From contig OZ250169.1 in the NCBI GenBank assembly GCA_965237955.1, positions 4,992,001-5,056,000 on the forward strand: DNA of 64,000 nucleotides, written 5' to 3'. The position numbers and the translations under genes were made by a program. This DNA is from Candidatus Marinacidobacterales bacterium. Its GTDB lineage: Bacteria > Acidobacteriota > Vicinamibacteria > Marinacidobacterales > SMYC01. Shown here in pieces: positions 1 through 64,000 of the stretch. How positions within the stretch are numbered: position 1 is the first letter of the stretch; every line of letters starts with the position of its first letter. A model generated the notes under the pieces. It searched no databases and was not told where the DNA came from. It was given only the letters and a program-made list of their open reading frames with translations.

Positions 1-289
1 CAGATCGTCGGCATGCTGGCGTCCGGGGTCTCTTCTTCGCTCATGCATCATCGGCTTGTCCGCCGATGGCGGTGCCGTACTATCCACAAACTCGATCACC
101 GTCACAACTCCTTGCCCAGCGGGTAAGCGCAACAAGCTGGGTTTCCTGCCATCCACCGGAAAGCTTCACCCAGGGGATGCTACAAATAACGTGTCGTTTC
201 GCTTTTATACTACGTTAGCAACCTCAAGACGGTTGAACAAGCCGACAACCGCGAGGCTGACTTGGCGAGCTTCGGAAGCATCGCTCCGG

Positions 290-1400
290 CTAGTGTCCCC
301 ACGAGTGAGCGGTTCCCTCGGAGGCCAGCGAGACGTAGACGGTCTCGTAGCCCCTCGCCATGGTCTCGACCGAGAAGCGTCTCTCGGCGTTCGCGCGGCA
401 GGCGGCGGGAGAAATGCCGTCGAGGTCCTTGACCGCGGCGGCCGCCTCGTCGAGCGAGTCGACGACAAACCCCGTCTCGCCGTCCACGATGATCTCCGGC
501 AGGGCGCCGTGGCGCGTCGCGATCAGCGGCGTGCCGGAGGACTGGGCCTCGACGGCCACGAGACCGAACGGCTCGCACCAGTTGATCGGGAAGAGGACCG
601 CCGCCGCCTTCTGGTAGTACGGCGCCAACTCCTGCTGCGACAGCAGGCCCAGGTACTCGATCTGCCCACCGTCGAGGTGGGGCCGCACCCGGGCGTCGAA
701 GAACTCCTGGTACCGGGCCTCGATCATGCCGGCCATGAGGAGGCGTCTGCCGGATCGCTTTGCCACCTCGATGGCCCTGTCCGGACCCTTCTCGGGTGAG
801 AGGCGACCCGCAAAGAGCAGGTAGTCGTCTTTTTCGGCCTCGAACGGAAACTGCTCGATCCGAATGCCGTTGTAGACGGTCGCGACGTAGTTGAGCTCCG
901 GCAGCATCCGCCGCTCGGCGTCCGAGAGAGACACGAAAGGCAGCTCCCGGTAGGCGCCGCAGGATCGGGTGCGTTGCCCGCACCCACGCCGAGCCGTGCA
1001 GCGTCGTGACCAGCGGGCAGCGGATCAGGCGGCCGAAGACGAGCGCATGGACGTGCAGGTGCGAGTGGACGACGTCGAACTCCCCCTCGGCACCGCGTTG
1101 CATGCAGGCGGCAATGTGCAACTCTTCCAGCACGCGCGCGTCCGGCGGGCCTTCCAGGTGGCCCGTATCCGGATCGAACTCCGTCGTCCTGCAGCGTTCC
1201 GCCTCCGGCCAAGTCGAGAGCGCGTGGGGAACGGTGGTCACGACCTTCGCGCTGCTCCGCGTGCCGCCGGCGGCAAAGAGGGTCACGTCGTGACCGAGCC
1301 GCACGAGCGCCTCGGTCAGGTTGTACGCCACCAGCTCCCACGGTCCGTAGCCGCCGAGAGGAAGCGGCCAGCTGATGGGAGCGAGCATGGCGATGCGCAT
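290..1400 (-). CDS. Glycosyltransferase family 4, split by a frameshift near 950
   Basis: N-terminal MRIAMLAPISW..GGYG (ORF 210..1400) continues into ORF 290..934 with GRLSPEKG and EPFGLVAVEAQSSGTP, typical of GT-B/GT4. Confidence 0.85.
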
Positions 1401-1406
1401 GGGTGG

Positions 1407-2476
1407 CTAATACGTCCTGCCCGCGAGCCCGCGGCGAAGATCGTAGGCCGGCCGGCCGGTGCGGGGGTCCATGGGATAGCGGCGGCAGAGTTCGGCGAGC
1501 ACGTCCTCGTGGCTGAGAGCGACGTTCATGACGGTGTCGTTGCCGCCGTAGTACACGAGAACGGTCCCGTCTTCGCGCCTCAACGCGCCGCACGTGAACA
1601 CGACGTTCGGAACGTGGACGTAGTCGGTGTCGCGCACCGCACAGTCGGCGCGGCTCGGCGTCAGAATCGGGATGGCCGACACCCGCACCGTCGCCGGGGC
1701 CTCGAGCTCGTGCAGGGCGACACCGAGAACGTACGGGTTCCCGTCCATCGTGGTGCGGACCCCGTGGAAGATGTCGAGCCAGCCGTGCGGGGTCCTGATC
1801 GGCGGCGCGCCCGGACCGATCTTGTCGGCGAACGCCGACGGCCCCCCCCGGCGCGCCACAGCGGCTCGTCGGAGATTTCCCAGCGGCCGGACTCGATGCG
1901 GTCGGTGGTCCCGATCCTGATCTCGGCGAACGCCTGGTTGGGGCGAAAGAGCGCCCAGAACCTGCCGCCGATGGCCTCCGGGAAGATCACGACGTTGCGC
2001 ATGTCCGTTTCGAGGACGGGGCCGTGGCGGGTGAACGCGTTGAAATCCGTCGTCGTGGCCAGCGACACCCGCACCCTGTCCTTCATCCGGGCGTGATAGG
2101 CGCTGTAGGTCACAAAAAAGGTGTCGCCGATCTTCGAGATGCGCGCATCCTCGACGCCGCCCGCCTCGTTTTCGACCAGCCGGGCCCGGTCGACGCCGTC
2201 CGCAAAGAGATCGCCCTCGCGGCACGGAAGCATGGCCGGCTACGGATCGACCCGCCAGTCGTGGAGGCCGTCGGCGCTTCGGGCCAGGCCCAGCACGGAG
2301 ATGCCGTCTCGAAGGTGCGACCTGAACAGCATCAGGCTCTCGCCGCCGTGCTCGGCGATCCCCGCGTTGTGAACCGTCCTGACCTGGAGGTCAGGACTCT
2401 TCCAGACGGCGTTGACGTCGTGGCACGTCAGGATCGGATTGCCGTCGAAACGCTGGACGGGTGCATCGAGATCCAT
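1407..2476 (-). pseudogene. GH130-family glycoside hydrolase/phosphorylase with an in-frame TAG (2240-2242) and a frameshift in the C-run near 1845
   Basis: Motifs [46 protein letters not shown] and YYGGND spread over three ORF pieces. Confidence 0.8.
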
Positions 2477-2504
2477 CAGCCCGAGACCACCTTGGGCCCC
2501 GCGG

Positions 2505-2635
2505 CGCAGTCGAAGCCACTCGGAGCGGAAAGTTCCCTCTTCGTCGAACCGCTCGTAGGTGTGAGCGCCGAAGTAGTCGCGCTGCGCCTGTAGGGGGTTG
2601 TGCAGGAGCCGCTCGCTGCGGTACCCGTCGGCCAT
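2505..2635 (-). pseudogene. gnd: C-terminal remnant of 6-phosphogluconate dehydrogenase
   Basis: [30 protein letters not shown] matches the Gnd C-terminus; the rest of the gene is absent. Confidence 0.8.
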
Positions 2636-2778
2636 GCTGGGTCTCAAGGCGTATGCTACCATGCGACCCGTGACCATGTCCCCACGGGAGTTCTGCGAGC
2701 GTTTCTGCGGCCAAGGATCGTCTGCGAGAAGAAATGGAAGTTCGGTGTTTGACGGCCCAAACCGAGCCCTTGCCGATG

Positions 2779-3050
2779 TATTCGAGCGACGGATCATCGG
2801 ACAAGAGCTCGCGCTGCAGGCGCTGACCTGCACGTTTCCTCGCGTCCTGGCCGGCCTTCGCGATCCTCGCGTCCAGTCTTGAGTGTATTATTATTGGGTC
2901 CGACGGAGCGTTGGGACAAACGGAGACGGCCTAAGCGCTCGCTCTAACGCTCTTCGGCTCGGAGAACGCGCTGACCCGTGTGATAGTGCTCTTCGATGAG
3001 ATCGAGAAAGCGCACCCCGTGCTCTGGAACGCCCTGCTCGGGATCCTGAG
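2779..3050 (+). pseudogene. Degraded ClpA/ClpB-family second AAA+ domain
   Basis: Fragments [21 protein letters not shown]..(K)TETA, LFGSENALTR and VLFDEIEKAHPVLWNALLGIL, with stops, frameshifts and an internal deletion. Confidence 0.75.
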
Positions 3051-3125
3051 GCTTTGTCGGTGCTGAGCGGCTGACGGAGCCTGTGAGAGTGATGTAAGTA
3101 CGTTGCAATCTAGAGCCACGAATCA

Positions 3126-3368
3126 TCAATCCTTATCGATATCGTTCAAGATATCGTGAATCGTGTCTGGCTGCGCGGCATAGTTGTGCGTCATGTTGGT
3201 CGTGAAGATTTCCTTTGCGGCCCGGTCGCCGGCGTCGTCGGAGGATAAGCCCTGGTTCGTAAGCGCACGTACGCGGTCCCTCCATTTTCTAACCTGGGCA
3301 GGCGTTGGCTCGTCCTGAAAGAGGCCATACAGAATCCGAAGCTTGTGCTGCGCATCGCGAATGCTCAT
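3126..3368 (-). CDS. Small hypothetical protein (80 aa)
   Basis: ATG preceded by AGGAGAAAAAGG; intact ORF in a lower-GC segment. Confidence 0.6.
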   Translation of the reverse strand: MSIRDAQHKLRILYGLFQDEPTPAQVRKWRDRVRALTNQGLSSDDAGDRAAKEIFTTNMTHNYAAQPDTIHDILNDIDKD

Positions 3369-3574
3369 CCTTTTTCTCCTGTCGTCGCTTGTAAATGCTG
3401 CATTACGACAACCTTATTTTTTCAAATCGAGCGTAGGCATAGCTTAGTGAAATTAACGGCGATTCTGGAGGAATTCTGGGGAATGCGCGGGCTGAATGCA
3501 AACGGTCGTTCCAACGCGGACCGTTTTTTGGTGTTGGGAAATCTGTTGGGACTCAGGTGGCGAAACTCGGGTAA

Positions 3575-3758
3575 AAAACCGTGCAGGAGCTCGGTGGCTG
3601 GAAGTCGCTTCAGATGGTGGAGCGCTATCACGCACCTGTCACCAGCGCACCTCGCGAACGCGATTGAATCCATCGTTGGGCGTAAAGGTCCCAACGGTGA
3701 GAAGACGACGAAACGCGGGACCGCGAAGCTAGGCCCTGCTAAGCGAGGCGTACGGTAA
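3575..3758 (+). pseudogene. Tyrosine integrase C-terminal remnant
   Basis: KTVQELGGWKSLQMVERY/THLSPAHLANAIE (box II with catalytic Tyr; 1-nt frameshift after Tyr), pointing toward the tRNA fragment. Confidence 0.8.
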
Positions 3759-3760
3759 TT

Positions 3761-3864
3761 TTCATTACTCTAGGGACCGGATCCTTTTCACTACGCTATT
3801 CACTACACTCGGGATCTTGGAAATATAACCCTTTTACTTTCAACTCGTTAGGTTGCTAACGTAT
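3761..3864. mobile_element. att-site arm of an integrative element
   Basis: TTCA(C/T)TAC direct repeats at 3761, 3787 and 3799; IHF-like TTTCAACTCGTTA at 3838-3850; abuts the tRNA anticodon stem. Confidence 0.6.
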
Positions 3865-3908
3865 CAGTTTCTGAGACTGCTGCGTCTGCCAGTTTGCGCC
3901 ACCTGGGC
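3865..3908 (-). tRNA. 5' half of tRNA-Leu(CAG), truncated
   Basis: GCCCAGG-TG-GCG CAAACTGGCAGA CGC-A-GCAGT CTCAGAA ACTG; variable arm, T arm and 3' acceptor strand are missing. Confidence 0.85.
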
Positions 3909-3949
3909 ACACTTGTCCTGTTCGAATGACCTCCGTGTGGTTGCCGGGC

Positions 3950-3985
3950 AAAAAAAAGCCCCTGCGGCCGCGCCGAAGGGGCTTT
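3950..3985 (-). terminator. Intrinsic terminator between the leader ORF and the tRNA
   Basis: AAAGCCCCT/AGGGGCTTT stem running into 8 T on the minus strand. Confidence 0.8.
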
Positions 3986-4005
3986 GATTCGATCTTCGAT
4001 CGAGT

Positions 4006-4089
4006 CTAGACTTCCACCTCCGAAGCGGACCGGTGCACACCGCCTCTTGGGCCGCTAAGTAACTCGGATAGCCGAAGCCGCTGTATCAT
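4006..4089 (-). promoter_or_regulatory. Putative Leu-sensing leader peptide MIQRLRLSELLSGPRGGVHRSASEVEV
   Basis: 27 codons with Leu codons CTT, CTA, TTA, CTT at positions 5, 7, 10, 11; extended -10 TGTTACTAT just upstream; terminator 20 nt after the stop. Confidence 0.5.
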
Positions 4090-4140
4090 GACGATCGAAA
4101 TAGTAACACGTTTTATCGTGGACGTCGCGGGTTTTCACGC

Positions 4141-5028
4141 ATGGATGCCATTGCGCGCGCACGGCTGAGTCTCGAAGGGCTGTCGCTCGGAGACGGATTT
4201 GGCGAGCGGTTCTTCTGTGCGCCCGAAGTGCTCGACTTCCTACTTCGTGAACGGGCGATGCCCACCGGACCGTGGCGCTATACCGACGATACGGTGATGG
4301 CGCTCTCTATTGTTGAAGTGCTCGAGCGTCACGGGGAGATCGAATCGAACCGTCTCTCTGTTCTGTTCGCGAAGAAGTATGCCGAGGATCCGGATAGGGG
4401 TTACGGCAGCAACGCCCACCGCATCCTCCGGGCGGTCGGCAACGGTGAAGACTGGAGGGACGTTGCGCCGAGCGCTTTCGGCGGTGCCGGCTCGATGGGG
4501 AACGGGGGAGCGATGCGGGTGGCGCCTCTGGGCGCGTATTTTGCCGACGACATCGAGCGTGCCGCTTTCGAAGCGCGGCGCTCGGCCGAAGTAACTCACG
4601 CGCATTTGGAAGGGCAGGCGGGGGCGATCGCTGTCGCAGTGGCGGCGGCCGCTGCCATCAACGGTGAGGATCTCCTGGATGCAGCCCTACGACTTACGCC
4701 GGCGAGCGAGACGAAGCACGGGATCGAGCGCGCCGCGGCGCTGTCTCCGGATTCGAGCGTCGCGGTTGCAGTGGAAGATCTCGGAAATGGCTCGCAGGTC
4801 GTTGCTCAGGACACGGTGCCGTTTTCGCTTTGGTGCGCCGCACGCCATCGGGACGACTTCGAAGAAGCGATGTGGACGACGGTGAGCGGGCTCGGCGATC
4901 GCGACACGACGTGCGCGATCGTCGGCGGTATCGTGGCCGGTGTCGTTGGAGAGGATGCGCTGCCCGCGTCCTGGCTCGAGCTGCGGGAGCCGCTTACGAC
5001 CTTTGCCGGTCATGGCTGGCCGTCGTGA
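4141..5028 (+). CDS. ADP-ribosylglycohydrolase family protein
   Basis: GDGFG, YTDDT, GNGGAMRVAP, THAH and GDRDT motifs. Confidence 0.9.
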   Translation: MDAIARARLSLEGLSLGDGFGERFFCAPEVLDFLLRERAMPTGPWRYTDDTVMALSIVEVLERHGEIESNRLSVLFAKKYAEDPDRGYGSNAHRILRAVGNGEDWRDVAPSAFGGAGSMGNGGAMRVAPLGAYFADDIERAAFEARRSAEVTHAHLEGQAGAIAVAVAAAAAINGEDLLDAALRLTPASETKHGIERAAALSPDSSVAVAVEDLGNGSQVVAQDTVPFSLWCAARHRDDFEEAMWTTVSGLGDRDTTCAIVGGIVAGVVGEDALPASWLELREPLTTFAGHGWPS

Positions 5029-5047
5029 TCCTTTTTGTGGAAAGATA

Positions 5048-5650
5048 ATGTTCATCCATTCGATCGACGAGAACACGACGCTTGCGTTGGTCGAGATGCG
5101 CGACGCCGATGAGCTGTTCGAGCTCGTGGACGCGTCGCGCATGTACCTTCGGGAATGGCTTCCTTGGGTCGATGCCAGTGTGTCGGTGGAGGATACGAAG
5201 GCGTTCGTCTACGCAGCGCAACAGCAGTATGCTCTCGGTGACGGTTTCCAGTGTTGCATTCGCTACCGGGGGAAGATCATTGGCGTCATCGGATTTCACC
5301 GAGTCGATCGGTTCCACAAGCACGCCGAGATCGGCTACTGGTTGGCGGAGGAGTATCAAGGTCGCGGGATCATGACCGCGTGTTGCCGCTCATTCGTCGA
5401 TTTTGCCTTCCGCGAGTACAAACTGCACCGCGTCGAGATCCGGGCGGCGGTCGAGAACCAGAAGAGCCGCGCGATTCCGGAGCGTCTCGGCTTCACCCAC
5501 GAGGGAACGCTCCGCGAGTCGGAGTGGGTAAACGACCATTTTGTGGACGGCGCGGTCTACGCGATGTTCGAGCGCGATTGGACCTCTCCCCCGTCGGGGG
5601 AGAGGTTGAAGACTGCACCGTTCGTCCCCCGTGGGGGAGAGGACAGGTGA
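5048..5650 (+). CDS. RimJ/RimL-family GNAT N-acetyltransferase
   Basis: EIGYWL..YQGRGIMT and N.KSRAIPERLGF..EG.LR. Confidence 0.9.
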   Translation: MFIHSIDENTTLALVEMRDADELFELVDASRMYLREWLPWVDASVSVEDTKAFVYAAQQQYALGDGFQCCIRYRGKIIGVIGFHRVDRFHKHAEIGYWLAEEYQGRGIMTACCRSFVDFAFREYKLHRVEIRAAVENQKSRAIPERLGFTHEGTLRESEWVNDHFVDGAVYAMFERDWTSPPSGERLKTAPFVPRGGEDR

Positions 5651-5695
5651 TGGGACGCACGTGACCTGGTTGTAGTAAGCTCCCTCCCCGTGGCT

Positions 5696-6712
5696 ATGAA
5701 GAACGTTCAGAAACGAAAAACGAAGCTCAAGAAGCCGCCCATTCTCTTTTCGAAGACCCAGCGCATCGTGCGGGCGATCGCCGAAGAGACCGATGGGACG
5801 TTTCTCACCTACTGGAACTCCGCCGGCGGCAGCGTGTGCCACAACGATGTCATGGGTTTTTACGAAGTGCTGCAGCGCATCGGTCACCAGGACGACCTCC
5901 ATCTCTTCATCAAGTCGGACGGCGGTGATGGCACGGCATCGCTCCGCATCGTCAATTTGCTCCGGCGCTATGCCGAGCGGCTCGTCGCCCAGCTCCCGCT
6001 CGAGTGCGCGTCGGCGGCGACGATGGTGGCACTCGGCGCGGACGAGATTCAAATGGGACCGCTCGCGTTTCTCACCGCAGTCGACACCTCGATCACCCAC
6101 GACCTCTCACCTATGGATGTCCACAATCGACGCGTGAGCGTGAGCCAAGACGAGCTCAACCGTGTGGTGAAGCTGTGGCACGAGGAGTCCGAGGCGAAAG
6201 ACTCCGAGAATCCTTATTCGGATCTATTTCCCCACGTCCATCCGCTCGTCATCGGGGCGGTCGACCGCTCGAGCTCGCTCTCGGTAAAGCTCTGCAGCGA
6301 GATCCTCGGCTTCCATCTCGAGGACAAGTCGAAGGCGGAAGCGATCAGTATCCACCTCAACTCGGCGTATCCCGCGCACGACTACCCCATCATGCGACAA
6401 GAAGCGCAGCGAGTGGGGCTCAACGTGAGAGATCTGGACCCGCGGCTCAACCAGATGCTTCTCGATCTGCACGGTCTGTACTCGGAAATGGGACAGTCGG
6501 CGGTGACCGACTTCGACGAGCGGAACTATCACAACAACGAGATCCTCAACATCATCGAGAGCATCGGCATTCAGGTCTACTACCAAACCGACAAGGATTG
6601 GCACTACCGTACGGAAGAGAAGCGCTGGGTGCCGCTCAACGACGAAAGCTCATGGCGGAAGGTCGAAAGGATCGGGACGAAGACGGTGAGCTCCGTCATC
6701 CACATTCGCTAG
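5696..6712 (+). CDS. ClpP-like SDH (serine dehydrogenase proteinase) family protein
   Basis: S.GGDG, ECASAATMVALGADEIQMG, AVD and H.YPI motifs. Confidence 0.75.
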   Translation: MKNVQKRKTKLKKPPILFSKTQRIVRAIAEETDGTFLTYWNSAGGSVCHNDVMGFYEVLQRIGHQDDLHLFIKSDGGDGTASLRIVNLLRRYAERLVAQLPLECASAATMVALGADEIQMGPLAFLTAVDTSITHDLSPMDVHNRRVSVSQDELNRVVKLWHEESEAKDSENPYSDLFPHVHPLVIGAVDRSSSLSVKLCSEILGFHLEDKSKAEAISIHLNSAYPAHDYPIMRQEAQRVGLNVRDLDPRLNQMLLDLHGLYSEMGQSAVTDFDERNYHNNEILNIIESIGIQVYYQTDKDWHYRTEEKRWVPLNDESSWRKVERIGTKTVSSVIHIR

Positions 6713-6899
6713 TCCCCTGGATCTTTGATTACTATACAAAGTTAGGCTTTTCGCCAGCCCATAAGATTCATAAGATTCATGCACTTAGAAGGGTTTCGGC
6801 AAGCTCTGCTTTATCTAGTTTGTTCTGATACAGGGGACTAGCCGGCGCTAGGCGAGCCCGAGCTTTCTGAGCGCTTCTTCGGGACATCCCGTCAATTGT

Positions 6900-7102
6900 C
6901 GAGGAGCGCTTCCCGCTCGGAGGCGTCGCAATGCGGGTGACGTCGACTTCATGGATGATGCGCCCGCCGGGAAGAGGATTCCGTAGTTTTCTTCTTTCGT
7001 CGGCTCCGGCTTCGGTGAGCACTTTCGCCGCCATCCCGCCGCCGGCACCCGAGCCTACAATCGCGACGTCGTACGTCTTCGGTGTGCGGATGAGTTGACA
7101 TT
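6900..7102 (-). pseudogene. GMC oxidoreductase remnant with a large internal deletion
   Basis: KTYDVAIVGSGAGGGMAAKVLTEAG (FAD-binding) joined almost directly to C-terminal-like PGGRIIHEV. Confidence 0.6.
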
Positions 7103-7266
7103 ATAAATGAGTCCCTCAAACGCGACGCGCCCGTTCACTGGGACTTCACCCAGGAAAAACTGAAGACGTAGAGCGCAGGCTCCCGTCATCCGAGGTTGCT
7201 TTTGTTGGGGATGCCGCGTACTCTCGTCCAATTCGAATCGACAACTGGAAGCGACACAAGTCGAGG

Positions 7267-8137
7267 ATGCTGCCGCGAAGGTCAAAAACGCGAATCGGTT
7301 TCGGGCTCCGATGTCTTTTTCTCGGGTTGTTGCTTCCCGGAACAGCGCTAGCGGACGCGTCTAGCATCTTTCCGGCGTTTGCGCCCATTCAGTTCGAACC
7401 GGACTTCCGCGGTGGCGCTCCTTCGAACCAAATCTCGGTGGAGTACGTGTTCTTGAGGGAGCTCGCCGAGGGCGGCATCAACATTCCCATCGGTTGGAAC
7501 GTCTCGTATGCTCGGAATCTCAATCGCTCGCTCGGAATCGTCGGCGAGGTCGGCACGAGCTACAAGAGCGAGGGGGGCATTTCCGTAGCCCTGTGGGATT
7601 TCATGGGAGGCGTGCCGGTTGTCGAGTCGTAACAATAGCGCGGTCACGCCTTACTTCGAGGCCCTGGGCGGCGTCGCGGTGCTCGGGGTGTCGGATGGCG
7701 TCACCATCGTTACGTTCACCGAGCCCTCTGTCCAATCCCAGCCCTACCGCTGCCGGAGATGCAGGAACTGCCCCCGCCACCGGCCCAAGTGGAGAAGCCT
7801 GCTCCGATCGAACCGCTGCCACCGCCGCCGAGACGGCAACTTCGAGCTCGCCGCCGTCGCGTTCACGGTGCATCTCCGGCAGGAAGACCAGAACCAGTTC
7901 ACCGCCGCGATCGGTCTCTTCTGCGATCGCAACAACGTCGCCGCGCACGTAGTCAACTCCGGCTACGCACCCGAGCTGTTCCTGCTCAGCGTTCCCCGGG
8001 TTGGTCAAAGCTGCTTCGGGATCTATTGGGGTCTCTTCGGTTCGCGCGCGGAAGCGCAACGCGGTATCGAGACCATGCCTTCCGGCATTCGCACTGCCGG
8101 ACCGGTGGTGATGCCGATATCGCGTGTCGTCCGCTAG
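7267..8137 (+). CDS. Exported protein: beta-barrel-like N-terminus, Pro-rich linker, SPOR-like C-terminus (frameshifted)
   Basis: Signal peptide ending TALA; GWNVSY..LGIVGEVG; TPYFEALGG; PPPPAQVEKPAPIEPLPPPP; FGIYWGLFGSRAEA. Confidence 0.5.
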
Positions 8138-9135
8138 AAGGTCAAGTCGAGCCGGGTGAGGCGCCCGTCGGGGCCGACGAGAAAGCCCGTGCCCGAGGGA
8201 GTGAACGCGAGGCTCCAATAACTGTCGGCCGAGATCGAGGCCCAGGTGCTGCCGTTGTCGATCGAGTAGCTCGCACCGCCCGGTCCCACGGCGACGAGCG
8301 TCAGCGTGCGCGCGCCGGGAACGTACGCGATCCCGTAAACCGCGCCGGGAAACGTCGGCCCGGCGACGAGCCACCAGCTTTCGCCGGCGTCCTCCGACAC
8401 CGCCACGGTGTCCTCGTAGTCGTCCGGAGTCGAGATATCGCCGCCGGCGGCGACGCCAGCGCCGCTTTCGAGAAACGCGACCGACGTCAGGCCTGACGTC
8501 TCGTTATCGTGGGGAACCGGCGTGCGGATCACGTCCCAGCTCTCGCCTCGATCCCTCGTGCGGAGGATGCGGGCTCCGTTTACTCCCATCGCGATGTACG
8601 CCGTCGATGAGCCGAGGACGGTGACGCACGTCCCGCTCGCGGCGAAGCCGCCTTCGCCCGCGAGCGCGGGCGGCAAGCGATCGGCGCTGATGCGCTCCCA
8701 CGTCGCACCGTCGGCCGTTTTGATGACGACGATCTCACCATCGACGGAATCACTGTAAGCGAGGCCGTTGTTCTCGTCCCAGAAATCCATGCAGTCGAAA
8801 AACGCTTCCGGGATCGGGTTCACGAACTGAACTGTCCAGCTCGCGCCACCATCGATGGTTTTGTAGATGCGTGATGCGTCCCCCGGGCCCGCGCTCAGGA
8901 GGTAAGCCGTGTCGGCGTCAACGGCATGAACGTCGCGAAACTGTCGCTCCTCGGCGCCGGCGACGACGCCGGCCGTCCACGTCGCGCCGCCATTGATCGA
9001 GCGGACGAACGTCCCCTCGAGCCCGCTCGCCCAGATCACGTCGTCGCCGGAGGCACTGATCGCCTGCAGGCGTGCCGTCGTTCCCGACGGCTGCTGCGTA
9101 AGCGCAAACGTTGCGGCGAGAACGAACGCGATCAT
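8134..9135 (-). CDS. Secreted BNR/Ycf48-like beta-propeller protein
   Basis: Repeated S/TxDGGxxW Asp-boxes; GEGGFAASG. Confidence 0.85.
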   Translation of the reverse strand: MIAFVLAATFALTQQPSGTTARLQAISASGDDVIWASGLEGTFVRSINGGATWTAGVVAGAEERQFRDVHAVDADTAYLLSAGPGDASRIYKTIDGGASWTVQFVNPIPEAFFDCMDFWDENNGLAYSDSVDGEIVVIKTADGATWERISADRLPPALAGEGGFAASGTCVTVLGSSTAYIAMGVNGARILRTRDRGESWDVIRTPVPHDNETSGLTSVAFLESGAGVAAGGDISTPDDYEDTVAVSEDAGESWWLVAGPTFPGAVYGIAYVPGARTLTLVAVGPGGASYSIDNGSTWASISADSYWSLAFTPSGTGFLVGPDGRLTRLDLTF

Positions 9136-10037
9136 GACGCCGGGGTCAGAACGATGTTGCGATAGAGAATGCGACCGTGATCTCCTTGGAGGTAGATCGG
9201 GCCGGGGTCGCCTTCGTTCGCATCGAGTGCCCCTCCGGTAATGCCGGGAATCTCCTGGTGGTCGATGATGGTCTCGCCGTTGAGCTCGACGGTGACACAG
9301 CGACCGAGAAGGGTGATGTCGAAGCTTTGCCACTCACCGGCGGGAAGCGCGGGGTTCGAGGTCGGTGTGACTTGCCCGTACACACCACCCATGTTGCGGT
9401 TATGGGGCTCCTTGCCATGATCGTCTTGAACTTGAATCTCGTGCCGGCCGCGCAGATAGATGCCGCTGTTGCTGTGTTCGGGAACGTTCACTTCGATATG
9501 GAGCTTGAAGTCATCGAAGGATTCTTTGGTCCTGAAGTTGGCCCCTGACTCTTCGTTCACGAGCACACCGTCTTCCGCTCTCCACTGATTCTCTCCGCCG
9601 GGAAGCAGGACCCAACCGGTCAAGTCCTCGCCATTAAAGAGCTCGATGGGTTCGCCCCAGGTCGGGTTGTCGGGCGCGGCGAGAACCGGCGCCCGTACCG
9701 CGGTCCATTCGAAGCTCGTCTCACCTCGGGAGCCGGTACCCTTCCAGGTGTCGCCGTCGAAAACGCCTTCGTAGCTCGTCTCGCCGACCGTCATCGAGAG
9801 TGTGTCACCAGACGCTTCTACACGTTCGAAAGCAAGCGCGTGGCCGCCTCGTGGTTGCAAGCGACCGCCGAGAGCTCCGCGATCGCCGGTGAGCTCGAAC
9901 CACAGTGGGTAGCTGTTCTCGCCGTGGACGGTGACGTCCCAGCGGCCGAACATCCCGCGATAGTCCCATGTGTCGTTGCTCGTGCTCGTGCACGACACGA
10001 ACGCGGCGATTGCGAAGACGAATGCGAATCTATGCAT
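9132..10037 (-). CDS. DUF1080 (3-keto-disaccharide hydrolase) lipoprotein
   Basis: Lipobox FVSC; LFNGEDLTGW, NSGIYLRG, GPIYLQGDHG, YRNI. Confidence 0.85.
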   Translation of the reverse strand: MHRFAFVFAIAAFVSCTSTSNDTWDYRGMFGRWDVTVHGENSYPLWFELTGDRGALGGRLQPRGGHALAFERVEASGDTLSMTVGETSYEGVFDGDTWKGTGSRGETSFEWTAVRAPVLAAPDNPTWGEPIELFNGEDLTGWVLLPGGENQWRAEDGVLVNEESGANFRTKESFDDFKLHIEVNVPEHSNSGIYLRGRHEIQVQDDHGKEPHNRNMGGVYGQVTPTSNPALPAGEWQSFDITLLGRCVTVELNGETIIDHQEIPGITGGALDANEGDPGPIYLQGDHGRILYRNIVLTPAS

Positions 10038-10978
10038 CGAGCTCCTCCGTGAGCGCATCCCAGAAACTGCTCGGGATGTCCGTGGCCATCATGCCGACAT
10101 TTTCTCTGACTTCCGCCGCGGTGCGAGCCCCGGCCAGAACGCACGCCACCGCGCGGTGTCTCGAGGGAAACTGGAGCGCCGCGGCCTTCAGCCGTACATC
10201 GTGATCCGCGCAGAGCTTGTCGAGGCGTTTTTTTTCTCGATCATCGCGTGCGGCGCCGCCTCGTAGTTGTAGTGTTCGCCACCGGCGAGGATGCCGCTAT
10301 TGTACGGACCACCGAGGATGATGGAGATGCCGCGGTTCTCGCACTCGGGGAACAGCAGCTCCGAGGCGCTCTGGTCGAGGAGCGTGTATCGGCCTGCGAG
10401 CAGAAAGCAGTCCACGTCGACCCGGCGGGCGAACTCGTAGAGCATCTCCGATTGGTTCATCCCGGCCCCGATGGCGGTGACGAGTCCCTCTTCCCGCATG
10501 CGTATGAGCGTGGGGAACGCTTGCTCGATCGCTTTTTCGAAGTGGTCGTCGGGATCGTGCAGGAGCGCGATATCGATCCGGTCGAGGCCGAGCCGCTCGA
10601 GGCTGGATTCGAACGAGCGCCGGATGCCGTCCGGGCTCAAATCGAACACCGAGTTGTAATCCAGGGTGTCGCGGTACGCGTGATCCTCGATCGCACCGCC
10701 TTCTGCCGGAACCAGAACCCGCCCGACTTTCGTCGACAGGACGAAGTCGTCCCGTGGGTATTGCCGCAAGACGCTGCCGAGGCGTCCTTCGGATTTGCCG
10801 TGCCCGTAAAACGGCGCGGTGTCGTAGTAGCGGATGCCGGAGTCGTAAGCAGCCAGCACCGTGTCGGTGGCGGTGCCCTCGTCGACACCCGTGAAGAGTC
10901 CTCCGAGGGGAGCGCCGCCGAAGCCGAGTCGCGTGACGCGAAGTCCGGTGTGGCCGATCTCCGCTGTGTCGAAGGGAA

Positions 10979-10982
<4 letters not shown>
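10030..10982 (-). CDS. Aldo/keto reductase (frameshift in the T-run near 10230)
   Basis: LGFGGAPLG, YDTAPFYGHG.SE, STKVGR, LHDPD; C-terminus continues in another frame. Confidence 0.85.
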
Positions 10983-12238
<1,256 letters not shown>

Positions 12239-12239
12239 G

Positions 12240-12500
12240 GCCGAGATTCTACCACCTGGAACGAGAGCTCGTAGACTTCCTCGAGAGACGTCGTCGTGTA
12301 CGCGAAGTCGAGCGGCTCGATGGCGGCAAGACCCGCCGTCCACTCGGTCGGTATCGCGTCGTATCCGAACATGACGCCGAGAACGCCCGCAGCGGTTGCG
12401 GGGTTGCAATCCGAATCGGCGCCTGCACGGATGTTGTAGCGAGCCATTTGGTTCGAATGTTGATGGGCGCGACGCCAACGGATCCATCCGCGATGAGCCA
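12240..12500 (-). pseudogene. C-terminal remnant of an ADP-ribosylglycohydrolase-like gene
   Basis: RAGADSDCNPATAAGVLG..GYDAIP.EW with no matching N-terminus. Confidence 0.6.
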
Positions 12501-12505
12501 CCTGG

Positions 12506-13891
12506 TTATTTCGGATCTCCTTCGGTCAGTACGTAATCGAGAATCTGGTCGGAGTCGGTCCAACCGTGCTCGTCCTGGACCTCGCGACAGTGCTCCAGTA
12601 TAGCTCCGAAGCTCGTGCCTGGCTTCAAGCCGCGAGCGATGAGATGCCGGCCCAAGACGATGTCTTGGGGCGCTTCGTCCTGGATCTTGAGCTCTTCCAT
12701 TTGCTGGCGGAAGTGATCGCCGGCGGGGAAGCGGCGCGCGAGCGCGTCCTCGGTCGTTCGTCCCAGATGATCCGCTGTGGCCACGCGCAACAGAAGCTCC
12801 ATGCTCGTGCCGGCCGCTTCGAGCTCCCGGGCGAGCCGGCGATAGGCTTTTGGTTTGGCGCCGCCTCGGTAATAGAGCCCCGGCGCGAGGTGGTGTTTCA
12901 CGAGAGCGCCGACTTGTCGGACGAGGTTCGCGGGCGCTTTCAGCCGCCCGAGAAATCGTTCGGTCACGACAACACCTTCGATATCGTGAGTGTGCGAGCG
13001 AATACGCCCAGCGACTTCCTCCGTCGTGAGCGGCTTGCCGAGATCGTGACAGAGCGCACCGTACATGAGGGCTCGGTCATCATCGTCGCCCGTTCGCAAG
13101 CGAGCAGCTTCGTCGATCACCAGCATCGTGTGGACGAACACGTCGCCTTCGGGATGCCACTCGGCATCCTGAGGGACGTCGATCATCGATTCGATCTCGG
13201 GAAAAAAGCGGAGCAGAGCGGTCTCGTGAAGAAACTCGAACGCGATCGATGGGCGATGGGATTTCAGCAAAATCTTGTCGAGCTCGTCGAGGATGCGCTC
13301 GACCGATAGCTCAGACAAATCGAGCTCGGCGCAAAGACCTTTCAGCTCGCCATCGGGTGTCATCTCGAAACGCGCGGCAAATTGGGCGACGCGCAACCCG
13401 CGGAGCGGGTCTTCGGAGAAGTGCTCCGGATCGGTCGCGCGCAGGATCTGGTCGTTCAAATCTTTCTGGCCATCGAACGGATCGAGAAGCTCACCGCTCG
13501 AGATGTCGTAGCCGAGGCTATTGATGGTCACGTCGCGGCGGCGGGCGGCGTCCTCGAACGACATGTCGGGGTCATAGGTGACCTCGAAACCGGTGTGGCC
13601 GTCGGCGACTTTGCTATCGGTGCGGGGTAGGGAGAAGTCGACGTCGATACCTTTGACCCGCAAAACGCCGAAGGCACGTCCGGCGTGAGTGATGTCGCCG
13701 AAGCGCGCGAGAACCTCTTCGAGCGCTTCGAGCGTCAAGCCGAAGACTTCGATATCGACGTCTTTCGGTGGAATCGAAAGCAGGGAGTCGCGAACGTGGC
13801 CCCCGACGAGAAGCGCGCGCCCAGAGGCGTCATGAATCGCTGCGGCGATGCGCGCTAGCGGCTCTTCGAGGTCGATTTTCAAGTGCGCCAT
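12506..13891 (-). CDS. cca: CCA tRNA nucleotidyltransferase with HD domain
   Basis: LVGGHVRD..L..PKDVD, RRDVTIN, EDPLR, HPEGDV..HT, CHDLGK. Confidence 0.85.
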   Translation of the reverse strand: MAHLKIDLEEPLARIAAAIHDASGRALLVGGHVRDSLLSIPPKDVDIEVFGLTLEALEEVLARFGDITHAGRAFGVLRVKGIDVDFSLPRTDSKVADGHTGFEVTYDPDMSFEDAARRRDVTINSLGYDISSGELLDPFDGQKDLNDQILRATDPEHFSEDPLRGLRVAQFAARFEMTPDGELKGLCAELDLSELSVERILDELDKILLKSHRPSIAFEFLHETALLRFFPEIESMIDVPQDAEWHPEGDVFVHTMLVIDEAARLRTGDDDDRALMYGALCHDLGKPLTTEEVAGRIRSHTHDIEGVVVTERFLGRLKAPANLVRQVGALVKHHLAPGLYYRGGAKPKAYRRLARELEAAGTSMELLLRVATADHLGRTTEDALARRFPAGDHFRQQMEELKIQDEAPQDIVLGRHLIARGLKPGTSFGAILEHCREVQDEHGWTDSDQILDYVLTEGDPK

Positions 13892-14322
13892 TCGACGGGA
13901 TCGCCCACGGAGATGGTCCCGTCGTCGAGCACCTCACCGAACGCTCCTCCGCGCCACGGGGCTTCCATGGCGGTCTTCAATCCGGGCTGCGCCTCTTCCA
14001 TGCGCTCACACGGTCGGCTCTCACCGTGGATGCGGATACGGACGTTACCGATTGCGAGCACTGGTCCTCGGATCTCACTCAAATCGACGCCGCTCACCAT
14101 GAGGTTCGCGCGCCGCGAGGCAGGTTCCTTGTCGCCACCGACCTCGTCCATGAGCTTCTCCCACATCTCTTTGGAAATAATGGTGACCTGGCGTTTGCCT
14201 CTCTGGTTGGCGTTGCCTTCGATGCCGCGGCCCTTGACCATGGTGGCCTCGGAGCTCGGGTCCATGGGGCCTCGTTTGAATCGTTTGATCCAGATGGCTT
14301 CCAGACGTCCCTGCTGAGTCAT
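13879..14322 (-). CDS. MOSC domain protein
   Basis: GIEGN, RQVT, RRANL, PCERM, G.ISVGD. Confidence 0.85.
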   Translation of the reverse strand: MTQQGRLEAIWIKRFKRGPMDPSSEATMVKGRGIEGNANQRGKRQVTIISKEMWEKLMDEVGGDKEPASRRANLMVSGVDLSEIRGPVLAIGNVRIRIHGESRPCERMEEAQPGLKTAMEAPWRGGAFGEVLDDGTISVGDPVEWRT

Positions 14323-14409
14323 GTGGGTATTCTAGACGAGATTTGGAGCATTCTCGGGGCATGACGACGCCAAGACGCGAGTTCCTGAAGACGTTGGGGC
14401 GCTCGCCTT

Positions 14410-14636
14410 GATCGAGCCGGCGCTCCGCGAGCGCGCGAGCTCCATCCGCCGGTTCGTCATCGACTCCGAGCTATCGAGCACCGCTATGAGCTCGACAGGC
14501 GCCCTCTCTACGTCCGCGTGCGCCTCCAGAGACAGCGTTCCGTCACTCGCCGGTGATGAGCCTCCGCGGGGCTCGCGCCGGCAGCGAAAACGAGATAGCC
14601 CAAAGTGCCAGGGCCAACGAGGCAGCGTGTCGCATT
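14410..14636 (-). pseudogene. Remnant of a secreted VWA-domain protein, divergent from the two-component system
   Basis: SD GAGGAGGG; signal peptide MRHAASLALALW; then RAPVELIAVLDSSESM..RMELAR (MIDAS-like DxSxS), truncated. Confidence 0.55.
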
Positions 14637-14715
14637 TGTAATCCCTCCTCGATCCCTTATAGCCGCGACCGAGTCGAAGGGTGCAAAACCGTCGTGAAAT
14701 ACTGACAGGAATAGT

Positions 14716-14731
14716 TTTACGTTCTATTTAC
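14716..14731. promoter_or_regulatory. Putative OmpR/PhoB-type binding site
   Basis: TTTAC-N6-TTTAC direct repeat (11-bp period) between the divergent VWA and response-regulator genes. Confidence 0.4.
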
Positions 14732-14771
14732 AAAAGGACCAAAACCGCCCCTGTAGAATGGAAGAAGGCCC

Positions 14772-15449
14772 ATGCAAAGATACGCCAAACCCTCGGTACT
14801 GCTCGTGGAGGACGAGACGAGCATTCGGCGAGGGCTCGAGGACGTCTTCACGTACCACGGCTACGACGTCGTCGCGTTCCGAGACGGAGAGGGGGCTTTG
14901 GCGCACAGCGAGAGTCAAGCGTTCGACATCGCGATCCTAGACGTGATGCTGCCGGGGCTCGACGGGGTTCGAGCTTTGCGGGCGCCTTCGCGAGACCCGC
15001 TCATGCTGACCGCCAAAGGCTCGGAAGACGACATCGTCACCGGATTTCGCTCCGGTGCCGACGATTACGTGACCAAGCCGTTCTCGATCCGCGAGCTCTT
15101 GATGCGGGTCGAAGCGCTCTTGCGTCGCGTCGGCGCGGTGGACGCGACACCCGAGAAGATTCTCTTCGGACCGTGGACGGTCGAGCCCGCCTCGTTGCGC
15201 GCGAGTGCGAACGGCGATGTTCGGGAGCTCACCCCGCGCGAGCTCCAGCTCGTCGTGCTTTTCGTTCGCGAGAAAGGACGGGTGGTGAGTCGCCGCACAT
15301 TGCTCAAAGAAGTGTGGGGGATGTCGCACGCCGACGAGATCGAAACCAGGACCGTCGATATGCACATCGCGAAGCTGAGAAAGAAGCTCGATCCCGACGT
15401 GAAGCTCCTCACCACGATCCGCGGCGCCGGCTATCGTTTCGACGGCTGA
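14772..15449 (+). CDS. OmpR-family response regulator
   Basis: VEDE, LDVMLPG, GADDYVTKPF; winged helix RTVDMHIAKLRKKL. Confidence 0.9.
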   Translation: MQRYAKPSVLLVEDETSIRRGLEDVFTYHGYDVVAFRDGEGALAHSESQAFDIAILDVMLPGLDGVRALRAPSRDPLMLTAKGSEDDIVTGFRSGADDYVTKPFSIRELLMRVEALLRRVGAVDATPEKILFGPWTVEPASLRASANGDVRELTPRELQLVVLFVREKGRVVSRRTLLKEVWGMSHADEIETRTVDMHIAKLRKKLDPDVKLLTTIRGAGYRFDG

Positions 15450-15450
15450 A

Positions 15451-17216
<1,766 letters not shown>

Positions 17217-17220
<4 letters not shown>

Positions 17221-17678
17221 ATCCAGCGCCGCACAGAAGCTTTGTACCTCAAATAGTCTTCGCCGAACGTTCGCTCCAAGTACGCTTCCTCTCGGGCGAT
17301 GACTTGCGTCGTCATGACGATCCCGACGGGGATCAGCATCGCAACGACCCACAGGTTGTTCGTCCACAAGCCGATCCCGAGCTGCAGCGCGCTGAGCGAG
17401 ACGTAGAGCGGGTTCCTGGTGAACCGATAGGGGCCGGTTTTGACGATCGCCGACGACGGCTCGTCCGGGCGTATGGTCGTTTTGTGCCGTCCCAATTCGC
17501 GGAAACCAAGAAAGGCGAGGGCGATTGAGGCCATGATGAAAGCAACGCCGAGGGGCATCGCTAGGTTTTCCGGCACGACACTCATCGGTCGCGCCCAGTT
17601 CAACCCCAGCCCGATCAGGATGGAAATCAAGAAAATGAACGGCGGTGGGACCTTGACGCCCGCGCTGTCCTGGCTCAT
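17217..17678 (-). CDS. Isoprenylcysteine carboxyl methyltransferase family membrane protein
   Basis: GPYRFTRNPLY; EE..L...FG..Y..Y...VRRW. Confidence 0.85.
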
Positions 17679-17789
17679 GCTCCCGTTGTAGCTCATCGAC
17701 GTACTGAGTTCCAACAAAATAGGGGGATTTCTTTGTCACTGAAAGAGAAGCTCGACCGAACGCGCGCGCGTTTTCGTGAAACGGCTCCG

Positions 17790-17935
17790 TTCGAACGGCG
17801 CTCCATCGAGGGTGAGCGTTTCGCCAACCACGTTCGGGGACGCGCCGAATCGTCGCTGCCACAGGCCGTGCCCGAGGATGACCACGCGGTCGCTCCCGGG
17901 GTCGTTCTCCTCTTCGAGAAACCCGCCCCCGGCCA
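17790..17935 (-). pseudogene. Internal fragment of an ADOP/MacB-type ABC permease
   Basis: My minus-strand translation: GFLEEENDPGSDRVVILGHGLWQRRFGASPNVVGETLTLDGAPF. Confidence 0.6.
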
Positions 17936-17973
17936 GGTCTCCGGAAAAGGTTGCCGAACGGTATATTGGAAGC

Positions 17974-19044
17974 GTGAAAATTGCGATCTTGCTGTCCGGA
18001 GGCGTGGACAGCTCCGTCGCGCTGAGCCGTTTGAAGGACGAAGGCCACGACGTGACCGCCTTCTATTTGAAGGTCTGGCTCGAGGACGAGCTTCAATATC
18101 TCGGGCATTGTCCTTGGGAGGAGGACCTCGAGCTCGCGCACGCCGTCTGTAAGGAGTTCGATGTCCCACTCGAGGTCCGCTCGCTTCAAAAGCCGTACTG
18201 GGACCGTGTGGTGCGCTACACCATCGACGAGCTCCAGGCCGGCCTGACGCCCAGCCCGGATATCTTCTGCAACCAGCGCATCAAGTTTGGCGCGTTCTTC
18301 GACGAGATCGACGCGAGCTTCGTGCGCGTCGCCTCGGGTCACTACGCTCGCCTCGAGCGCCGCGGCGGTGCTGTCCGACTGAAAAAGGGCGTCGATCCCG
18401 TCAAAGATCAGACGTACTTTCTCTCGCACCTGTTTCAGGACCAGCTCCAACGGGTCATGTTTCCCATTGGTCACCTGACCAAGAAGCAGGTGCGCGAACG
18501 CGCAAAGACGCTGGATCTACCGAACAAAGCGCGGCGAGACAGCCAGGGCATCTGTTTTCTCGGAAAGATCAAATACAGCGAGTTCGTCCGCCACCATCTC
18601 GGAGAGCGGCAAGGCGACATCGTGGAGCTCACGACCGGGGACGTACTGGGCAGCCACCAAGGCTACTGGTTTCATACCATCGGCCAGCGCCAAGGCCTCG
18701 GTTTATCGCACGGTCCCTGGTTCGTTCACAGCAAAGACATCGAGCGGAACGTCGTCTACGTGGCGCACGCCGACGATCTGCCGGACTCGTCGAGGGATGC
18801 GTACACTGTTGAAAAGCTCCATTGGACTTGTGGCCCGCCGCAGCGAGGCGACCTGCAAGTCAAGGTCCGCCACGGCTGCTCTCTCTTCAACGCCGACGTC
18901 GACGTTGTTTCCGACCGGCGCGCGTGTGTACGACTCGACCGCAAGGAGCCCGGCATCGCGCCGGGGCAGCTCACGGTGTTCTACGACGGTGACGTCTGCC
19001 TCGGCGGCGCCACGATCAGCGCGGACCCACCACCTGAAGGATGA
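17974..19044 (+). CDS. mnmA: tRNA 2-thiouridine(34) synthase
   Basis: SGGVDS, TPSPDIFCN, SGHYA, KDQTYFL, DSQGICF, TIGQR.GL, PGQ. Confidence 0.95.
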   Translation: MKIAILLSGGVDSSVALSRLKDEGHDVTAFYLKVWLEDELQYLGHCPWEEDLELAHAVCKEFDVPLEVRSLQKPYWDRVVRYTIDELQAGLTPSPDIFCNQRIKFGAFFDEIDASFVRVASGHYARLERRGGAVRLKKGVDPVKDQTYFLSHLFQDQLQRVMFPIGHLTKKQVRERAKTLDLPNKARRDSQGICFLGKIKYSEFVRHHLGERQGDIVELTTGDVLGSHQGYWFHTIGQRQGLGLSHGPWFVHSKDIERNVVYVAHADDLPDSSRDAYTVEKLHWTCGPPQRGDLQVKVRHGCSLFNADVDVVSDRRACVRLDRKEPGIAPGQLTVFYDGDVCLGGATISADPPPEG

Positions 19045-19118
19045 GCCATCGACGGAGCCCAGACGGAGCCCCTGCAGGTTTTCGCTCCCACCCGATATGT
19101 TGACCGCCGTAAGTTCGG

Positions 19119-21221
19119 GTGCTAGTGTTGCGCCCCCCAACCAAGCGCGAGCGCGTATGTCGAAGGTCGCTGTACAACAACGGCGGGAATACTTTCCAGT
19201 GGTTGCCAACGATTGCGGTCGCAGGGACGTACGAGGTTTACGCGTGGTGGACGTATCACGCGAATCGTTCGAGCGCGGTGCCGTACCGGATATCGCACGC
19301 CGGTGGGATCACGGAGACGATCGTGAACCAGCACGACCTGTCGTTGGGTGGGCAGTGGAACCTGATTGGTACGGTGCCGATGGACGCGAGCAGCTCGCAC
19401 TACGTCGAGGTTTCGAGCGAGAACGGTCAAGCCTCTGCCGATGCCGTCCGTTTGGTCTTCGTCGGTGATGAGCCACTATCCATCGTCGAGGACACTCTCC
19501 CTGACGGTGCCGTCAATACGCCCTACAGCGCACGCCTGAATGCGACGGGGGGCCTGCCTCCCTATCTCTTCTCTTTGGAGTCCGGACGCCTGCCTTCGGG
19601 GCTGACGCTCGCGCCTTCCGGGACCATCAGCGGGGATCCGACCTGGGGCGAGACGACGACCTTCACCGTTCGTGTGGAGGACGTCAGTCTCGACGTCGCG
19701 ACGCGCGAACTGGAGCTCACGATGAGTCCGTTCGTGGGAGCCGACTTTGGGCATCCGTACCTTCAAAACTCGACGATGAACGGAATCACCGTGCTCTGGT
19801 GGACGCCGACTGACCGAGCCGGCTTGTTGGAGTACGGGATTGGAAGTTTCGACAACTCCGTGATGTCGAGCCCCGAGCCGGTTACCTTCACCCGTCCCGA
19901 CATCGCGGGCAACGTCACACGTTACAAGCACGAAGTACGCCTCAGTGGCCTGACGGCGGGCGCGGGATATCAGTACCGGGTGACGCAAGACGCAATCGCG
20001 TTCGTATCACAATTTCAAACCGCCCCGGCGGAGACGCTTACGCCCATTCGCTTTGTGGTGTGGGCCGACACCGAGATGGAGCTCGCCTCCCATGGGAGTT
20101 TGGGCTCAGGAGCGCCCTCCGGCTATCCCATGGATCAAAACGAAGGCATCATGGCCGGCGTTCTCGCGAGCAGTTCCCTCGATCCTGATTTCATCCTGAT
20201 CGCAGGGGACATCGTCGAGCAGGCCGGAAGACTCGACGACTGGGACGAGTTGTTTCGAAAAGTCAACGACCGAAATTACGCCTTCTACACGGCCACGCCA
20301 CCCCTCGCAAGCCGCATTCCAATTTTCGCTGCACTAGGAAACCACGACTATTACGGTTTCGGCTTCTCTCAGCCCGGAAGCGAAATCCACGGGGTGCACA
20401 AATATCTCGAGCATTTCGATAATCCTTCGAACACGGCACCGACGACCATCATCGATCCCGCCTGGCCCTCGGAATTGACCCCGGCTGTGCGCGCGGCGCA
20501 GGACGAGCGCTACTTTGCTTTCGACTACGGCCCGGCGACGGTCATCGCCATCGATGTCAACAACCAATCTCCCAACGGGTCGAGCAACGACACGAACTTC
20601 AATATTCTCGGGGAGAACGACCCGGATGGCGGGTTCGCGCCCGACTGGGCTCCGGGCTCGCGCCAGTATCAGTGGCTCGAGGAGCAGCTACAGAGGGCCC
20701 AGGCTCGCAGCCCGTTCATCTTCGTTTACTGGCATCACGCGGCCTTCTCTTCGGGTCCACATGCGTTGCCACCAGGCATCGACGATCAATCCGGCCTTCC
20801 CACGCGGCAGCTCGATGAGCTATTCCACCGCTATCGAGTGACCGCCGTCTTCAACGGACACGAAGAGATGGTGGAAATGAGCGAGACGAGGGGAGATTCT
20901 GGCCTGGGAGGCGATCCGAGCCACGTGATCCGCTACTTCGTCGCCGGATCGATGGGCGACGGCATTCGTGACGAGCTGAGTAGCTTGTTGAACCCCAACC
21001 AGGTTTTCCACTACACCGACAGCACGATTGGGCGCCACTACGGTTTCGTCCTCGTGGAAATCTTCGCCGACCCGGGGGATCCCGGCACGTGGAAAGCGAC
21101 GTTCCGGCAAGTGTGGATCAATCCAGCCTGGGCCGGCGACCGCGCGCTCGACCCGTTGGGCGGTTATTACGATGACGCAGACCCTGCTGCGTATTACGAG
21201 GCAACGTGGTCGCCGCCATGA
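19119..21221 (+). CDS. Golvesin-like + Ig-like + FN3 purple-acid-phosphatase metallophosphoesterase (N-terminus eroded)
   Basis: GTYEVYAWW..ADAVRLV; LPDG...PYS.L.ATGG; AD, GD, GNHD, HH and GHE metallophosphoesterase motifs. Confidence 0.75.
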   Translation: MLVLRPPTKRERVCRRSLYNNGGNTFQWLPTIAVAGTYEVYAWWTYHANRSSAVPYRISHAGGITETIVNQHDLSLGGQWNLIGTVPMDASSSHYVEVSSENGQASADAVRLVFVGDEPLSIVEDTLPDGAVNTPYSARLNATGGLPPYLFSLESGRLPSGLTLAPSGTISGDPTWGETTTFTVRVEDVSLDVATRELELTMSPFVGADFGHPYLQNSTMNGITVLWWTPTDRAGLLEYGIGSFDNSVMSSPEPVTFTRPDIAGNVTRYKHEVRLSGLTAGAGYQYRVTQDAIAFVSQFQTAPAETLTPIRFVVWADTEMELASHGSLGSGAPSGYPMDQNEGIMAGVLASSSLDPDFILIAGDIVEQAGRLDDWDELFRKVNDRNYAFYTATPPLASRIPIFAALGNHDYYGFGFSQPGSEIHGVHKYLEHFDNPSNTAPTTIIDPAWPSELTPAVRAAQDERYFAFDYGPATVIAIDVNNQSPNGSSNDTNFNILGENDPDGGFAPDWAPGSRQYQWLEEQLQRAQARSPFIFVYWHHAAFSSGPHALPPGIDDQSGLPTRQLDELFHRYRVTAVFNGHEEMVEMSETRGDSGLGGDPSHVIRYFVAGSMGDGIRDELSSLLNPNQVFHYTDSTIGRHYGFVLVEIFADPGDPGTWKATFRQVWINPAWAGDRALDPLGGYYDDADPAAYYEATWSPP

Positions 21222-21343
21222 CGACGACTCACTGAGAAGATGGTAACTGCATCTCGAGATTTTCTGGTACAACGCGTCTTCGAGGCATCGGGGGCATCGG
21301 CGGGTGAGGATGGCGCTCACTCGTGAGCGCGAGGGTTCGGGCA

Positions 21344-21923
21344 CTAGCGCTGGCAGTGATAAACGACCGCCGGCGGAACGCTGCGCCACACGACGTCGCT
21401 GCGCTCGACCGAGCGAAACCGGCGCTCGAGTTTTTCACGAAACCGCAGCCCCGACTTGAGCACGAGACCGTGCACGTACGAGAACGTCGCGAATTGGCCG
21501 TCCGGTGCGAGCACGCTCATCGTGGCATCCAAAAGCTCGTCCTGGACGCCGTCGGAAAAGTTCGCCCAGGGAAGGCTGCTCACGACGGCGTCGATTGGGG
21601 TCGCGCCATGAGCGGCGGCAATCTTCTTGATGTTCGCGACGGAGTCCCAATAGACCGAGAGCTCGGGAAACTGCTTGGACAACGCGTCCGCGTAGGCTTC
21701 GTTGAACTCGATGGCAAAGAAATCCTGGCCGTCGAGCCGCTCGAGCAACGCTTTCGTGATCGAGCCGAGCCCGGGGCCATACTCGGCAGCGACCCGGACT
21801 CCGATCCCAATCGATGCTTCCCGCGAGCGCCGCCGCCAGCTCCTCCGAGCTCGGGGCGATGGCGCCGATTTTCTGGGGGTTGGTGACGAACTCTTTGAAA
21901 AAGTTAACCGCCGATCGTTGCAC
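21344..21923 (-). CDS. PmtA-like phospholipid N-methyltransferase (frameshifted)
   Basis: FFKEF..NP.KIGAIAPSS, EYGPG.G.IT, VVSSLPW, RSVPPA.VY. Confidence 0.75.
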
Positions 21924-22032
21924 TCCGCTCCGTCCTGCAGTGTGTGGGTCATGAGAACTCGAAAATCGCGCATAAGCATATGGGAAGAAACGGGTTCTTG
22001 TAAAGGCGGCGGGTCAGGCCTTGAGGCCGGAT

Positions 22033-22204
22033 TTAGGTCCGGAGCTCCTGCTTGGCCTGGTGCGAGTCCGCGTCGGGATTGCGCGGGTTTTGGCCGGCGC
22101 AATAGATCTCGAACGCGCGGATACGGATCTGGTCATCGGTGACGGTTGGCGTCACGGGTGCTGCCGCGACCGTTTTCGCGATTTCACGTTGTTGTGAACG
22201 ACAT
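22033..22204 (-). pseudogene. DUF2934-like small protein (frameshifted)
   Basis: My translation: TDDQIRIRAFEIY..G..NPDAD.HQA.QEL*. Confidence 0.45.
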
Positions 22205-22248
22205 GAAAAGATTAAGCAACTCGAGACGACCGCCGCAAGATCGAATCC

Positions 22249-22743
22249 CTACTGCAATCCCCCACGCACCGAGGTAATCCGGTTGGTGTTGAATCCCAGC
22301 CAGTGCATGCGTCCGACATAGCGTGCGTGCTCGACCTTGATGCAGCGGTCCATGATGACCGATAGCCCGCCGTCCTCCGCGATACGACCGCCTTGTTCGT
22401 TGATGACGGTGAACTGGCACCACAAGTTGGATGCTTTGATCGAGACCGCTTCTTCGGCGATTCCCGGGAGCGCCGCCGGCGCGCGAAAGACGTTCACCAC
22501 GTCGACGGGGATGGGCACGTCGCTGAGGCTCTTATAGCTCGTCTCTCCCAAGATCTCCGACTCGCGCGGGTTCACCGGTATGACGCGATACCCGTGACGC
22601 TTCAAATAGAACCCGACGAAGTAGCTCGCCCTGAGGACGTTGTTCGACAGGCCTATTACCGCGATCGTCTTCGCGTTGTAGAGGACCTGCTGGATGGTGC
22701 CCGTGTCCTGATACCGCGTCAGGTCGAACGTGGCGGTGCTCAT
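22249..22743 (-). CDS. CoA-binding protein (YccU-like)
   Basis: IAVIGLS, GYRVIPVNP, VDVVNVFR, MDRCIKVEH. Confidence 0.9.
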   Translation of the reverse strand: MSTATFDLTRYQDTGTIQQVLYNAKTIAVIGLSNNVLRASYFVGFYLKRHGYRVIPVNPRESEILGETSYKSLSDVPIPVDVVNVFRAPAALPGIAEEAVSIKASNLWCQFTVINEQGGRIAEDGGLSVIMDRCIKVEHARYVGRMHWLGFNTNRITSVRGGLQ

Positions 22744-24056
22744 GCGCGGACGACTTCCTTGCGGTTGAGTTTCTCGAGTTCGGAGAAGCCCTGGCCCAGA
22801 TCCCAAATCAAGTCGTCGAGGTCTTCGATGCCGACGGAGAGGCGTATCGTTCCAGGTCGGACACCGGCGGCCGCGAGCTCGTCGTCATTCAGCTGTCGAT
22901 GGGTCGTGCTCGCCGGATGGATGATGAGGCTTTTGGAATCTCCGACGTTCGCGAGATGCGACCACAGCGTCACCCCGCGGATAAAATCCTGCCCGGCTTG
23001 CCGGCCCCCGCGGACGTCGAAGGAAAACACGGCGCCGGCGCCCTTGGGCAGGTACTTGTCGACGAGTGGCCGGTACCGGCTTCCTGGAACCCCTGGATAG
23101 GTGACGCGCTCGACCATCGGATGCGCCTCGAGGTGGTTCGCGACCGCGAGAGCATTGTCGACGTGACGCTCCATGCGGAGCGAGAGCGTTTCCAATCCTT
23201 GAAGGAACAGGAACGCGTTGAACGGGCTCATCGCCGCGCCGAGGTCGCGTAGCGTCTCCGCACGGAGCTTCATCAGGTAGCCATAAGTGCCGAAGGTCTC
23301 GTGGAACGAGAGCCCGTGATACGCCGGGGATGGATCGGCCACCACGGAGAAACGGCCGTTCGACCAGTTGAACTCCCCCGAATCCACGACGACGCCCCCG
23401 ATGCTCGTGCCGTGGCCGCCGATGAACTTCGTCGCGGAGTGGATGACGATGTCGGCACCCCACTCGATCGGGCGGCACAGATACGGCGTTGCGAACGTGG
23501 AGTCGATCATGAGCGGGATGTCGCGCTCGTGTGCCATCGATGCCAAGGCTTCGATGTCGAGCACGTTGCCGCCCGGGTTTCCGATGGTCTCGGCAAAAAA
23601 GAGCTTCGTGTTGTCTTGGATCGCGCTCTTCCACGCCTCGAGATCATCGGGATCGACCCAGGTCAGCTCGATCGACATTTTGCGGAAGTAGTGTTTGAGC
23701 TGGTTGACGGTGCCGCCGTAAAGAGCCGCCGAGGAGACGACGTGATCGCCGGGCTCGAGGAGCGTGAACAGCGCTCCCGCTTGAGCGGCGATCCCGCTCG
23801 CGAACGCGACCGCACCGCAGCCGCCTTCGAGATTCGCCACGCGCTCTTCGAACGCTGCCACGGTGGGATTCATGATGCGCGAGTAAGTGTTCCCGTATTC
23901 TTTGAGGTTGAAGTACGCCGCCGCCGACTCCGGATCTTCGAAGACGTAGCTCGTCGTCTGGAAGATGGGAACGGCGCGCGCTCCGGTGTTGGGGTCGGGC
24001 CTTTGACCCGCATGTACTTGTCGCGTCTCGAAGCCGAAGTCACGAGACTCTTCCAT
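22740..24056 (-). CDS. metY: O-acetylhomoserine sulfhydrylase
   Basis: PIFQTTSY, YSRIMNPT, HSATKFIGGHG, HLANVGD, IRLSVGIE. Confidence 0.92.
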   Translation of the reverse strand: MEESRDFGFETRQVHAGQRPDPNTGARAVPIFQTTSYVFEDPESAAAYFNLKEYGNTYSRIMNPTVAAFEERVANLEGGCGAVAFASGIAAQAGALFTLLEPGDHVVSSAALYGGTVNQLKHYFRKMSIELTWVDPDDLEAWKSAIQDNTKLFFAETIGNPGGNVLDIEALASMAHERDIPLMIDSTFATPYLCRPIEWGADIVIHSATKFIGGHGTSIGGVVVDSGEFNWSNGRFSVVADPSPAYHGLSFHETFGTYGYLMKLRAETLRDLGAAMSPFNAFLFLQGLETLSLRMERHVDNALAVANHLEAHPMVERVTYPGVPGSRYRPLVDKYLPKGAGAVFSFDVRGGRQAGQDFIRGVTLWSHLANVGDSKSLIIHPASTTHRQLNDDELAAAGVRPGTIRLSVGIEDLDDLIWDLGQGFSELEKLNRKEVVRA

Positions 24057-25269
24057 GGCTGCCCTCCATTAGAAACTTCCGAATCAACGGGATTTGACGC
24101 GCTTCCTCGAGCAGGAACGAATCGTGCCCGTACGGTGCCTCGATGATGTGGAGCTCGACCGACTTGCCGTTCGCTTCGAGCGCGTCCGCGAGCTCTTGCG
24201 AGTTCTCCGGCGGATATAGCCAATCGGAGCTGAAGCAGATCAGGAACGTGTTCGCTTCGACGTTTTGCAACGCGGTCTCGAGACTTCCGTCTCCGTGCTC
24301 CTGCGCGAGGTCGAAATAGGATAGCGCCCGGGACGTGTAGAGATAAGTGTTCGCGTCGAAGCGTTTGACGAACTTGTCCGCCTGGTGGCGAAGGTAGCTC
24401 TCGACCTCGTACTCGGGGATGGTCAGCTCGTAGTTGATGTCGTCGCCTCGCTGCAGCCGCCGGCCGAACTTGTCTTTCATGGACGGGGCAGACAGGTAGG
24501 TGATGTGGCCGACCATCCGCGCCACGCCCATCCCCGCGTGCGGTGCTCGTCCGGTCTCATAATAATGTCCACCCTGCCAGTCGGGATCGGAGGTGATGGC
24601 GTTGCGTGCGATCGCATTCCAGGCGATGCCCTGGGAGCTCAGCGCGTGGGTGCTCGCGATGGGGACGATGTTTTGGACCGCCTTCGGGTAAAGCACCGCC
24701 CACGTCAGGGCTTGCATCCCCCCGAGAGAGCCTCCGGACACGGCGTGGAGTGTTTCGATGCCGAGCTCGTCCAAGACCGCCCGCTGGGTGCGCACCATGT
24801 CGGCGACGGTGATGACGGGAAAATCGGTGCCGTAGGGCTTTCCCGTCGCGGGGTTCAACGACGACGGCCCTGTTGTCCCTCGACAGCCTCCGAGAAGATT
24901 GGTGCTGACGACGTAGTAATCGTCGGTATCGAACGCTTTCCCGGGACCGATCATGCCGTCCCACCATCCGAGGCCGGTCTTTTTCGCGATGTCGCGCTCG
25001 TCCGCGCCGAAGCCGTCCAAAGCACTTTCTTCCGGAGGCTTTGTGCTGTAACCGGCTGCGTGCGCGTCGGCACTGAGCGCATGGCACACGAGGATGACGT
25101 TGTCGCGAGCAGGGGAGAGCGTGCCGTATGTTTCGTAGGCGACACGGACCTGGGAGAGCTCCCGACCGCAATCGAGCGGCAGAGGTCGCGGCAGGTCGAG
25201 GTACTGCGTTTCAACGACGCCGACGGAGCCTTCTCGAGGCCCTTTATTTTCGGCCACCGGCTTCGTCAT
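24040..25269 (-). CDS. metX: Homoserine O-acetyltransferase
   Basis: CHALS, GWWD.MIGPG, GGSLGGMQ, RFDAN, GHDSFL. Confidence 0.92.
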   Translation of the reverse strand: MTKPVAENKGPREGSVGVVETQYLDLPRPLPLDCGRELSQVRVAYETYGTLSPARDNVILVCHALSADAHAAGYSTKPPEESALDGFGADERDIAKKTGLGWWDGMIGPGKAFDTDDYYVVSTNLLGGCRGTTGPSSLNPATGKPYGTDFPVITVADMVRTQRAVLDELGIETLHAVSGGSLGGMQALTWAVLYPKAVQNIVPIASTHALSSQGIAWNAIARNAITSDPDWQGGHYYETGRAPHAGMGVARMVGHITYLSAPSMKDKFGRRLQRGDDINYELTIPEYEVESYLRHQADKFVKRFDANTYLYTSRALSYFDLAQEHGDGSLETALQNVEANTFLICFSSDWLYPPENSQELADALEANGKSVELHIIEAPYGHDSFLLEEARQIPLIRKFLMEGSHGRVS

Positions 25270-25312
25270 GTGCGCATGATAGCGCCCCGCCTTCGCCAAG
25301 GCGAAGGCGAGA

Positions 25313-26845
25313 CTAGCGCGCGCGGGGCTCGAGGAGGATTTCGCCGAGGATCAGAGCTTCTGCAACATCGCGTCCGGTGAGGTGCGCGAACGGCTGACCT
25401 GTCGCCACCGGTTTGGCCGTGCGAGCCCGTGCCTTTGTCTTCCCGGTCGGGGCCGTCGGTTTCGGCGCGCGAGCGTGGACCGTGCTGAGAGACTCGTAGA
25501 GCGCGGCGTGGATTATCGTGTTGGCTTCCGGACTCGCGAGCGCGGCTTCGATCGCGCCGGCCACGATGGCGCGCACGGATCCCTGCGCGCGTTCACCCGC
25601 GAGAAGCGACTCTTTCGCGCTCGTCGCCTGGCGCGCATGGCTTTCCCAGCCGGCGAGCCCAGGCACCTGAGCGAGACGCACCTTGCCGAACGCATCGAGC
25701 GGGAGTTGGAACAGCTCGTCCGTCAGCTGCGTGGCCGCAGCGAGCACCGGCGCCACGGGGAGGCTCGTCATCGAGCCCCAAAACCCAAAGGTGTCGGGTG
25801 AGCCATGCCGCTCGTCCCACTCGCGCCAGATCTCCGTCGCCTCTGCCGCGTAGCCCATGCGGGTCACCCAGCGCGCGGTGACATGAACGCGCACGTGCAC
25901 TGGCGGCTCCGTGTGCACCGTCCCGTCTTGGTTGAGCACGATCGACGTCACCTGCGCCGGCCCTGCCGGCTGCGCATAGAGCTGCGCTATCGAAAGAAGG
26001 TACGACGGGCCGAAAAAGAGTGCGCCCATCGCGTCGGATACGATGCGCTCGATCCACGAAGCGAACAACACCCGCGTGAGCGCGGCGGGATCGTTTTCCA
26101 CCTGTGCCTCGGCGGCCCCGAGCTCCAAACCCTGATAGATGTCCTGATAGAGCGTCGGCGCCGACGCGCCCAGGTAGCGCGCCATCTCAGGGGCCATCAG
26201 AGACCAGTGCGAAGGGTCTTGAAGAACCGTGCGGGGAACGAAGAGCGTCGCATCGGCGAGCGCGGATTCACGCAGTCGATCCTGGGCGGCAACGTCCCAC
26301 ACGATGGCAACCGGCGGCGGTAACGGGTTTCCGACGTTTCTCGGTTGATCGAGCTCCGCGGCCACTTGATCAGCGATGACGCGCGGCCCCTGAAGCTCGC
26401 GGCGCTGTCGGATGCCTGAATGAACCCGCGCTGTCTGCAAGAGCCCACGATAGTGCGACAACAGCCACTGGGTCTCTTGGCTCACACGCGCAAACTCGGG
26501 CGAGGATTCGTTACGGAGCTCGCTCTTGAGTGCCTGTGCTTTGTCGCGATAATCGTGGTCAACGAGAAAGGACACTTGAGCGCGCACCTTCTCGTCGATC
26601 TCGAGAAGGGTCGCTTCGATCTCCTGCTCGAGGTCGCTCAAGCTCAACAGCCAGCCTTCGCCCCGTTGTTGTTGTTCCTGAGAGGGTGGTGCCGGTCGGG
26701 GAGCGACTGGCTTCGGCGGTGGGGTGGCCGTTTGCTGTTGCGCCGCTTGCTGTTGTCGTTCCTTGTTCTTCTTGACTACTTTAGCGATCTGCGAGAACAG
26801 CCACAGCGCGAAAAAGACGAGGGGGACGAAATCAGAACCCTCCAC
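25313..26845 (-). CDS. Membrane-anchored protein with YqfB-like ends and a degenerate zinc-peptidase-like middle domain
   Basis: N-terminal TM; C-terminal EALILGEILLEPRAR; W.E..SD..G...GP.Y; PP..VR. Confidence 0.55.
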   Translation of the reverse strand: MEGSDFVPLVFFALWLFSQIAKVVKKNKERQQQAAQQQTATPPPKPVAPRPAPPSQEQQQRGEGWLLSLSDLEQEIEATLLEIDEKVRAQVSFLVDHDYRDKAQALKSELRNESSPEFARVSQETQWLLSHYRGLLQTARVHSGIRQRRELQGPRVIADQVAAELDQPRNVGNPLPPPVAIVWDVAAQDRLRESALADATLFVPRTVLQDPSHWSLMAPEMARYLGASAPTLYQDIYQGLELGAAEAQVENDPAALTRVLFASWIERIVSDAMGALFFGPSYLLSIAQLYAQPAGPAQVTSIVLNQDGTVHTEPPVHVRVHVTARWVTRMGYAAEATEIWREWDERHGSPDTFGFWGSMTSLPVAPVLAAATQLTDELFQLPLDAFGKVRLAQVPGLAGWESHARQATSAKESLLAGERAQGSVRAIVAGAIEAALASPEANTIIHAALYESLSTVHARAPKPTAPTGKTKARARTAKPVATGQPFAHLTGRDVAEALILGEILLEPRAR

Positions 26846-27020
26846 GGCGATCTACTTCCCGCGCGGGCGCCTGGTTGCGCGTGCCGAGTTCGACTGCCGT
26901 GGCTTACTCTCCCCCCTGCGGAGGGAGCGGGGCGGCGCCAGTGCGATCGCGAGAATCAATTTCTTCCGGAGCTCGACCGGATCCTCGAGCGCCTTCTCGA
27001 GCAGTCGCGTCTCTTCTGAT

Positions 27021-27998
27021 TTATTCACTGGGCTTGTCGTCGGATTTATCGGTCGAGCGCGAGATCGAATCGCGCATGCTGGTGTCCGCGACAACGTTCT
27101 TCATGTTGTAGTAGTCCATGATGCCAAGGTTGCCGTCGCGGAAGGCCTGGGCCATGGCCAGGGGCACTTCGGCTTCCGCTTCGACGACTTTCGCGCGCAT
27201 CTCGCCGACCCGCGCTATCATTTCCTGCTCTTGAGCCACGGCCATGGCACGGCGGCTTTCGGCTTTCGCCTGCGCGATCTGCTTGTCGGCCTCGGCCTGC
27301 TCGGTCTGGAGCTTCGCACCGATGTTCGAGCCCACGTCCACGTCGGCGATGTCGATGGAAAGAATCTCGAACGCCGTGCCCGCATCCAGGCCTTTGGCCA
27401 GCACGGTTTTCGAAATGGCGTCCGGGTTCTCGAGGACGGCTTTGTGCGACTCGGACGAGCCGATCGTGGAGACGATGCCTTCTCCTACGCGCGCGACGAT
27501 GGTCTCTTCGCCGGCGCCACCCACGAGCCTATCGATGTCGGCGCGCACGGTGACGCGGCTGAGCGCGATGAGCTGGATGCCGTCTTTGGCCACGGCGGCG
27601 ACTTTCGGCGTGGTGATGATCTTGGGGTTGACGCTCATTTGTACGGCTTCGAGCACATTCCGGCCGGCGAGGTCGATGGCGGTCGCTTGCGCGAACGAGA
27701 GCTTGATGTTCGCCTTGTCCGCGGAGATGAGCGCATTCACGACGCGATCGACGTGACCGCCCGCGAGGTAGTGCGCTTCGAGCTCGTCGACGCTCACGCT
27801 CAAGCCGGCTTTGACCGCGCTGATGCGCGGATTCACGATCGCCGAGGGCGGCACTCGACGCAGTCGCATCGCGATGAGCGTGCCGATCCCGACATACGCG
27901 CCGGATGAAAACGCGGCGATCCAGAGTGCGACCGGCACGAAGTAGAGGATGAAAATGATTCCGACGAGAATGAGTAGAGCAGTGGCAGCTAGACCCAT
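27021..27998 (-). CDS. floA: Flotillin-like protein FloA (YqfA)
   Basis: [48 protein letters not shown]. Confidence 0.92.
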
Positions 27999-28013
27999 GG
28001 GTTAAAACCTCCT

Positions 28014-28499
28014 TTAAGTGGGCTCTTTGTCTTCCGGTGCGAGCTCGACGACGATGCGGGAGCCTTGAACTTGGGTGATGACGATTTTCGAGTCGGTGGC
28101 GATGAACTCGCCTTCGGTGACGACGCTTTGGCGGAGCTCGCCGAAGCGGGCGAATCCAGCGGGACGGAGGTCGGATTCGGTCACGCCTACCTGGCCGGTC
28201 GCGAGCTCGGTCTCGGCGGCGCGCGCGTCCGCGAGAGTCGACGAGTGCACCACGTCACGACCGAACCGGCTCTTGGGAATCCACAGTAAAACCGCGGTAG
28301 CGGACGCCATGACCAGGACGATGGTCAGGGCACCGTAGGCTGGCCCAAAGTGTTCGTACGCCAGGTAGCAACCGGCTCCGAGACAGATGAAGCCTCCGAT
28401 GCCGGCGACGCCGAAGCCGGGGATCACGAAGATCTCGGCCGCCATCAAGAGATAGCCGGTGACGAGCAAGGCGACGACGGTGATGGCCGGATCGGTCAC
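28014..28499 (-). CDS. Short NfeD family protein
   Basis: E.FVIPGFGVAG; DLRPAG; VTEGEFI. Confidence 0.85.
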   Translation of the reverse strand: MTDPAITVVALLVTGYLLMAAEIFVIPGFGVAGIGGFICLGAGCYLAYEHFGPAYGALTIVLVMASATAVLLWIPKSRFGRDVVHSSTLADARAAETELATGQVGVTESDLRPAGFARFGELRQSVVTEGEFIATDSKIVITQVQGSRIVVELAPEDKEPT

Positions 28500-28502
28500 G
28501 TG

Positions 28503-29922
28503 CTAGTCGTCCTCGCGCACGACGGCGTTACCCGATCGCCACGCGATGATCTTGACGGTGGCGCCGGCGGCGATGAACTCGCCTTCGGAGACAGCGTCGA
28601 TCCGGTCGGTGTCGATGCGAATCTTGCCGGCAGGTCTGAGATCGGTGATGGCTTCGCCCATGGTTCCGAGCGGAAATTTATCTTTCTCGGTCTCGTCGTG
28701 CGAAGTGAAGCCCTTGTCGGTCGAGAGCGACTTGCCGAGAACGAAGCGCCGGGTGACGCCGGTCGCGGGCAGCAGGCGCAGCATCAATACTCCACCGACC
28801 GCGGTCACGATGACCGACGTCGATACCATCATCAACGCGCGGTTGATGAAACCGAGATCCCAGGAAACACGGAGTTCGAGCCCGACGAGGAGACAAAACG
28901 ACACCGACCAGCATCAAAGCGACGCCGGCAACGCCAAAGACACCGAATCCCGGAATGACGAACACCTCCACCGCGAGGAGCGCGGCGCCGATCGCGAAGA
29001 GCAAGAGCCCTTCCCAGCCCGCGAGCTGCGCCACATGATGACCGAAGAAGAACGTTCCCAGCGCGACCGCGCCCAGAGTTCCCGGAAGACCCCAGCCGGG
29101 CTGATAAAGCTCGATCATGATCCCGAGAAACCCGATGCTCATCAGCAGCGAGCTGACCATCGGCTCCGAGACTGCGCGGGCGATGACTTCGGCCCAATTC
29201 ATCTCGCGCTCTCTGACTTCGGCACCCGATAGGTTCAACACCTCGAGTACTTCTTGGAGCGTCGCTGCTTGGTAGTCCGCGATCTCGAGCTCGAGCGCTT
29301 CGTCAGTGCTGAGCGTGAGCACTTTGCCTTTTTCGACGACGCCTTCGATCTCGACGTCGCGATCCACCATCGCTTCCGCTACATCGCCACGCCGGCCGCG
29401 GGTCTCAGCCGTGGTGCGCATCTCGGTGCGCACGTACGACATGTACTTTTCGCCGACGGCGGTGGGCTCTTCGTCGCCGCCCCCGCCAGTAATGGGAGTC
29501 GCGGCGCCGATGGAGCCGCCCGGCGCGATGACGACGTCTTCACACGCGAGCGAGATCAGGGCACCGGCGGAAATCGCGCGGGGGTGGATGAAGGCCACGG
29601 TTCGGATCGGCGCTTCGATGACCGCATCACGGATGAGCACCGCGGCGTCGACGCGTCCGCCGAAAGTATCGATGTCGAGGATAACGACCCCTTCCACCCG
29701 AGACGCCTCTTCGACGACGCGCGCGACGAACGGCGCCATCCCGAGATCGACCGTGCCTTCGATAGGCACGCGGAAAACCGTTAACGGTTGGGTCAACGGC
29801 CGGGTCGACGGTGTGTCCGGCTTTTCAGCTTCTTGGAGTCCGAGAACGTGTCCACCGACGCCGAGACAGAGCATCAGTTGCCAGAGGGATCTCGTCACGG
29901 TTGGCGTCGACTTCGTCGTCAT
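28503..29922 (-). CDS. Long NfeD (YqeZ-like) with ClpP-like domain, frameshift near 28895
   Basis: IDTFGGRVDAA, AISAGALI, AEAMVD, then TM segments and an OB-fold DLRPAG. Confidence 0.85.
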
Positions 29923-30078
29923 ATTTGCCCTAGGTCTCGTGCCAGATGGGCGTGGGAGTTGTCGTTTGTGCCGATTGGTAGATGCTCAGAAATCTACTTC
30001 ACATTGTATAACAAAAGCGCTTGCGATCCAGGAAGTTACCGTGGTCTACTTCCCAACAACAAAGGTGACAACTCAGCC

Positions 30079-30555
30079 ATGAAGCTCGAACGAGGGCCGG
30101 TCCCTATCGATTTCGCGCGGGAGCTCGTCGAAGAGGCGCTCGTGGTGGCTTCGAGACGCGCGGATGCCGAGCTTCAGGCGGCGTTCCTGGAGGAAAGGGA
30201 AGCCGTCCACAGTATCGAGACTATCGACATTCTAGAAAAACACCTCGATGCTCTCGACAGCCGATGGATGGATAGACTGCGCGTGGCCGAGGCGCTCGAG
30301 AGGGTTCTCGCCCGCCACCCGGGCCTCGAAGACGTCGTATCGCGGTGTTTTCTGAAACTCGCCCGGGGCAAAGAAGACGAAAAGGCCTTTCTGTACACGG
30401 ATGACGCCTCCCTGTCGGGCACCGACGCTGCGAAACCGGCCCTCGTCATCCAACTCACCGGGGACACGCTACTGGCCCTGGACAAATTAGAACCCCTGCT
30501 GATGACCACGCTCGCACGAGCAAGACGTCCTTCTTCAGTTATTCCACATCACTGA
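30079..30555 (+). CDS. Hypothetical protein, possibly truncated
   Basis: Plausible ORF MKLERGPVPIDF..; no motif recognised. Confidence 0.5.
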   Translation: MKLERGPVPIDFARELVEEALVVASRRADAELQAAFLEEREAVHSIETIDILEKHLDALDSRWMDRLRVAEALERVLARHPGLEDVVSRCFLKLARGKEDEKAFLYTDDASLSGTDAAKPALVIQLTGDTLLALDKLEPLLMTTLARARRPSSVIPHH

Positions 30556-31093
30556 GCAGCGGCCGCAAATTCTGCGGCACCGGAATCCGGAACGCGTTCA
30601 GCGACAACGCGACCAGGCTGTAGTAGCCGATGAGAATGGTCAGCTCGGTAACACCACGGGGACCCAGGTGCTCGGCCGCGGCCGAGAATACGTCGTCTTC
30701 GACGAAGTGGTCGCGCAGCAGCTCGAACGTGTACTTGTAAACGGACTCCTCGTCGCGCTGTTCGAACTCCGGCGTGCGGCGGCGCTTGATGTCTTCGATG
30801 ACCGCGCGTAGAATTCCGGCTTCACGTCCGGCGGGTTCGTGGATGGACCACTCGATCTGCGCGTCCCAGAAGCGGGCGGTGACGAGGATCGCGAGCTCAC
30901 GGATTCGGGGCGGTAGGGTGGTACGGAAACGCGCGTGCTCACCCAGCTGCTGTGCGCGCTGAGCCAGCTCGGGACTGTGAAGCCACACCCGGAACGGGCC
31001 ATGGAGGCTCCCGCGAGAGGCCAAAATCGCGTCGTAGACCTTCGTCTGCTCTGGTGAGAGCTGATATCTCTCGAGCTCGGGAATCCGACTCAC
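30539..31093 (-). CDS. Carboxymuconolactone decarboxylase family protein
   Basis: GPF..WLHSP, RELAIL..A, EW..H, IGYY. Confidence 0.85.
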   Translation of the reverse strand: MSRIPELERYQLSPEQTKVYDAILASRGSLHGPFRVWLHSPELAQRAQQLGEHARFRTTLPPRIRELAILVTARFWDAQIEWSIHEPAGREAGILRAVIEDIKRRRTPEFEQRDEESVYKYTFELLRDHFVEDDVFSAAAEHLGPRGVTELTILIGYYSLVALSLNAFRIPVPQNLRPLLSDVE

Positions 31094-31261
31094 ACGAACA
31101 CCTCCTCCTATTTTGGGGGGATCATCCTCAATATTAATAGAATCGGGTCGACAATGGGTCTCGATTTGACGCCTCACCGAAGAGGAGACCGACGCTCTGA
31201 TCGCGATGATGGAAGCGTTGGAAGGCGAAGGGTATATGGATTCACCGCCGACGTCGTTTCC

Positions 31262-31768
31262 TCAGTAGTCGAGGGCGTAGTCGAGCATGACGTCGTCGTC
31301 GAACAGGTAGCGGCCGTAGAAGCGCACGCCGTCGAGGACGTGTGGAATCCATAGCTTGTCGTCTTCCCACATCTCCTCGTAGGGAATCGCGTCGACGGGG
31401 GACCAGATGGGCGACGCCTCGTCGGTCTCGGTCGGCTCGCCCTCGTAATCGCCGGCTTTGAACACGTGTACGTGGATGGAGTAGCCGTCCACGAACTGGA
31501 ACAAGTTCTCGCCCGCGTAGGAGAGATTCAGGGGTGTGATGCAAAGCTCCTCTTGCGCCTCCCGAATCGCAGCTTCGAGCGGCGCTTCGCCCGGCTCCAG
31601 CCGGCCTCCGGGAGCATTGATCTTCCCGGCGCCGAGCCCGCGCTTCTTGCGAATCAGAAGCATGTGGCCGTCTTTCACCACGAAGACGAGAGTCGCGGGG
31701 TCCTTGGCTTCCCAGGTGTCCCAATCTATATCGGCAAGCTTCTTGGCATTCTTCATGGGGAGCGCCAT
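31262..31768 (-). CDS. Nudix hydrolase (MTH1-like 8-oxo-dGTPase)
   Basis: KKRGLGAGK.N.PGG..EPGE....AIRE..EE; MW.DD. Confidence 0.9.
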   Translation of the reverse strand: MALPMKNAKKLADIDWDTWEAKDPATLVFVVKDGHMLLIRKKRGLGAGKINAPGGRLEPGEAPLEAAIREAQEELCITPLNLSYAGENLFQFVDGYSIHVHVFKAGDYEGEPTETDEASPIWSPVDAIPYEEMWEDDKLWIPHVLDGVRFYGRYLFDDDVMLDYALDY

Positions 31769-31785
31769 TGTGTCACAATCAATTT

Positions 31786-32244
31786 ATGGGCAAGAAGGGA
31801 TGGGCGATCGTCGGCGGGGCGGCGGCGATCGTGGTCTCTTACTTTGCGTGGACGATGTTCTTGTCGCTGGAGGCGCGGGTCGAGCGAACGATCAAAGGGG
31901 CCGCCGTTGCTGCCGAAGAAGTCGATGCCGCGACGTTTCTGTCGTTTTTCGATGCGAGCTACTCGGATTATGTGCACGCCGATCGGGCGACGTTCGCCGA
32001 GCGCATCGAGAGTGCTTTCGAGCGGTTCGACCGGCTGAACGTTACCATTCAGGCGATGGACGTGAGCGTCGACGACGACGGGGCGGCGGCTCGGTTCGAG
32101 CTGGTGGTGGTTGCCTTCCGCGGTGAGGATCGCATGGTCGTGGTCGGGACTCCGTTTCAGCCCGAGCTCGTTCGCGCCACACTTACGCGTGACGGCTCGG
32201 CGTGGAAGATCGTGCGCGTCGATCGAGGTATCGCCGAGCAGTAA
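31786..32244 (+). CDS. Membrane-anchored NTF2-like hypothetical protein
   Basis: N-terminal TM; C-terminal WKIV. Confidence 0.5.
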   Translation: MGKKGWAIVGGAAAIVVSYFAWTMFLSLEARVERTIKGAAVAAEEVDAATFLSFFDASYSDYVHADRATFAERIESAFERFDRLNVTIQAMDVSVDDDGAAARFELVVVAFRGEDRMVVVGTPFQPELVRATLTRDGSAWKIVRVDRGIAEQ

Positions 32245-32249
32245 CCCGC

Positions 32250-32657
32250 ATGCATGTCGTGCTCTTCGATGGCGTCTGCGCTCTGTGCGATGCTTCCGTG
32301 CGATGGCTCATCGCTGCCGACAAGAAGCTCGTGCTCCACTACGCGCCGCTTCAAGGCGAAACCGGAAAGGCCGTCCTATCGCGTCACCCGGACGCCGATC
32401 AAAGCTTGTCGACCATCTTATACGTACGGGGTATGGGTGGCGACAGCGAACGGCTCTACGAACGCTCCGACGCCGCGTTCGAGATACTGTACGACCTCGG
32501 GGGAATGTGGCGGGTGCTGTCGTGGTTTCACTTTGTTCCGCGGGCGCTTCGAGATGCCGTGTACGAGCTCATCGCCAAGCACCGATACCGGTGGTTCGGC
32601 AAATTCGACGCATGCCGCCTTCCTGAATCGGAAGACGCCGGGCGTTTTCTGCCTTGA
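32250..32657 (+). CDS. DCC1-like thiol-disulfide oxidoreductase (DUF393)
   Basis: FDGVCALC; RD..Y..IA..RY.WFG. Confidence 0.9.
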   Translation: MHVVLFDGVCALCDASVRWLIAADKKLVLHYAPLQGETGKAVLSRHPDADQSLSTILYVRGMGGDSERLYERSDAAFEILYDLGGMWRVLSWFHFVPRALRDAVYELIAKHRYRWFGKFDACRLPESEDAGRFLP

Positions 32658-32667
32658 GCTGTCTAAT

Positions 32668-33915
32668 CTAGCCGAAGATCTTCTTGAAGAGCTTCGTCAT
32701 CCGGGTCGGTTGATGACCTTTCTCGAGATAGCGCGTGGCGTCTTCGTTTCCGGGGTCGATTTTCAGCGCGCGCTCGAGCTCGGTAATCGCGCGCGCGTGC
32801 TTCTTGGTTCGCTGATAGTAGCGACCGAGGGCCACGTGGGCGTGTGCGTCGTTCGGAGCGAGGGTCACCGCCTGGAGAAAATGCTCTTCGGCCGTCTTCT
32901 CGAGGGTCGGGTGGAATTGCATCGCCTGCCCCAGCATCAACTGATAGCTCGCGTTCGCCGGCGCGAGCGCGACGAGCTCGTGCAAGAGAGGGATCGCTCC
33001 GTCCCATTCTTTGACGTGGAGGTGCAGCTTGGCGTCGCGCTCGAGTTGTTCGATGCGGTTCATGCGAGCGATGCCGTCGGCGGCGTCTTCCTCCTCCTCT
33101 TCCTCGGGAAGAGATTCGGGAACGAGAACGAGATCGGCCTCGACTGGTTCGGGGGCACGTTCCTGCTTCACGTCCTCTCCCGCATCAGCGATTTCGAGGA
33201 GGCCGAGCGTGAGAAGCGCGTAGCAAGCTCGAAGCGCGGCGCTTCTCTCGAGCGACGCGTCGCGAACGATCGAGCCGATCGTCACACCGCCCCCGGCCTT
33301 CTCCAAAACGTTTCGCTCTAGCCGTGCGAGCTTGCTGAGATCGAAGTTGTAAGCAGGTCGCTCGGCCATGCGGACGACGGTATCGGCCGGCGGTAGGGCC
33401 GAGAGGATGAGGCGACCGTCATCGACGCGCCTGAGCCCTTTCAGTAGAAGGGGTGGTACCGACAACGAGAACGGCAGGCGTGTGTCATTGGTCCCGGCGG
33501 TCTCGGCCTCTTCGAAGCTGTAGAGCCCTTCGGAGGTGCGGAACAGTGACAGCACGATTCTCTGCACCTGGACGCCGAGCTCGCGATGGAGTTGCTTCCG
33601 ATTGAGCCGACCCATCTTGAGGAGGGCCTCGCCGAAGCGGCAGCTGTCGTTCGTCATCCTCTCGCTCGCGAGACGATAGTCGCCCTTCGAGATGCATTCG
33701 TGCGCGAGCATGCTCTCGCCGAGGCGATCTTGTCGCATGTTGCTCTTGGCGAAGCGCACCGCGCCGTCGTCGACGCGTATCGTTTTGATCCAGTTCCCGC
33801 TGACGATCTGAAGCTCGCCCGAGCGGCCTTCGTCAGCGACTCGCTTGAGAACGTTGGTAAACGCAACGGGCGAAAACGCCCCCATCCAGCTCGACTCCGT
33901 GGCCACACTTGTCAT
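32668..33915 (-). CDS. DUF4388 + TPR protein
   Basis: SGELQIVSG..IKTI..DDG.V.FA.SN...DRLG; EGLYSF; C-terminal TPRs. Confidence 0.7.
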   Translation of the reverse strand: MTSVATESSWMGAFSPVAFTNVLKRVADEGRSGELQIVSGNWIKTIRVDDGAVRFAKSNMRQDRLGESMLAHECISKGDYRLASERMTNDSCRFGEALLKMGRLNRKQLHRELGVQVQRIVLSLFRTSEGLYSFEEAETAGTNDTRLPFSLSVPPLLLKGLRRVDDGRLILSALPPADTVVRMAERPAYNFDLSKLARLERNVLEKAGGGVTIGSIVRDASLERSAALRACYALLTLGLLEIADAGEDVKQERAPEPVEADLVLVPESLPEEEEEEDAADGIARMNRIEQLERDAKLHLHVKEWDGAIPLLHELVALAPANASYQLMLGQAMQFHPTLEKTAEEHFLQAVTLAPNDAHAHVALGRYYQRTKKHARAITELERALKIDPGNEDATRYLEKGHQPTRMTKLFKKIFG

Positions 33916-34051
33916 AGCGTCGATCGACCTCCGATTGGTCTGACAAGCTTACGGGATGCGCGGAGGGAAACCTGTGACACGAGTTGCTGGGTTTTCCCGC
34001 CAGGAAACGTGGTAGGAAACCCACAATGATGCCAAAAGAGAAAAGCAGCCG

Positions 34052-34400
34052 TTACGGGGAGGTGGTGGCCGCGGGCCGCTCGGGAGTACGGATCCACGTG
34101 GGGCGGGGTGTTCCCAACTCGACCCAGGCGTAGTTTCCGTAGCGCCCGAGGACGTCGATGGTGGTGCCGGCGTCGATGTGTTGCATCACCACTGCGTCCC
34201 TCGCCGGTCGATCGAGCACAGGTACCTCTCGAGCGAGCTCCACCGTATCGATCGCGCGGCTCGTGGGGTCGGTTTCACTCTCGGCAACATAGCCGGCGAC
34301 GCCGTTCGGCAACGCGACGCGATAGCTCCGGCTGGACCCGCCCGAGACGAAGAGCGGCGTATGCTTGGGCATCTCTCGTAGCGGATGCTTCCAAGCATGA
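34052..34400 (-). pseudogene. C-terminal SH3-like remnant of an exported protein
   Basis: YRVALPNG.AGYV, VLGRYG.Y..V, W; no N-terminus. Confidence 0.4.
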
Positions 34401-34478
34401 CATGGCGCGGCAGCGGTGAGTACTCTTGCATAGCGTTGTCTCAGAATACCGAAGTCGACCGCGGTAAGATAGGAGCCC

Positions 34479-34747
34479 ATGCCGAAGATGATCGCCGAAA
34501 CGCGTCGTCTAGCGAACAAGAAGCGGCTGGAGCGGATTCGCTCGAGCCGAGAGGCGATGCAGACGGTCATGGGAAAAGAGCTTCGCCGCCTGGTCGCGCT
34601 TACCGAGGTCAACGATCACGTGCGGCCGGAGGAGATCGAGCGTACTCGAGTCAAAATCGAGGAGCTCGACGAGGCCATCGGGTCCGCAGGCTTGCGGCTC
34701 GATGCTTTGCGACTGATCTGGAGGCGGCCAGCCCGCCGGAGCCGTAG
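34479..34747 (+). pseudogene. rapA: C-terminal remnant of RapA-like RNA-polymerase-associated ATPase
   Basis: ELRRL.AL..VN..VR.EEI and LRLDALRLI match the RapA C-terminus; the rest is absent. Confidence 0.65.
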
Positions 34748-34750
34748 CGT

Positions 34751-34933
34751 ATGTTGCGCGTTCGCGCCATCGTCACGATTGTTCTTCTGATTTCCGTTAT
34801 CTACGCGTTCACGCCCGCCGAGCGCAAGCGACGCTGGCTCGACAAGCTCCGCGAGCTCGCCAAAGCGCTCACGATCTCGACGGTTCTCTACTGGATCTAC
34901 ATGTTCGCGGTGTTCTTCTTGCGTCAGAATTAG
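34751..34933 (+). CDS. Small two-TM membrane protein (60 aa)
   Basis: Two hydrophobic helices separated by a basic loop. Confidence 0.5.
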   Translation: MLRVRAIVTIVLLISVIYAFTPAERKRRWLDKLRELAKALTISTVLYWIYMFAVFFLRQN

Positions 34934-34984
34934 CGGCTGGCATAATTGAGATGAACCCTGAAAACGAAGGTCCACGCATCGCCC

Positions 34985-36700
34985 GTGCCAAGAAGAAGCT
35001 CGAGGTCCAACAATCACGGCAGCCTCGGATGCCTGTGTCTTTTCGCGCTTCCGTTCGTCGGAGTGGGCGTGTTCATGGGCTATCTCACCGTCGCGACGCT
35101 CGTCGAATGGTCGATGCGATCGTGGGTGCGCGTCGACGCCGAGATCGTTTCCGTCAATCTACAGCGGAACAGCGGCTCAGATTCGACGACCTATGAGGTG
35201 ACGGCGAGCTACCGTTACGTCGTCAACGGCCAGGAGTACAGCGGATCACGAGTCGCTCTCCACTCGGGCTCCGACAATATCGGCCACCACCACCGCGACG
35301 CCTACGCGGAGCTTTCCGGCTACCGGGGCAAGACATTCCGTTGTTTCGTCGATCCGAGCTCGCCCTCCGATGCCGTTCTCTATCGCGATCTCCGCTACGG
35401 CCTCGTCGGCTTCTATCTTCTTTTCGTGGTGCTGTTCGGGGGCGCGGGCTTCGGGATGATCGCGGCGGGTCTCTATGGTTCGCGGAAAGCGAAGCGGCAC
35501 GAAGAGCTCGAAGCGCTCCACCCCGACGAGCCCTGGCTCCAGAACGAAGACTGGAACGAGGGCCGCATACGTTCGTCGACCAAGGCGGCGTTCATCACTA
35601 GCGCGGTTTTCGCCGGCGTGTGGAACTTGCTCTCGATGCCGGTCGTCGTGTTCGCACACGAGCAAATCTTCGACCCTGACAACCGCATTGCACTCGTGGC
35701 GCTCTTGTTTCCCATCGTAGGAGTGGGCCTCGTCGTATGGGCCGCGCGCAGCTTCATCCAGTGGCGCAAGTTCGGCGAGTCCATCTTCGAAATGCGGACG
35801 ATCCCGGGCGTCATTGGAGGACCGCTCGAGGGGACGATTCGCGTCAGCGCGGACATTCGTCCGGGGGCGGGCTTCGACGTGATGCTCAGCTCGGTACACC
35901 GCTATCGCTCGGGAAGCGGAAAGAATCGAAGCACCCATCAAGACGTGCTCTGGCAGAAATCGTATCGGGTCGCGCTCGCTCGATCGGGCCCGGGCATCCC
36001 GATCGCGTTTCAGATGCCGTACGACTGCGAGCCGACCGACGACAGCGACTCCGACAACCAACGTATCTGGAAGTTGGAAGTGAAGGCGGAAGTGTTGGGT
36101 GTCGACTACCACGTCGAGTTCGAGGTTCCCGTGTTCCGTACCGAGCACAGCTCAACGCACGCTCCCGATCCGAGCGACGGGGTCGACCCGCCGTTTCGCG
36201 TCGACGTGCCCCTTGCAGAGCAGCTTCGCAAATCGGGCGCCCGTGTCGAGCACCTAGCGTCCGGCAGACGGTTCGTGTTTCCGATGGCTCGTCATGTTGG
36301 AAGCGCACTTGCGCTCACGCTCTTTTTCGCCGTTCTGACCGGAATCACGGTCGGTCTCTGGTACTCCGATGCGCCTCGCTTGTTCCCATGGGTCTTCGGC
36401 CTGTTCGACGTTCTCATCTTCTTGGGCGTGCTGGATATGTGGTTTTTCTCGAGCCGCATCGATGTGCGAGAGGGGGGGCTGAGCTTTGCCGCCGGACTGT
36501 TTGGCGGGAGACGTCGCGAGCTGAGCCGCACCGACATCGAGAAAGTCGCGCCGAAACGTGGAATGCAGTCCGGGAATAAGCTGTTCTACCAGATCGAGAT
36601 TCTCGAGCATGGCGGTAAGACCCACGTCGCCGCGAAGCGCCTGCCCGATCTCGATACCGCCGAGCGGCTCGCCGCGGAGATTGAAAACATTCTCGGTTGA
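34985..36700 (+). CDS. DUF3592-domain membrane protein
   Basis: FALPF..VG; Y.Y.V.G..Y; FVDP..P..AVL.R. Confidence 0.75.
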   Translation: MPRRSSRSNNHGSLGCLCLFALPFVGVGVFMGYLTVATLVEWSMRSWVRVDAEIVSVNLQRNSGSDSTTYEVTASYRYVVNGQEYSGSRVALHSGSDNIGHHHRDAYAELSGYRGKTFRCFVDPSSPSDAVLYRDLRYGLVGFYLLFVVLFGGAGFGMIAAGLYGSRKAKRHEELEALHPDEPWLQNEDWNEGRIRSSTKAAFITSAVFAGVWNLLSMPVVVFAHEQIFDPDNRIALVALLFPIVGVGLVVWAARSFIQWRKFGESIFEMRTIPGVIGGPLEGTIRVSADIRPGAGFDVMLSSVHRYRSGSGKNRSTHQDVLWQKSYRVALARSGPGIPIAFQMPYDCEPTDDSDSDNQRIWKLEVKAEVLGVDYHVEFEVPVFRTEHSSTHAPDPSDGVDPPFRVDVPLAEQLRKSGARVEHLASGRRFVFPMARHVGSALALTLFFAVLTGITVGLWYSDAPRLFPWVFGLFDVLIFLGVLDMWFFSSRIDVREGGLSFAAGLFGGRRRELSRTDIEKVAPKRGMQSGNKLFYQIEILEHGGKTHVAAKRLPDLDTAERLAAEIENILG

Positions 36701-36747
36701 CAAGTATAATTGACGTATCGAAGAATCCGATTCAGCAAGGTCTCGCC

Positions 36748-37348
36748 ATGAAAACGTTGCTCGACTTGATCCAGGAATGGGCCACGCTCAACGATGCCAA
36801 GACCTTGGCCGGCGGCGTTCTGCCACCCGACGACGAAGCGCGGTGGAACGAGCTGAGAGAATTCTACGAGCTTCTGATGGCACAGGATGGCCTGCCCGAG
36901 CACCCGGTCGCTCGCTACTCCGCCTCCGAGATTCGAAACGCGGTGTCCAAGCGATCGGGGCTCCGGGTCCGCACCGACCTCGAGATCGTAATGATGAAGG
37001 AGTCGGAAGTTCATTTCGCTCGTGTTGGGAATCTGAGCTGTGGGGGCGTCCTGCTGCTGAGTGACTCTGGCTTCGATGTCGGCACGGGAGTTCTGCTCCA
37101 TCTCGCGAACGTCTCTAGAGGCGCTGAAGTGCTTCCAATCAACGGAGAGATCGTGTGGAGCGCGGACTCGGGCGCCGGCAACGGCACGTTCCGCTACCGG
37201 ATGGGCGTTCAGTTTGCCGGACTCGGCACCAAAGAAGAGGAGACCCTCGACGCGTACGTCGTCGAACAGTCTCGAGACGAAGCTTCTGTCAGTGTCACGC
37301 GATTCCCTCCCGTCCGACTTTATGCAGCGAGAGGGGCTCGCGTTTTAG
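36748..37348 (+). CDS. PilZ-domain protein (C-terminal frameshift), paralog of 52421..53020
   Basis: R..LRV, NLSCGG, GEIVW, MGVQF. Confidence 0.75.
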
Positions 37349-37360
37349 GACCCAGCGGTA

Positions 37361-38179
37361 TCAACGCGGGATCGCCGTAGTTTCTCCCTCCGTCTCCCAC
37401 CCTTTTTCTTCCGCGAGCAGCTTCATGTCTTCGATGCGGTCTTCACTGAGCGGATGCGTTGCAAGATAGCTAGCGAGGGAGTGTTCCAAAGCCGTATCCG
37501 GGGAAGGAAGCTTCTCGAAGAAATCCGTAGCGCCTGCGACGTGACCGAACTCGGCCACGACGAGCATTAAGCCGAACGCATCGGCTTTCGATTCTTGCTC
37601 GCGGCTGAAACTCCGAGTCGACAATTGGCCCGAAAGCGCCACTAGCTCCGCCACGGTCCCACTCTGCCCCATCGCCGTCAGGATCAGAGCGAGCGCGAGA
37701 CCGCGCCCCAGGCTGCGCACGTGATCGCGATCGCGATAGTGACCGAGCTCGTGCCCGAGCACGAACGCGAGCTCGTTCTCGCTCTCGACTTGAGCCACGA
37801 GCCCGGTCGTTACTAGGATGAGCCTGCCCGGAAAAGCGAGTGCGTTGGGTTGGCTCGATTCGAGAAGCCCTACCCGGAGCCCGTCAGGGTGCTCGGGCCA
37901 GTGGACGAGGAGTCTTTCCAAAAGCGCCTCCAGCTCGCGCTCTTGGGCTTTCTCGACGTCGTTCGTCGGCGTGTACCGCATCGCTTCGAAGTTGGGAAAG
38001 ATGCTCGCCTCCCAAGACCGCGGCAGATAGGGGACGAGACGATCGACGAGAAACGTCGCGAGGCCGAGAAGGACGGCGACGACGACGATCACGCCGACGA
38101 CCAGCACCACACCCTCCTTCAGCGGATGACGCGGGGTGACGTTGACGTCGTCGCGGGGAAGGCGCGGTTTGAAGTTCAC
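37361..38179 (-). CDS. M48 family metallopeptidase
   Basis: NALAFPG, HELGH, FSREQE..AD, THP...R. Confidence 0.9.
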   Translation of the reverse strand: MNFKPRLPRDDVNVTPRHPLKEGVVLVVGVIVVVAVLLGLATFLVDRLVPYLPRSWEASIFPNFEAMRYTPTNDVEKAQERELEALLERLLVHWPEHPDGLRVGLLESSQPNALAFPGRLILVTTGLVAQVESENELAFVLGHELGHYRDRDHVRSLGRGLALALILTAMGQSGTVAELVALSGQLSTRSFSREQESKADAFGLMLVVAEFGHVAGATDFFEKLPSPDTALEHSLASYLATHPLSEDRIEDMKLLAEEKGWETEGETTAIPR

Positions 38180-38661
38180 GCGACCGTCGCTGGTCTCTTG
38201 AACTTGACGCCGGTACCGAAGGCCAGGATCTCGACCGCGGCTGTGCCCTTGTTGTTCCCGTGCGAGCTCGCAATTCGTGACGTTTCGAGGCGGACGTTGA
38301 TGACCGCGTTGAAACCCTTCCGGCGTGCTTCGTCTTTCATACGCATGATCGCCTCTCGCCGCGCGCGGTCGAGCAGCGATTCGTACGACGCGATGCGGCC
38401 GCCGAACAGCATGCGAAGACCCGCCAGGAACCGCTTGAAATAGTCGACAGAGATGACCACGCTGCCGGTCACCATCATCGTATCGACCGCTTCCTGGTCC
38501 GGTGGCTCATAGGGGAACGTGACCGTGAGAAAATGTCGCGACGCGTGCTCCCGAGCCCTGAGCGCCCGGTAGTGTTTTTTCTCGATCGCGGTGCCGATGA
38601 AGTACGCGCCTATTAGGAGCACCAGCGCAACGAGGAGCTGAACGAGTGCATCGTAAGCCAT
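38176..38661 (-). CDS. YbjQ-family protein with N-terminal TM
   Basis: GGRI.SYESLLDRARREA..RM; AVINVR. Confidence 0.85.
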   Translation of the reverse strand: MAYDALVQLLVALVLLIGAYFIGTAIEKKHYRALRAREHASRHFLTVTFPYEPPDQEAVDTMMVTGSVVISVDYFKRFLAGLRMLFGGRIASYESLLDRARREAIMRMKDEARRKGFNAVINVRLETSRIASSHGNNKGTAAVEILAFGTGVKFKRPATVA

Positions 38662-38663
38662 CG

Positions 38664-38978
38664 CTACTGCACCTTGACCGCGGTGCCGTACGCGAACAGC
38701 TCGGCCGCGCCCTGGGCCACGGAGCTCGTGGTGAAGCGCACGTTGACAACGGCATTGGCCCCCATCGAGTGCGCCTGAGCGACCATCCTTTGGACGGCCT
38801 CCTGACGCGCTTCGTTGAGAAGCTCGGTGTAACCCTTCAACTCGCCACCGACGATGTTCTTGAAGCTGGCCATGATGTCTCGGCCGATATGTTTCGCGCG
38901 CACCGTGGAACCGGTGACGACACCGTAGAACTCGAGAATGGTTTTTCCCGGGACGTTCTCCGTATTGCTCAGAATCAA
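38664..38978 (-). CDS. YbjQ-family protein
   Basis: VGGELKGYT; GANAVVNVRF; AYGTAV. Confidence 0.9.
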   Translation of the reverse strand: MILSNTENVPGKTILEFYGVVTGSTVRAKHIGRDIMASFKNIVGGELKGYTELLNEARQEAVQRMVAQAHSMGANAVVNVRFTTSSVAQGAAELFAYGTAVKVQ

Positions 38979-38993
38979 GATGGTCTCCTTTCT

Positions 38994-39416
38994 TCAGTCT
39001 TCGTCGTGAATGGGACGCCTCTGCTCTTTCATTGCGGAGCGATGGCGTTTGTCATCAAGGCGCCTTTTTCTCGCCGTCATTGTCGGTTTGGTCTGACGGC
39101 GCTTTTTCGGTTTTTCCGCCGCCCGGCGCAGGAGCTCGACGAGACGCTCGACAGCATCTCCGCGGTTGCGCTTCTGGGAACGGAAACGATTGGCTTCGAT
39201 GGTCACGACGCCGTCGTCCGATATCCGGCTGCCCGCGAGCTCGGCCACGCGAGCACGGACGTCCTCCGGCAGTGACGGGGAGCCGCCAGCGTCGAACCGG
39301 AGCTGCACCGCGGTCGCTACTTTGTTGACGTGCTGACCACCCGGGCCTCCCGAGCGTACGAACTTCACCTCGAGCTCGGACTCGTCGATGGCGAGGTCTT
39401 CGGTGACTTGGAGCAT
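38994..39416 (-). CDS. arfB: Alternative ribosome rescue peptidyl-tRNA hydrolase
   Basis: GPGGQHVNK, RSQ..N, basic C-terminal tail. Confidence 0.92.
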   Translation of the reverse strand: MLQVTEDLAIDESELEVKFVRSGGPGGQHVNKVATAVQLRFDAGGSPSLPEDVRARVAELAGSRISDDGVVTIEANRFRSQKRNRGDAVERLVELLRRAAEKPKKRRQTKPTMTARKRRLDDKRHRSAMKEQRRPIHDED

Positions 39417-39512
39417 TCCTTTAATAAGGATACCAGGGTGACGCCCTGTGGCGGTCGGCGCGGGGCTAAAACCCCACGTTCCAAACTACCGCCGCCGAGC
39501 AATATGTCTTTG

Positions 39513-39556
39513 TTTCAATAACTTAGAGCAGGCTCGGTTTCGGCACGCGGATTGCT
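39513..39556 (+). promoter_or_regulatory. Sigma54 promoter with upstream IHF-like site
   Basis: CGGCACG-CGGA-TTGCT at 39541-39556; TTTCAATAACTTA at 39513-39525. Confidence 0.7.
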
Positions 39557-39599
39557 TTCTCGAATGGGGAATTCCCCCGAACCGAGACATTGAGGAGTC

Positions 39600-42297
39600 A
39601 TGCCGCGTTTCTCCGTTGTGCTTGCGTTGAGCGCCCTGTTTTTGGCCGCGGGCCCGTCCGGGGCGCAGACCACGCACTACCGGTCCATTGGCAGCGCTCT
39701 CGACTACACGACCGGAACGGTCACCGCGGTCAACGGTGAGACCTGCGTCGTCGGCTCGCTCGACCTCCAGTGGAAAACGGCGAATCGGGGCCGGGGCGAT
39801 CGCATCGTCATCGGCGGTATGCCGTACACGATTCTATCCGTCGACGCCGAGAACGAGCTCACGCTCACCCAGCCCTACACCGACCCGACGACGTTCACCG
39901 CGCTCTACACGATCTCCCGGAAGTTCGGGATGCTCAAAGACTGGGACGATTGCATCTCGAACGACGTAGGGTGCGACGGCGCCTCTTCGTCGAGCCTGGT
40001 CACGGACGATCGGATCGAGGTAGGCGTCGTCTACAAGGATTCGGTGTACCTCATGAATGCGGGCGGTGACAAGCTTGATCTCGAAAACGTCCCTACCGAC
40101 GCGGTCCACACCATCACGCTAACCGTCACCCCGCCCAACCGCCACCACGGCGTGCTGGACACGGGTGTGATTCTCGACAATGGTTCAGGCGACCCCGCCA
40201 TCAGAAATCCGGACCGGCTTCGTGACCATCGAGTGGATCGAGCTGCACCGTGGAGACACCGACGATCAGATTCTTGCCGACAACATCGGCCTCTCGAGCC
40301 AAATCGTCGTGCGCAACGTGTTGTTCTACGATGATGACAACACCGCGTACGGATTCCACGTCGACGATGAAGATGCCAAGGTTCTCTTCTATAACAACAT
40401 CCTCTACGGCTTGGATCACGGAGTGCACGTCGCCGGATTGACAGCCGCCTCGCCGGGCTTGTTCGAGTTCTACCACAACACGTTCTACCAGAATGTGCGC
40501 GGCTTGCACTCGCCAAGCCCCCCGGCCGACAACGACGTCATCGTCATGAACGGAAACCTGGCTCACTCCAACACATTGGCGGACTTCGACGCGCTCACTC
40601 CCGATCCGTCGAGCGCCAAGAATTGGTCCGGCGACGGTACCGGGGCGACTCACGGTGGCGTGGGTGGAATCGCGCTCCCCGCGATCTAGTTCGTCTCCTC
40701 GACGTTTCCGGAGGACTTGCACATCATGAGGGGCAGTATCGTCATGGATCAGGGCTTGGCAATCGCGGCCGTGATCGATGATATCGATGGCCGTCCTCGC
40801 GGCACTCCCGATATCGGCGCCGACGAGGCGGATAGCTCGTCCGCGAATCCAGCAAAGATTCTGACAGCGAAATCGGCCCTCGACCTCGTCCAGCTCGAGT
40901 GGCAGCACCCGGACTTCGGGCCGATGGACTTTGTCGAAGTCCACCGGAGCTCGACCGCCTTTCTGACAGATCTGTCCGTCCCGATGTTGGCGTGCACCTA
41001 CTTAACACCGGCTCCGGGAACGAAAGGACAGTGCGCGGACATGCTTCCTCGTGTCAACGGCACGCCGTATTACTACTCGGCCTTCGTCTACGACTTCGGT
41101 GGCAACTACTCGAAAGAGACGAGCGTGATAGGGCTGCCGTTCGACACCGGAGCCGTCCCCCCCAAGTGGACCTATGCGACGAGAGCGGCGACGCAAGAGC
41201 CCGCGGGTGTGCGAGGCTCGAACGCGTTCGTCGTCTCGAACGACAGTTTCTTCCACGCGATGCAGGGCGGCGCTCTTCCCACTTCGGGCGAGTGGCCTCT
41301 CTCTGCATGGGCGCCTTACAAGTTGCCGGCCGCGGTTCAACACCGTCCGGTGATCGTCAGCCTCACAGGCAGCCCGACGGCACTTCTCGGCGCCCAGGAC
41401 GGTCGAGTGTACGCGATCGACATCGCCACCGGGAGGCTGGTTTGGAAGAGCCCGGACCTGGGCGGGTCGATCGACGCGGCTCCCGCCGCGCTCGTTGCGG
41501 ACTACAGTGCGACGGGAGGAGGAGCCGACAAGGTCTTCGTGGGAACGTCGGACGCGTCGTCGAACTCTCTGTTCGTTCTCGACCTTTTCACAGGCGATCT
41601 CGTCGAGCGCTTCGATGATGTGAGCCAACCGGCGAACATCGGCGCCATCACCGGTGTTGCCGTCAAATACCCGAGCGGCCCGGTCTTCTTCACATCGGAC
41701 AACGGCTCGGGCGGAGGGAACAGAAACGTGTGGTCCATCGATGTCAGCGTGCTCCCGGCGACGCCGGTCGAGATTTGGTCGGACAACCCCGGTGCGATCG
41801 ATGCCGGCCCGACGCTCTACCAGAACCTCCTCTTCGTGGGCTCGAGGGCTGGGAATCTCATCGGCTACAACGACGTCGGTATCTTGCCGCTGTGGACGCT
41901 CGCGCTCGCCAACGGTGCGCTGAAGGCGCCGATTTTCCCCGTGTTCTCGTACGACACGCTCCTGGTGTCGACCGATGACGAAGTCCACTCGGTTCAGTTC
42001 ACCGCCACCGGCGGCTGCGTCACGCCTCCGTGCACGAACTGGACGGAGGTGCTGGGCTCGCCGGCATCACCGATTCTCTACGTTCCCGGGACCGATAAGG
42101 TCTACGTCGGCCTCGGGAACGGAGACTTGCGAGAATTTACCTTCGATCGGGTGGTACCCACCAACCCGCGGACGCCCCGGACCTTGACACTTTCCACGTC
42201 GGGGCTCGGTGGACCAGCGTTCTCCATTCCTCATCTCACGCTGTACGTGAGTGATACCAGTGGCAAAGTCCACGGCATTCCCTGGCCCATCCCATGA
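39600..42297 (+). CDS. Large secreted protein (beta-helix, DIDG..R..DIGADE motif, PQQ-like propeller) with a frameshift near 40205 and an in-frame TAG at 40687
   Basis: Signal peptide; three ORF pieces, the last two in the same frame; GAQDGRVYAID..TG.LVW repeats. Confidence 0.65.
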
Positions 42298-42677
42298 CGG
42301 AGCGGACACGATGAAGTTGCGAAGAGCTGGTTGGTGCGTTCTCCTCGCCGCGATCGTTCTGCTCGCGACGCCGGGTAGTGAAGCGATGATGGGCGAGCGT
42401 CCGAGAAAACGTCCGTTCTTGCTGCGCGCACACGTGGTCGACTTCGAGACCGGAGCGCACCCGAGAAAGCGCTCGCGCCGGCGGCGCTTCCGAGCCTACA
42501 AAACCCATACGATCGAGTTCGATGTCTTTCAGCGGGGACGTCCCGGTTTTGAGCGGCCGAGCCAAGTCAAGCTCTACTTGCCGAACGGCGATCTCTACAG
42601 CGCGCTCGATCTCGAGCCCTTCGAAGACGAATCGATTCGCAAGCGCGGCCGCCCGGCTGCGACGGCGCGGGTACGGG

Positions 42678-44241
42678 TGTATTGGTTCAGCGTGAAGATG
42701 ACAGCGAGGTTGGACGTTAACGCAACGCCCGGCGGCAGGATGTCCCCTATCGCCCCAGGGATCGTACCAGAGTGCTCGGGGGCGTCAAGGGTAAAGCGCG
42801 CTGCGCGCGCCGGCTTCGCCGCCCTTGACGCCCCCTGCGCTCTCTGGTACTCAATGCTTGTGGGCGAGAGGGAACGGAGTGGGGCTCCTGGGATCAGAGT
42901 GTTCATGCGGGCACCTTGTTCGCACGGCGCTCACGCCGCAGCTTCCGAGCCTGCTCGAGTTTGCGGTCTCGCTCCGACCAGATCTGGGTGGCCTTGCCAT
43001 CCATGAAGTCCAGCGGCGCAATGTAGCCGATCGCGCTGTGCAGGCGAACCCCGTTGTAATATTCGACGAATCGTTCCATCAAGCGGCGAGCCTCTTCGAG
43101 GCTCGTGGGGCTGGCAGGACGCAGGGCGTCCGATTTTATCGTCTTGTGCCAACGCTCGATCTTCCCGTTCGATTGCGGGTAGTACGGTGCGGTCCTCACG
43201 TGCGTCATCCCTGAGATGCGGATGAATGCCTTGAAGTCCTTCGCGATGTACTGCGGACCGTTGTCCGAGATGATTCGAGGCCGCGCATCGGGGTACCGCT
43301 CCTTTGCTCGCTCCAAGATGCACTCCACATCCGCTTCCGTCATCGACTCACGAATCTCCCAGTGAACCACCGCGCGGCTCGCACCATCCAGAAACGAGCA
43401 GAGGTAGTAGAACGTCCCACCCAGGTTCAAGTACGAGATATCCGTGTGCCAGTGCTGGTGCGCTCGCAGCGGCTGAACGAAGCCCGTTCCCTTCTTCGAC
43501 GGCTTCGGGTTCCAACGGTCCAGACGACCCGCCTTCGACAACACCCGGTACGTCGTCGAGGGGCTAACTGCCACCACGTCTTCGTCCAGCATCATGAACG
43601 TGAGTCGGCGATACCCGTCCAGTGGGTGGCAGTCGAAGTAGTCGATCACGGACTGGCGCTCCCATTCTTCGATCCAGTGATCCCGCGGCACCAGGCCGTT
43701 GTGCTCATTCACCTTCCCGTACCGCTTGCGCCAGTCGTAGAACTTGCCCCGAGCGATCCCGCACCACTGAACGATCTGCTGGACCGGAAGCTGGGTCTTG
43801 GTGGCGATTGTGTTCACGAAGTCGACAACCTCGTCACGACGGTCATGGGGAATCCAGGCACCACTCAGGCTTCCCCAAGTTTTTTTTGAGTGTCACGTAC
43901 TCTTCGGTCACCTCAGCGATGATCTGATCCTTACGGGCCACCTTCGCCTCGAGACGGGAGAGCTTCTCCTCTAGCTCCTTCTCACGGCTCGGCGCACGAC
44001 GGAACGAAAACACCGTATGGGCTCCAGCCAATAGCTCCCTTTGCCATGTGTAGAACAGGCTCGGCTGGATTTCTGCCTCGTTGCATACCTCCGAGACCGG
44101 CTTTTTCTCGGCAACGTGCTGGCGCAACAGCTCTGCCTTTTGCTCCGCAGTGTGACGACGACGACCTTTGCTCATGACAGCTCCTTTTTCCATGTGCGTA
44201 TTTTAACTTCAGGACTGTCATGTTCCAGCTGAACCGAAACA
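42678..44241 (-). mobile_element. IS3-family element, 1564 bp
   Basis: Imperfect 27-bp terminal IRs TGTATTGGTTCAGCGTGAAGATGACAG / TGTTTCGGTTCAGCTGGAACATGACAG; CGGG TSD at 42674-42677 and 44242-44245. Confidence 0.95.
42903..44175 (-). CDS. IS3 transposase OrfA/OrfB with probable programmed -1 frameshift
   Basis: OrfA HTH (43843..44175); A-rich slippery run near 43880-43887; OrfB WHTDISY, SDNG.QY, PQSNGKIER (DDE). Confidence 0.92.
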
Positions 44242-44742
44242 CGGGTTTCCGGCACGATGATCACGCGCTATGGGCTCTATGGCAAGTGGCGCGCGGAAGT
44301 CTGCTGGGAGACCGGCTCGGTGACGTCGTGCCGACGCGGGCTCACGTTCAGGATCCGCTGACCTCGGCGGCCGAACCCTTTCCTGTATAATCCCCATCCT
44401 TATGAGAATCCCGTCTTCCTTTGAACTCATAGACTTACGCGCCGGCCAAAGAGCGGATGTCGCGTTTGAGATCGCGGCGAGGAAGGGGCACACTCCATTC
44501 GAGTGCGTGCTGTCGGATTCGCAGGGCACGCCTATACAGCACCTCCGCTTCCCAGTACTTTCGCTCAGCTTCGTAAAGTCCAACGACCTGCTCAAGAGTC
44601 ACCGAAAGTGAGTGCCGTATTCACTGCATCTTCGGCGACAGTCACGTGTTCCGTGCCTTGGCAAATGAATGATAAGATGAGCGGACTTGCTGGCTGCCGG
44701 ATGGATGCGGACAAAATGGCTCGATAAGCGGAGACAAAACTA

Positions 44743-46335
44743 ATGAACATCCTTCTCTACAATCCCGATAACGAGGTAACGAACAACTACATGCCTCACC
44801 TATGGATGTTCCTCCTCCAGACGCTCACCCCTCCGGGGCACAAGGTGTTCCTCATTGATGGCAACGCCCAGCCGATGAACGAGGAGGAGATCGCGAACTT
44901 TGTTCGGGAAAACGAAATCGAGCTCGCTGGCATTGGAGCGATGACGCGCATGGCCGCGAGGGCCTACCGAATGGCGGATGCTATCCGTGCGGCAGGCGCC
45001 AAAGTGGTCATGGGAGGTCCGCACGTCACAGAGGTTCCCGACGAGCCCATTGGCCGCGACACCGAGCCCCGGCACGCGGATGCCGTCGCTTTGGGTGAGG
45101 CGGATGCGCTCTGGCCGCAAATCGTGCGCGATTGTGAGGCCGGAGAGCTCAAAGAGGTCTACCTGCCGGTTAATGAGGCCGGGGAAGAGGTCAAACCGGC
45201 CTTGGAAGACTATCCCAGTATCCCGTGGGAGCAGATGGATCTCACCCAGTTCAATCTGGTCGCGAAGATTCCAAAATTGGCGCGCTATCTGATCCGCAAG
45301 GCTGGGATTTCCTGGACCAGTTTCTACTTGGTGCCGATTGAGTCCGGTCGCGGGTGTCCGTACGGCTGTGACTTTTGCACGGTGACCGGGTTCTTTGGAG
45401 ACTCCATCCGTTTCCGAACGGACGAGAGCGTCGTCAACGAAATCCTGCGGCTGAAAGCGCGTGCCACTGCCGAGGGGGGACAGGTAGCGGTCTTCTTCAT
45501 CGACGATAACTTTGCCATCAATGTCAAACGCACCAAATCATTGCTTCGAGAGATGATCCGCCAAGGCGCTCAAATTCCTTGGATAGCACAGATCAGCATG
45601 AATCTTCTCAAGGACGAGGAGTTGGTAGATCTGATCAAGGAAAGTGGTGGACGATGGATCTTCATGGGCTTGGAGTCTATCGACCCCGATAATCTCAAGG
45701 CCGTCAACAAAGGGTTCAACAAGCCGGCTCAGTACGGCGACGTGCTGGATCGCTTGGCTCAGCGGGGCATTTACTCCATCACGTCGTTCATTTTCGGAAT
45801 GGATGGCGACGAGCCGGGAGTGGCGAACAAGACGATCGAGGCGATCGAGTCTTGGCCTCCGGGACTCCCCGTTTTTGGTTTGCTGACACCTTATCCCGCG
45901 ACACCGCTCTATGACCGTCTGTTGCAACAGGGTCGGCTCACGCGACCGAAACATTGGCTAGACTTCAAGCCGTTTGAGATGGCCTTTGCGCCGGAGAGCA
46001 TTACGATCGAACAAGCGGAGGCCGAAGTGCGCGAGGCCTGGGCCAAGTGCTACAGTCCCAAGGCCATTGCATCGGCCCTCAAGAGGATTGAACACCGCCC
46101 ATTCGTGGAAAGAGCCGTCATGTTGGTGACTCGATTGACTTTCCGAGGAATCTACTTTCCGCAGATGACGAAACGCCACTTGCTTAAACTGGTGTGGCAG
46201 AACCGTTCGAACCTTGCCAAGATTGTTGGTGAAGGTTGGGCGGCCAATCGTCGCCATCGTCGGAATAAGGCGACGCAGATGGCGGAATCCGTGCCCGAGG
46301 TCTCCAAGCCGGTTGAAAAACAGATGAGCCGCTGA
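44743..46335 (+). CDS. B12-binding radical SAM protein
   Basis: GGPHVT, GEA, RGCPYGCDFC, FIDDNF, GLES, TPYP.TPLY. Confidence 0.9.
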   Translation: MNILLYNPDNEVTNNYMPHLWMFLLQTLTPPGHKVFLIDGNAQPMNEEEIANFVRENEIELAGIGAMTRMAARAYRMADAIRAAGAKVVMGGPHVTEVPDEPIGRDTEPRHADAVALGEADALWPQIVRDCEAGELKEVYLPVNEAGEEVKPALEDYPSIPWEQMDLTQFNLVAKIPKLARYLIRKAGISWTSFYLVPIESGRGCPYGCDFCTVTGFFGDSIRFRTDESVVNEILRLKARATAEGGQVAVFFIDDNFAINVKRTKSLLREMIRQGAQIPWIAQISMNLLKDEELVDLIKESGGRWIFMGLESIDPDNLKAVNKGFNKPAQYGDVLDRLAQRGIYSITSFIFGMDGDEPGVANKTIEAIESWPPGLPVFGLLTPYPATPLYDRLLQQGRLTRPKHWLDFKPFEMAFAPESITIEQAEAEVREAWAKCYSPKAIASALKRIEHRPFVERAVMLVTRLTFRGIYFPQMTKRHLLKLVWQNRSNLAKIVGEGWAANRRHRRNKATQMAESVPEVSKPVEKQMSR

Positions 46336-46452
46336 TTTCGAGGCCCCGGCCACTTTCGGCTCTAGCTCGAGATTGGGCCGCCGCAGCGCAGCTCGTCCGT
46401 GCGGTAGGGATCGCCATGTTGCTCATGGTGTTGGTGTTTCCAGGAGGGAACC

Positions 46453-48273
46453 ATGAGATTCCTGTTGCTGATGACGTTTGGGCTTTCCACGTTTGGCCTC
46501 GCCCAGGAGCCCTCAGCCCGAGCGCAGGGCGAAGTCCAGGAGCGAGAGCCCGGGCCCGCGGAGAGGCCGTTCTGGCGGCCGGTGATCATGGGAACGCACG
46601 GCATGGTGGCCGCCGAGCATCCACTGGAGGCGATGGCGGGGATGAAGGTTCTCGAGGCGGGCGGAAACGCCATCGACGCGGCCGTCGCCGTCTTTTATAT
46701 GACGACGGTGGTGGAACAGCACCAGGCCGGTTTGGGAGGGGACGGCTTCATCCTCGCCTACATCGCCAAAGAGGATCGCGTCATCTTTATTAATGGTACC
46801 GGCCCCGCACCGGCGCGTGCGACTCGAGAGTTCTATGAGAAGCTCGGTGAGATCCCTGATGCGGGGCCGTACTCGACGGACGTCCCCGGCGCGGTGGGAG
46901 GCTTCGACCTGGCGCTTTCGCGCTACGGCACGATGCCTTACGACGAGCTTCTCGCGCCGGCCATCGAGGCAGCCAAGGGACAGCCGCTGGACTTTTGGGC
47001 CTCGCGCTCCCACGAAACGTCGGTCGAGAAGATTTCTCCGTACCAGAGCTCGGTCGAGCTCTTGATGCCCCAAGGACGCCCATTGCGCGCCGGCGAAATG
47101 TTTTTTCAGAAGGCACTTGCGAGCTCACTCGAGACGATAGCGAGGCAAGGAGCCGAGGCGTTCTATCGAGGCTCGCTCGCACGCAAATCGGCCTCGTTCT
47201 ATGAAAAACAGGGCGGGCTGCTCACGTACGAAGATCTTGCTGGCTATGAAGCCGAACAGGCCGAGCCTATCAAAACAACGTACGCGGGTCTCGAGGTCTA
47301 TCAGAGCGCGCCCAATTCGCAGGGCATCGTCATGCTGATGGCGCTCGATATTCTCGAGGGTTTCGACCTGGAAGCACTAGGCCACAACAGCCCCGAGTAC
47401 GTGCACCTCGTCACCGAAGCCATGAAGCTCGCTTTCGCGGACCGGAACCAGTGGGTGGCCGACCCACGTGTGGTGGACGTTCCTGTCGCCGGTCTTCTCT
47501 CCAAGGAGTATGCGGCGAAGAGGCGCGCACTCATACGCCGCGGTCGCGCTTTCGTCGCCGCCCCGCCGGGCGACCCCGTGCCGGCAAAGCCGTCCTGGAC
47601 GGGTTCGAAACGACCTATGCGGAACCTCAAACGGTCGAGAGCACGTCGGAGCCAGAGTTGCTCGACGGCGAGACGTCTTCGTTTTCCATTGCGGACAAAT
47701 TCGGAAATCTCGTTTCCGTGACGCATAGCATCAACTCCAGCTTCGGAAGCGGTATGGCGGTCGAAGGTGGGGGCTATTTCCTCAACAACCGCATGCCGTA
47801 CTTCAGCCTCGAAGAGGACGACGTCAACGTGCTCGTGCCGGGAAAGCGAACGCGCCATACGGTGAACCCCGCGCTCGCGCTCAAGGATGGCAAGCCGTAT
47901 CTGGCCTGGAACACGCCCGGTGGGGATAACCAGCCGCAAGCCATGCTTCAAGCTTTTCTCGCCTTCGTACATTTCGGGATGAACGTGCAGCAGGCGGTGG
48001 AAGCTCCGACCGTCACGTCGAGCGCCTTCCGCGCCTCGATGTATCCCGGCCGGATTCTCGGCAAGCTCACCATGCCCCAAGTTCTCGGCGACGAAGTGGC
48101 CGAGGCGCTGGCAGCCAAGGGACACAACGTGCAGGTGATTCCGCTGCAGCAGCCTTATCGTCAGGCCACCTCGGGCGCGGGGGCGGTCAAGATGGTCTGG
48201 ATCGATCCGGAGACGGGCATTTTTTCATGGAGGCGTCAGCCCGGCGAAGAGCGATTACGTGATCGGCTGGTAG
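46453..48273 (+). CDS. Gamma-glutamyltransferase family protein (frameshifts near 47580 and 48225)
   Basis: GGNAIDAAVA, GLGGDGF, PNSQG; ETSSFSIAD nucleophile region; LNNRM; TPGGD.QPQ. Confidence 0.88.
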
Positions 48274-48289
48274 TCCTCCATTCTCGTGA

Positions 48290-48434
48290 AATCGGCGAGC
48301 GCGATAGAGCCCGAGGTGACATCGCCCCGCTCCATCGCATCCTGGAGCTCGGGGATCGTCTTCTCGAACGCGTCGAAGCGTTCTGCCTGGGTCGCCAAGC
48401 TGCTTGCAAGTATTAAGGAAAGAGCCAGCGTCAT
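48290..48434 (-). pseudogene. N-terminal remnant of a secreted amidase
   Basis: Signal peptide then E.TIPELQDAMERG.VTS, then truncated. Confidence 0.5.
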
Positions 48435-49421
48435 GAGGTGCCTCCCGTGATTGGTTTTCGTGCGATCAGCTGCTGCGTCGACGTGGCGAACCCGAGGAGC
48501 ATCAACAACAAGTCGACGCCGGTGAAAAACGACAACGTCACCACGTTCGAGTAGTTGAAGATCTCGAAGACGCTTCTGTGTTTGGTCAAAGCGTCCATCT
48601 TCATCGAGTTTCGGATGCGCATGTTCCATGCGGGAGCCGACGTCGTCGCGCCGTGGCGCGCGATCTCGAGACCGCTTCGCCGGGCGAGCCCGGCGAGTGT
48701 CTTGCGCGAGAACAAATGGAAGTGCCTCGGGAAATGCGTCATGCCCCAGTTGTCTTTTGAAAATGTAGCGAGCCGGCGCGTTGGTGTCGGGCGTCTCGAG
48801 ATACAAAACCCCGCCGGGCGCCAGGTGCTCCGACATCCACCGAAACACCGCCCTCGGGTCGATCACATGCTCGATGACGTGGATGCCGATGATGGCGTCG
48901 AACCGAGCTGTGGTTTCTACGATCTCGACGGCGCCCTCCAACAGGCGAATGTTCTTCGTCCGGAGCGCGGAGCGGGTCTCGTCGTCGAAGTAGATATCGT
49001 TGGCGTAGAGCTCGATGGGGCAGGGGCTGATGTCGCCGAGGAACTCGAGCTGCCGGCCCGAGCCGGCTCCGATCTCCAGAACCTTGGAGCCCTTGCGGAG
49101 ATTCGACAAGACTGATTTCATGCGTCGCTTGTCGAACAAGTTGCGCTTGATCGATGCCACGAGCCCGGACGGGTGATACGCGGAGTCGTCGTTGAGCGTA
49201 AGATAGTTCGCGTAGATCTGGTGGATGTCCTCTTCCTTGGGTCGAGGCGTCAGATACCAGTGGCCGCACTCACCACATTCGAGAAAGGTGAAGGCGTTGT
49301 CGCACGTGCGGAACTCGATGTCATGTCCCTGGAACACGGTCGTGCCGCGACTGGGGTCCGTGCCGCACACGCCGCAGTCCACGGTCTCGAGCTCGAGCAC
49401 GATGCCGCTTTCTATGTTCAC
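48431..49421 (-). CDS. Class I SAM methyltransferase with N-terminal Zn-ribbon (frameshift near 48755)
   Basis: CGVCG..CGECG; VLEIGAGSG; HVIEH..DP; PRH..LFS. Confidence 0.85.
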
Positions 49422-51040
49422 GTCGTTTTCGGCACGATGACGTAGAGGCGCACTGGCTCGCCGGTTCTCGGATCGGTCGCGAAGAGCTCGACGTAGACCA
49501 GACCCGGGTTTGGCCAGGCGAGCTCGAAGCGGTGCTCTCCCTCGGAGAGACGAACGCGCTCGGCGGTCTTTCCGTTGAGTCGGACCTCGACTTCGGTTCT
49601 ACCCGAGGGATTGCGCGGGCGGACGTTGAAGCGAACGACTTCGACTTCGGCTTCGGCTTCGGCTTCATCAGTCACCAAAACGTTGAAGCCGGCCGCGCCC
49701 GTCATCGCCGAGCGTTTGGGAGGGACTTTGAGAGGCCAGTGGACTCCGTAGTCGGCGCGAGCACTGAAGCTTCTCGGCAGCTGAGGGAGGACGATAACGG
49801 CCAGAATCGCTGCGGCAAGCCCGGCTACTGCCAAGATCTTCTTGTCGACGTTACCGAAACTACCCGCGAGCACGACGGCGGCAAGTGCGATGAGCTGCGG
49901 CTCGATAGGAGCGCGCAGGCGCGGACCGCCGAAGCCGGAGAGCGCCACCAGGCCCATGTTCACGGCGATCCAAACGAGAAGAAACGTTGCGAGAAACGGC
50001 TTCCGGCAAAGAACGACACCGAGCGGAGCGAGGAGGAGGCACACGACGAAGGCGAGGTCGCCGAATAGGTGCGAGGTGAATTTTGCGAACAGCGCCCCAG
50101 CTTTTGTCGCAGCGCCCAGGTAAATTTGCAGAAGACGGCCACCGTTGACGTGGAAAACCGATTCGACCGTCTTCCACCAATCGCTCATCGTTGCCATGGG
50201 GGCGTCCACGAAACCGCCGAGCAGAATGATGGCGGTCTTGGCCAGCGATGCGGGCTCATCGCCCTCGACGCCTCCGTAGCGCTCGACGATGAAGATGCTG
50301 CCGTGGTTCTCTACGAACGTCGCTTGGCCCAGATGCTGCGACAAGGAGACGCTGTAGGGTATCGTCAACAGAAAGAAGCCGCCGAAAAGTGCCGCTACAT
50401 TCCAAAGACTTCGGCGGCGATCACGATAGACCATCAGCGCGGCGAGAAACGGCAGCATGTACATCGGCATCGAGCGAGCAAGAGTCGCAATGCCGAAGAC
50501 GGCTCCCGCGGCTGCGAAGTCCCAGTGACTCAACCCGTCTTGTTTGAGGACGGCCCGAAGCAACAACACGAACGCGAGGAGCACGATGGGAACGTAGATC
50601 GCCTCCTGCATCGTCGACCACACCGCGATGATGTTCGGGAGCCATGCGGCGTAGATGGCTGCCGCGATGAGGCCGGCGCGCTCGGAGTGTAGTTGTCGTC
50701 CGAGAAAAAATAGGAGCGCGATCGTTGCCGTCGACATGAAGATTTGGCCAACTTGCGCGCTGAACGGATAACCGGGGAACAGCGCGAACAGCGAGAGAAA
50801 GACGGGGTACGCGGGTGGCAAGACGTAAAATCGCTGATCGTACGAAGAGTGTCGTACCGCATCGAACGTCCACCGCCACCCTTCGCCGTCTCGGGCCAGG
50901 ATGCGTCCCTTGAGCTTGTAGTGGTCCGGGTCGACTCACTCGTAGCGAGGCTGCGACTTGGCGTGGAGCAAATAGGCGATGCGAACGCTGCAACCCAGGA
51001 GGACTATCAGCGCAAGCGTCAGAACGGACGGTCTGCTCAT
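49418..51040 (-). CDS. ArnT/GT39-like membrane glycosyltransferase (frameshift near 50825)
   Basis: PPAYPVFL; multiple TM segments; GGPRLRAP.EP. Confidence 0.75.
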
Positions 51041-51089
51041 TATCGTTGTAGCGTGAGGATTGTATACTAGTGCTCGCGGAGGGGAAGGC

Positions 51090-51359
51090 ATGCCGACAGT
51101 TGCGTTCACACCCAATCTTCAGCGCCACCTCGACTGCCCTGAAGTGACGGTTGCGGCGGACACGGTGGCCGCCGCTCTCGAGGCGGTGTTTCGGGACAAC
51201 CCGCAGCTTCGCGGTTACGTGCTCGATGAGCAGGGCCGGCTTCGCCAACACGTCGCGGTTTTCGTAGGCGGGGAGCTGATCCGCGATCGCGTACGCCTCA
51301 GCGACACCGTGGCAGCCAATCAAGATATTTTCGTGATGCAGGCACTATCGGGGGGATAG
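51090..51359 (+). CDS. MoaD/ThiS family ubiquitin-like protein
   Basis: LDEQG.LR.HV.VFV; C-terminal ALSGG. Confidence 0.9.
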   Translation: MPTVAFTPNLQRHLDCPEVTVAADTVAAALEAVFRDNPQLRGYVLDEQGRLRQHVAVFVGGELIRDRVRLSDTVAANQDIFVMQALSGG

Positions 51360-51362
51360 AGC

Positions 51363-52039
51363 ATGAGAGATCGGTTGCTCGTCGGCACACGCAAGGGAGT
51401 TTTCGTTTTCGTTCGACCTGGCGTTCGAGATGCAGCGGGGAAGTGGGAACTAAAGAGCTCGAGTTGTCCTGCGGCGGTGTCTGGATCACGGACGACGCGG
51501 GCGAGTCGTGGACGTGCAGCACCGAAGGGATGTATGCGGAGTACATGCCGCCCGAGCGACGGGAGGACGGCTCGATCCAAGATCCTCATCGCATCGTGCA
51601 GTGTCCGGCGGCGACGGACACCTTTTGGGCGCAGCACCACAACGGTGTTTTCCGCTCGACGAACGGTGGAGCGAGCTGGGAAGAATTGCATCCGCCGCCG
51701 TCGAAATTCGGGTTTGCCGCCGCGATTCACCCCGAAGACCCGAAGACCGCGTGGCTCGTTCCTCTCGTGAAAGACGATTGCCGCGTGCCCGTCGATGGAA
51801 AGGTCGTCGTCGCCCGCACCCGCGATGGCGGCGAGAGCTTCGAGGTTCTGCGCGAAGGTCTTCCGCAGGAGAACGCGTACGACGTCGTGTTCCGCCACAG
51901 CTTTGACATCGACGCGACCGGCGATGTGCTCGCGATGGGCTCGACGACCGGATCACTCTGGCTTACCCAAAACCAGGGTGACTCGTGGAACACTCTATCG
52001 ACCCACCTGCCACCCGTGTATTGCGTACGCTTCGGCTAA
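51363..52039 (+). pseudogene. BNR/sialidase-like protein with an internal deletion near 51465
   Basis: LLVGTRKG joined directly to SCGGVW.T.D.G.SW, QDPH, QHHNGVFRS. Confidence 0.7.
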
Positions 52040-52199
52040 TTAGGTTCTAACGGAGTCGACGACGGCGCGCAAGTCTGTGATTTCACGGGTGGACGCATTC
52101 TGATGACCAGATGATGCTTCCCAGAATCGTCACCGGATGAGACGAGCCCATGGCTCGCTCCGAACCCCGGGAAAAACCTACGAACGGCTAAAAGCCGTA

Positions 52200-52219
52200 G
52201 CGTAGTGAAATCACTACGC
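52200..52219. promoter_or_regulatory. Inverted repeat upstream of the PilZ cluster
   Basis: GCGTAGTGA-AA-TCACTACGC. Confidence 0.45.
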
Positions 52220-52420
52220 CGGGCCCCAATCTCCGCCGTGTAGCGCTGGAGTCTTCACTCGGTGTGGGCGCTTTCCCCCCATTTCTTTATCGGAGAGCTG
52301 GCGGGGAGATCCGACGATTCAAGTCACTGTAAAACCACAGTACTCGCAGTACAATGCGAGGTACACGAGAAAATTTGGTTTCGGATAACCGTCCCAACCG
52401 GACTTGCGAGAGGAGGAAGT

Positions 52421-53020
52421 GTGAAGACCACTCTCGATCTGACAACCGAATTCGCAGCCCTTGACGATACCAAGAGTCGCTGCCGCGGGAAACTTTCCCC
52501 TGCCGACGAGCGGCGTTGGGCGGAGCTGAAGCCCTTTTATAACGTGCTGATGGCTCAAGAAGGGTTCCCCTCGACAGCATCAGCACCCGGTTTCACGGCG
52601 GCGGATATCCGCGAGCGTGTACGGCCTCGAGAGAGACTGCGCGTGCGAGTGGAGTCGGAAGTCGTCGTCGTCTATCAATGCGAGCATCACATCGCGGATC
52701 TCGTGAACTTGAGCTGCGGTGGCGCCCTCCTTGCGACACCGGTTTCCCTCCAGGGCGGTGCCCCGCTGTCACTTTGCTTCACGAGTTTCCCCGGTGTCAG
52801 AGGGCCGATACTCACCGTCGAGGCGGAAGTGGTCTGGGGAAGTGAGGCAGGGCTGTCCGCGAAAGCGGGAGTGCGATTCGTCGATTTGCCCGCCCAGTCG
52901 CTGGATTTGCTCGATGCTTTCGTTCTCGAGAACCTCGAGAAATGCCTCTTTACGCTCCGTGTGGCCGCCCTCGAGCCAGGCTTCGCTGCCCGTGAACAGC
53001 TCGTAAAGCAAGTGGGGTAA
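52421..53020 (+). CDS. PilZ-domain protein
   Basis: SD AGGAGG; RERLRV, NLSCGGA, AEVVW, GVRF. Confidence 0.8.
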   Translation: MKTTLDLTTEFAALDDTKSRCRGKLSPADERRWAELKPFYNVLMAQEGFPSTASAPGFTAADIRERVRPRERLRVRVESEVVVVYQCEHHIADLVNLSCGGALLATPVSLQGGAPLSLCFTSFPGVRGPILTVEAEVVWGSEAGLSAKAGVRFVDLPAQSLDLLDAFVLENLEKCLFTLRVAALEPGFAAREQLVKQVG

Positions 53021-53116
53021 AACCGCTTCGCGCGACGTGGGTAATCACCTACAGCTTTCCGACCGTCATCTCCTGAAGGGGACAGATTCTGCGGGACTTC
53101 GGAGACAGTGCCGAAT

Positions 53117-53132
53117 AGGAATGCTCCTTGCA
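53117..53132 (+). promoter_or_regulatory. Sigma54 promoter
   Basis: AGGAATG-CTCC-TTGCA (GG-N10-GC). Confidence 0.55.
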
Positions 53133-53153
53133 TATTGCAAGAAAATAGAGGCC

Positions 53154-53582
53154 ATGAAGAAGAAGCCATACAACGAGTGCCGTGCCGAACCGCGGATGAA
53201 GACCGAAGAGCCTATCGGTGTTCATCTACGAGGCGGCGCGCATTCTGGCTTGGGACGCCTCGTCGATATCAATAATAAAGGGGCCCTCATCGCGACGGAG
53301 ATGGCGCTCAAGCCCGGGGTCGTCGTGACGCTCGAAATCGAGGTGCCAGGCTCTACCGAGCCCGAAACTGTGCGCGGTGTCGTGGCGCGTCGGGCAATGG
53401 ACTCGACCGTGGGGCTCGGAATAGAGTTTCTTCCCACAACGGTCGACGAACGAGATCATATCCACTACGTGGTGATGACGATTCTTGCACTCGACCTACT
53501 CGCTTACGAAACGACACAGGAGCCCGCCGAAGCGCGCGCCGTTGTCCCACCTGCTTCTCGATCGAACGACGAGAGCGCCTGA
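53154..53582 (+). CDS. Stand-alone PilZ-domain protein
   Basis: RAEPR (RxxxR), DINNKG, G.VAR, GLGIEF. Confidence 0.85.
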   Translation: MKKKPYNECRAEPRMKTEEPIGVHLRGGAHSGLGRLVDINNKGALIATEMALKPGVVVTLEIEVPGSTEPETVRGVVARRAMDSTVGLGIEFLPTTVDERDHIHYVVMTILALDLLAYETTQEPAEARAVVPPASRSNDESA

Positions 53583-53847
53583 GTCATTCTTCGGGAGGTA
53601 GCCTCTCGGTCCGCACGTCCTTCGGGAGCTCGAAAATCAGACAAACGGGCGCTCCCCCAGAACATAGTCAAGGTTCTCTTCGAGTCCTCATTCTGGGTTA
53701 TCCACACACTGGCCAACCCACGAGTGGGGTCCTTTCCCTACACGCAGAGACGTGTCGCGGCAGGATGCCGATAGCAGGACCGCCTCTAAATAGCCTCTGG
53801 TGAAGGGATTGTCAGCCTGGTCGGTATTCGTGCACGTTGGGACCGCT

Positions 53848-53863
53848 AGGCACCATTCTTGCA
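53848..53863 (+). promoter_or_regulatory. Sigma54 promoter
   Basis: AGGCACC-ATTC-TTGCA, followed by SD GGAGG and TTG at 53889. Confidence 0.65.
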
Positions 53864-53888
53864 ATTTCTTGCCGGGAGGTGTGCGCTC

Positions 53889-55199
53889 TTGCTACCAGTG
53901 CTGGTTCTCGTGGTCGGCGCGATGATTCTTGGGATCTGCTTCGTCTCGATCTGGTGGAACCTTCGCCTCCGTTCCGAGCTCGAACGGGTGGTTTTGGAGC
54001 TCTCGCGTGAACGGGAATTTCACCGGCGGAACTCGGCGGAGCTCCGGCAGAATCTGGAATCGATCGAGAACCACCAGCGATTTCTGGCGCGTTTTATTCG
54101 TGATCTCCCCGATCTCACGCGGGAGCTTCACAGTCGAGTCGAGGCGCGACGACTCCCGGGAATCCTTCTGGAAGTCATCTGCCGAAGCCTGGAGCCCGAG
54201 CAAGCCGTGGTTTTGCTGTGCCGCCGTGCCAGCTCCAACACCGGGACCAATAGCAATGAGCGTCGTTTGGTGGTGGCCGCGGCGCATCCTCCCGATTCTT
54301 CCATCCGGCCTGGGGTCGACGTTCCGTTGCGTCATGGCGCGCTCGCCACGGTGGTCCGGACTCAGATGACGATGACTCGTTACGACTTCGACCGGGAGCG
54401 CTCCTTTGGGCGGCGGAAGAACCGAGACGACGAACTGCCGGGCTTCGAGCCCGAGCTGGTGGCGCCGATGGTCTCTGATGACAAGACCGTGGGGGTCGTC
54501 GCGCTCTCGGGCACGCCTTATGGCCCGTACGAAGCCGCCGATACCAAGGCCGCGCTCAGAGTCATCGCTCAACTCGGTGCCCGTACTTTTCAAAGCGCCG
54601 CCGTGTATCGGGAGACGAGGTTCTCGGCTGATGTGGACGCGCTCACGGGTGCTTTCAACAAGAGGTTCGTGACCCAGGATTTGGCCGAGAGAATTCTTGA
54701 GGCGCGGGAAATCCACTCGGAGCTTTCCGTCTTTCTCTTCGACATCGACAACTTCAAGAACTACAACGACGTCAACGGTCACGTGGAGGGCGATGCGCTT
54801 CTCCGCGAGCTAGCACAGCTCGTGAGCAGCGAAGTGCGAGATGAAGACATCTTCGGTCGCTTCGGCGGCGAGGAGTTCTTGCTGATCCTTCCGGACACCA
54901 GCGATGCGGAAGCTCTCGTGGTTGCGGAAAAGATGCGCGCCTCTATCGCCGCGCACGCCTTCCCATTTGCCGAGCGTCAACCACTTGGAATTCTGAGCGT
55001 CAGCGGTGGCGTCGCCTTCTATCGTATCCATGCCCACGATAGTACCGGCTTGCTTCGAGCTGCCGACGAGGCGCTGTACTTGGCCAAGCAAAAGGGACGC
55101 AACCGAGTCCTCGTCGCGGGACGCGACTACCTGGGCGAGGACGACAAAGAGCTCGCTGGGACGCATCCGAAAGCGTCCGGCGAGACTGGCGCCGCGTAA
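53889..55199 (+). CDS. Membrane-anchored GAF-GGDEF diguanylate cyclase
   Basis: DALTG, DIDNFK..ND..GH..GD, RDED I-site, GGEEF, ALY.AK..GRN. Confidence 0.92.
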   Translation: MLPVLVLVVGAMILGICFVSIWWNLRLRSELERVVLELSREREFHRRNSAELRQNLESIENHQRFLARFIRDLPDLTRELHSRVEARRLPGILLEVICRSLEPEQAVVLLCRRASSNTGTNSNERRLVVAAAHPPDSSIRPGVDVPLRHGALATVVRTQMTMTRYDFDRERSFGRRKNRDDELPGFEPELVAPMVSDDKTVGVVALSGTPYGPYEAADTKAALRVIAQLGARTFQSAAVYRETRFSADVDALTGAFNKRFVTQDLAERILEAREIHSELSVFLFDIDNFKNYNDVNGHVEGDALLRELAQLVSSEVRDEDIFGRFGGEEFLLILPDTSDAEALVVAEKMRASIAAHAFPFAERQPLGILSVSGGVAFYRIHAHDSTGLLRAADEALYLAKQKGRNRVLVAGRDYLGEDDKELAGTHPKASGETGAA

Positions 55200-55286
55200 C
55201 AAAGTAACAGGGGAACAGGGAACAGGAGAACAAGGGCGTCCTAGGGAGCCATCTTTTTTGTCGCGCGAAGGTGAAGGTATTGCAAG

Positions 55287-57025
55287 ATGAGCAATCCGGC
55301 TCGTAGCTCTATCAAGAAACGAATTCTCCCGACCGGGAGCCCGGTTTCTGAAGGCGCCCCCGCCGGGGCTTGGGTTGTGTCTCTCGCCGACGTGCCTTTA
55401 GCGGACGTGCTCAAAAGGATCGCGCTCGAAGAAAAGAGCGGTGATCTGCAAGTCATTTCAAGGGCGATCGTCAAGACCATTTACTTCGATCGAGGCTTCG
55501 TCGTGTTCGCCTCCAGTAACCTGGAGGCAGACCGGCTCGGGCACCGCCTCATTCAAACGGGTCACATATCCAGGAACGAGTTTGCCGCCGCCGCAAAGCT
55601 CACCGTGGGGAGAAACCGCCGGCTCGGGCAGGCTCTCGTCGATGCTGGCTTGATGTCCGAGGAGGAGCTTGGCCACCAGGTCGCCAGCCAAGTCAACGGC
55701 ATCATCCTTTCTCTCTTCCAGCTTCAAGACGCCATCTACAGCTTCGACGAGAGACCTTGCGCCATCCCAGTCGAACTGATGGTGAGTCTTTCGATTCATC
55801 GTATTCTGCTCGAGGGCATCCGCGATATGACTTGCGTTGAGTTGATTCAAAAGGGGCTGCCCCGTTGGAAAATTGGGTTCAGATCGCCGAACGCCCGCCT
55901 TTTACCATGGACGTCGACAAGCTGACGTCGGCAGAGCAAGCTGTGCACCAGGCCGTCGGCAGAGGCGGAGCGCTCGAGTCCATCCTGCAGAAGTTGTCCG
56001 GAGACCAGTTGGTGCTTCTCCGTGCGTGCTACGGACTCTACGCGTCGGGGATATTCGAGCCCGTCGACCCGAGGGATACCTGGCGTCCCCGGCGGGTGCA
56101 GGAGGAGACCATAGGCTTCCGGCTATCGGCACTGGAGAAAAACGCCGCCCATGTCCAGGCTCAGAACGTCCGGCAGGAAATTCTGATGGAGTTCGATCGG
56201 ATAAAGCGCATCCCGGACGAGGAGGCGCTAGGCATCTATGACGAAGCCGACGCTCACCAGATCTAACGGGCCTATGACGAGCGGTCTCGAGCGTGGGCTC
56301 GCAAGCGGGAGGTCGTCGAAGGCGAGCCATCGCTGGCGAGCAAGGTCGACACAATTCAAGCTTACCTGAAGCAAGCGCACGATCGCTTTCTGTCGTACGT
56401 GACATCGACATCCAACGAAGGTGCGCCCGCCGCCGAGCCGGTCATCCCTGACGCTTCCCAGCCGAACGGAGATGCTCTCGCGTCTCGCAAACGCGAGCGG
56501 CGCGCCCGCGGCCACAAAAAGAAGAGCCGCGCGAGGGCATCCTCTCCCGAGCGAACCGCGCCTGCTGATCACCGCGGCACCGAATCGTCTTCTGCAGAAC
56601 GCGAGGCTCGAGAGTGCCGCATCGAGCAGCTCCTCCGTGACGTCAAGCAGCACTCTCGGTCACGCGATTGGGAGGGCGCCGTCTCACTTCTGTTCGAGCT
56701 AGTGGCGCTTGCACCGGACAACGCCGTCTATCATGGGATGCTTGCAAACGCGATGTCCCGGCATCCCGTCATGCGAATCAATGCGGAGCGGCACTACATC
56801 GAAGCTCTGCGCATCGCGCCTCAAAACGCGGACTTGCATCACTGCCTTGGCCTTTATTACAAATCCTTCGGCATGAACTCCCGTGCCTCCGCCGCCTTCC
56901 GAACAGCCTTGTGCATTGCGCCGGATCATCGAGCCACACAGAGACTTGTCTTCGGGGAACGCGGCGCGGTAGGTGGTCCATGTCCGATTATAGACGGGCG
57001 GGCGCCCGATCCCCGACGCTTGTGA
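55287..57025 (+). pseudogene. DUF4388 + J-like + TPR protein with a frameshift near 55860 and an in-frame TAA at 56264
   Basis: Paralog of 32668..33915 (SGDLQV, SNL..DRLG, YSFDE, WEGAV.LL.ELVALAP.NA.Y, AE.HY..A). Confidence 0.7.
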
Positions 57026-57109
57026 CGGGGTGCTTTTCTGTGGCCGCTGTTGGGAGTCCCCCACGGTAGGACCCGATCGGCGTGCGACTGCCGACTACAA
57101 GTCCCATCG

Positions 57110-57162
57110 AATCAGCTGATTGGCCGGTAACCAACGGTCGCCTCGGCGGCACGCAAGTTGCA
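57110..57162 (+). promoter_or_regulatory. Sigma54 promoter with IHF site
   Basis: CGGCACG-CAAG-TTGCA at 57147-57162; AATCAGCTGATTG at 57110-57122. Confidence 0.7.
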
Positions 57163-57198
57163 CCCCACCACCTCAATTCCACAATCCAGAGGTGAATC

Positions 57199-58948
57199 GT
57201 GATGGGAGCCGTTCGCAGCTCCGGGGGCCGCGCCGTGCGCGCCACGGTCCTCATGGTGGTGCTCTACGCCTTGGCGCACCCGCTCGCGAACACCGCGACG
57301 GCTCAGTCGGGTTGTTTCATCCAAACTCCCGTCGGTGCCGGCGATAACGAGGCACTTGCCGTTGCGCTCCAGGCCGACGGCAAGATCGTTGTCGCTGGAT
57401 ACAGCTTCAACGGCGTGGATGAGGATTTCACGGTCATCCGCTACAACGTTGACCTTAGCCTAGACACGTCGTTCGGTGGTACCGGGATCGTGGTGACGCC
57501 TATCGGTGTAGGAAACGATCGCGCCCGGGCTGTCGCGATCCAGTCGGACGGGAAAATCGTCGCTGCCGGCTCCGCCTTCAACGGAACCGACGACGACTTC
57601 GCCGTCGCTCGCTACAATCCGGACGGGAGCCTGGATGCCTCTTTCGGCACGGGTGGAGTGTCCACCCAATCCATTGGCGCCCAAGACCAAGCACACGGCG
57701 TCGCGATCCAGAGCGACGGCAGGATTGTCGTCGCCGGGCGCGCCTTCATGACCGACGACGACTTCGCCGCCATCCGTTTGAACACCAACGGAACTCTCGA
57801 CACGTCTTTCGACGTCGACGGCATCGTGACGACCTCTATTGGACCTGCGTGGGATATCGGGCGTACCGTTGCGATCCAACTCGATGGCAAGATCGTCGTC
57901 GGTGGCTACTTTTGGAATCTCGTCGACTTGGATCTCGCCCTCGCGCGCTACAACCCAGACGGGAGCCTGGATACGTCGTTCGACGGCGATGGCATCGTCA
58001 CCACATCCTTCAGTACCCGGGACGAAACCGCGACCGCGCTCGCGATCCAGTCAGACGGCGAAATCCTCCTGACCGGAGCCCAACCGACAACGACTGGATC
58101 CTCGTGCGTTACGACCTGGACGGAAGCCTCGACACTTCGTTCGACGGCGACGGATTCGTAACCACCGCGATCGGAGGTGGAAGCGATTTGGCAAACGCCA
58201 TTGTCGTGCAACCGAACGACGAGATCGTGGTCGCTGGACACAGCGACAACCTCACCAACTTCGATATCGCCGTAGGGCGCTACAAGATCAACGGGAGTCT
58301 CGATGCAACGTTCGGCACCGGCGGCATCGTGACGACACCTCTGCTCTCCGGGGACGACCGCGGTGCCGGGGTCGCCCTCGAGGCCGATGGACGGATTGTC
58401 GTCGTGGGGTACACGGACGACGCCGATCGAGATCACGCTCTGGTTCGCTACGAAAAAGACGGCAGTCTAGCCTGTGGGCAAATAAGCCTTCATCCAACCG
58501 GGAACGGCTCGATCAACACCTTTACGATTGTCAGTGGCTGTGCTCCGGACAACTGGGACTGCGTCAACGATCAGCCGGGAAACGCTGGCAGCGGTCCGGC
58601 CGTCGCGAACGACGGGCTCACGAGCTATCTCGAAGACGGTGACGGCGATACCAACCGGGAGATGTTCGCCTTGGACGACGGCACCGTTCCGCTCGGCGCC
58701 ACGATTGTCGAGCTCGAGATCCGCGCCCAAGTCGGGAACCCTGGCGCTCCGAGTCCGACGCTTGGCCTCAGCTATCAGAGAATCGGCTGGGATGGAGCTC
58801 CCGTCGATAGCTCTCCGTTCGGCGTCGGTGTCACTTGCTGTTCGGAGTCGGTCACGTGGACTGTCAGCGGGATCAGCTGGAGCACTGCCGAGCTGGACGC
58901 ACTCGAGATAGGCCTCGTGCACGTCTCCGGTGGTCAGTTACAGGTCAG
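57199..58948 (+). pseudogene. Secreted delta-60 repeat protein truncated by IS110
   Basis: About 7 repeats of Q.DGKIV.AG...DF...RY..DGSLD.SF..G; frameshift near 58085; ends at the IS junction. Confidence 0.85.
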
Positions 58949-59015
58949 CTACGCCCTCGGCCGGAGGCCGGGCCTATCAAGTAGGAAACTACCAAAGCTG
59001 GTAGAAAGGTTGTCG

Positions 59016-59174
59016 GTGAAGGCTCCGGCAGCGAGCCCCGTACTGTCATTGGTGCATGATGCCCCAGGGTCAGCTTGGGTCCGAGCCGGCTCCCTATCAT
59101 TGGCGAGGCTTCCAACGAAAGCACTCCCCACGGTCAGAATCCATTCGATCGCCATCTCGGGCCGGAGCCTTCGC
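59016..59174 (+). ncRNA. Bridge-RNA-like structured RNA in the IS110 left end (copy 1)
   Basis: 14-bp closing stem GTGAAGGCTCCGGC/GCCGGAGCCTTCGC enclosing two stem-loop domains, each containing CCCCA(G/C)GGTCAG. Confidence 0.65.
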
Positions 59175-59614
59175 TCACAAAATACACTTGAGGTGAGCGA
59201 ATGAACAAACGAAAGAAGAGCAAAGCGGCGAAGCGTCTCTCACGGAATTCCCTGCCGTCGATACGACCGATGGTAGCGGGCATCGATCTCGGGAGTCGAG
59301 AGCATTGGGTCTGCGGTCCGCAGCTAGCTGATGGTCGGCCGAACGTGCGGGTGTTTTCCACGACAACGCCGGCGCTGGTTGAGCTTGCGGATTGGCTTAT
59401 CGAGCAAGGTGTGGAGTCGGTGGCGATGGAAAGCACCCACGTCTATTGGATTCCGGTTTATGAGTTGCTCGAATCCCGTGGTATCGAGGTCGTTCTTGTC
59501 AACGCTCGGCAGCTGAAGAACGTTCCGGGTCGCAAAACCGATATGCAAGATTGTCAATGGCTGCAGACGTTACACAGCTGCGGACTTCTGCGTGGCTCGT
59601 TTCGCCCGGGGGAG

Positions 59615-61059
59615 GGAGGTGCCCCCACCATAGTTGAAGGTTCGAGGTGGTGGCGGCTCCTGACACATGGTTTACCCGACTTTGGCGTGCTTGTCGAGCG
59701 CTTGATTCTCAGTGACCTCCGCTAACTTCGCTTCGAGGATCGGTAGCGATTGGTATCCAATGATACGACGGAAATTTTTCTCCGTGGCGAGCAGAGCCGA
59801 AGCGGCCCATCTCAGAACCATCTTGCCATTGCGCCAGCGGGTGACGCGACGGGTACGACCTCGCGCACCGCTGAAGCACGACTCGATGATGTTCGTCGAT
59901 CCAAGGCAGCGTTTCAGAGATGCGGGGAGGTCGAGCTCGTTGATGGTGAACATCTCGTCGAGCCCCTCCCGGATGCTCTCCGCCGCCGAGGGGTAGTCGT
60001 CCTCGAGCCACTTCGCCTGTTGCTCCAACCGCGCTTTGCCCTTCTTTGCTGGGAGCTGCCAGGCCGAACGCAGGCTCGCTTGCACTTGCGGCTTCAGCTC
60101 CTGCGGCAGATAACCGAGCACATTGCGCTCCTTGTGCTTCCTGCAACGCTGGACCTTGTTGTGGGTACCGAACACAGCGTCGACGGCGACCCGTAGCGCC
60201 TTGGAGCCATCGATCACGAACAGCCGACACCGCTCTGGGCTCAGGCCTCGTTCGACCAGGTCCTCCAGCAGCGCCTTGCACACTATCTGGTTCTCCGATG
60301 CTCCATCCCGAAGCCCCAGAACATGCTTGTATCCCTCTGTATCTACGCCGATTGCCGCCAGCGCGTGGTGCTCGCCGAAGCGAATCCCGTCCAGGTACAC
60401 GACCGCGATCTCCAGCTCGTCCAGCGGACGCTCCATCAGCCCCTGCAACTGCTCCGCGCTTGCTTCCACGAACTCACGGCTCACCTCGCTCTTGCTAACC
60501 CCTACCGTCTCCGCCATCTCGGGAAGAACCGACGCGTACTTGCGCGTCGACACACCCAGCATCAGGATTTCCCAGATGCGTTGGCTCAGCCGAGACGAGT
60601 TGTTCACCGCTTCGTAGGCAGGAATCGCAACCTCCCCTCCCTCTGCCTTTCCCTTACGCCGCAGACGTGGCCGGCTCACTCTCAACTTCCGCTCCGCAAG
60701 GCTTACTACGCCACCCTGCCGGCCGTGCCAGCGAACATCGCTACCCTTCTTCCCCGGGTGTTTCTCCCCAGCCACACTTTGGGCTGACAGATCCAAGACC
60801 GCTTCGATCGTCGCTCGGCCAGCAACGTCGATCACTTCGTCGATCGCTATCTCGGTTCGCTCAATCGCATCCAAGAACGGCAACAGAGCTTGCCCCTTCG
60901 AGCTCAGTATCTCTCGAAGCTTCTTCCTGTTCTTCGCATCGATGATTTGGTGATTTGACATCGTGGTGGCTCCTTTCTTTTTCCTTCACAGCCGGATTCT
61001 ATCGAACCCGGCCTTAGGAGCCGCCACTCCTAACCTTCAACTATCTCAGGGGCATCTCC
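59615..61059 (-). mobile_element. IS256-family element, 1445 bp
   Basis: 28-bp imperfect IRs GGAG(G/A)TGCCCC..ATAGTTGAAGGTT; 8-bp TSD CGGGGGAG at 59607-59614 and 61060-61067. Confidence 0.95.
59672..60961 (-). CDS. IS256 transposase
   Basis: GVSTR, YLDG, IDGSKAL, QRC..HK.RN, STN.IES. Confidence 0.95.
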   Translation of the reverse strand: MSNHQIIDAKNRKKLREILSSKGQALLPFLDAIERTEIAIDEVIDVAGRATIEAVLDLSAQSVAGEKHPGKKGSDVRWHGRQGGVVSLAERKLRVSRPRLRRKGKAEGGEVAIPAYEAVNNSSRLSQRIWEILMLGVSTRKYASVLPEMAETVGVSKSEVSREFVEASAEQLQGLMERPLDELEIAVVYLDGIRFGEHHALAAIGVDTEGYKHVLGLRDGASENQIVCKALLEDLVERGLSPERCRLFVIDGSKALRVAVDAVFGTHNKVQRCRKHKERNVLGYLPQELKPQVQASLRSAWQLPAKKGKARLEQQAKWLEDDYPSAAESIREGLDEMFTINELDLPASLKRCLGSTNIIESCFSGARGRTRRVTRWRNGKMVLRWAASALLATEKNFRRIIGYQSLPILEAKLAEVTENQALDKHAKVG

Positions 61060-62116
61060 CGGGGGAGTCGATTTGTCGATTACGCTCGATGCACCGGCAG
61101 CGTCAAGAACTAATCGAGCATCGGGACCAAGCCGTCCAATGGATGCAGAAGGCTCTGGACCAGATGAACGTGCAAGTCCACCGTGCGGTGACCGACATTA
61201 CCGGTAAGACCGGAATGCTCATCGTTCGTGCCATCGTTTCTGGCGAACGTGACCCGATGAAGCTCGCCGAGTTTCGAGATCATCGATGCAAGAAAAGCGT
61301 AGACGAAATCGCAGAGCATCTCACCGGCACTTGGCGTGACGAGCATCTTTTCAATCTCGCATCGGCGCTGCGCCTTTACGATGTGCTACAAGCCGAAATC
61401 GAACTCTACGACCAGCGTCTATCCGTGAAGTGGTCATCGAGCTTCAGCCGACCGAGCGCAGACACGACAGTGTGCCCGCTCATCCGAACCCGAACAAGCA
61501 AAGCGCCATGCGGCGCCGCGGCGAGCAGGAACAGCGAACCGAACTGTGGCGTTTTGCTGGATGCGATCTCACCCGCATCGACGGCATCAGTCCCACCACC
61601 GCCGCCATCATCCTCACCGAGATCGGATGCGACCTCTCCGATTTTCCCAGCGAAAAACACTTCGTCTCATGGCTACGCCTCGTTCCACGTCGCCCCATCT
61701 CGGGTGGAAAGCTACTCTACAAACGCCCCAATGGCACCGGCTCCAACCGTATCGCCGGTGCCTTACGCATGGCTGCATTGTCACTCAACCGTTCGAAGAC
61801 CGCACTTGGTGCTTACTATCGCCGCATCGCCCGACGTAAAGACGCTAAAACCGCGATCTTTGCCACCGCAAGAAAGCTCGCTCAGCTCGTCTTCCGCATG
61901 CTCAAATATGGTCACGAATACACAGACATCGGTGCATCTGCCTTCGAGGAGCGCTTTCGCCGAAACCACATCAACGGCTTGCGAAAGGCAGCCGAAAAGC
62001 TCGGCTTTACACTCACTCCCGAGGCTGCTGCAAAGTAGTTTCGGGTCAGCTACGCCCCCGGCCGGAGGCCGGGCCTATCAAGTAGGAAACTACCAAAGCT
62101 GGTAGAAAGGTTGTCG

Positions 62117-62275
62117 GTGAAGGCTCCGGCAGCGAGCCCCGTACTGTCATTGGTGCATGATGCCCCAGGGTCAGCTTGGGTCCGAGCCGGCTCCCTATCA
62201 TTGGCGAGGCTTCCAACGAAAGCACTCCCCACGGTCAGAATCCATTCGATCGCCATCTCGGGCCGGAGCCTTCGC
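62117..62275 (+). ncRNA. Bridge-RNA-like structured RNA (copy 2)
   Basis: Same sequence as 59016..59174. Confidence 0.65.
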
Positions 62276-62301
62276 TCACAAAATACACTTGAGGTGAGCG
62301 A

Positions 62302-63684
62302 ATGAACAAACGAAGGAAGAGCAAAGCGGCGAAGCGTCTCTCACGGAATTCCCTGCCGTCGATACGACCGATGGTAGCGGGCATCGATCTCGGGAGTCGA
62401 GAGCATTGGGTCTGCGGTCCGCAGCTAGCTGATGGTCGGCCGAACGTGCGGGTGTTTTCCACGACAACGCCGGCGCTGGTTGAGCTTGCGGATTGGCTTA
62501 TCGAGCAAGGTGTGGAGTCGGTGGCGATGGAAAGCACCCACGTCTATTGGATTCCGGTTTATGAGTTGCTCGAATCCCGTGGTATCGAGGTCGTTCTTGT
62601 CAACGCTCGGCAGCTGAAGAACGTTCCGGGTCGCAAAACCGATATGCAAGATTGTCAATGGCTGCAGACGTTACACAGCTGCGGACTTCTGCGTGGCTCG
62701 TTTCGCCCGGGGGAGTCGATTTGCCGATTACGCTCGATGCACCGGCAGCGTCAAGAACTAATCGAGCATCGGGGCCAAGCCGTCCAATGGATGCAGAAGG
62801 CTCTGGACCAGATGAACGTGCAAGTCCACCGTGCGGTGACCGACATTACCGGTAAGACCGGAATGCTCATCGTTCGTGCCATCGTTTCTGGCGAACGTGA
62901 CCCGATGAAGCTCGCCGAGTTTCGAGATCATCGATGCAAGAAAAGCGTAGACGAAATCGCAGAGCATCTCACCGGCACTTGGCGTGACGAGCATCTTTTC
63001 AATCTCGCATCGGCGCTGCGCCTTTACGATGTGCTACAAGCCGAAATCGAACTCTACGACCAGCGTATCCGTGAAGTGGTCATCGAGCTTCAGCCGACCG
63101 AGCGCAGACACGACAGTGTGCCCGCTCATCCGAACCCGAACAAGCAAAGCGCCATGCGGCGCCGCGGCGAGCAGGAACAGCGAACCGAACTGTGGCGTTT
63201 TGCTGGATGCGATCTCACCCGCATCGACGGCATCAGCCCCGATACCGCCGCGATCCTACTCACCGAGGTCGGGTTCGACCTCTCTGCCTTCCCCAGTGAA
63301 AATCACTTTGTCTCGTGGCTCCGTCTTGCGCCGCGCCGCCCCATCTCGGGTGGAAAGCTACTCTACAAACGCCCCAATGGCACCGGCTCCAACCGTATCG
63401 CCGGTGCCTTACGCATGGCTGCATTGTCACTCAACCGTTCGAAGACCGCACTTGGTGCTTACTATCGCCGCATCGCCCGACGTAAAGACGCTAAAACCGC
63501 GATCTTTGCCACCGCAAGAAAGCTCGCTCAGCTCGTCTTCCGCATGCTCAAATATGGTCACGAATACACAGACATCGGTGCATCTGCCTTCGAGGAGCGC
63601 TTTCGCCGAAACCACATCAACGGCTTGCGAAAGGCAGCCGAAAAGCTCGGCTTTACACTCACTCCCGAGGCTGCTGCAAAGTAG
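62302..63684 (+). CDS. IS110 DEDD recombinase (460 aa)
   Basis: GIDLG, AMEST, KTDMQDC (RuvC D-E-D-D); catalytic Ser in PISGGK; ARKLA. Confidence 0.95.
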   Translation: MNKRRKSKAAKRLSRNSLPSIRPMVAGIDLGSREHWVCGPQLADGRPNVRVFSTTTPALVELADWLIEQGVESVAMESTHVYWIPVYELLESRGIEVVLVNARQLKNVPGRKTDMQDCQWLQTLHSCGLLRGSFRPGESICRLRSMHRQRQELIEHRGQAVQWMQKALDQMNVQVHRAVTDITGKTGMLIVRAIVSGERDPMKLAEFRDHRCKKSVDEIAEHLTGTWRDEHLFNLASALRLYDVLQAEIELYDQRIREVVIELQPTERRHDSVPAHPNPNKQSAMRRRGEQEQRTELWRFAGCDLTRIDGISPDTAAILLTEVGFDLSAFPSENHFVSWLRLAPRRPISGGKLLYKRPNGTGSNRIAGALRMAALSLNRSKTALGAYYRRIARRKDAKTAIFATARKLAQLVFRMLKYGHEYTDIGASAFEERFRRNHINGLRKAAEKLGFTLTPEAAAK

Positions 63685-63695
63685 TTTCCGGTCAG

Positions 63696-64000
63696 ATTGC
63701 GAAAAACGACGAGCCAGCCAAGTCCCGCTACATCGCCTCCGAGGTTTCGGAGCGGGTGCACGATCGCGCCAATTACCAATGCGAATTTTGCGCCTCTGAC
63801 GGGACGCGATGTAGCTCACGCACCGGACTTCAAATTGAGCATGTGCGACCGTTTGGCATCTTTCGCAGCAACGACGAGCGATTTCTTCAACTCCACTGCC
63901 TCGCACAATGGATTAGCTGCGGAACGCGTCTACGGGGCGGCTTTCATCCAGCGGAAGATTGTTGAACGGCGCAGCCGTCACGGAGCGCGCCGGTGCGCTC
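63696..64000 (+). pseudogene. C-terminal HNH-endonuclease-like remnant
   Basis: VHDRANYQCEF..DGTRC..R..LQIEHVRPF..LHC.AHN..AAERVYG, frameshifted; no N-terminus after the IS. Confidence 0.6.

Follow-up and report, generated by a model that had tools for sequence, protein, structure and literature searches.

A tandem IS110 insertion with ISPpu9-type ends, a predicted two-loop bridge RNA and a putative folded-strand donor

The window (the whole stretch of 64,000 nucleotides that was analysed) contains an IS110 element with ends of the ISPpu9 type. We propose that it uses a predicted two-loop bridge RNA and a folded-strand donor, and that it inserts at an AG core within 14-base sites resembling its own right end. 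Judged from sequence comparison, we give this reading a probability of about two in three. The ends of sister elements, and likely the element's own ends, would serve as targets as part of the same explanation. The left end is a genuine bridge-RNA candidate, with the RNA itself predicted, and going by the predicted guides, where it truly departs from IS621 is in its guide order and in a distal donor site on the same strand.

Layout of the tandem and family membership

The sequence check confirmed that two IS110 copies lie head-to-tail at window positions 58949-63695, as the sequence-only reading had described. Copy 1 (58949-62049, plus strand) is frameshifted and interrupted by an IS256-family element, and copy 2 (62050-63695, plus strand) has an intact 460-aa ORF. 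GGTCAG is indeed common to all three junctions (58943, 62044 and 63690). Insertion of copy 1 broke a delta-60/DUF5122 repeat gene. Its left target (58935..58948, plus strand) consists of a 7-nt flank, which matches the subterminal repeat of the element at 5/7 positions, and AGGTCAG, which matches the target guide at 6/7 and ends in the core AG (58947-58948). The recombinase gene of copy 1 (59201..62038, plus strand) is broken by the IS256 insertion and by a TC insertion at 61418-61419 that causes the frameshift, and it carries a patch (~61586-61695) that is 99% identical to a sister IS110 element. The passenger belongs to the IS256/Mutator family (~59614-61060, minus strand, ORF 59672-60961), with 34 genome hits longer than 1300 nt. 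At the middle junction (62036..62049, plus strand) the subterminal repeat TAGTTTC is followed by GGGTCAG, of which the G at 62043 is unique among the seven right ends; this GGGTCAG equals the target guide (7/7) and also the donor guide of the sister. The right end of copy 2 (63682..63695, plus strand) has TAGTTTC, overlapping the stop codon, and the left donor CGGTCAG, which matches the donor guide at 7/7. The right flank of the tandem (63696..64000, plus strand) holds the 3' part of an HNH-like gene, a label that is a reading of the translation; Pfam gave no hit on its 70 aa.

The intact recombinase of copy 2 (62302..63684, plus strand, 460 aa) has the Pfam domains PF01548 (DEDD_Tnp_IS110; E 2e-21) and PF02371 (Transposase_20; E 5e-14). 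It aligns to IS621 with conserved catalytic residues and an IS621-like fold; among 16 homologues D29, E77 and D114 are invariant and D117 and S349 nearly so. Foldseek matched IS621-type recombinases (E 4e-12, ~20% identity) and also TasR (E 7e-4). IS621 and ISCro4 have the same DEDD and Tnp domains and the same fold, and have in common with this element a left-end RNA with target and donor loops, a shared dinucleotide core and handshake-like bases (PMC11208160, PMC13626964; PDB 8WT6-8WT9, 9T56). Their recombinases are ~326 aa long, their core is CT and their left guides have 9 nt, whereas here the recombinase has 460 aa, the core is AG and the left guides have 7 nt.

The left end (252 nt including the RNA) and the right end (11 nt past the stop codon) follow the pattern of the IS110 group and not that of IS1111. 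There are no long terminal inverted repeats, and the core is common to both junctions, with a presumed exact cut position. Loop 1 guides end in AG in 68/79 elements and loop 2 guides in 72/79. The IS110 group has been described as lacking terminal inverted repeats (PMC12288879), and IS621-type subterminal repeats of 2-3 bp flank the core (PMC11208160); in contrast, 46 of 54 elements here have a repeat of 5-9 bp, its halves ~45 nt apart. An AG core, an A-box palindrome and a short B box were found in a by-eye comparison of the boxes and in a table of 54 elements, and place the element with ISPpu9, an assignment made on end sequences. ISPpu9/MITEPpu9 (ssr9) of Pseudomonas putida KT2440 likewise has the AG core, a very short right end and a long structured 5' leader (PMC12288879, PMC8450116). 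By eye, its A box consists of the core, 5 nt, a hairpin, 12 nt and, at +35, a repeat complementary to the B box (PMC12288879), and in a printed ssr9 primer the final 7 letters of the B box come after a CCCGA box. The accessible text of the ISPpu9 paper assigns no guides and leaves the A-box palindrome unexplained (PMC12288879). ISPpu9 targets REP sequences, whereas this element targets end-like sites.

Predicted bridge RNA and its guides

Covariation and a consensus fold predict a bridge RNA at 59016..59174 (plus strand). The region 59005-59185 folds at z -2.8, and the closing stem that had already been pointed out (59016-59029/59161-59174) is present and covaries, with 9/12 pairs changed on both sides in 20 homologues. 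The consensus fold comprises two internal loops, a target loop followed by a donor loop, with 96% of cells paired; 13/34 pairs change on both sides, in a structure that was derived from the same alignment. Mutually pairing UG(G) and CC(C)A boxes enclose the tandem guides, as they do in TIGR-Tas (PMC12045711), which is a nuclease with an array, whereas this is a recombinase without one. Rfam gave no match on the left end at E up to 1, and a scan for sigma-70 consensus promoters over the junction found none. The public runs exist as contigs only and give no RNA ends, and parts that they leave uncovered carry no weight; the five contigs placed from RNA run X10 lie outside the left end.

The domain stems and small hairpins that the sequence-only reading had drawn around its two motifs were rejected, since compensatory changes do not support them. 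Pairing of the GAGCC/GGCTC stem occurs in just 55% of cells, that of the small hairpin after motif 2 in just 47%. The TGGCGA/TCGCCA stem (90% paired) and the hairpin after motif 1 (91%) are without double-sided change and conflict with the consensus fold. These extra hairpins had been taken for a departure from IS621, but they are not conserved. The proposed pairing of CGTA with TACG occurs in 2/54 elements, against 2.7 expected. Both 12-mers (59062-59073 and 59126-59137) are present, but their 11 shared letters do not all belong to a guide, as five form the conserved box CCCCA.

In copy 1 the target loop would contain a 5' guide (59040-59049), a putative loose right-target guide, and the 3' guide GGGTCAG (59067-59073), followed by a handshake-like CT (59074-59075). 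The donor loop would contain the 5' guide CCTATCA (59093-59099) and the 3' guide CGGTCAG (59131-59137), all on the plus strand. The bridge-RNA stretch of copy 2 (62117..62275, plus strand; guides at 62141-62150, 62168-62174, 62194-62200 and 62232-62238) is identical. The guide for the bottom strand is the second in each loop and bears the handshake bases, an order which we take to depart from that of IS621.

Covariation of the guides agrees with the earlier proposal that the left end is a bridge RNA in which motif 1 is the target guide and motif 2 a donor guide. The 3' guide of loop 1 (motif 1) equals the seven target bases that end in the core, and it is perfect in the left target flank of 42/67 related elements (null 1.9). 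The 3' guide of loop 2 (motif 2) equals the last seven bases of the element; it is perfect at the right end in 56/65 (null 3.8), and the base that follows it equals donor +1 in 48/54. The 5' guide of loop 1 loosely complements the right target, on the opposite strand. Its signal against the right target's top strand is weak (z 3.9-4.6 at three positions, n=50); it reaches 2.83/5 versus 2.0 for the targets of this element (p 0.04) and is not significant in family B, whose guides are unlike. No signal was found for this guide against the left end or left target, nor for a canonical right-donor guide on the top strand right of the core, which showed no anti-diagonal either. In these comparisons 71/181 hits were unparsed, 9/54 elements were dropped before the distal-site test described below, and the loci of the unpublished genome G027 were left out.

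The left donor end and its possible folding

The donor arm of copy 1 (58949..58991, plus strand) consists of the 5-nt right donor CTACG, a DNA hairpin, a guide-matched distal site CCTATCA (58973-58979) and the subterminal repeat GAAACTA (58985-58991). That of copy 2 (62050..62092, plus strand) has CTACG, the hairpin at 62057-62073, the distal site at 62074-62080 and the repeat at 62086-62092. The 5' guide of loop 2 equals this distal site, which lies 25-40 nt inside the left end, on the same strand, between the hairpin and the covarying inverted repeat. Over 45 elements the mean match is 5.82/8 versus 3.56 +/- 0.15 by chance, with a maximum of 4.24 in 5000 permutations, and the reverse complement of the site gives 3.36 versus 3.36. 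The match persists in 20 elements under 60% protein identity (5.80 versus 3.54), and an element's own guide beats that of its nearest relative in 38/45 cases (3 losses, 4 ties). This guide lies on the folded strand in the register that the loop-1 5' guide has on the duplex target. The subterminal repeat is 5/5 complementary in 46/54 elements and its variable pairs covary (z 3.8-8.2); the 45/45 pairing seen in folded junctions was not used as evidence because the fragments had been cut at the repeat. A left-end hairpin at or below -1.5 kcal/mol occurs in 41/45 elements and in 9/45 control windows. Several observations count against the fold-back model. Firstly, the hairpin beats its own shuffles (z < -1.65) in only 20/45 elements. 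Secondly, the distal match is 5/8 or less in 19/45, and by eye it is weak in family B. Two plasmid elements outside these counts match the distal site at 5/7 and 4/7 by eye. By eye, miniature units at two other loci (L010 and L017) keep just the hairpin, distal site and repeat end parts; no miniature copies of this element's left end were found in G000.

Because the loop-2 5' guide covaries with a same-strand distal site, a folded single-strand donor is likely, and because this guide equals that site, the bottom strand would be the pairing partner of both donor guides. The right donor guide of IS621, in contrast, pairs with the top strand beside the core (PMC11208160, PMC13626964). In the proposed mechanism the bottom strand would fold with the two subterminal repeats as one stem and the left-end hairpin as the second, and the remaining bubble of ~12 by 12 bases would mimic a duplex site; the element would be copied out and then inserted by exchange of this folded strand. 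Folded single strands are also the substrate at integron attC sites and IS200/IS605 ends. This is an analogy, as their enzymes are unrelated (a tyrosine recombinase and HUH enzymes) and work without an RNA guide.

Rather unlikely, in our view, is a double-stranded donor in which the repeats are symmetric protein sites and the DNA is looped or locally cruciform, with no free single strand. On sequence, a free strand that folds and one that is extruded locally look alike, and the repeat-like flank is also found in duplex targets, which would suit protein read-out. In ISPpu9, mutation of the A-box inverted repeat left minicircle formation intact in end-point PCR (PMC12288879), so a hairpin is not strictly needed for excision. 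On the other hand, the repeat comes in six or more sequence versions within the clade and its two halves change in step, which suits base pairing, and both donor guides would still read the same strand. We consider it very improbable that the distal match is a relic or regulatory, with donor recognition using nothing but the 7-nt left donor. Many elements have an imperfect match and half-site recognition is enough for IS621 excision in vitro (10.64898/2026.08.31.748434), but the covariation persists under 55-60% protein identity and the distal guide keeps the register of the target guide. A DNA stem-loop also adds recognition beyond guide pairing in ISPpu10 (10.64898/2026.03.19.712850), where the hairpin belongs to the target flank; in this element the donor carries it and the guide would read past it. 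No description of a fold-back donor was found in the literature; this clade may be among the 86 bridge-RNA models of 10.64898/2026.10.21.760802.

Targets, origin of the tandem and significance

The resemblance of the target to the element's own right end, first noted over 6 bases, extends over 14. All five ordinary targets in the genome carry GGTCAG, as had been anticipated for other insertion sites, and resemble the right end for seven further bases; each insertion would therefore rebuild a usable target. Their bases at position -7 are A, A, T, G and G. Only 39 of 3700 GGTCAG sites in the genome have a flank matching the repeat at 5/7 or more, and these include all five; the eight with a 7/7 flank are all IS110 right ends. 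Family B has the same flank bias (mean 4.3/7 in 11 junctions versus 1.9). The seven bases left of the guide match may be read without RNA, either through the protein or through DNA-DNA pairing to the repeat of the left end. Unlike in IS621/ISCro4, the right junction after insertion would be a nearly regenerated target.

Ends of sisters fit these sites as well. The target guide of this element equals the sister's donor guide, and at C1:4911170 one copy occupies the right end of a sister, a junction present in 4/4 runs. Of two relatives, L026 and L032, each occupies the right end of the other, and the guides match. Counting against kin-end targeting, the end of another IS110 ORF forms the left flank of only 2/59 distinct elements. 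End-targeters of the IS1111 group (IS4321/IS5075 on Tn21 repeats, IS1383 on IS1384) share subterminal inverted repeats and insertion into the ends of other elements; their RNA is in the right end, whereas this element has it in the left end and targets the end of a sister IS110.

The tandem had been explained by insertion of the element at its own end, enabled by near-identical guides. This account missed that the two flanks derive from different genes and that the right flank is a sister target: 3/3 intact paralogues of the HNH-like gene bear a sister-element target just upstream of the equivalent position. A sister's end is thus the likelier landing site for copy 2. We suggest that a sister element entered the HNH-like gene, that copy 2 inserted at its right end and that a later deletion joined copy 1 to copy 2. 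Against a sister origin of the G at 62043, the sister's own right end in this genome has C, not G, at -7. Near-identical guides are not enriched (4/79 versus 1.9 expected, p 0.11; L004, in which the two guides are the same by eye, escaped the regex count). Among 40 relatives no empty-site allele of the left flank was found, none of the copies has a recognisable continuation of the delta-60 gene at its right flank, and no paralogue of that gene was found.

Insertion of copy 2 into the right end of copy 1 itself, at a single chromosomal site and with nearly the same guides, remains unlikely. The own right end is a top-scoring target (flank 7/7, guide 6/7) and position -7 is free in ordinary targets. 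Copy 1 is older, as it carries the frameshift, IS256 element and patch, and copy 2 is identical over its length to another intact copy in the genome, so the tandem is not a local duplication. Yet the flanks come from two genes, the right one a sister target, a deletion is required in any case, and the seven copies include no further own-end case. A tandem formed without end targeting, by circle or dimer integration, homologous recombination or IS621-like donor-donor half-match recombination, seems quite improbable to us. Perfect end-to-end tandems do occur in relatives with differing guides (L042/L065, L205, L206; one in G016 and two in G033), 437 tandem duplications of whole IS110 modules have been reported (10.64898/2026.08.14.744561), as has half-match recombination for IS621 (10.64898/2026.08.31.748434), and CazIS110-1 yields tandem by-products. 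However, a circle junction would read C at the position where this junction reads G, the copies represent two different alleles, and the sister-type right flank and the C1:4911170 copy would be left unexplained.

Mis-assembly is a most improbable source of the tandem. Among the public-run contigs none crosses 62049/62050 with 31 letters on both sides, and the flanks are from different genes; against this, the copies differ by the IS256 insertion, frameshift and sister-derived patch, a 44-nt contig of run X1 spans 62022-62065 with one letter differing, and a contig of run X4 ends in the G allele. Runs X1 and X4 may be the source sample. In the end-to-end contig of X1 a circle junction and a tandem junction would look alike. 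The conclusions on guide, target and donor are independent of the middle junction.

Beyond this locus, we see an even chance that a large IS110 clade including ISPpu9 recombines a folded single-strand donor with a duplex target under RNA guidance. One strand would be read by both donor guides, the donor stems would be self-made and programmable, and the repeat-like flank would act as a PAM-like gate absent from the guide gene. Some members would parasitise sisters, with a target guide identical to the donor guide of the sister, a single base away from their own. Movement of IS110 elements as single strands is under debate (10.64898/2026.08.31.748434; 10.1101/2025.10.25.684509), and a clade whose donor would be fully readable only after strand folding makes this question testable with few oligonucleotides. 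A fold-back donor also offers an explanation for the A box of ISPpu9. Mining that covers 25 nt on each side of the core, as in 10.64898/2026.10.21.760802, would miss the distal site. The element contradicts the literature statement that IS110 insertion regenerates no target, as its right junction nearly does so. For engineering, the model suggests single-strand cargo, with the warning that the donor would need ~60 nt and that targets may need the flank motif.

Tandem elements and the predicted left-end RNA

The window contains two IS110 copies in head-to-tail order. Copy 1 (58949-62049) is interrupted by an IS256-family element and carries a frameshift. Copy 2 (62050-63695) has an undisrupted gene for a 460-aa recombinase, in which the PF01548 and PF02371 domains were identified. 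Residues D29, E77, D114, D117 and S349 are conserved in this protein and its predicted fold is IS621-like (pLDDT 84; Foldseek E 4e-12). The junction hexamer, the closing stem and the two 12-mers described in a sequence-only reading all lie where that reading placed them, and the element is real.

The source genome (8.13 Mb, single contig C1) was searched for further copies and holds seven, all with a left junction ending in GGTCAG, the hexamer proposed earlier. The right end is TAGTTTC-CGGTCAG in six of them; the middle junction of the tandem (62049/62050) reads TAGTTTC-GGGTCAG. A TC frameshift at codon 256 (window 61418-61419) is common to five copies, which are probably moved in trans, and this allele predominates in three public runs. 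The intact copies are copy 2 and the one at C1:4.255 Mb. One copy directly adjoins a sister IS110 element (76% nucleotide identity) at the latter's right end; this sister has loop-1 motif GGACGAG, a left flank ending in GAACGAG and loop-2 motif GGGTCAG. The sister insertion site (C1:4904889-4904907) appears by eye to be an arm of a 24-bp palindrome directly after a stop codon, and the sister is split by 4.6 kb containing another multicopy element (C1:4912824 onward). At C1:5882722-5888972 lies a four-copy array of a third IS110 family (25% identity), in which one junction fuses a right end to a position within the following left end.

RNAalifold on 20 close homologues gave a closing stem enclosing two internal loops, each with one capping hairpin, in which UGG pairs with CC(C)A boxes. 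In this structure, which was derived from the same alignment, 96% of cells were paired and 13 of 34 pairs had changes on both sides. Among the helices proposed earlier, the closing stem was the only one with strong covariation, and two others were less than 56% paired. The suggested pairing of CGTA with TACG did not exceed chance.

Guides across homologues and a putative folded donor

Homologous loci came from GTDB contigs (36), metagenomes (80) and viral contigs (34), plus relatives. The N-terminus was present in 181 hits, and a pattern using RNA boxes only parsed 110 of these into 79 distinct guide sets. The loop-1 3' guide had a perfect upstream match in 42/67 (permutation mean 1.9) and the loop-2 3' guide matched the right end perfectly in 56/65 after re-parsing (mean 3.8), so the two 12-mers had been correctly assigned as target and donor guides. 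The left end is almost certainly a bridge RNA. Donor position +1 equals the base following the loop-1 guide in 48 of 54 elements, which resembles the handshake guides of IS621. As right-target positions +2 to +4 are complementary to the loop-1 5' guide (z 3.9-4.6; n=50), the target loop seems to read both duplex strands, the right side loosely. In family B, a second IS110 family of the source genome (51% protein identity), motif 1 equals the left junction in 11/11 and motif 2 its right end. Its copies (C1:2887221, 2893736, 3883360 and 3066923, among others) repeatedly inserted in one repeated sequence resembling an IS256-type terminal inverted repeat.

The right end of L040 fits its own target guide and not its donor guide, with the same 7-mer on both flanks. 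Members of one subclade (L205, L206, L213, L043, L096, L142, L217, L218), which share an A-run target guide and an AA core and include an element found on many Citrobacter and Enterobacter plasmids, are inserted at AAAAAAA within other transposase genes, by eye presumably the frameshift site of IS3-family elements. Palindromes beginning with GTCAT, which we take to be REP-like, are targeted by L058, L094, L095, L097, L106, L113, L120 and L151.

The loop-2 5' guide showed no complementarity to the DNA on the right side of the core and is instead a same-sense copy of a distal site in the left end (in the window CCTATCA, 59093-59099 and 58973-58979). In 46 of 54 elements with both junctions, the left end contains a perfect reverse complement of the five bases preceding the left donor (chance about 40/1024 per element), and in 44 of these 46 the partner of this subterminal repeat lies at +32 to +46, mostly +33 to +36. 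Among 45 repeat-anchored elements the distal match was 5.82/8 versus 3.56 (maximum 4.24 in 5000 permutations), and the reverse complement of the guide gave no signal at the same site (3.36 versus 3.36). The distal signal persisted in the 28, 20 and 10 elements kept after thinning at 70, 60 and 55% identity, and an element's own guide beat that of its nearest relative 38 times and lost three times. The intervening left-end DNA contains a hairpin in 41/45 elements versus 9/45 controls. With the bottom strand folded at the repeat, guide position -j stands opposite bubble position j-3, and the loop-1 guide takes that same register on its duplex target. From the same-sense match, the hairpin and the shared register we infer that the donor may be a folded single strand that mimics a duplex. 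We put this sequence-based reading at roughly 70%. Against it, the distal match is 5/8 or lower in 19/45 elements and, according to PMC12288879, a hairpin mutant of ISPpu9, whose end anatomy by eye equals that of the window element, still makes circles. L010 and L017 carry miniature units of about 60 nt upstream of the element, within 7-nt tandem repeats, consisting of a left-end arm, the right-end repeat and the donor.

The literature searched, which lacked most subscription papers and preprint supplements, yielded no account of a repeat-like target flank or of a donor guide matching a distal site on the same strand. Neither is described in the accessible parts of PMC12288879, PMC11208160, PMC13626964, PMC12045711, PMC8450116, PMC13604230, 10.1101/2025.10.25.684509, 10.64898/2026.08.14.744561, 10.64898/2026.10.21.760802, 10.64898/2026.08.31.748434 and 10.64898/2026.03.19.712850. 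Tandem IS110 arrays as such are already published (10.64898/2026.08.14.744561).

Target flank and origin of the tandem

The source genome has 3700 GGTCAG sites, 39 of which have a flank matching TAGTTTC at 5/7 or better. Five ordinary targets scored 6, 5, 6, 5 and 6, with a probability of about 1e-10 if any GGTCAG served as target. Eight sites have a perfect flank, every one an IS110 right end, and 26 of the 39 are empty. Family B has the same flank bias although its guides differ from each other, and therefore the flank is not read through guide similarity. Across the clade the bias is weaker (3.0 versus 2.4 of 7). Since targets carry a repeat-like flank and GGTCAG, the right junction always rebuilds a near-complete target.

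That the right end recreates the target agrees with the earlier proposal of self-targeting through near-identical guides. However, like guides occur in 4/79 guide sets without enrichment, and the tandem's flanks come from different genes, so the locus is not a single split site. On the left lies a delta-60/DUF5122 beta-propeller repeat gene (57199-58948), apparently frameshifted near 58080 and interrupted by copy 1; the 3' end of this gene was looked for and not found. On the right is the 3' portion of an HNH-like gene, three intact paralogues of which have the sister's target directly upstream of the corresponding position. L004 would be a stronger case of true self-targeting: its target and donor guides are identical, and it is located between right-end-like and left-end-like sequences.

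An origin of the window tandem on the end of a related element seems somewhat the better explanation. In the simplest history, the sister would have inserted first in the HNH-like gene, copy 2 would then have inserted on the sister's end, and a later deletion would have joined copy 1 on. A crossover within the shared TAGTTTC would leave G at 62043, and copy 1 has a 110-nt patch with 99% identity to the sister. Still, this history is not proven, because the surviving sister end has C at the matching position. In contigs of four public runs, possibly including the source sample, the sister-element junction is present, and the middle junction is spanned by a 44-nt contig only.

Elsewhere, 2/59 elements lie on the end of another IS110, the reciprocal pair L026 and L032. 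In this Verrucomicrobia MAG (L025, L026, L032) two elements sit on each other's right ends, and the target guide of each equals the donor guide of the other. Tandems with unlike guides (L042/L065, L205, L206) indicate that like guides are unnecessary for tandem formation. Element ends account for 2/7 insertions of the window element and make up a few among roughly 30 good sites, so such ends are usable as targets, with no preference implied.
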